Shown piece after piece: positions 1 to 32,000 of a stretch of 32,000 bases of DNA. The notes beneath the pieces were generated by a model. It had not been told where the DNA came from and did not search any database. It saw nothing but the letters and a program-made list of their open reading frames with translations. Each line of letters opens with the position of its first letter. Positions within the stretch are counted from its first letter, which is position 1. The translations under genes were made by a program, and so were the position numbers. This DNA comes from Halogeometricum borinquense DSM 11551 (GTDB lineage Archaea; Halobacteriota; Halobacteria; Halobacteriales; Haloferacaceae): positions 1,560,001 through 1,592,000 of the forward strand of contig NC_014729.1 in the NCBI RefSeq assembly GCF_000172995.2, written 5' to 3'.

Positions 1-1
1 C

Positions 2-112
2 GAGATGTTCGGCCGCATCGATCCGTCCCGTCTCGATTCGATGATTCCGTTCAAAGCCGTCGAGAACGAGGACAAGTGGCTGACCGCGTGGGAAGAGATC
101 AAATCGGCCTGA
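2..112 (+). CDS. 3' end of a gene running off the window edge; probably the solute-binding protein of the adjacent ABC transporter (partial)
   Basis: Frame 2 is open from the window edge and reads ...EMFGRIDPSRLDSMIPFKAVENEDKWLTAWEEIKSA, with stop TGA at 110-112, 6 nt before the first permease gene. The function is inferred from operon context and the Trp-rich C-terminal tail only. Confidence 0.4.
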   Translation, partial: EMFGRIDPSRLDSMIPFKAVENEDKWLTAWEEIKSA

Positions 113-118
113 CGACAG

Positions 119-1045
119 ATGTCCACGACATACGACCGCGACGGGGTTCGTGAACGACTCCTTCGTGCCGTCTCCTCCCGGCGAGCCAATCTCGGCGTCA
201 GCGCCGGACCGGCACTGGCGTGGCTGTTCTTCCTGCTTCTCGCGCCGTTGACGTTTATGGTGACGGTCAGCTTCATGACCGTAAACGAGTCGTACGCCAT
301 CGTCTGGGAACCCACGCTCGCAAACTACAGCGCGTTATTGAGTGGCGACGGGGCGTTCTGGCAGACGTCGTTCTTCAAGTCGCTGCTGTTGTCGTACTTC
401 ATCGCGGCGGTGACGACGGTTCTCTGTCTCACTCTCGCGCTCCCCCTCGCGTATCTGTTGGCCCGGCGCGGCGGACGGACGTTCAAGGTGGTCATCTTCC
501 TCGTCCTCCTGCCGTTCTTCACGATGTACCTCGTTCGGGCGTACTCGTGGTTCCTGATGTTCGGCCCCAGCGGCGTCATCAACGACACGCTGTTGACTAT
601 CGGCGTCGTCTCCGAACCGCTCGGCCTGTTCAACTTCGGCGTCCCCGCGATAATCGTCGGGTTGACGCACGCGTACTTCCCGTACATGCTCCTCTCGCTG
701 TACGCCAGCCTCGACGGCGTGGATTTCTCGCTCGTTGAGGCGTCGCGTGACCTCGGTGCGGGTCGGTTCGAGGCGTTCAAAGACGTGGTTTTGCCGCTCA
801 TCCTGCCGGGGATGATAAGCGGTAGTCTGTTCGTCTTCGTTCCCTCTCTCGGGGCGTTCATCACGCCACGCTTCCTCGGACAGGGGAAAGTATTGATGAT
901 CGGACAGCTCATCGAGAGCCGAATCAACTCGCTGTACGCCATCGGTTACGGGAGTGCCGCGTCGATGTTCATTATCGTCAGCATCGTCGTCGCGTTCGCA
1001 CTCGCGTTCCGCTACGTCAGCATCGAAGAGTTAGGAGGTGCCTGA
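119..1045 (+). CDS. ABC transporter permease (binding-protein-dependent inner-membrane component, PotB/spermidine-putrescine-like)
   Basis: 308-aa ORF with multiple hydrophobic helices and an EAA-type loop, VEASRDLGAGRFEAFKDVVLPLILPG. It is followed directly by a second permease gene. Confidence 0.85.
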   Translation: MSTTYDRDGVRERLLRAVSSRRANLGVSAGPALAWLFFLLLAPLTFMVTVSFMTVNESYAIVWEPTLANYSALLSGDGAFWQTSFFKSLLLSYFIAAVTTVLCLTLALPLAYLLARRGGRTFKVVIFLVLLPFFTMYLVRAYSWFLMFGPSGVINDTLLTIGVVSEPLGLFNFGVPAIIVGLTHAYFPYMLLSLYASLDGVDFSLVEASRDLGAGRFEAFKDVVLPLILPGMISGSLFVFVPSLGAFITPRFLGQGKVLMIGQLIESRINSLYAIGYGSAASMFIIVSIVVAFALAFRYVSIEELGGA

Positions 1046-1046
1046 G

Positions 1047-1943
1047 ATGGCGGCCGAATCCGAGTCTGAGACGGCCGCTGGTGCGCGGACAGATACCGAC
1101 GTTCGGTCACCGTCCCGTCTCGGCTACGAGAGCAGGGAGCGACTGCTGAAATACGGTCTCTACGGGGCCGCGGCCGCACTGCTCGTGTTCCTCTGGGTAC
1201 CGCTCTTGGTGATGATGTTCCTCTCGGTCGCCCAGAACGCCTCGACGCTGTTCCCCTTCGAGGGCTTCACGCTCTCGCACTACGCGGCAACGTTTGCAGA
1301 CACCGCGTTGATGGGGAGTCTATGGACGAGCGTTCAGATTGCGACCGTGTCCGCGATTATCGCCACCGTCCTCGGCGTCGCGGCGAGTTTCGCCCTCGCT
1401 CGGCACGACTTCCCGCTGAAGGAGGTGTACCGAACGTCTGCCATCCTGCCGATGGTCGTTCCCGGCATCATCCTCGGCATCGCGCTGCTCATCTTCTATC
1501 AGACGGTGCTCGGATTCACGATGGGGTTCGGAACCATCGTCCTCACGCACAGCGTCTACGGGTTGCCGTTCGTCGTCCTCATCGTGACGGCGCGGTTGTA
1601 CTCGTTTGACGAATCGCTGGAGGAGGCGGCCCGCGACCTCGGCGCAGACCCGGTGGAGACGTTCCGCGACGTGACGCTTCCAATCGTCGCGCCCGCCGTC
1701 GGTGCGGGATTCCTGTTCGCGTGGATTCGCTCCTTCGAGGACTTCATCCGCGCGTTCTTCGTCCGTGGGACGACCGACGTACTCACCACGTCGATGTTCT
1801 CGATGATCAAGTACGGTACCGCGCCGAAGATGAACGCCATCTCGTCGTTCATCGTCTTCGTCATCGCTATCGTCCTCGCGGTGGCGATGAATCTCGGGAA
1901 CGTCACGGGTTACGTCGCCGGAACCGTAGACGAAGAAAACTGA
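1047..1943 (+). CDS. ABC transporter permease (PotC-like second membrane component)
   Basis: The ORF track gives 1038-1943 with a GTG start. I prefer the ATG at 1047, 7 nt after a GGAGGT Shine-Dalgarno-like motif (1034-1039) and 1 nt after the upstream stop. EAA loop: EEAARDLGADPVETFRDVTLPIVAPA. About 6 TM helices. Confidence 0.85.
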   Translation: MAAESESETAAGARTDTDVRSPSRLGYESRERLLKYGLYGAAAALLVFLWVPLLVMMFLSVAQNASTLFPFEGFTLSHYAATFADTALMGSLWTSVQIATVSAIIATVLGVAASFALARHDFPLKEVYRTSAILPMVVPGIILGIALLIFYQTVLGFTMGFGTIVLTHSVYGLPFVVLIVTARLYSFDESLEEAARDLGADPVETFRDVTLPIVAPAVGAGFLFAWIRSFEDFIRAFFVRGTTDVLTTSMFSMIKYGTAPKMNAISSFIVFVIAIVLAVAMNLGNVTGYVAGTVDEEN

Positions 1944-1975
1944 CGGGGCTTCCTCGCGCGGGACCCGACCGCTGA

Positions 1976-1980
1976 TTTTT
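1976..1980 (+). terminator. T5 run between convergent genes; candidate archaeal oligo-T terminator for the ABC operon
   Basis: gctgatttttcg lies 33 nt after the permease stop, and oligo-T tracts act as terminators in haloarchaea. No experimental support is visible. Confidence 0.25.
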
Positions 1981-1984
1981 CGTT

Positions 1985-3994
1985 CTACCGCGCGTCTCGA
2001 ATCTCGTCTAACGCGTCGGGATTCTCGATACTGGAGAGGTCACCGGTGTCCTCGCCCTGATGGACGGCGGCGATGGCCCGGCGGATGATCTTGCCCGATT
2101 GCGTTTTCGGGAACTCCGAGACGAACTTGAGTTCGCGCGGCCGGAACGGCTTGCCCTGTTCTTCGCCGACGAGTTCGCGCAGTTCCTCGCGCAACTCGTC
2201 CGTCGGTTCGACATCGTCTTCGAGGACGACGTAGGCGACGACGGCGGTGCCGGTGGTGTCGTCGTCAACGCCGACGGCGGCGGCCTGATTGACCGCGTCG
2301 TGTTCGATGAGGACGCCCTCTATCTCGGCGGGTCCGACCTTCCGGCCGGCCACGTTCAGGGCGTCGTCGGCGCGTCCGTGGAGGAACCAGAAGCCGTCTT
2401 CGTCCTTCTGCGCCCAGTCGCCGTGGTCCCACAGCGGCGGGTCCTCGAACGACGACCAGTACTCCTTCAGGTAGCGTTCGTCACCGCTCCAGAGGCTCTT
2501 TGTCATCGATGGACAGGAGTCGCGGGCGACGAGGAAGCCGCGTTCGTGCGTGTCCGCGATGCTGTCGCCCGCGGAGTCCACGATGTCGATGTTCATCCCG
2601 AGGCCCGGCCCACCGAGCGAACACGGTTTGAGCGGTTGGCTCGGCATCGGCATGAGGAAACAGCCGCAGATTTCGGTGCCGCCGGAGATGTTGATGATCG
2701 GCGTGTCGCCACCGCCGACGTTCTCGTAGAACCACATCCACGATTCGGGGTCCCACGGTTCGCCCGTCGAACCGAGCAGTCTGAGCGTCGAGAGGTCGTG
2801 TTGCTCCACGTAGCCGTCGCCGTACTTCCGCAGGGCGCGAATCGCCGTCGGCGAGATGCCGAACGTGGTGAGACCGTGTCGTTCGATCATGTCCCAGAAC
2901 CGGTCGGGTTCGGGGTGGTCGGGCGCGCCTTCGTACATGAACACGGTGCCGCCGAAGGCGTGGTTGCCGATGAGCGTCCACGGCCCCATCATCCACCCGA
3001 TGTCGGACACCCAGAAGAAGCGGTCCTCGGGCTTGTGGTCGAAGCCGAAGTAGATCTCCTTGGCGCACTGCATCAGGACGCCCGCGTGGGTGTGGACGAT
3101 GCCCTTCGGTTCGCCCGTCGTCCCCGACGAGTACAAGAGCATCGACTCCTGTGAGGAGTCCAGTTCCTTCGTCTCGTACGTGCTGTCGGCCTCGGCTACG
3201 GTTTCGTGCCACCACTCGTCACGAGTCCTCCACTTGATCGATCTGTCCTCCCGCTTTTCGAATCCCAGTCGGTCGTAGACGACGGTGTGTTCGACGTGCC
3301 CGGCCTCCGCGATGGCGTCGTCGGCGGCGTCCTTCAGCGTGACCTCGCCGCCCCGGCGGTAGAAGCCGTCGGCGGTGAAAAGCACCGAACACTCCGAGTC
3401 TTCGATTCGCGTCGCCGTGGCGTCCACGCCGAACCCGGAGAAGATTGGGACGGCGATGGCACCGACTTTCAGACAGCCGTAGAGAATAGAGACGACTTCG
3501 GGCACCATCGGCATGTACAGTCCCACCGTGTCGCCCGTCTCGATGCCGTACGATTCGAGGACGTTCGCCACGCGGTTGGACTCGCGGTGGAGGTCGTGGT
3601 ACGTTATCTTGCGCTCGTCGCCGGGTTCGCCCTCCCAGATGAGTGCAACGTTGTTGCGCGTCTCCGAGTCGGGGGCGGCGTGTTTGTCCACGACGTTGTG
3701 AGCGACGTTGATACTGCCGCCGGGATACCACTCGGAAAACTGCGGGCCGTCGGTGTCGTCTCGAACTGCGTCGTAGTCCTCATAAAAGTCGATGTCGAGG
3801 TACTCGACGAGTTCGTCCCAGAACCACTCGACGCCCGACTCCGCGACCCCGTCCACATCGGTGCAGGTGCGCCGAATCAGTTCGTCGTAGTCTTCGATAC
3901 CGTACTCCTGCATGAACTCGTAGACGTTCGTCGATTCCACGAACTCCCGCGCCGGTTCGTGGACGACTTCGTCCGTGTCGGGTACCTCCATCAC
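1985..3994 (-). CDS. acs: AMP-forming acetyl-/acyl-CoA synthetase
   Basis: 669 aa with adenylate-forming motifs YSSGTTGEPKGIVHTH, GRADDALNVAGRKVGPAEIE and the C-terminal KTQSGKIIRR lysine motif. Divergently paired with a short-chain fatty acid transporter. Confidence 0.85.
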   Translation of the reverse strand: MMEVPDTDEVVHEPAREFVESTNVYEFMQEYGIEDYDELIRRTCTDVDGVAESGVEWFWDELVEYLDIDFYEDYDAVRDDTDGPQFSEWYPGGSINVAHNVVDKHAAPDSETRNNVALIWEGEPGDERKITYHDLHRESNRVANVLESYGIETGDTVGLYMPMVPEVVSILYGCLKVGAIAVPIFSGFGVDATATRIEDSECSVLFTADGFYRRGGEVTLKDAADDAIAEAGHVEHTVVYDRLGFEKREDRSIKWRTRDEWWHETVAEADSTYETKELDSSQESMLLYSSGTTGEPKGIVHTHAGVLMQCAKEIYFGFDHKPEDRFFWVSDIGWMMGPWTLIGNHAFGGTVFMYEGAPDHPEPDRFWDMIERHGLTTFGISPTAIRALRKYGDGYVEQHDLSTLRLLGSTGEPWDPESWMWFYENVGGGDTPIINISGGTEICGCFLMPMPSQPLKPCSLGGPGLGMNIDIVDSAGDSIADTHERGFLVARDSCPSMTKSLWSGDERYLKEYWSSFEDPPLWDHGDWAQKDEDGFWFLHGRADDALNVAGRKVGPAEIEGVLIEHDAVNQAAAVGVDDDTTGTAVVAYVVLEDDVEPTDELREELRELVGEEQGKPFRPRELKFVSEFPKTQSGKIIRRAIAAVHQGEDTGDLSSIENPDALDEIRDAR

Positions 3995-4063
3995 GTGCCG
4001 TGGTTCTCCGCGTTCTGTGAAGTAACTTTCCCGAACGATAATCCGGGTCTCGTTCGCCCAGAA

Positions 4064-4071
4064 CGTTTATG
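4064..4071 (+). promoter_or_regulatory. Candidate TATA box for the AtoE-like transporter gene
   Basis: cgtttatg is centred about 31 nt upstream of the ATG at 4099, consistent with a leaderless or short-leader haloarchaeal transcript. The ATG at 4069 proposed by the ORF track sits inside this element. Confidence 0.35.
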
Positions 4072-4098
4072 CCCGCTTCGCTCGCCACTAGTTGCGTC

Positions 4099-5532
4099 AT
4101 GTCAACAAACAACACATCAAACTCCGCGATTCAGCGCTTCGGTGCGCAGATGGCGAGCGTCGTCGAACGCGTGATGCCGAGTCCGTTCCTGTTCGCTATT
4201 CTCCTGAGTTACGTCGTCTTCGCTGGCGGCATCGTCGTCGAAGGGACGACCCCGGCGTCGATGGTCACGTACTGGTACAACGGGTTCTGGGTGTTGCTCG
4301 ACTTCGCCATGCAGATGGTGCTCATCCTCGTAACGGGCTATGCGCTCGCCTATCATCCGTTCGTCCAACGCGGTATCGAGAGGCTCACCTCGATTCCGAA
4401 CAACGGAAAGCAGGCCGTCGTCCTCGTCGGTCTCATTTCGATGGTCATCGCGTGGGTCCACTGGGGTCTCGGCCTCATCGTCGGCGCGGTGATGGCTCGC
4501 GAGATGGGTCGGCAGGCGGCAACACGGGATATACAGGTCCACTATCCGCTTCTCTGTCTCGCGGGCTACATGGGGATGGGGCTGACGTGGCATTGGGGTA
4601 TCGCCGGGTCCGCACCGCTCCTCATGAACACGCCGGGCAACGTCTTCGTCGAGCAGGGAATCATCTCGGATCTGATTCCGACCTCACAGACGGTGTTTCA
4701 CCCGTACACGCTGACGCTCGTCGTCACCGGCATCCTCTACACCGCTCTCGTTCTCTACCTCCTCGCGCCCGAACCTGCGGACACCGAGGGAATCACCGCC
4801 TACATCCCCGAGTCGAAACTGTTCGATTCGGCCGTAGACGGCGGCGAGGACGTTAGTAGTGTGGAGATGCCCTCCGATACGAGTGGCGTGACGGAACCCA
4901 CAACTCTGAGCGAGATGATAAACCAGAGCCGTCTGACCGGTGGGATTATCGCCCTTTCCGGCGTCGCGTTCGCCCTCTACACGTTCGCCACGCAGGGTCT
5001 CTCAGCGTTGAACCTCAACCTCGTCAACTTCCTCTTTCTCTTTCTCGGTCTCGCCCTCTACACCCAGCCAAAAGCCTACCAAGAGCAGTTCTACGACGCC
5101 ATCACCTCGACGGGCGGTATCGTCCTCCAGTTTCCCCTCTATGCGGGGATCATCGGCATGATGAACCGTTCCGGCCTCTCCGCGACGATGGCCGAGACGC
5201 TCGTCTCCCTTTCGACGGAAGCGACGTTCCCCGCCGTCGCGTGGATCACCGCCGCGGTTGTCAACGTGTTCGTCCCCTCCGGCGGCGGCGAGTGGACGGT
5301 CATCGGGACGACCGTCCTACAGGCGGCGAACGAACTCGGTGTCCCAGCAGGACAGGCGACCGTTGCCTACGCCGTCGGCGACGCACACACTAACCTCCTG
5401 CAACCGTTCTGGGCGCTCCCGCTCCTCGGAATAACAGGCATCCGCGCCCGCGACATGTTCGGGTACGGTGTCACGATGATGTTACTTCTGATTCCGTTCC
5501 TCGCAGTCGGCCTCATCTTCCTCCCGTATTGA
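4099..5532 (+). CDS. Short-chain fatty acid transporter (AtoE / TIGR00366-like)
   Basis: Polytopic membrane protein with blocks recalled from E. coli AtoE: GFWVLLDFAMQMVLILVTGYALA, QFPLYAGIIGMM, VPSGGGEWTVIG, QPFWALPLLGITG. Start moved from 4069 to 4099 on promoter geometry. Confidence 0.85.
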   Translation: MSTNNTSNSAIQRFGAQMASVVERVMPSPFLFAILLSYVVFAGGIVVEGTTPASMVTYWYNGFWVLLDFAMQMVLILVTGYALAYHPFVQRGIERLTSIPNNGKQAVVLVGLISMVIAWVHWGLGLIVGAVMAREMGRQAATRDIQVHYPLLCLAGYMGMGLTWHWGIAGSAPLLMNTPGNVFVEQGIISDLIPTSQTVFHPYTLTLVVTGILYTALVLYLLAPEPADTEGITAYIPESKLFDSAVDGGEDVSSVEMPSDTSGVTEPTTLSEMINQSRLTGGIIALSGVAFALYTFATQGLSALNLNLVNFLFLFLGLALYTQPKAYQEQFYDAITSTGGIVLQFPLYAGIIGMMNRSGLSATMAETLVSLSTEATFPAVAWITAAVVNVFVPSGGGEWTVIGTTVLQAANELGVPAGQATVAYAVGDAHTNLLQPFWALPLLGITGIRARDMFGYGVTMMLLLIPFLAVGLIFLPY

Positions 5533-5652
5533 CCGGGCTGACCGGGGATCTCACGATGGTCGCTTTCTCGGGTCACCGACCGTCGATGCGAGCCGTCAAC
5601 CGGCGTTATGATTCGCATAAATCCTTTTTTGCCCGCCCGCCTACCCTCCGGT

Positions 5653-6240
5653 ATGTACGTACGGGACGCCAAGAACCGCGAAGAGGTTTGGTTACTCGAC
5701 CGCATTGAGGAGTCGGGACTCGAAGACCCGGCGTTCCGTTCCCGAGACTACGTCATCGCACTCGATGAAGGGACGAACACGAAAGCCGGATTCGGTCGGA
5801 TTCGCGTTCACAAAGACGAGGGCGAGGAATGGTGTGAACTGGCGTTCGTCTTCACGCTCCCGGCGTGGCGGGACCAAGGAGTCGGTGCGCACGTGGTCGA
5901 ACGGTTGCTGACGAAGGCGAGCGACGAGGAGTTCGACCGCGTCTACACGTTCACAGTCGAACCCGACTACTTCCTCACGTTCGGGTTCCAGCCGGTGGAC
6001 AGCGACGACCTCCCCGAGATTCTCCAGGAACGACTCGAAACCGTCCGCGAGGAACGCGGCGAGGACGCCATCGCCATGCGCATTCAGCCCGGGCGATTCC
6101 GGATGCCTGATGAACTCCGCGAGCAGTTCAAGCGAGCTACGCCCGCAGACGCGCCTGACGAAGTGCAGATAGAGGAGACGGCCGAGGACTTCGGTATCGA
6201 CCCTGAGGAGACGACGTACAAGTACGATACCGGGCGGTAG
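5653..6240 (+). CDS. GNAT-family N-acetyltransferase with an acidic C-terminal extension
   Basis: Acetyl-CoA binding motif A-like LPAWRDQGVGAHVVERLL. Protein starts MYVRDAKNREEVW at the ATG at 5653 (track start 5608 is further upstream). Substrate unknown. Confidence 0.7.
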   Translation: MYVRDAKNREEVWLLDRIEESGLEDPAFRSRDYVIALDEGTNTKAGFGRIRVHKDEGEEWCELAFVFTLPAWRDQGVGAHVVERLLTKASDEEFDRVYTFTVEPDYFLTFGFQPVDSDDLPEILQERLETVREERGEDAIAMRIQPGRFRMPDELREQFKRATPADAPDEVQIEETAEDFGIDPEETTYKYDTGR

Positions 6241-6271
6241 CTTTCGAGTTACCGCTCACGTTTGCGGTTCC

Positions 6272-6559
6272 TCAGGTTCGGTCTTCGAGGAAGTCGGTGC
6301 TGAAGACCATGTAGGCGAGCAGGCTACAGAAGAGGATGGGCGGGAGGATGGCGAACGCCCACAGCGGTTCGAGCCCCCACTGGAGCAGGAACACGACCGT
6401 CAACAGGCCGATACTGAGGAACGGCAAGACGGCCAACACGGCCCGCTTTCGGTTTCGACCGCCTGCGTCCGGTTGGAGGGGGCTGTCCGGGTCGAACTCC
6501 CCTTCCACCGGCGCGTCCTCAGCCTCGTCATCCGCGGACGTAGTGGCGGAACTGCGCAT
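6272..6559 (-). CDS. Small two-TM membrane protein, function unknown
   Basis: Acidic N-terminus followed by two hydrophobic helices (AVLAVLPFLSIGLLTVVFLL, WAFAILPPILFCSLLAYMVF). The ATG at 6559 lies about 27 nt downstream of a cttttagg TATA-like box. The track start at 6580 is a GTG. Confidence 0.55.
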   Translation of the reverse strand: MRSSATTSADDEAEDAPVEGEFDPDSPLQPDAGGRNRKRAVLAVLPFLSIGLLTVVFLLQWGLEPLWAFAILPPILFCSLLAYMVFSTDFLEDRT

Positions 6560-6581
6560 AGACGTTTGTCGGTCTCCCACT

Positions 6582-6589
6582 CCTAAAAG
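6582..6589 (-). promoter_or_regulatory. Candidate TATA box (cttttagg on the minus strand)
   Basis: Centred about 26-27 nt upstream of the ATG at 6559, which is the canonical spacing for leaderless haloarchaeal mRNAs. Confidence 0.35.
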
Positions 6590-6635
6590 CGCCGCGCCTC
6601 CCGTCTCGATGACACCAAGACGGTCGAATCGCGCA

Positions 6636-6712
6636 CGCGACAGCGCTGTCGCGCGTCACGTGGGTCGTCTGTACTGCGGTTCGTCTGTACTGCGGGTTGT
6701 ATGTCACTGCGG
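6636..6712. repeat. 18-nt perfect palindrome (6636-6653, cgcgacagc|gctgtcgcg) followed by 2 exact and 1 degenerate copies of a 16-nt tandem repeat (tcgtctgtactgcgg at 6665-6679 and 6681-6695; degenerate copy to about 6712)
   Basis: Read directly from the sequence. It lies in the spacer between two same-strand small membrane-protein genes, and the last repeat overlaps the stop codon of the 6704-7000 gene. Confidence 0.6.
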
Positions 6713-7000
6713 GGCGTCTTCCATCCGCGAGGCGAGTTCGACGAGACCGAACAGGCAGACGAGGACGATAGTCGAGAGGACGATGCCGTAGAGTGTCATC
6801 GATACTGGCGTGGTCGGCAGGACGATGAGTCCGCCGAAGAGAGGGATTTCCGAAACGACCTCGGAGCCGTTGTTTCCGATGAAAAAGCCGATGATCCCTG
6901 AGGTGGCGACGACGCTGGCGCCGACGGCGATGAGAATCGACCGCCCAAGTCCTTCTTGCCCCGTCGGCATCTCGACGGCGGTGTCGGTTTCCGATGGCAC
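6704..7000 (-). CDS. Small membrane protein (2-3 TM helices), function unknown
   Basis: 98-aa ORF with hydrophobic segments ILIAVGASVVATSGIIGFFIG and LYGIVLSTIVLVCLFGLV and an acidic tail. The track start at 7000 is a GTG. An in-frame ATG at 6970 (MPTGQEG...) is an alternative start. Confidence 0.6.
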   Translation of the reverse strand: MPSETDTAVEMPTGQEGLGRSILIAVGASVVATSGIIGFFIGNNGSEVVSEIPLFGGLIVLPTTPVSMTLYGIVLSTIVLVCLFGLVELASRMEDAPQ

Positions 7001-7092
7001 ACTCCGAATAGGTGATCAGTACGTTTGGTGTTTCCCCTTCGCTGTGCCGACACGACAAACTACTACCGTCCTCCGGAGAAATCTCGCCTCAC

Positions 7093-7506
7093 ATGCCCGA
7101 ATCACTCGTCACTCGCGCCCGCGAGATGCTCGAACAGGCGCACGTCCCCTACTCGGAGTACCGTGTCGGTGCCGCCCTCCGAACCGCCGATGGTGAGGTA
7201 TTTGTTGGGTGTAACATCGAGAACGCGAACTACTCGAACAGCCTGCACGCAGAAGAAGTCGCCGTCGCGGAGGCGATCAAGAACGGTCACCGCGAGTTCG
7301 ACCGCCTCGCTGTCACGTCAGGTGCCCGCGACGGTGTTACACCCTGCGGGATGTGCCGACAGACGCTCGCGGAGTTCTGCGACGAGGACCTTGTTGTCGT
7401 CTGCGACGAGGGCGGCGAAGAGACGACCGAGTACACGCTCGGAGAACTCCTGCCGAACACCATCTCGCTGGATACGCTGGAGGCGGCGGAAGCAGAGCGG
7501 GAGTGA
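7093..7506 (+). CDS. cdd: Cytidine deaminase
   Basis: Zinc-ligand motifs NSLHAEEVA (H/C-A-E) and TPCGMCRQ (PCxxC). About 137 aa from the ATG at 7093 (MPESLVTRAREML...). The track start at 7012 is unlikely. Confidence 0.85.
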   Translation: MPESLVTRAREMLEQAHVPYSEYRVGAALRTADGEVFVGCNIENANYSNSLHAEEVAVAEAIKNGHREFDRLAVTSGARDGVTPCGMCRQTLAEFCDEDLVVVCDEGGEETTEYTLGELLPNTISLDTLEAAEAERE

Positions 7507-7568
7507 ACGGCCGCCGAAGCGGTCCGGGAAAACACAAACCCTTCAACCACGCTCTACGCAGGTAGTGT

Positions 7569-8387
7569 ATGGACGACAGCGAGGACCCGAACGACGAGGT
7601 CCAGTATCACATCGAACTCGCCTCCGAAGACGTTGCAGACGCCGTCCTCCTGCCGGGGAATCCCGAACGAGTCGATAAGGTCACCGCACTTTGGGATGAC
7701 GCCGAAGAGAAGGCGTACCACCGTGAGTACCGCACGGCGACGGGCACCTACGAAGGAACGCCCATTTCTGTCACCTCGACCGGTATCGGCAGTCCGTCGG
7801 CCGCTATTGCTATCGAAGAACTCGCCCGCGTCGAAGCGCAGACGCTCATCCGCGTCGGATCCTGCGGTGCGATTCAACCCGAAATGGATGTTGGCGACTT
7901 GGTTATCACCTCCGGCGCGGTCAGACAGGAGGGCACCTCTAAGGAGTACGTCCGTGAGGACTACCCCGCCGTTGCGGACCACGAGGTCGTCTCCGCCCTC
8001 GTCGCCGCCGCCGAACGACTCGGCTACGACTACCACGTCGGCTTGACGATGAGCGCGGACTCGTTCTACGCCGGACAGGGCCGTCCCGGATTCGACGGCT
8101 TCCGCGCCGCTGGGTCGGACTCGCTGGTCGAAGAACTGCAGGACGCGAACGTGAAGAACATCGAGATGGAGGCCTCGGCACTCCTCACCATCGCCAACGT
8201 CTACGGGCTTCGGGCCGGTGCGGTGTGCTCAGTCTACGCGAACCGCGTTACGGGTGAGTTCCGAACCGAGGGCGAGTCCCGCGCCGCCGAGACCGCGAGT
8301 CTCGCTGTCCACCTCCTCGCCAAGATGGACGAGAAGAAACGCGAGGCTGGCGTGGACCGCTGGCACGCCGGTCTGTCCCTCGACTGA
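7569..8387 (+). CDS. udp: Uridine phosphorylase / PNP-UDP family nucleoside phosphorylase
   Basis: PNP_UDP_1-type blocks LLPGNPERV, SVTSTGIGSPSAAIAIEEL, RVGSCGA and NIEMEASAL. Adjacent to cdd, giving a pyrimidine salvage pair. Confidence 0.8.
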   Translation: MDDSEDPNDEVQYHIELASEDVADAVLLPGNPERVDKVTALWDDAEEKAYHREYRTATGTYEGTPISVTSTGIGSPSAAIAIEELARVEAQTLIRVGSCGAIQPEMDVGDLVITSGAVRQEGTSKEYVREDYPAVADHEVVSALVAAAERLGYDYHVGLTMSADSFYAGQGRPGFDGFRAAGSDSLVEELQDANVKNIEMEASALLTIANVYGLRAGAVCSVYANRVTGEFRTEGESRAAETASLAVHLLAKMDEKKREAGVDRWHAGLSLD

Positions 8388-8505
8388 AGTCTCCTCTCGG
8401 TCACTACTCGGAGCAGTCGGCCTTTCTGGCGTGTCGTACACCCCGGCAATTTTGTCCGCTCCACGGCGCAGTCTGGCGATTTGAGTGGAAAGACGTTCCA
8501 AAGGC

Positions 8506-8513
8506 CATTTATT
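8506..8513 (+). promoter_or_regulatory. Candidate TATA box for ndh
   Basis: catttatt is centred about 26-27 nt upstream of the ATG at 8536. Confidence 0.4.
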
Positions 8514-8535
8514 GGATGCCTGCGGAGACTTTCGC

Positions 8536-9726
8536 ATGAGCACGCAGGTCGTCGTCCTCGGCTCCGGCTATGCAGGCACCGGTGCCGTCAAACGGCTCGA
8601 AGAGGAACTCGGTCCCGACGCGGAACTCACGTGGGTTTCGGAGAACGACTACCATCTCGTCCTCCACGAGGTTCACCGCTGCATCCGCGAACCCAGCGCC
8701 GAGTCCAACGTTGCGATTCCAATCGACGAAATCAAAGAACCCCAGACGGAGTTCGTCAAGGGGCACGTCGAGAACATCGACGTCGAAGACCGCGTCGTCG
8801 AACTCGAAGACGGGGACGTCGAGTACGACTACCTTCTCGTCTGTCTCGGGTCGGCGACGGCCTTCTACGGTATCGAGGGACTGCAGGAGTTCTCTCACGA
8901 ACTGAAGAGCCTCGACGACGCCCGCGAGATTCACAGCGACATCAAAGCGGCGGCCGAGGATGCTTCCCGCGACGACCCCGCGAAGGTTATCGTCGGCGGT
9001 GCGGGTCTCTCCGGCATCCAGACTGCAGGCGAAATCGCTGGCTACCGCGACGAACACCGCGCACCCATCGACATCACGCTCGTCGAGGGTCTCGACGAGG
9101 TGTTCCCCGGCAACGACCCCGAACTGCAGGGTGCGCTCCGCAAACGTCTCGAAGCGCGAGACGTCGAAATTCTGACGGGCGACTTCATCTCGAAAGTTGA
9201 CGAAGAGAACGTCTACCTCGGCGGCGGCGAGGACGAGGACCCCGAAGAACTCGATTACGACGTTCTCATCTGGACCGGCGGTATCACGGGCCAAGAGGAA
9301 GTCGCAGACGCGGATATCGAGAAAGACGAGCGTTCGAACCGCATCTTCACGGACGCCGACTTCCAGACGAGCGACGAACGCGTCTTCGCCATCGGCGACT
9401 CCGCGCTCATCGAGCAGGGTACCGACTCCGTCGCGCCGCCGACCGCACAGGCTGCGTGGCAGGCCGCCGAAGTCGCAGGCGAGAACGTCGCGCGCACCGT
9501 GAGAGGACAACCGCTCAAAACGTGGACCCACAACGACAAAGGGACGGTCGTCTCCATCGGTGACGACGCCGTCGCCCACGCGGTCAAACTCCCCGGCCTC
9601 GGCAAGCTTCCCATCAACGTCTTCGGCGGCCCCGCCGCCCGAGCGTTGAAGAAAGGCATCGCCGCGAAGTGGATCTCCGACGTGACCGACGCTCGCCGCG
9701 CCGTCGAGGCGTGGGACAGTCTGTGA
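8536..9726 (+). CDS. ndh: Type II NADH dehydrogenase / FAD-dependent pyridine nucleotide-disulfide oxidoreductase
   Basis: Two Rossmann dinucleotide motifs (VVVLGSGYAGTG, IVGGAGLSGIQTAGE) and FAIGDSA. Start at the ATG at 8536 (MSTQVVVLG), supported by the upstream TATA-like box. Confidence 0.8.
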   Translation: MSTQVVVLGSGYAGTGAVKRLEEELGPDAELTWVSENDYHLVLHEVHRCIREPSAESNVAIPIDEIKEPQTEFVKGHVENIDVEDRVVELEDGDVEYDYLLVCLGSATAFYGIEGLQEFSHELKSLDDAREIHSDIKAAAEDASRDDPAKVIVGGAGLSGIQTAGEIAGYRDEHRAPIDITLVEGLDEVFPGNDPELQGALRKRLEARDVEILTGDFISKVDEENVYLGGGEDEDPEELDYDVLIWTGGITGQEEVADADIEKDERSNRIFTDADFQTSDERVFAIGDSALIEQGTDSVAPPTAQAAWQAAEVAGENVARTVRGQPLKTWTHNDKGTVVSIGDDAVAHAVKLPGLGKLPINVFGGPAARALKKGIAAKWISDVTDARRAVEAWDSL

Positions 9727-9730
9727 ACTG

Positions 9731-9806
9731 CCTCGGGGTCAAGTGGTTCGAGAGACCTCGTCTCTCGTCATCACGGAAATCAAACATTTCCGTATGACCC
9801 CGAGGC
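9731..9806. repeat. Subterminal compound hairpin at the tnpB-proximal (putative right) end of the IS
   Basis: Outer 10-bp stem cctcggggtc (9731-9740) / gaccccgagg (9797-9806) encloses two inner hairpins (cgagaga-cctcg-tctctcg and ggaaat-caaac-atttcc). It shares the 14-nt cctcggggtcaagt and the 11-nt gaccccgaggc with the other end. Confidence 0.7.
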
Positions 9807-9995
9807 TTCCCGTGGTTTAGTCGGACACTCCCACTCGACCATCGGCCTGATAGCCTCGAACAGTCGGGTGGGTCACGGTCGGGGCGTCCACAGCCCCCGA
9901 TGCCTGCCGTCTCAAAGTCGCTTCGCGACTTTGCGGGCTGCACAAGAGCGGAGCTCTTGTGAACGTCGCACCTTCCGAACAACGGGAAGGCTGTT
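9731..9995 (-). ncRNA. Putative TnpB-associated omega-RNA / sotRNA scaffold (3' end of tnpB through the right-end hairpin)
   Basis: A run of consecutive hairpins: 9971-9990, 9941-9961 (9-bp perfect stem), 9913-9933 (9-bp perfect stem overlapping the tnpB stop), 9879-9900, 9810-9878 (nested long stem) and 9731-9806. The position matches where omega-RNAs map in IS200/IS605 elements. Expression and ends were not observable. Confidence 0.35.
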
Positions 9996-11148
9996 GAGAG
10001 CAGGCACATTCCAATCGAGTTTCTTCACACCTTTCACGGCGATATTGACGCTTGCACCACGGTCGCTGTGGTCTTGATGGGAACAGTCCTTGCACTTGAA
10101 CCGCTTCTTGTTTCGGTTCGCACGCTCCGTATTCCCACACATCGGACACCGCTGACTCGTGTACTCAGGGTTAATCCACGCGGTCGGAATCTCCTTGAAC
10201 GACGCCTTGTACGACGTATAGAACTGAAGGGCGCGGAACGGGAGGTGGTGCAAGCGTCGGTTCATCCGCGTGCCGTAGTCGATACTGTCGCGCATCTCTT
10301 TGAGGTCTTCAAAAGACGATACACGGCTTCTCGAACTGACTGCTCCACTCCACGATGTGCCGAGACACCTTGTGGAGTCGGTCGCGGACGAACCGTTCCT
10401 CACGCCCTTCGAGCGTGTCGTGGGTACTGTCTTTCCCCGCGTTCTGGACGCGCTTCCGCATCGTGAAGTAGCGGTGACGCTCGAATTTGATTTCGGGAAA
10501 GTCGATGACCAACGTGTCCTCAACGCCATCCTCGGAGAGTGCGGTGAGAGCCACGTTGTCCTCATTCACGTCTACACCCACGACCGTTCGTGAGTCGTTC
10601 TTGTCTCGAACGGTCTGCTCGGTGTTGGTGACGTTGACGTGCAACTCGGCGTTGTCGTTGTGGAACAAGGCTTCTGCCGTCCCAATCTTCCACCCGTCGC
10701 TTTCGAGTGCGCTCTTGAGAATATCGAGGTGAACGTCACTCCCTTCGAGGACGCCCTTGATGTGGTTGTACGGTTTCGCGCTGATTCGGAACGCCACGTC
10801 ACCGTCGTCGGTGAGCGACAGGTTGTACCCCTCCTCGTAGTTCGCTCGGAGCGGGTACGCACCGTCCTTGGTGTGGCTCGGCAGTCCGAAGTCGTCGTAC
10901 TCGTAGTAGTTCTCCATCGAACCGAGAGCCTTCGAAACGATGCGTTGAGTCGTGTTCTTCACGAGGTTGGCGTCGTCGGCCACGCGGTCAGGAATCACCT
11001 CCCAGTCCACGCCTTCTTTGGCGAGACGGATGGTTTCGTTGTACACCGAGCGTGCTTCGAGTGTGGCGTCATACAGCAGGCTCTCGTTGTCACTCTGGAT
11101 GTTGAGTTGGAAGTCCAGCGTCTTGACGAGAGCCTGTGAGTCGGTCAT
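9912..11148 (-). pseudogene. tnpB: tnpB (IS1341/OrfB-type RNA-guided nuclease) disrupted by a +1 frameshift
   Basis: Two overlapping ORFs (10309-11148 and 9912-10565) join into an approx. 411-aa TnpB if one T is removed from the TTTT run (plus-strand AAAA 10311-10314): ...KPCIVF|EDLKEMRDS.... RuvC-like residues VGVDVN, FEDL and SDRGASVNIA, plus zinc finger CPMCG...CKDC. Confidence 0.85.
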
Positions 11149-11300
11149 TCTTCGTTTTGTTCGGTGGGTTCTGTGGTTCGGACGACTTTCACGTCGGCTC
11201 CACGCCAGCGTTTGGGGACGGTGACGTGGGCACTGTTCCCGAACGGTTTGACTTCACCGTCGAGAACTTCCTCGCCGTCGATTTCAAAGCGATTCGCCAT
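11145..11300 (-). CDS. Small transposon-associated protein, DUF2080 / AbrB-SpoVT-like (51 aa), not in the supplied ORF track
   Basis: Hand translation of the minus strand gives MANRFEIDGEEVLDGEVKPFGNSAHVTVPKRWRGADVKVVRTTEPTEQNEE*. Its TGA overlaps the tnpB ATG (ATGA at 11145-11148). The GNSxxVxVPKxWRG core resembles swapped-hairpin AbrB-like proteins annotated next to haloarchaeal tnpB genes. Confidence 0.6.
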   Translation of the reverse strand: MANRFEIDGEEVLDGEVKPFGNSAHVTVPKRWRGADVKVVRTTEPTEQNEE

Positions 11301-11306
11301 ATCTGT

Positions 11307-11325
11307 GTATATCCTTTGGATATAC
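11307..11325. promoter_or_regulatory. Perfect 8-bp inverted repeat gtatatcc-ttt-ggatatac in the divergent IS promoter region (possible bidirectional TATA or operator)
   Basis: Lies between the small-ORF ATG (11300) and the tnpA ATG (11354). The right arm (ggatatac) is centred about 31 nt upstream of tnpA. It is AT-rich within GC-rich DNA. Confidence 0.4.
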
Positions 11326-11353
11326 TTAACTGTGTTGGTGGAGTGGGTGCGAT

Positions 11354-11752
11354 ATGGGCGAGAAGCGGTCGAATCACACGGTGTACAACGTCAACTACCA
11401 CTTCGTGTGGTGTCCCAAGTACCGAAACGCCATCCTCGAACCAATCGAGAACTCGTTGGAAGCGAGTTTCCGCGACGTGTGCGACGAGTACGGTTACGAG
11501 ATACTGTCGTTGCACATCTCCCCCGACCACGTACACCTGTTCCTTTCTGCCCACCCGAAACACGCGCCAAGCGAGATTGCACGGACTGTCAAGAGCATTA
11601 CGGCGTGAGAGATGTGGGGCCAGCACGAATCGTACTTGGAAGAATATCTGTGGGGTGGTGGATTCTGGGAGCAGTCGTACTACATCGGAACGTCAGGACA
11701 GGTATCAAGCGAGACGATTGAACGGTATATCGAACGAACAGAACACGTCTAA
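11354..11752 (+). pseudogene. tnpA: tnpA (IS200/IS605 Y1 HUH transposase) interrupted by an in-frame TGA
   Basis: N-terminal part with NYHFVWCPKYR and the HUH motif SPDHVHLFL ends at TGA 11606-11608 (...KSITA*). The same frame continues EMWGQHESYLEEYLWGGGFWEQSYYIGTSGQVSSETIERYIERTEHV* to 11752. The catalytic Tyr region lies after the stop, and the lesion is consistent with CGA(Arg) to TGA. Confidence 0.85.
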
Positions 11753-11765
11753 GTGTCGGCTTCAC

Positions 11766-11841
11766 CCTCGGGGTCAAGTCAAGGGAAATCTTCGATTTCC
11801 TGTATCCAGCAAATCGCAGAGCGATTTGCGAGACCCCGAGG
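11766..11841. repeat. Subterminal compound hairpin at the tnpA-proximal (putative left) end of the IS
   Basis: Outer stem cctcggggtc (11766-11775) / gaccccgagg (11832-11841) encloses ggaaatc-ttc-gatttcc and gcaaatcgc-aga-gcgatttgc. It has the same 76-nt length and the same orientation as 9731-9806. Confidence 0.7.
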
Positions 11842-12061
11842 CACTCGCCTTGTTCATCTGTAGACGCAGTTAAGACCCGTTCGGCCGTTTGATTCGTTTC
11901 ATCGTGGGCCGTCTCGGGACGTCTCGACTCGTTTTGTACGCTTTGCTCGCCCAGTGTTCTGTATCGCTAATCGGAAGCATTTGACGCACCGCTGATTTAT
12001 CGGAGCGTCGCAACTCACAGTCGGAGAAACCCGCCCGAATTGGGCGTGTTCGAGAGAAGCC

Positions 12062-12595
12062 TCAGTGAGACGGTTCGCCTTCAGGTGCCCGCATGTCTTC
12101 GATGCGGAGGATAAGGATGTTGCTCGTGTCATCTTTGCCATCAACAATGCCTTCGACAACGAGCTTCGAGAGAGGCGTCGGACCGACGCGCACCTCGTCG
12201 CCTTCGTGGAATTCGCGGACGGATCCCTGTACGTGAATCTCCGCACGGCAGAGTTCGGGGTGGTGAACCGACGAGAGGTCGACCTCGTCAACGTTCACGC
12301 CTTCGACGGGTTCGCCGTTGTGGAACAGCGGAACCGACGCGGGCTCGTCCATCTGCTCGACGTCGAGTGCCTCGTAGGCGTTCGCCGTCGGCTTGTAGCC
12401 GCCCTTGGGACCGGGGACACCCTCGACCAGTTGGAGCGCTTTGAGGCTCTGCATCTGGTTCCGGATGGTTCCGGGGTTGCGGTTTACCTCCTCTGCGATG
12501 TCTTCGCCTTTGACAGCGTCCTCTGTTTGCCTGTAGAGGTTGATGAGTGCCGTCAGAATCGTCTTCTGACTGGACGTCAGTTCAATTGATGACAT
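12062..12595 (-). CDS. Winged-helix/HTH transcriptional regulator with a C-terminal beta-rich domain (conserved haloarchaeal type, target unknown)
   Basis: 177 aa. The N-terminal LTSSQKTILTALINLYRQTEDAVKGEDIAEEVNRNPGTIRNQMQSLKALQLVEG looks like a wHTH. No ligand domain was recognised. Confidence 0.7.
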   Translation of the reverse strand: MSSIELTSSQKTILTALINLYRQTEDAVKGEDIAEEVNRNPGTIRNQMQSLKALQLVEGVPGPKGGYKPTANAYEALDVEQMDEPASVPLFHNGEPVEGVNVDEVDLSSVHHPELCRAEIHVQGSVREFHEGDEVRVGPTPLSKLVVEGIVDGKDDTSNILILRIEDMRAPEGEPSH

Positions 12596-12619
12596 GCAGA
12601 AACGTTCGCCGTATACGTC

Positions 12620-12627
12620 CTTAAATC
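12620..12627 (-). promoter_or_regulatory. Candidate TATA box (gatttaag on the minus strand) for the HTH regulator
   Basis: Centred about 28 nt upstream of the ATG at 12595, implying a leaderless transcript. Confidence 0.4.
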
Positions 12628-12767
12628 CGATGGATGGACGGCACGATTACGTCGCCGTACGATAATTTTCGACCATTATTGTGTGATATCTTTTACAAAT
12701 ACACAGTTGGACGAGGTCGATTTTACCTTTCGGTATTGCTTTGTGTCTCCCCGCACCTTCCTGCCAC

Positions 12768-13688
12768 ATGCACGACAAACGCGTACTGGTGACCGGTGGG
12801 GCCGGATTCATCGGCTCGAACCTCGCCAACCATCTCGCCGACTCGAACGAGGTGATCGCCGTTGACGATCTACATCTTGGGACGCCGGAGAACCTCTCGT
12901 CTGCCGTCGAATTCGTCGATGCCAGCGTTCTTGACGACGATTTACCGACCGAGGGAATCGATGTGCTGTTCCATCTCGCGGCGTACTCCTCGTACACGAT
13001 GGCAGAGGAGAACAAGCGGGCGGCAACACGGGTGAACGTCGAGGGATTCGTCAACGCCGTCGAACAAGCCCGCGAAGACGGCTGTGAAACCGTCGTCTAC
13101 GCCTCTACATCCTCTATCTACGGGTCTCGGACCGAGCCCTCACCCGAAGACATGCCAGTCGAGGCGCGGACGTGTTACGAGGCGTCGAAACTCGCCCGCG
13201 AGCAGTACGGCGAGTACTTCCATCACCACTACGACATGACGCTCGCCGGCCTGCGCTTTTTCTCGGTGTATCAGGGCTACGGCGGCGCAGAAGAACACAA
13301 AGGCGAGTACGCCAACACTGTCGCCCAGTTCGCACACAAGATTGCCAACGGCGAGCGACCGGAACTGTTCGGCGACGGATCCCAGACGCGCGACTTCACG
13401 CACGTCAACGACATCGTTCGCGGTATCGAACTTGCTGCGGACCACCGCCTACAGGGCATCTACAATCTCGGAACTGGCGAATCGTACGATTTCAACACGA
13501 TGGTTCGTCTCATCAACGAGGAACTCGGGACGGATGTCGAACCGAAGTACATCGAGAACCCGCTCGACGTGTACGTCCACGACACGATGGCCGATACGAC
13601 GAAGATACGCGAGGCGACCGGATGGGAACCGAAGATTTCGTTCGAGGAAGGCGTCCAGCGCGTCTGTGAACCGTACCTGGACGACTGA
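12768..13688 (+). CDS. NAD-dependent epimerase/dehydratase (extended SDR, UDP-glucose 4-epimerase-like)
   Basis: VLVTGGAGFIGSNL Rossmann motif and catalytic YEASK (YxxxK). Start taken at the ATG at 12768 (MHDKRVLVTGG) rather than 12741. Confidence 0.85.
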   Translation: MHDKRVLVTGGAGFIGSNLANHLADSNEVIAVDDLHLGTPENLSSAVEFVDASVLDDDLPTEGIDVLFHLAAYSSYTMAEENKRAATRVNVEGFVNAVEQAREDGCETVVYASTSSIYGSRTEPSPEDMPVEARTCYEASKLAREQYGEYFHHHYDMTLAGLRFFSVYQGYGGAEEHKGEYANTVAQFAHKIANGERPELFGDGSQTRDFTHVNDIVRGIELAADHRLQGIYNLGTGESYDFNTMVRLINEELGTDVEPKYIENPLDVYVHDTMADTTKIREATGWEPKISFEEGVQRVCEPYLDD

Positions 13689-13970
13689 GCTACTCGACTG
13701 ACCACCCCAGCGACCGAACCACTCGCCTCAGGTCGCGTCGGTCGGTGAGACGACCGGATCGACATCCTCGTCCTCCAACGCGCCGAGTACGTCGTCTAAT
13801 CGGTCGCCCCCGACGCGCAGTTGCAGAAACCGTATGCTACTTCTTCACTGTGCATCGCAAAAAAGTGCGATGGCTGCTGAAACCTCAGATTTCGACACAT
13901 TCTGTTCCTCATGAATTTTTGTTGGATACAGTTCCGATGCCACTAAAACGCATGCCCAATAGATTCAATC

Positions 13971-14870
13971 ATGAACCAGCACACTCGGATTATCGGTGTT
14001 CCGACCGACTACGGTGCGAACCGACGTGGTGTCGACATGGGCCCCTCCGCACTTCGATATGCGGGTCTCGTCGATGAACTCTCGTCAGCGGGCGTTTCGA
14101 CGGAAGACGCCGGTGATCTCGCGGTCCCACACCATGCGATTCACGACGCCGACGCTGGTGGCGAAAACGCAAAGCACATCAACGAAGTCGAGGAGGTCAC
14201 AACGGCCCTCGCCGACGCCGTCGCCGATGCGCTTTCGGATGAGGTTACGCCGCTCGTTCTCGGCGGCGACCACTCTATCGCCATCGGGTCGATGGTCGGA
14301 AGCGCCCGCGACGCCGATATCGGCGTCGTCTGGTTCGACGCTCACGGCGACTTCAACACGCCCGAAACCTCGCCATCGGGGAACGTTCACGGCATGCCTC
14401 TTGCCGCCGCGCTCGGCATCGGTGACTTCGAGGGCGTCGAGTGGGCCAACGCCCCGCGCCTGAAAGAAGAAAACGTCGCCATCGTCGGCCTCCGCGACGT
14501 CGACGAAAACGAGACCACGGCGATTCAGGACAGCGACGTGACCGCCTACACGATGTCCGATATCGACGAGCGCGGCATCACCGAAGTGACGCAGGACGCT
14601 CTCGATGTCGCCACGAACGGCACCGACGGCGTTCACGTCAGTCTCGACCTCGACTGGCTCGACCCCAGAGAGGCACCCGGCGTCGGGACGCCCGTCCGCG
14701 GCGGTGTAACCTACCGCGAGGCGCACGCGGCGATGGAACTCGTCGCCGAGTCGGGCGCGATGCGCTCGCTCGAACTTGTCGAGGTCAACCCGATCCTTGA
14801 TGAACACAACGAGACGGCCGCAGTAGCGACCGAACTCGCCGCAAGCGGTTTCGGAAAGCGAATTCTCTAG
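13971..14870 (+). CDS. rocF: Arginase (ureohydrolase family)
   Basis: Mn-binding blocks LVLGGDHSIAIG, VWFDAHGDFNTP and VSLDLDWLDP. The N-terminal GVPTDYGANRRGVDMGPSALRYAGL is typical of arginases rather than agmatinases. Confidence 0.85.
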   Translation: MNQHTRIIGVPTDYGANRRGVDMGPSALRYAGLVDELSSAGVSTEDAGDLAVPHHAIHDADAGGENAKHINEVEEVTTALADAVADALSDEVTPLVLGGDHSIAIGSMVGSARDADIGVVWFDAHGDFNTPETSPSGNVHGMPLAAALGIGDFEGVEWANAPRLKEENVAIVGLRDVDENETTAIQDSDVTAYTMSDIDERGITEVTQDALDVATNGTDGVHVSLDLDWLDPREAPGVGTPVRGGVTYREAHAAMELVAESGAMRSLELVEVNPILDEHNETAAVATELAASGFGKRIL

Positions 14871-14963
14871 AACTGTACACACCGTATTTCCGGTGAAGAT
14901 TGCCGTTGCTTTTCTTCTGGTTTGCGCGGTGTCTCACCCCGGAAAAAACGAGTGCCGAGTCAG

Positions 14964-17549
14964 TTACTCAGTCGATGTGTCTTCGTCGGACGTATCTTCA
15001 TCTGACGTTTCGTCGTCTGGCGCTTCTTCGTCCGACGCTTCCTCGTCTACTTCGTCGGAACCGACGTTGTAAACATCGACACTGGCGACGTGGTCGCCTT
15101 CGTCCATGTCCATGACGGTAACGCCCATCGTGTTCCGGCCGACCGTCGAGATATCTTCGACCGGCGTCCGCAGGATCTGTCCGGACTCGCTCATCACGAA
15201 CAGGTGGTCGCCGTAGCCGACAGTCTCCATCGCACAGACCGGGCCGTTCCGGTCGTTCGTCTTGATGTCGATGAGACCCTTTCCGTTGCGAGATTGGCGG
15301 CGGTAGCGCTCGATATCCGAGCGCTTGCCGTAGCCGTTTTGGGTGACGGTGAGGACCCAGTTGTGTCGGTCCTCGTCCACGGCGGCGACGCCAACGAGTT
15401 CGTCGTCGCCTTCTAGTTTCATGCCGCGAACGCCGCGTGCGGAGCGACCCATCGCGCGAACGTCGCTTTCGTCGAATCGGATGGCCATCCCGTCCCGCGA
15501 GGCAAGCACTAAGTCGTGACTGCCGTCGGTCACCTCGACGTCGGCCAGTTCGTCGTCTTCGTCCAGTTTCGTGGCGATAATACCCGTGGTGAGGATGTTC
15601 TGGAACTTCTCGACGCTGGTGCGCTTGACGTACCCGTTCTGCGTCGCCATCGTGAGGTATTTGTCCGTCTCGTCCTCGATATCGGCGGTGTTGACGACAG
15701 CGGTTATCTCCTCGCCGTCGTCCAGTTCCAAGAGGTTGACCGCCGACTTCCCGCGGGCGGTCCGAGACATCTCCGGAATCTGGTACGTCTTCAGCTTGTA
15801 CACCTGTCCGTGGTTCGTGAAGTACAGCAGGTAATCGTGCGTACTCGCCACGAAGACGGAGGATACCCTGTCGCCCTCTTTCAGATCGGTGCCGATGATC
15901 CCCTTCCCGCCGCGGTGTTGCGCGCGGAACGTGTCGAGGGGCATCCGCTTGATGTAGTCATCCTCGGTGACGACGACGACGACATCCTCCTCGGCGATGA
16001 GGTCCTCGTGCGTCACCGTACCGGTGTCTTCGATGAACGAGGTGCGGCGTTCGTCGTCGTACTCGTCTTTGATCGCCGTCAGCTCGGACTTGATGACTGC
16101 GTCGAGTTCGTCGGGGTTGTTCAGAATCTCGTTCAGGCGGTCGATTCTGTCTTGGACCTCCTCGTATTCGTCCTTAATCTCCGCCGCCTCCATCGAGGTG
16201 AGCGAACCGAGTTGCATGGCGACGATGTGGTTGGCTTGATCCTCCGAGAAGTCGAAAGTGGGGAGGGGTTCGCCGTCCACTTCGACGGTCATCTCACCGC
16301 GGAGTGCCGCCTTCGCGTCGTCGCGGCTCTCGGAATTCCGAATGGTTTCCACCACGTCGTCGATATTTTCGAGGGCCTTCAGGCGGCCTTCGAGGATGTG
16401 CGCTCGGTCTTCGGCCTCCCCGAGTTCGTACTCGGAGCGCCGGCGCACGACCTCGCGGCGGTGGTCGAGATACTCTTTCAGCGTCTCCTTCAGGGTGAGA
16501 ACGCGCGGTTGCCCGTCCACGAGAGCGAGGTTGATGACGCCGAACGTCGATTCGAGGTGGTGTTCGAGCAGTTGGTTTTTCACCACGTCGGGGTTTGCGC
16601 CGCGCTTGAGTTCGACGACGACGCGGATACCGTCGCGGTCGGATTCGTCACGCAGGTCGCGGATACCCTCGATCTTTCCGTCGTTTACGTCGTCGGCGAT
16701 CCGCTCGATGAGGCGGGCTTTGTTCTCCTGATACGGGAGTTCGGTGATAACGATGTTGTCGCCGTCTTCGTCAACCTCGAACTCGGCGCGGACGCGGATT
16801 CTGCCGCGACCGGTCTTGTACGCTTTGTGAACGGCGTTCTTGCCGACAATGTTTGCGCCCGTCGGGAAGTCCGGTCCCTTCACGTACTCCATCAGGTCTT
16901 CGACCGTACAATCGGGATTCTCGATGAGGTGCGTCGTCGCATCGATGACCTCTCCGAGGTTGTGCGGCGGGATGTTCGTGGACATCCCAACAGCGATACC
17001 CGACGACCCGTTGACGAGGAGGTTCGGGAACGACGACGGAAGGACGACCGGTTCCTGTTTGCGGTCGTCGTAGTTGGATTGGAAATCAACCGTATCCTTG
17101 TCGATGTCTTCGAGGAGTTCCTCCGCGATGGGGGCCATCCGGGCCTCCGTATACCGCATCGCGGCCGGCGGATCCCCGTCTACGGACCCGAAGTTCCCCT
17201 GTCCGTCCACGAGAGGGTAGCGCATCGAGAAGTCCTGCGCCATGCGCGCGAGGGCGTCGTAGATGGCGGAGTCACCGTGCGGGTGGTAGTCACCCATCGT
17301 CTCGCCCACGATGGACGAGGACTTCCGGTGCGAGGAACGGGCGGAGACGCCCGCTTCGTTCATCGCATAGAGGATGCGACGGTGAACGGGTTTGAGTCCG
17401 TCGCGCACGTCGGGCAGGGCACGACCCGCAATGACCGACATCGCGTAGTCGATGTACGACTGCTCCATCTCCTGCTCGATACGTGCGTTTTGAACCTCTG
17501 CGGCGATGCCTGCGTCTTTTTGGAACTTGTCTGGTGCGTCAGAACTCAT
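14964..17549 (-). CDS. gyrA: DNA gyrase subunit A
   Basis: 861 aa with GDYHPHGD, the active-site Tyr motif [10 protein letters not shown], a C-terminal beta-pinwheel region and an acidic SDE/TSDED tail. The ATG directly follows the gyrB stop (TAG-ATG junction at 17547-17552). Confidence 0.97.
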
Positions 17550-19712
<2,163 letters not shown>

Positions 19713-22115
19713 ATGACCTCGTTCCAGTCGACGCTCGGCGAGGATGCGGGAATCGCAGAGGAGTTGGCCGAGAGCCAACGCGCGATTTCCATCGCCGAGT
19801 TCTTCGAGAAGAACAAGCACATGCTCGGGTTCGACTCGGGGGCACGAGGCTTGGTCACCGCCGTAAAGGAGGCGGTAGACAACGCCCTCGACGCAACCGA
19901 GGAGGCGGGAATCAAGCCCGACATCTCCGTCGAAATTCGTGAATCCGGAGACTACTACACGCTCATCGTCGAGGACAACGGTCCCGGCATCACGAAAGAG
20001 CAGATTCCCAAGGTGTTCGGGAAGCTCCTCTACGGCTCCCGGTTCCACGCACGCGAACAGTCCCGCGGTCAGCAGGGTATCGGTATCTCCGCGGCGGTTC
20101 TCTACTCGCAGCTCACGTCGGGCAAGCCCGCCAAAGTTACCTCCCGGACGCAGGGCGACAGTGCGGCACAGTACTTCGAGCTTATCATCGACACGGATAC
20201 GAACGAGCCGGAGATTCAGGTCGAACACGAACTCGCGCCGGGCGAGTCGGACCTCTCGCCGACGCACGGCACGCGCATCGAAGTGGAGATGGAGGCGAAC
20301 ATGCGCGCTCGCCAGCAACTCCACGACTACGTGAAACACACCGCCGTCGTCAACCCGCACGCCCGATTGGTCCTTGACGAACCCGGCCTCGACGAACCGC
20401 TCCGGTACGAGCGCGTCGAAGGCGCTGGTCTCCCCGACGAAACGGAGGAGATTCGCCCGCACCCGCACGGCGTCGAACTCGGGACGCTCATCAAGATGCT
20501 CTCCCGCACGGAGTCGTACTCCGTCTCCGGCTTCCTTCAAGAGGAGTTCACACGCGTCGGCGCGAAGACGGCCGACAAGATTCTGAACAACTTCCGCGAC
20601 CGACACTTCGGTCGCGAGATGGGCTGGAGCGTTCCGGACACTGACGAGACCGATCTCGACGCCGCCATCACCGACGCTGTCGCCAACAAGGGCGCTGACG
20701 CGACTGCGACGTTCGCCGAGCGCGTCGGCGACACGCTCAGAAACCGCGAACGGACGACGCACTTCGAACTCGGTGACATCGTTGACACAGTCGCCAACGA
20801 CATCGAATCGGAGTTCGACGTCACGTTCGGCGATACCGTCCGCGAGAACGCTGTCGAAGCGGCGTGGGACATTCTGGTGACGGACCGAACGGCGGATCTC
20901 TACGCTCTCGTTGACGATGCGACCAGTACCCGAAAGGACGACGAAACGGTCCACGGTCTCGCAGAACGGGTCGCCGAGAAGTTCGATTCCTCCGCGGCCC
21001 ATCGCGCGACGAAAAAGCAGGTCCGCGAGTACGTTGATCGGTCTGCGGACCTGCTGGTTTCCGACGACGTTTCGTTCGGTGACACGGCCCGCGAGAACGT
21101 CACCGAGTCGCTGTGGGAAGTCATGCGCACTGTTCCGGACGACGTACCGAAGGTACGGGACGTGGCCGACGACCGCGACACCGCTTCGGAACTTCTCGAA
21201 GGGATGCGCGAGGCGGACATTCTCGCGCCGCCGACGAACTGCCTGTCGCCGATCACCGACGAGTTGGTCGAGGCGGGCCTCCGGAAGGAGTACGACGCGG
21301 ACTTCTACGCTGCGGCGACGCGTGACGCGGAAGTCCACGGGGGCGACCCGTTCATCGTCGAGGCTGGCATCGCCTACGGCGGTGACCTCCAGTCGGAGGG
21401 GTCGGTCGATCTGCTCCGATTCGCAAACCGCGTCCCCCTCGTCTACCAGCGCGGTGCGTGTGCGACGACGGACGTCGTAAAGCGAATCGGCTGGCGAAAC
21501 TACGGGCTGGACCAGCCCGGCGGTTCGGGAATGCCGAAGGGGCCGGCGGTCATCATGGTTCACGTCGCCTCCACGAACGTGCCGTTCACCTCCGAGTCGA
21601 AGGACGCACTCGCTAACATTCCGGAGATCGAAGACGAGATCGAACTCGCCATCCGTGAGGCGTCGCGCGAACTGAAGTCCTATCTGAACAAGCGCCGGTC
21701 GATGCAGAAACGGCGGAAGAAACAGGACGTTCTCGGGCGCATCCTGCCGGAGATGGCCGACAAACTCGCAGAGGTGACAAAGCAGGACCGGCCCAACATC
21801 GATGGCGCACTCGCGCGCATCATGAACAACGTGAGCGTCGAACGCGAGGTTGCGGACGACACCGTGACGCTCGCGGTCGAGAATCACTCCGACCGGACCG
21901 AACAGCCGGATATCACCGATATCGTCACCGCGGAACCGACCGACGTACCGGACGACGCCACTGTCGTTGACTTAGACGGCGAGTGGTTCGTCAAGTGGAA
22001 CCCGTCGGTGTCGGCTGGAGAGACCGCCGAACTCACCTACACCGTAACGTCGGACGCCTCGTTCGACATCAACGTGGACGGCGTTGAAACTGAGAAGCTG
22101 ACCGTCAACACCTGA
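19713..22115 (+). CDS. top6B: DNA topoisomerase VI subunit B (long haloarchaeal form)
   Basis: Bergerat-fold motifs [16 protein letters not shown] and [10 protein letters not shown], transducer region with [11 protein letters not shown], and a C-terminal extension. Start at the ATG at 19713 ([11 protein letters not shown]) rather than the track start at 19638. Confidence 0.95.
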
Positions 22116-22117
22116 AC

Positions 22118-23212
22118 ATGAGCACGAATCAGAACGACGAACTCGCACAGGAACGACTTATCGACCTCGCCGTGGAGTTCTACGACCAGTTCGCCGAGGG
22201 CGATATCCCGCACATGGATATCCCGACGCGGACGAAGAGCAACATCGTCTTCGACGAGGATTCGAACGTGTGGGTGTACGGTGACCGGAAATCGACCCGC
22301 TCTGCCAACAGCGTTCGCGGCGCGCGAAAACTGCTGAAAGCGACGTACGCCATCGAATTCCTCGTCAACCAACTTGAGGAGGGCCGTTCGTCTACCCTGC
22401 GTGAGCTGTACTACCTCTCCGAATCGTGGGACACAGAGGAAGCGCAGTTCAACGACCAAGACGAGTCGAACCAACTCATCGAAGATCTCGAAATCGTCTC
22501 GAACGTCACCCGCGAGGACTTCCACATGCGACCGGAGGAGTCCGGTGCGACCCTCATGGGGCCGCTGGAACTCCGCGAGCAGACTCGTCGCGGCGAACGC
22601 GAGATTCACTGTCAGGAAGACGTTGGTGAAGGCGGCTACCAGATTCCGAACAACCCCGACACCATCGAGTTCTTAGATCACGACATCGATTTCGTTCTCT
22701 GCGTGGAGACGGGTGGTATGCGCGACCGCCTCATCGAAAACGGATTCGACGAGGAGTACGGCTGTCTCGTCGTCCATCTGAAGGGGCAACCAGCGCGGGC
22801 GACGCGCCGCATTACGAAACGTCTGCACGACGAACTCGACCTGCCGGTCATGGTCTTTACAGACGGTGACCCGTGGTCGTACCGCATCTACGGTTCCGTC
22901 GCCTACGGGTCCATCAAGTCCGCGCACCTCTCCGAGTATCTCGCCACGCCCGAGGCGCGCTTCGTCGGTATCCAACCGCAGGACATCGTTGACTACGACC
23001 TGCCGACCGATCCGCTCTCTGACTCGGACATAAACGCCCTCGAATCGGAACTCGAAGACCCGCGCTTCATGACCGATTACTGGGAAGAACAGATCGAACT
23101 ACAACTCGACATCGAGAAGAAAGCAGAACAGCAGGCGCTCGCCTCCCGCGGGCTGGACTTCGTGACCGACACCTATCTGCCGGAGCGGCTCGACACGATG
23201 GGTGTCATATAA
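22118..23212 (+). CDS. top6A: DNA topoisomerase VI subunit A (Spo11 homologue)
   Basis: Starts 2 nt after the top6B stop. Has the 5Y-CAP region with LRELYYLS (catalytic Tyr) and Toprim motifs CVETGGM and [12 protein letters not shown]. Confidence 0.95.
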
Positions 23213-23228
23213 CGGTCCGACGCAACAC

Positions 23229-24050
23229 TTACAGCGATTCCTCGCGCAGAAACCGCCCAACAACTCGGTTGAACGCTGTCGTCTGTTCGGTGGCGGCGGC
23301 GTGACCCGTCCCTCGGAGCAGTGCCAGCGTTGCGTCCGGAAGCATCTCCTTCGTCTCCCGCAGTAGTTCCGGCGGGAACAGCCGATCTTCGTCGCCGCCG
23401 ACAACCAGCGTCGGCATCCTTACGTCTCCTAATCGGTCGGTCCCGTCGTGTTCGAGACAGGCCCGGATGGACGTGACCACGTCTTCGGGGTACGGTGGCG
23501 TCAGTAGCGGGCCGAGCAGACACATCGCCGCCGGGTAGACATGGTGTCGCCATCCAGTGTACGACTCGCGCGCCGAAGACGCGTAGAGATTCCCCCACGC
23601 GCCCGTCTTCGCCCATGTTTCCCAGTCTTCGAGGACCGTTCGTCCGGCGTCACCGACGCGTGCCGCGGTAGACCCGAGGACGAGTCGTTCGACCAGTTCG
23701 GGGTAGTCGGCGGCGAGGTGTTGGGCAACGAAACCACCCATCGAGTAGCCGAGGACGTGCCCGCCGCCCAGTTCGTCAAGCGCCGTCGCCGCCGATCCGG
23801 CGATTTCGCGCGTCGTCGCATCCGGGTCGAGGGCTCGGGGGCGACGAACCGTCCACACCGTGAAGTCGTCCGTGAGGCCGCGATACGTCACGCGAGCAAG
23901 ATACTCCGCTGTCGCCTTCGTCGGGCCGCCGGCGAACGCGTCGCTGAGTCCGGGGAGAACGACTAACGTCTCGGGACCGTCTCCCGCCCGGTAGTAGGGG
24001 ATTCGTCGATCAAAGTGGCCGTAGTCGGCCGTCAGTGTGAGGCGGGTCAT
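23229..24050 (-). CDS. Alpha/beta-fold hydrolase
   Basis: Nucleophile elbow GYSMGG, with VLPGLSD and GGDEDRLFP blocks. ATG at 24050 (MTRLTLTADYG). The track start at 24080 is a TTG. Substrate unknown. Confidence 0.75.
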   Translation of the reverse strand: MTRLTLTADYGHFDRRIPYYRAGDGPETLVVLPGLSDAFAGGPTKATAEYLARVTYRGLTDDFTVWTVRRPRALDPDATTREIAGSAATALDELGGGHVLGYSMGGFVAQHLAADYPELVERLVLGSTAARVGDAGRTVLEDWETWAKTGAWGNLYASSARESYTGWRHHVYPAAMCLLGPLLTPPYPEDVVTSIRACLEHDGTDRLGDVRMPTLVVGGDEDRLFPPELLRETKEMLPDATLALLRGTGHAAATEQTTAFNRVVGRFLREESL

Positions 24051-24137
24051 CGTCCGATAATAGAGGAGCGGACGAGACAAAACGGTTGTCGCGGGACTGG
24101 TGTTTCTGACCGTGGCTACGGCGGGTTTCGAGGTGGC

Positions 24138-24854
24138 TCAGACCGCGTGGTCTTCGGGATCTTCGAGAACGACCGGAACGCCGCGGGCGGCAACGTCCGC
24201 CGCGAACGCCTCCGGATCAGCGCTCAGGAGGTCGATCGTGTTGTAGTGAATTGGGAGGACCAAGCCTGGGTTCAACGCCGCAGCGAGGTCGGCCGCCTCG
24301 TGGCGGTCCATCACGATACTCCCGCCGATGTTAGCGAGGAAGAGATCCACTGACAACTGCTCGAAGCCAGCGAGCACGTCGCTGTCGCCGGGCCAGAACA
24401 CCTTGATTCCGTCCACCGACAGGAGGAAGCCGCACCCGAATCCGGGCGGATGAACGAGGCTGCCGTCGTCTCGGGTGTGCGGGCCGTCGGCTTCGTTGTA
24501 GGCGGCGAGTGTCCACAGGTCCACCGGACCGGCGGTCAGGTGTTCTTCCTCGCCGACACGGATGACCTCGTACGGGAGGTCTTCGACGGCCGCTACGTCC
24601 CGGTCGATGTTGGATGCGTCTACTCCCTCGAACACGACGACAGTGGCGTCTTCCTTGGCGACGGATCGAATCGCGTCGCTGTCGTAGTGGTGGTCGTGAG
24701 TGACACAGACGAGGTCGCCGTCGCGGGCGTAGTAGTCGTCTAACACGCCGTACCGACCCGGGTCGAGATAGACGACGTAGCCCGCTTCGGACTCGATTCG
24801 GACAGTCGCGTATCCTAACCACGCAACGTCGAGATTGCGGAAAGAGACGGTCAT
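24138..24854 (-). CDS. Metallo-beta-lactamase-fold metal-dependent hydrolase
   Basis: LVCVTHDHHYDSD (HxHxDH-like) motif. ATG at 24854 (MTVSFRNLDVAWLG), supported by a TATA-like box about 26 nt upstream. Confidence 0.75.
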   Translation of the reverse strand: MTVSFRNLDVAWLGYATVRIESEAGYVVYLDPGRYGVLDDYYARDGDLVCVTHDHHYDSDAIRSVAKEDATVVVFEGVDASNIDRDVAAVEDLPYEVIRVGEEEHLTAGPVDLWTLAAYNEADGPHTRDDGSLVHPPGFGCGFLLSVDGIKVFWPGDSDVLAGFEQLSVDLFLANIGGSIVMDRHEAADLAAALNPGLVLPIHYNTIDLLSADPEAFAADVAARGVPVVLEDPEDHAV

Positions 24855-24875
24855 ACTCGTTGGTAGCGGACCGAC

Positions 24876-24884
24876 GGAATAACG
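24876..24884 (-). promoter_or_regulatory. Candidate TATA box (cgttattcc on the minus strand) for the MBL-fold hydrolase
   Basis: Centred 26 nt upstream of the ATG at 24854. Confidence 0.35.
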
Positions 24885-24958
24885 CGTTTCGACTCGGCCG
24901 GCTGTTTGCGCGTTCGACAGCCACGCCGCAGGCCGCCGGTCACACAACTGGCCGTCTG

Positions 24959-26377
24959 TCAGTCGTCTGCGGGACCGAGTTCGTTCGTCGGCGCGAGGAT
25001 CGACGCGCCCTCGAACTCCATCGCAACGTCATCGCGGACGCCGAGGAGATCCAATATCGTCGGTGCGACCTGACGCATATCGATGTCGCCGTCCAGTGAT
25101 AGTGAGGGAGCGGCGGGACCGCCGACCCCGAAAACGGGTGTCGTCTCGGAATCGACGCGTCCGTGCGACCCGCAGACTTTCGTTGGGTCCGTCGAGACGA
25201 ACCCGCTTTCCCCGAGGAATAACTCGCAGGGGTCGTATCCGGGTTTCTCGTGGATATCCACGCTGTCGGCGTACGGCGGCATCGCCTCCGTCTCGTCTTC
25301 GTGCCACCAGTAGTAGGCGAACCACGCGTCGGCGTCCGCGAGAAGGACCAACTCGCCCGCATTTTCGTGGTCGATGCCGTAGGCCGCTTGGTCGTCGCCG
25401 TCGAGGATACGCTCGATGCCGGGACGGTCTTCGAGCGCTTCTCGCGCCCGTTCGACGGCGTCATGGTCGCAGTAGACATGCGCGACTTGGTGGTCTGCAA
25501 CGGCGAACGCCGCCGAGGCCGCGAGATCTGGAATCGCCCCGCCCTCGGCGTCCTGCGTCTGCAGCAGCCCCGCATCGCGGAGCGCGCGATTCGGGAACAC
25601 CGGCGTCGATACCTCGTGGAAGCCGTACTCGCTGACGACGACGACGGCCGTTTCCGACCATCGATCTGTCTTGCGGAGTGCATCAATGTACTCGCCGACG
25701 AGTTCGTCAACCTCCGAGAGCGCCGCCTCAAACTCGTCGGAGTTCGGGCCGTGACTCTGCCCTGTGTAGTCAAGATGCGGAAGGTACACCCAGAGCATGT
25801 CAGGATCGTAGCGCTCGGTCGCCTCGCGGGCCGCCGACAGAATCCACGTGCTACTCTCGGCGTTCGCTGCCGGACCCCAGTAGTTGTGAAGCGGGAAATG
25901 ACCGTACTCCTCGCGGAGTTCGTCGTAAAAGTCGTCTGGGTTCGTCCAGCAGTTCATCTCGATGAGACCGTTGTTCTCGTCCTCGATGGGTTTCGGCGTC
26001 ACCGCCACGTCTGCCGACGTGCCGTAGAGATGTTGGAAAAACAGCGCGCCAGTCGTGAGTTCGCAGTCGCTTTGCAGTTCCCAGATCCGCCGCCGGTCGC
26101 CGCTGTCTCGGCCCCACAGTTCCACCGTGTCCGTTTTGCGGTCGTACTCTGCGTTCGATACGTCGCCGTGCGTCGCGGGTGAGCGTCCGGTCGAAAGCGT
26201 CGTCTGCGCGGGAATCGTCACCGCCGGAAACGGTGGGACGAGTCCCGTCGTCGCGCCGTCATCGAACAGTTCGGAGAGGTGCGGCATCGACTCAGAAGTA
26301 ACGTGGTCGGGTTGGAGACCGACCACGTCGAGGACGATGACCCGTTCTGCCGTGGAGTCGCTTGCGTGTTCAGTCAT
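24959..26377 (-). CDS. Alkaline-phosphatase superfamily enzyme (type I phosphodiesterase / nucleotide pyrophosphatase family; EboF-like)
   Basis: 472 aa with VIVLDVVGL (metal Asp), the nucleophile block FPAVTIPAQTTLSTG, YLPHLDYTGQSHGP and CGSHGR. The ATG overlaps the stop of the upstream cyclase gene (ATGA at 26374-26377). Confidence 0.8.
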   Translation of the reverse strand: MTEHASDSTAERVIVLDVVGLQPDHVTSESMPHLSELFDDGATTGLVPPFPAVTIPAQTTLSTGRSPATHGDVSNAEYDRKTDTVELWGRDSGDRRRIWELQSDCELTTGALFFQHLYGTSADVAVTPKPIEDENNGLIEMNCWTNPDDFYDELREEYGHFPLHNYWGPAANAESSTWILSAAREATERYDPDMLWVYLPHLDYTGQSHGPNSDEFEAALSEVDELVGEYIDALRKTDRWSETAVVVVSEYGFHEVSTPVFPNRALRDAGLLQTQDAEGGAIPDLAASAAFAVADHQVAHVYCDHDAVERAREALEDRPGIERILDGDDQAAYGIDHENAGELVLLADADAWFAYYWWHEDETEAMPPYADSVDIHEKPGYDPCELFLGESGFVSTDPTKVCGSHGRVDSETTPVFGVGGPAAPSLSLDGDIDMRQVAPTILDLLGVRDDVAMEFEGASILAPTNELGPADD

Positions 26378-27672
26378 CGTTTGGGCTCCGTTCCGGGGGC
26401 CGAATCAGACTCTGAGGTGTCCGAATCACTCCCCGCTCCGTCCGTCCGAAGCGGTGTGAGCGGCTCTCTGTCGTCGGTATCGAGGTGGTCGTTCACGTAG
26501 GATTCGAGCATAGCGAACTGCCGGGAGAGGTCGTGTTCGCTCACGTCCATCGGCTCTTTGAAGAACGACGAGAGGTGGGTCTGGACGCCGCCTTCGTCGT
26601 GGTCGTCGGCGTAGGCAACGAGTCGGACGAGGTCCAAGACGAGCGGTGCGGCGAGCGTGGAATCTGCACCCTGCCACGTGAACTGCAGTGACATCGTCGT
26701 CCCCATGAACCCCCGGAAGTGGACGTGGTCCCACGCCGTCTTCCAGTCTCCGAGCGAAGGTGTGTAGTCGATGCGGACGCGGTTGTGCATGTTCGAGCCG
26801 AGAATGTTCGAGAGGACGCCGCCCTTACTCTGGAGTTTCCCGGCCTTGTTCTCGTCGTCCTCCAACACTTTGCCGTCGCCGTTGCCGAGGATGTTGAAGC
26901 CGTCCCACGACAGCACATCGAGGTTGCGTCCGGCGAACATCGGCCCGAGCGCGGACTTTAGCAGTGTCTCGCCGGTCTTGGCGTCGCGTCCGGCGTGCGG
27001 GACGTTCTTCGTTTCGGCTAACTCCCGCAACCCGCCGAGGTCGCTCCCCGTGGAGGGCGTGAAGTTGACGTACGGGTGGCCGTCGTCGAGGGCGGCGTAG
27101 GCGTAGAGCGAACTCGCGGGTAAGTCGGCGTCGTCGGCTTCGACTGCCTCTTCGAAGGCAGCCAGCGTCTCGTACCGGTCGGGATCTGTTACGGGTGGTT
27201 CCGAGGAGGCGAGGTTGACAACTACGAGGCGATCAACGCCGGTTTCGGCGACAAAATCGCTGTAATCGGAGCGAATCTGTTCGACTATCTCGCTCACAGT
27301 GTGGTTGCTGTCGAGGGTGTCGCCATCGGCCAGGGAGACGGCGCTTCCGCAGTTCTGTGCGGTGCCCGTCTCGATTCTGTCGTCTATCTCGCGGAGGTCG
27401 TCGGAGACGATTTCGAGCGTCTCTCGATCGACGATATTCGAGTCGGAGAGTTCGGTTGCAGTGTGGATGAGCGGTCGGTCGGCAATATCGTGACCGCCGA
27501 AGACGAACTCACTGACTGCGGGTAAATCGAGTAACGTGCAGGGTTCACGTGCTGTTACCATTCCGGTTTCGTCGGTTGTCCCCCGTGCAATGCCGCGCGC
27601 CCCAGCGATAGCCGTGGTTGCGACGTTGCCGCGTGCGCCGACGAACCAGACCCCCGTTCGCGTTCGCGTCAT
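26374..27672 (-). CDS. Inositol-3-phosphate synthase family protein (NAD-dependent sugar-phosphate cyclase; functional analogue of EboD)
   Basis: 432 aa with the N-terminal Rossmann VWFVGARGNVATT and family blocks GRDAKTGETLLKSALGPMF, NILGNGDGKVL, LQSKGGVLSNILG and DSTLAAPLVLDLVRL. It also has an acidic Ser/Asp-rich C-terminal tail. Confidence 0.85.
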   Translation of the reverse strand: MTRTRTGVWFVGARGNVATTAIAGARGIARGTTDETGMVTAREPCTLLDLPAVSEFVFGGHDIADRPLIHTATELSDSNIVDRETLEIVSDDLREIDDRIETGTAQNCGSAVSLADGDTLDSNHTVSEIVEQIRSDYSDFVAETGVDRLVVVNLASSEPPVTDPDRYETLAAFEEAVEADDADLPASSLYAYAALDDGHPYVNFTPSTGSDLGGLRELAETKNVPHAGRDAKTGETLLKSALGPMFAGRNLDVLSWDGFNILGNGDGKVLEDDENKAGKLQSKGGVLSNILGSNMHNRVRIDYTPSLGDWKTAWDHVHFRGFMGTTMSLQFTWQGADSTLAAPLVLDLVRLVAYADDHDEGGVQTHLSSFFKEPMDVSEHDLSRQFAMLESYVNDHLDTDDREPLTPLRTDGAGSDSDTSESDSAPGTEPKR

Positions 27673-27861
27673 ATCTTGTTCGGGGGACGGAACGCGGTTA
27701 GTTATGTGTCGGCTTCAGTGCAAATGGATGCATTTCGATCCCCGTCTGTCGGTTCGAATAGCCTGTTAAATGGTTTCTACCGGTGATTCTGCACAAACTT
27801 TCTCTGTCCCTAAACCTGTAGGATGTTGATAACAAAGCCCGATTAGTCCCGACTGTGCCGC
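27673..27861. promoter_or_regulatory. Divergent promoter spacer of the six-gene cluster
   Basis: 189-bp AT-enriched spacer. cataactaacc (minus strand, 27697-27707) lies about 30 nt before the ATG at 27672, and gttgataaca (27825-27834) about 32 nt before the ATG at 27862. A small aaatg/cattt inverted repeat sits at 27722-27735. Confidence 0.4.
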
Positions 27862-28716
27862 ATGCGTCTGATCGACTCACACGCGCACATGACCTCGCGG
27901 ACCACGGACGATTACCGCGAGATGCGGCGGTCGGGCATCGAGTGCGTCATCGAACCATCCTTTTGGTCGGGTTCGGACAAACTGTATCCCGAATCGTTCT
28001 TCGATTACTTCGAGCACATCATCGACTTCGAGACCGAACGCGCCGACCGCGTCGCCGGGATGGAGCACTACGTCACGGTCTCGATCAATCCGAAGGAGGC
28101 AGTTGACCGCGAGATGTCCGAAGCCGTCATCGACCGTCTGCCGGAGTATCTCGAACGCGACCGCGTCGTCGGTGTCGGCGAGATCGGGTTCAACCTCCAG
28201 ACCGACGAGGAAGAGTGGGCGTTCCGCGAGCAACTCCGCCTCGCAGAAGAACACGAACAACCCGTCATCATCCACCTTCCGCACACGGAGAAGCCGAAGG
28301 GTGCGGTCCGGACGGTAGAGATCATCGAGGAGATGGGCGTCACGCAAGAGCGAATCATCATCGACCACAACGAACCGGAGACGATGGAGACGACGGCGGC
28401 GACGGACTGTTGGCTCGGGTTCACGCTCTACCCCGGTAAGATATCTATCGAGGAGGTCATGCCGCTTCTCGAAGCGTACGGCACCGACAGACGTATCATC
28501 AACTCCTCGGCAGACTGGGATGATTCGGACCCACTCGCCGTCCCGAAAGCCCGCGACGCGATGATCGACGCTGGGTGGGACCGCGATACGGTGCGGAAGC
28601 TTCTGTTCGAGAATCCCTTAGCGTTCTTCTCGCAGTCGCCGCATTTCGACTACGCGGACGCCGTTGCGGCGGAGTCCGATGGCGAAAGCGTCCCCCAGGG
28701 TGCAGAGGCCGAGTAA
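27862..28716 (+). CDS. TatD-related metal-dependent hydrolase (amidohydrolase fold; EboB-like)
   Basis: N-terminal IDSHAH (HxH) motif, GEIGF and VIIHLPH blocks, 284 aa. First gene of a tightly packed four-gene unit. Confidence 0.8.
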   Translation: MRLIDSHAHMTSRTTDDYREMRRSGIECVIEPSFWSGSDKLYPESFFDYFEHIIDFETERADRVAGMEHYVTVSINPKEAVDREMSEAVIDRLPEYLERDRVVGVGEIGFNLQTDEEEWAFREQLRLAEEHEQPVIIHLPHTEKPKGAVRTVEIIEEMGVTQERIIIDHNEPETMETTAATDCWLGFTLYPGKISIEEVMPLLEAYGTDRRIINSSADWDDSDPLAVPKARDAMIDAGWDRDTVRKLLFENPLAFFSQSPHFDYADAVAAESDGESVPQGAEAE

Positions 28717-28719
28717 CCG

Positions 28720-29556
28720 ATGTCGCTTCAGTTCGGTTTCTCGATGAACGCCTTTCGGGAGTACTCGACTGTCGAGGCCATCGACGCCGTCGCGGACGCC
28801 GGGTACGACGGCATCGAACTCCTGTTCGATCAACCATTCCTCTATCCACCCGCGGCCACGGACGAGGAGTACGACGAGGTGCGCGCCGCGCTCGAACGGA
28901 CCGGTCTCGACATCAGCAACTGTAACGCGTTCATGCTGACGGCCATCGAGGATTTCCACCACCCCTCGTTCATCGAAGTAGACGAAAACTACCGTCGTCG
29001 TCGCGTGGAGTACACGCTTGATTCGCTCGATGCCGCGGCCGAACTCGGCTGTGACCACATCTCCATCGAACCCGGTGGCCCACTTCCCGATGGAAAGTCC
29101 CGCGAGTGGGCGATGGAGACGTTCGTCGGCGGCCTCGAAGAACTCGCCGTCAAGGCCGAGAACGTGGGCGTGGATGTGTTGGTCGAACCCGAACCGGACC
29201 TTCTCATCGAGACTTCGATGCAGTTTCTCGACGTGATCGAACGCGTTGACTCCGACCGAATCGCCTGTAACTTCGACGCCGGCCACCTGTACTGCGTGGG
29301 CGAGGACCCCGCGGAACTGGTCGAGACGCTTTCGCCGTACACGAAGCACTACCATCTCGAAGACATCCCCGAGGTCCGTGAACACGACCACACGCAACTC
29401 GGTGACGGCGCGATGAATATCGACGCCTTCCTCGAAGCGGTCGAGGATTCAGGCTACGACGGGTACATCACGGTCGAACTCTACCCGTATCAGGAGACGG
29501 CAGCCGAAACAGCACGAGGGGCGATGGACTACCTCCGCGACCACGGGTGGGCCTGA
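28720..29556 (+). CDS. Xylose-isomerase-like TIM-barrel protein (sugar phosphate isomerase/epimerase family; EboE-like)
   Basis: 278 aa with GYDGIELL, VLVEPEPDLLIE, NFDAGHLYCVGED, HLEDI and ITVELYPY blocks typical of AP-endonuclease-2/xylose-isomerase-like barrels. Starts 3 nt after the TatD-like stop. Confidence 0.8.
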   Translation: MSLQFGFSMNAFREYSTVEAIDAVADAGYDGIELLFDQPFLYPPAATDEEYDEVRAALERTGLDISNCNAFMLTAIEDFHHPSFIEVDENYRRRRVEYTLDSLDAAAELGCDHISIEPGGPLPDGKSREWAMETFVGGLEELAVKAENVGVDVLVEPEPDLLIETSMQFLDVIERVDSDRIACNFDAGHLYCVGEDPAELVETLSPYTKHYHLEDIPEVREHDHTQLGDGAMNIDAFLEAVEDSGYDGYITVELYPYQETAAETARGAMDYLRDHGWA

Positions 29557-29559
29557 GCG

Positions 29560-30495
29560 ATGGCAACCGGCGTCGGGGACGCGCTCGGCGTCGAGTCCGT
29601 CCGGCGAGTCGCTACCGACTACGCCGAACTTGTCAGACTTCCGAATGTCTTCACCGCCCCACCGGACGTTATCGCTGGCGTCGCTCTCGCCGTCGCGCTC
29701 GGCGCGACAGTTTCGGTACCAACTATCGTCGGTCTCTGTCTGGCATCGGCGCTCATCTACGCCGCGGGAACGACGCTGAACGACGTTGCCGACGTTGACG
29801 AAGACGCAAAAGAGCGCCCGGATCGACCGATTCCGTCTGGCCGCGTCGGGCGAAGCGAAGCGCTCTCGGTCGGCATCATCCTCCTCGTCGGCGGTGTCGT
29901 CGTCGCCACGGTCGTTGGCGGATTAGGACCCGGTTTGACTGCCGTGGCTCTCGCCCTCGCCGTTGCGCTCTATGACGGTCTTCTCAAGGGTACTCCAGCC
30001 GGCTTTTTTGCGATGGGATCAGCCCGCGGACTCAACGTCGCGCTCGGCCTGTCAATCGCCGGTGTCGCCGCGTTCGACGGGCTGGCGCTTCTGTTTCCGG
30101 CGTCCGTCGTCGTTTACGTTGCGGCGTTGACGCGGATGGCTGAGGCGGAGACGGGCGGCGGTGGGGACGGGTCCGCCGTCGCTCTCACCGGCGCAGGGGC
30201 GACGCTAGCGGCCATGGTTGTTGCCGTCGTCGTCACCGTCCGTGGGACGCCCACCGCCGGTCTCGCCGCTACTCTCGTCGCCGCCGGCTTTCTCGCGTGG
30301 GACTGGCGGGCGCTCGGTCCGGCGATAGCAGATCCCGTTCCGTCGAACGTCGGACCTGCTGTCGGTACCTGCGTCCTCGGAATTGTCCTCCTCGATGCCG
30401 CCGTCGCCGTCATTGCAGGGCCGACGTTCGTTCTCGCCGCAGCGGCGTTCGCCATTCCGGCAACGACGCTCTCCAGATACTTCGACGTGAACTAA
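29560..30495 (+). CDS. UbiA-superfamily integral-membrane prenyltransferase (EboC-like)
   Basis: 311 aa and very hydrophobic (about 8-9 TM helices). First Asp-rich motif NDVADVDEDAKERPDRPIPSGR at 29779 onward. Starts 3 nt after the preceding stop. Confidence 0.85.
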   Translation: MATGVGDALGVESVRRVATDYAELVRLPNVFTAPPDVIAGVALAVALGATVSVPTIVGLCLASALIYAAGTTLNDVADVDEDAKERPDRPIPSGRVGRSEALSVGIILLVGGVVVATVVGGLGPGLTAVALALAVALYDGLLKGTPAGFFAMGSARGLNVALGLSIAGVAAFDGLALLFPASVVVYVAALTRMAEAETGGGGDGSAVALTGAGATLAAMVVAVVVTVRGTPTAGLAATLVAAGFLAWDWRALGPAIADPVPSNVGPAVGTCVLGIVLLDAAVAVIAGPTFVLAAAAFAIPATTLSRYFDVN

Positions 30496-30497
30496 CC

Positions 30498-31343
30498 ATG
30501 AAACTCGCATTTTCGACGAACGCGTACACGAACGACACGCTCCCCGAAGCCGTCCGGCGAATCGCCGCCCACGGTTACGAGGGAGTCGAATTACTCGGCG
30601 ATACACCGCACGCGTACTTCCCCGAGTTCGGTGCGGACGATGCGGCCGCACTCGCCGATGCCCTCACAGAGACGGATCTCGCCGTCTCGAACATCAACGC
30701 CAACACGGCTACGGGATACTACGACGATGCGCCGCCGTCGTCCTTTTTCGAACCGAGCGTCATCAATCCGGATCCGGATCTGCGCGCGTGGCGTGTCGAG
30801 TACATCAAACGTGCCATCGACTTGGCTACCTCGACGGGTGCGCCAGCGGTCTGTCTCGCCACCGGTCGTCCCCTGCCGGGAACGTTGCCCGATGAAGCGT
30901 ACCAGCTCTTGCGTGACTCGCTGCACGACATCCTCGACTACGCCGAACCCCGCGGCGTGGACGTGGGGATCGAGTTCGAACCCGAACTGCTCATCGAATG
31001 CACCGACGAAGTGCTGACGCTCATTGATGATGTGGGCCGCGACAACCTCGGCGTCAATCTCGACATCGGCCACGCAGCCGTCTACGGCGAAGACCTACGC
31101 GAGAGCATCGAACAGAGCGCGGGCCACATCACCGGCGTCCACCTCGAAGATATCGCGGGCGGTATCCGCGGCAAACACTATCACCTCGTCCCCGGCGACG
31201 GCGACCTCGATTTCGATGTGGTGTTCGACGCCCTCGACAGCATCGGCTACGACGGATTCGTCACGTTAGAACTGTACACTTACCCCGACCGTCCGGACGA
31301 GGCGGCGGCGCGTGCGTTCGAGGCGTTAGCGGGCTACTTCTGA
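30498..31343 (+). CDS. Second xylose-isomerase-like TIM-barrel protein (paralogue of 28720-29556)
   Basis: ATG at 30498 (MKLAFSTNAY...), 2 nt after the UbiA stop. Blocks GYEGVELL, IEFEPELLIE, NLDIGHAAVYGED, HLEDI and VTLELYTY align with the first barrel. Confidence 0.8.
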   Translation: MKLAFSTNAYTNDTLPEAVRRIAAHGYEGVELLGDTPHAYFPEFGADDAAALADALTETDLAVSNINANTATGYYDDAPPSSFFEPSVINPDPDLRAWRVEYIKRAIDLATSTGAPAVCLATGRPLPGTLPDEAYQLLRDSLHDILDYAEPRGVDVGIEFEPELLIECTDEVLTLIDDVGRDNLGVNLDIGHAAVYGEDLRESIEQSAGHITGVHLEDIAGGIRGKHYHLVPGDGDLDFDVVFDALDSIGYDGFVTLELYTYPDRPDEAAARAFEALAGYF

Positions 31344-31374
31344 GCCGGCCGGTTGACTGCGCGCCCCGTCGCGG

Positions 31375-32000
31375 TCATTGCGACTCGGCCAACCGCTCGA
31401 TTCGATCCAGCGAGTCGGCATCGTCCGGCGTCTTGTCCTCTCGGACGGCGATAAAGCGCGGGAACCGAAGCGCGTACCCCGATGAGTACGTCGGCGAGCG
31501 TTGTATCTCTTCGTAGCCGACCTCGAAAACGACCGAGGGATTCAGTTCGACCGTCTGTCCGTCCTCGCTGACGATTTCTGGTTCCAAGAGATCGGACAAC
31601 TCGGCCAGTTCCTCGTCGGTGATGCCCGTCGCTACCTTCCCGATAGTGGCGTAGTCGCCGTCGCCGCTCTCGTCGCGCGCGGAGAGGAGGAACGTTCCAA
31701 GGTGGTTCGCGCGGCGGCCCTCTCCCCACTCTGCACCCGTCACGACGAGGTCAACCGTCTCTACGTCGGGCTTTCGTTTCAGCCAGTTCTTCCCGCGATT
31801 TCCGGGCGAGTACGTCGAATCGGGGTTTTTCAGCATGATCCCTTCGTGGCCGGCGTCAAGCGACGCCTCCTCGAAGGCGGCTATCTCGTCGGCGTCCTCG
31901 GAGACGAGCAAGTCCGAGACGGCGTTGGTGTCCGCCAGCACCTCCGCGAGTCGGGCGTGTCGTTCCGTCACCGGCGCATCGAGCAAGTCCTCGCTGTCGG
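31375..32000 (-). CDS. ligA: ATP-dependent DNA ligase, C-terminal part (gene continues past the window end)
   Basis: Adenylation-domain end and OB fold: HEGIMLKNPDSTYSPGNRGKNWLKRKP, DLVVTGAEWGEGRR and motif VI LRFPRFIAVREDK. The frame stays open to the window edge. Confidence 0.85.
   Translation of the reverse strand, partial: DSEDLLDAPVTERHARLAEVLADTNAVSDLLVSEDADEIAAFEEASLDAGHEGIMLKNPDSTYSPGNRGKNWLKRKPDVETVDLVVTGAEWGEGRRANHLGTFLLSARDESGDGDYATIGKVATGITDEELAELSDLLEPEIVSEDGQTVELNPSVVFEVGYEEIQRSPTYSSGYALRFPRFIAVREDKTPDDADSLDRIERLAESQ

Follow-up and report, generated by a model that had tools for sequence, protein, structure and literature searches.

A predicted accessory ebo-family gene cluster with an inositol-3-phosphate synthase and two small TIM barrels in Halogeometricum borinquense

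A block of six genes, arranged in two divergent units on the chromosome of Halogeometricum borinquense DSM 11551, appears to be an accessory, co-inherited biosynthetic cluster of the ebo family in reduced form, which would make a small aromatic molecule, cyclitol-derived and prenylated, and not a bulk lipid; we give this reading a probability of about 0.6. The preliminary description of this DNA had called the locus ebo-like, which holds for the orthologues of EboB, EboC and EboF; neither of the two TIM barrels is an EboE, and EboA, EboD and EboE are absent from the window. The same description took the ebo product to be undefined, a statement that is now outdated: the EboD product is known (2024), and a 2026 bioRxiv preprint (10.64898/2026.05.21.724671; hereafter, the preprint) ties ebo genes to thallusin and saccharoquinoline.

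Organization of the locus

Open reading frames were checked in the window, the whole 32,000-nucleotide stretch of chromosome that was analysed. All six that had been proposed were present where they had been placed, and every family assignment made for them was backed by Pfam profile matches. The features are:

24959..26377, minus strand: EboF-type nucleotide pyrophosphatase/phosphodiesterase-family hydrolase (NPP), 472 aa, second gene of the minus unit
26374..27672, minus strand: archaeal-type inositol-3-phosphate synthase (MIPS), 432 aa, first gene of the minus unit
27673..27861, no strand: shared divergent promoter spacer (putative), 189 bp, 49% GC
27862..28716, plus strand: EboB-type TatD-like metal-dependent hydrolase, 284 aa, first gene of the plus unit
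28720..29556, plus strand: TIM1, small xylose-isomerase-like TIM barrel, 278 aa
29560..30495, plus strand: EboC-type UbiA-superfamily membrane prenyltransferase, 311 aa
30498..31343, plus strand: TIM2, small xylose-isomerase-like TIM barrel, 281 aa from its ATG

The length of TIM2 is counted from this ATG; the list of reading frames instead begins the gene upstream, at a GTG (30297) that overlaps the UbiA gene.

Confirming the earlier account of the layout, the genes of the plus unit are separated by only 3, 3 and 2 nt, and the MIPS stop codon overlaps the start of the phosphodiesterase gene (ATGA at 26374-26377), an overlap from which the two genes are predicted to be translationally coupled. 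The spacer is AT-rich as described, with 49% GC relative to 61% for the window, a value in the bottom 1% among windows of 189 bp. When the spacer was aligned with that of H. limi, conservation was seen in one block 24-34 nt upstream of the MIPS ATG (27696-27706) and two within 21-52 nt upstream of the TatD ATG (27810-27820 and 27829-27841). These blocks may be TATA/BRE-like elements of leaderless transcripts, and both units are probably transcribed divergently from the spacer as leaderless mRNAs. Because the GC3 of the six genes (0.71-0.80) is the same as that of neighbouring housekeeping genes, there is no sign of recent import.

Assignment of the six proteins and distribution of the cluster

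By sequence, the TatD-like protein is an orthologue of EboB, the UbiA protein of EboC and the phosphodiesterase of EboF. The TatD protein (Pfam TatD_DNase, 62.6 bits) shares 42% identity with Aureibacter EboB and 41-48% with the TatDs encoded in the clusters of Streptomyces, Bacillus, Sporomusa and Desulfobulbaceae, and it keeps the EboB motifs D-x-H-x-H-M-x-SR, GEIG, H-(L/T)-P-H, IDHN and SADW. The phosphodiesterase (Pfam Phosphodiest, 184.8 bits) is 35% identical to Aureibacter EboF, and 40% and 38% identical to the NPPs of the Streptomyces and Bacillus clusters; the EboF-family motifs PAVT (with the Thr nucleophile), HLDY, SEYG and GSHG are retained.

The prenyltransferase (Pfam UbiA, 70.3 bits) was matched best by the NCBIfam models for EboC (170.5 bits) and the SCO3242 family (157.8 bits), all other UbiA models scoring 69 bits or less; its identity is 29% to Aureibacter EboC and 36% to a B. 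cereus protein named EboC by PGAP. Haloarchaeal UbiAs reach 159-191 bits on the EboC model, below its cutoff of 250 bits, but this is no bar to membership, as the UbiAs of canonical ebo operons score only 107 (Deinococcus) and 89 bits (Azospirillum). In a neighbour-joining tree the haloarchaeal proteins formed a clade with the Aureibacter and Bacillus EboC (support about 90), apart from DGGGP synthase and ChlG. The H. borinquense enzyme does not belong to the DGGGP synthases, the MenA proteins or the heme O synthases. It retains the motif N74-D75-x2-D78-x3-D82, and its Y67 and R156 correspond in the alignment to UbiA-297 Tyr56 and Arg145; like every ebo-linked UbiA, it has a degenerate second Asp-rich motif.

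Both barrels match Pfam AP_endonuc_2, and their closest counterparts are in six-gene operons of bacteria. TIM1 (162.4 bits) is 49%, 51% and 48% identical to the TIMb of B. cereus, Sporomusa and Desulfobulbaceae, respectively, which makes it the orthologue of the barrel next after TatD in those operons; TIM2 (156.1 bits), at 46%, 45% and 45% identity to the corresponding TIMa, is the orthologue of the first barrel. Identity between TIM1 and TIM2 is only 36%, and the two are old paralogues. The best solved relatives are MJ1311, Art22, IolI and YgbM for TIM1, and MJ1311, IolI and ketose 3-epimerases for TIM2; as a pair they resemble inosose isomerases, dehydratases and epimerases.

The idea that one barrel stands in for EboE did not survive comparison with the NCBIfam TIM_EboE model, on which TIM1 scored 22.7 bits and TIM2 17.3 bits against a cutoff of 250 bits; at 278 and 281 aa, both are also shorter than EboE (about 390-400 aa). 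EboA, EboD and EboE were not found within the H. borinquense window. EboE was matched in 47 plasmid records, none of them haloarchaeal and none from Bacillus.

The cyclase (Pfam NAD_binding_5, 171 bits; Inos-1-P_synth, 115 bits) is 45% identical to the Archaeoglobus fulgidus MIPS (PDB 1U1I, 295 bits) and keeps nine of nine active-site positions checked (A. fulgidus D225, N255, L257, D261, K274, K278, K306, D332 and K367); it is predicted to be a catalytically intact archaeal-type inositol-3-phosphate synthase. It occupies the place of EboD in the cluster, as had been proposed, and so do the MIPS of the ebo clusters of Streptomyces (43% identical) and Nonomuraea; identity to the Desulfobulbaceae enzyme is 47%.

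The block is kept in 10 haloarchaeal genomes of nine genera with unrelated flanks, in agreement with the co-localisation anticipated across Halobacteria; two of the 10 have lost MIPS and retain the other five genes. In Haloferax volcanii the cluster (HVO_B0208-B0214) lies on pHV3, with HVO_B0209 as the UbiA and HVO_B0213 as the MIPS gene. Since it is found, in a patchy pattern, in about 20% of haloarchaea and is often carried on plasmids, we regard the cluster as accessory. All six genes have one-to-one orthologues in a B. cereus plasmid operon (36-49% identity), and likewise in single operons of Brevibacillus, Sporomusa and Desulfobulbaceae. The gene arrangement is far beyond chance.

The MIPS might nonetheless be an ordinary inositol-phosphate synthase serving inositol lipids or solutes, placed by chance beside unrelated sugar genes such as an inositol catabolic set. 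Its canonical active site and the likeness of the barrels to Iol enzymes would suit such a role, and, in connection with inositol head groups, Pfeiffer and Dyall-Smith class HVO_B0213 and the A. fulgidus MIPS as isofunctional. We consider this highly improbable: a close homologue occurs in only 32 of 166 haloarchaea (PMC8305020, supplement S7b), which together with its linkage to ebo genes bears out the view that it is not a housekeeping gene; its stop codon overlaps the EboF start; and inositol catabolism has no role for a membrane prenyltransferase. The six-gene synteny, held from haloarchaea to Bacillota and Desulfobacterota, brings the chance explanation close to refutation.

Nor is the cluster an archaeal invention, as the phrase "archaeal variant" had implied; because one-to-one orthologues of all six genes sit in bacterial single operons, "MIPS plus two small barrels" is instead a widespread, undescribed form of the ebo cluster. 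For these bacterial operons we found pipeline annotation only and no paper. Replacement of EboD by MIPS has already been described in Actinomycetota, and ebo clusters have been counted in two archaeal phyla (both in the preprint).

Several other genes recur near the module. Multicopper oxidases are encoded a few genes away in both Haloferax and Streptomyces, and a fragment of such a gene is present in Sporomusa; GSDH/DUF7133 beta-propeller genes adjoin the module or lie a few genes off in four lineages of bacteria and haloarchaea. The Desulfobulbaceae cluster starts with a gene for a DedA/VTT-domain protein, a family linked to polyprenyl-phosphate recycling.

Predicted pathway and alternative products

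From the gene identities, orthology and residue conservation described above, we infer a pathway of three steps: (i) MIPS would convert glucose-6-phosphate to inositol-3-phosphate, in place of the EboD route from mannose-6-phosphate; (ii) the two metal-dependent barrels, the EboB-type hydrolase and the EboF-type phosphohydrolase would dephosphorylate and isomerise or dehydrate the cyclitol to a polyhydroxylated ring precursor, which may condense to a hydroxyquinoline carboxylate, as in the thallusin model; and (iii) the EboC-type UbiA would prenylate the ring at the membrane. This route would yield an aromatic small molecule, derived from a cyclitol and prenylated, that belongs or is related to the saccharoquinoline/thallusin class, and not a bulk membrane lipid. 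Thallusin, a seaweed morphogen, is a prenylated molecule made from a sugar-derived ring by the ebo pathway; deletion of eboB, eboC, eboE or eboF abolishes its production, and a route via Ino1 has been proposed in Actinomycetota (preprint).

Certain observations count against a thallusin-class product. The cluster encodes no oxidoreductase that could turn inositol phosphate into an inosose; EboE, reported essential for thallusin production in Stieleria, is missing here, as is EboA; strict anaerobes (Sporomusa, Desulfobulbaceae) are among the carriers of the module, which does not agree with an oxidatively rearranged product like thallusin; and the thallusin link is that of one 2026 preprint. 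As EboE and EboA are absent, the end product may differ from thallusin or saccharoquinoline.

One such product, which we hold to be possible though doubtful, would arise by the same enzyme logic without an aspartate-derived pyridine ring: the barrels would dehydrate and aromatise an inositol-derived ring to a polyhydroxybenzene, and UbiA would prenylate it to a new quinol- or quinone-like compound. Across haloarchaea, Bacillota and Desulfobacterota, EboA, EboD and EboE are always absent and the two paralogous barrels always present, and the relatives of the barrels include the inosose isomerase IolI, an IolE-type dehydratase and the dehydroshikimate dehydratases AsbF and QuiC. Occurrence in anaerobes and the nearby oxidase and beta-propeller genes would also suit a quinol. 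However, phenols and catechols gave no product with UbiA-297 (PMC9235831), and the retention of EboB and EboF, both essential for thallusin, suggests chemistry shared with that pathway.

The preliminary description had favoured a prenylated cyclitol phosphate. In that scheme, which recalls the carrier idea of Klicki et al., UbiA prenylates the cyclitol phosphate directly, and the resulting polyprenyl-cyclitol-phosphate serves as a minor membrane lipid or export carrier. The MIPS product does bear a phosphate, the cluster encodes two phosphate- or metal-dependent hydrolases, scytonemin monomer export fails in Nostoc ebo mutants (PMC6282210), and a DedA/VTT-domain gene begins the Desulfobulbaceae cluster. 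Further, the module is strongly conserved (barrels 45-51% identical between haloarchaea and bacteria) and spans unrelated ecologies, strict anaerobes included, which is closer to a cellular function than to a niche signal. We judge the scheme unlikely nevertheless. EboC homologues from three phyla farnesylate hydroxyquinolines, namely 8-hydroxyquinoline-2-carboxylate and 6,7,8-trihydroxyquinaldate (PMC9235831; preprint), and the haloarchaeal UbiA keeps the equivalents of Tyr56 and Arg145, proposed to bind the aromatic acceptor. The cluster's restricted, often plasmid-borne occurrence, the two haloarchaea that hold the other five genes without MIPS, and haloarchaeal lipidomes, in which an inositol lipid is tentative at best and no prenyl-cyclitol is reported (PMC10704169), likewise disfavour a lipid. 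Because the preprint ties ebo genes to thallusin and saccharoquinoline and EboC farnesylates hydroxyquinolines, a prenylated cyclitol-derived aromatic metabolite is the likelier product.

Comparison with known systems

The archaeal inositol phospholipid pathway (MIPS and archaetidylinositol-phosphate synthase) uses the same kind of MIPS as H. borinquense, whose enzyme keeps all catalytic residues and is 45% identical to that of A. fulgidus, but it relies on a CDP-alcohol phosphatidyltransferase, which the cluster lacks, and not on a UbiA; the H. borinquense MIPS is, moreover, accessory and ebo-linked. As far as the accounts in PMC5133447 and the preprint describe it, the cyclitol-derived meroterpenoid BE-40644 of Actinoplanes is alike in logic, in that a sugar-phosphate cyclase supplies a compound that is modified, then farnesylated by a member of the UbiA family and finally cyclised; its cyclase, by contrast, is an EEVS acting on sedoheptulose-7-phosphate, and its UbiA is not of EboC type.

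Relative to canonical eboABCDEF, for which Aureibacter pAT1 was compared (Yurchenko et al. 2016, PMC5133447; Klicki et al. 2018, PMC6282210), the H. borinquense cluster shares orthologues of EboB (42%), EboF (35%) and EboC (29%; signature Tyr and Arg present, second Asp-rich motif degenerate), tight packing, and a cyclitol-forming enzyme beside a UbiA prenyltransferase. It differs in its archaeal host, in having two divergent units where the canonical cluster is one operon, and in carrying MIPS and two barrels of ~280 aa instead of EboA, a DHQS-like EboD and EboE.

The Actinomycetota ebo/ino type is represented by Saccharomonospora sp. CNQ-490 in the preprint; here we compared a Streptomyces camelliae plasmid and Nonomuraea, which have a SCO3242-family prenyltransferase. 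They also have MIPS (43%) for EboD and a small xylose-isomerase-like barrel, and their TatD and NPP are 41-42% and 40% identical to ours. Unlike H. borinquense, they keep EboA and EboE, have one adjacent small barrel (28-31% to TIM1/TIM2), and their UbiA falls in the SCO3242 branch, whereas the haloarchaeal one falls in the EboC branch.

Closest are the bacterial six-gene operons, ordered TIM-TatD-TIM-EboC-NPP-MIPS in Bacillus cereus-group megaplasmids, Brevibacillus brevis and Sporomusa ovata, and MIPS-x-TIM-TatD-TIM-UbiA-NPP in Desulfobulbaceae. They are single operons, often with a GSDH/DUF7133 beta-propeller gene adjoining or near, and in Desulfobacterota there is also a secreted squalene-cyclase-repeat-like protein; most haloarchaea instead have MIPS-NPP as a separate divergent unit. 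H. borinquense and these bacteria have one gene set in common, in which every gene, both barrels included, has a one-to-one orthologue at 36-51% identity; they also share the order TatD-TIM1-UbiA and a lack of EboA, EboD and EboE.

Layout and conservation of the block

The six ORFs of the preliminary description were all present at the positions assigned to them, and every family call was upheld by Pfam.

Genes of the cluster (window coordinates, strand, Pfam-based family)
24959-26377, minus strand: NPP/alkaline-phosphatase-family hydrolase (NPP)
26374-27672, minus strand: myo-inositol-phosphate synthase (MIPS)
27862-28716, plus strand: TatD-like hydrolase
28720-29556, plus strand: xylose-isomerase-like barrel (TIM1)
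29560-30495, plus strand: UbiA-family prenyltransferase
30498-31343, plus strand: second barrel (TIM2)

The ATGA overlap of MIPS and NPP (26374-26377) and the gaps of 3, 3 and 2 nt in the plus unit were likewise as first described, and the 189-bp spacer between the units is indeed AT-enriched, its GC content (49%, against 61% for the window) falling among the lowest 1% of 189-bp windows. GC at third codon positions (GC3) in the six genes is in line with that of neighboring genes, and in the window they lie among the housekeeping genes gyrB/gyrA and top6B/top6A, a pair of hydrolases and a DNA ligase. This DNA-topology neighborhood (window 14964-23212 and 31375-32000) runs gyrA, gyrB, top6B, top6A and then an MBL-fold hydrolase, with the ligase at the other side of the cluster. 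Within it, the mechanically called top6B ORF begins at a TTG (window 19638-19712); judged from the translation, an internal ATG at about 19713 (MTSFQS...) is likely the true start. In Natrinema (L003, 11817-16570) this MBL-fold gene and the topoisomerase VI pair also border the cluster, at its opposite side, which suggests an old chromosomal site with the block inverted between the two genomes. On the minus strand the NPP gene is followed by two further genes, for an MBL-fold protein (24138-24947) and an alpha/beta-hydrolase (23229-24080); both were rejected as members of the minus unit, because neither is found beside the cluster in Halococcus, Haloferax, Halobaculum or Halocatena, and the Natrinema MBL-fold gene lies on the other side.

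The preliminary description had made its reading depend on co-localization in other haloarchaea, and the block was found again, with differing flanks, in Halogeometricum limi, Halococcus saccharolyticus, Natrinema salinisoli, Haloferax volcanii (pHV3, HVO_B0208-B0214), Halobaculum salinum and Halocatena salina; Natronococcus sp. CG52 has all six genes in co-directional order, and Haloarcula amylovorans and Haladaptatus pallidirubidus have the block without MIPS. Since the flanks differ from genome to genome, the inherited unit is the six genes themselves. Named UbiA homologs with 48-57% identity occur in at least 10 genera. A scan of genome contigs with UbiA as the single query returned H. limi only, and the wider context comes from protein searches, individual contigs and the plasmid collection.

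Two tags from the literature anchor the H. volcanii numbering: the zinc-binding micro-protein HVO_B0212, encoded in the spacer (PMC11241148), and the MIPS HVO_B0213, named by annotation only (PMC8305020). A literature search by locus tag returned neither expression nor phenotype results for HVO_B0208-B0214. In other genera small genes have entered the divergent spacer: the 69-aa C(P)XCG protein HVO_B0212 in H. volcanii (L005, 6870-7079) and a bacterial-type globin in Halococcus saccharolyticus (L002, 6904-7290). The RefSeq start of HVO_B0211, the TatD gene (L005, 7240-7261), removes the conserved D-x-H-x-H metal motif, and an upstream in-frame start would yield the sequence MSIPIIDPHMHM; the annotated start is therefore probably seven codons too far downstream. 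Where MIPS has been lost and the other five genes kept, a 41-aa remnant persists in Haloarcula amylovorans (L004, 7071-7193) and none in Haladaptatus pallidirubidus, whose cluster is preceded by a Gfo/Idh/MocA oxidoreductase gene and an extra barrel gene (L020, 3086-5295). The genomic pattern hints that such MIPS-less haloarchaea may enter the pathway from free inositol.

Identity of the six enzymes

Among NCBIfam models the haloarchaeal UbiA scored best with EboC (170.5 bits; equivalog cutoff 250) and next with the SCO3242 family (157.8 bits; cutoff 260); the two scores miss these cutoffs but far exceed that of any other UbiA model, at most 69 bits. The EboC cutoff is not a test of membership, as the UbiA proteins of the canonical ebo operons of Deinococcus (107 bits) and Azospirillum (89 bits) score lower still. 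Models of characterized clades scored far under their cutoffs (DGGGP synthase-type, 59-69 bits; heme O synthase, 44; ChlG, 43; UbiA, 31), and no MenA model matched this protein. In neighbor-joining trees (100 bootstraps, 12-15 sequences) the haloarchaeal clade joined Aureibacter and Bacillus EboC; deep-node supports were weak (19-47), and we rely on the trees only for showing that the clade lies among the ebo-linked UbiA proteins and apart from DGGGP synthase and ChlG. The haloarchaeal UbiA has an unaltered first motif, N-D-x-x-D-x-x-x-D, and a degenerate second Asp-rich motif, reading T-x-M-A-x-x-E as in all ebo-linked sequences. Residues Tyr56 and Arg145 of UbiA-297, an EboC that farnesylates hydroxyquinoline carboxylates but not phenols (PMC9235831), correspond to Y67 and R156. 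Model score, tree and residues thus agree on an EboC-type prenyltransferase; by its scores and second motif, and in the case of DGGGP synthase also by the tree, it is not a DGGGP synthase, MenA, UbiA or heme O synthase, so that the protein does not nest in a characterized clade, the outcome that would have counted against the preliminary description. The Actinomycetota-type combination of an SCO3242-family prenyltransferase with EboA and EboE was not found, the UbiA lying on the EboC branch and both other proteins being absent from the window.

The MIPS is 43% identical to that of the Streptomyces camelliae ebo cluster, in keeping with an Ino1 that stands in for EboD. Its identity to the A. 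fulgidus enzyme is 45%, and the nine positions that, from mutagenesis and structural work, we take to be catalytic there (D225, N255, L257, D261, K274, K278, K306, D332 and K367) are all conserved. A tblastn search of the 32-kb window with Aureibacter EboD gave no match; the MIPS stands in the role of the dehydroquinate-synthase-like cyclase, as the preliminary description proposed. That the gene is the housekeeping inositol-phosphate synthase, placed here by coincidence, we regard as highly improbable: a close homolog occurs in only 32 of 166 haloarchaea (PMC8305020), and its stop codon overlaps the start of the NPP gene.

TatD shares 42% identity with Aureibacter EboB across 267 aa and keeps the family motifs, and NPP matches Aureibacter EboF (35% identity, 248 bits), sharing its PAVT, HLDY, SEYG and GSHG motifs; the two are thus the EboB and EboF of this locus. 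The first metal-ligand position of NPP, D17 (window 26327-26329), differs by cluster type, being Asp in all MIPS-type clusters compared (five haloarchaea, Bacillus and Streptomyces) and Asn, Ile or Leu in all EboD-type clusters compared (Aureibacter, Deinococcus, Mycetohabitans, Azospirillum and Salipiger). In this small sample, uncorrected for phylogeny, the difference may reflect whether the cyclitol intermediate bears a phosphate.

One claim did not survive, namely that one of the barrels is the xylose-isomerase-like barrel of the ebo set (EboE). TIM1 and TIM2 scored 22.7 and 17.3 bits against the EboE model (NF035939; cutoff 250) and no more than 44 bits to EboE by BLASTP, and at 278 and 281 aa are too short beside EboE proteins of about 390-400 aa; either barrel as EboE is therefore ruled out. 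The two are paralogs (36% identity) with closer orthologs in bacteria than each other: TIM1 pairs with the bacterial barrel after TatD (TIMb; 48-51%) and TIM2 with the first barrel (TIMa; 45-46%), crossed pairs giving 33-39%. To the small barrel of the Streptomyces/Nonomuraea clusters, used as a stand-in for a comparison with the isomerase- or dehydratase-like Ino2/Ino3 of Actinomycetota, both show 28-31% identity (86-100 bits). The literature on the solved barrel relatives MJ1311, Art22 and AF_1765 yielded nothing usable.

EboE gave no further tblastn match in the window, and among 72,556 plasmids it matched 47 records, none of them haloarchaeal and none from Bacillus. The extra TIM barrels beside the Natronococcus and Halocatena clusters were rejected as EboE candidates, having no BLAST match to EboE and a weak AP_endonuc_2 match. 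Two divergent EboA sequences likewise found no tblastn match in the window, and internal gaps of 2-3 nt and a spacer of 189 bp leave no place for EboA inside the cluster. The suggested absence of EboA thus stands, and that of EboE from the window has to be added to it. Most Planctomycetota producers lack EboA as well, according to a preprint (bioRxiv 10.64898/2026.05.21.724671); EboE is reported to be a core gene that is essential for thallusin.

The same module in bacteria and other archaea

Clustered one-to-one orthologs of all six proteins (TIMa, TatD, TIMb, UbiA, NPP and MIPS) were found in Bacillota and Desulfobacterota, with identities to the H. borinquense proteins of 41-48% for TatD, 38-40% for NPP, 37-47% for MIPS and 30-36% for UbiA. 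On a Bacillus cereus megaplasmid they form one operon, TIM-TatD-TIM-EboC-NPP-MIPS, whose UbiA is named 'EboC' by PGAP, an arrangement repeated in Brevibacillus brevis and Sporomusa ovata. Desulfobulbaceae have the order MIPS-x-TIM-TatD-TIM-UbiA-NPP, and an uncultured Desulfobacterium a similar set. Contigs of Nitrososphaeraceae (L016 and L017, 9834-11400; L024, 7137-8837) carry TatD-TIM ... NPP-TIM, with an IS-like/transposase-like remnant at the expected UbiA site in one lineage, and another contig has the TatD-TIM pair alone; no MIPS adjoins in Nitrososphaeraceae. Their TatD and TIM1-like proteins are 42-43%, and their NPP 39%, identical to the haloarchaeal ones.

Several further genes accompany the module. 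A GSDH/DUF7133-type beta-propeller gene ('PQQ-dependent sugar dehydrogenase') adjoins it or lies within a few genes in B. cereus (L006, 4368-5789), Sporomusa (L019, 5803-7173), Brevibacillus (L025, 11379-13067), Natronococcus (L021, 13923-14786) and H. volcanii (L005, 1-4074), where the protein is large and combines DUF7133 (287 bits) with CBM and plastocyanin-like domains. No gene of this kind lies in the H. borinquense window. On pHV3 (L005, 13192-14847) and on a Streptomyces plasmid (L007, 18139-19647), multicopper oxidase genes are found at a distance of a few genes from the cluster, and a fragment of one lies near the Sporomusa cluster (L019, 13644-14105); as the preprint (10.64898/2026.05.21.724671) assigns no enzyme to the oxidation of saccharoquinoline to thallusin, they are candidates for it. 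Both Desulfobacterota clusters (L018, 6156-7343; L026, 4948-6144) encode a roughly 395-aa protein, the two copies sharing 62% identity, with a signal-peptide-like N-terminus and weak similarity to squalene-hopene-cyclase repeats; we rejected it as a terpene cyclase on account of that N-terminus and of scores of 25.8 bits (Pfam) and 26.6 bits (to SHC). A TonB-dependent receptor gene stands at the start of one of these clusters, a DedA/VTT gene at the start of the other.

Proposed product and relation to known ebo systems

Thallusin is an algal morphogen active at the picomolar level, and haloarchaea inhabit the same brines as the green alga Dunaliella. An isoprenoid-cyclitol product was proposed for ebo clusters by Yurchenko et al. 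(PMC5133447). According to the preprint of May 2026 (10.64898/2026.05.21.724671), ebo genes track thallusin production, deletion of eboB, eboC, eboE or eboF abolishes it, the ring originates from a cyclitol and aspartate, and ino1-3 replace eboD in Actinomycetota; archaeal ebo clusters are counted there without description. The orphan status of ebo has thus largely been resolved by others, through a recent tie to thallusin, and the question that remains is an EboE-less architecture spread over two domains and present in a tractable model archaeon.

We favor, at a probability of about 0.6, a pathway of the ebo family whose product would be a prenylated aromatic small molecule derived from a cyclitol. 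MIPS would cyclize glucose-6-phosphate, the two barrels with EboB and EboF would turn the inositol phosphate into a hydroxylated ring precursor, and the EboC-type enzyme would then prenylate that ring. The prenyl-cyclitol-phosphate lipid or carrier envisaged in the preliminary description, whose observation was confirmed and whose interpretation is only partly supported, seems to us unlikely, and the reading of HVO_B0213 as a lipid head-group enzyme is likely a misreading that the ebo context corrects. Slightly less doubtful is a different product of the reduced module, an aromatic that is not a quinoline. A similarly tentative proposal treats the six genes as a separate, ancient pathway, which may be common to haloarchaea, Bacillota, Negativicutes, Desulfobacterota and, in part, ammonia-oxidizing archaea, with a product that is not thallusin but an undescribed inositol-derived prenylated aromatic (a quinol, quinone or metal-binding lipid). 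If this is true, archaea would have a new class of isoprenoid-cyclitol metabolite, genetically testable in H. volcanii (HVO_B0208-B0214).

Archaea, as this locus shows, carry a stripped-down version of ebo without a gene reported essential for thallusin, as do plasmids of the Bacillus cereus group and anaerobic bacteria. If the place of EboE and EboA is taken by the two small barrels, (i) the role of those enigmatic proteins is narrowed, and (ii) haloarchaea become candidate producers of the algal morphogen; alternatively, the product is another prenylated compound derived from a cyclitol. The presence of the cluster on pHV3 puts clean deletions and metabolomics within reach in H. volcanii.

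No description of such a reduced architecture was found in the literature searched. The canonical clusters (Aureibacter, Deinococcus, Mycetohabitans, Salipiger and Azospirillum) all have EboD and EboE, unlike the haloarchaeal locus, and those of Streptomyces and Nonomuraea have MIPS, an SCO3242-type UbiA, one small barrel, TatD and NPP but keep EboA and EboE; these comparisons assign the haloarchaeal locus to a third, reduced ebo architecture.
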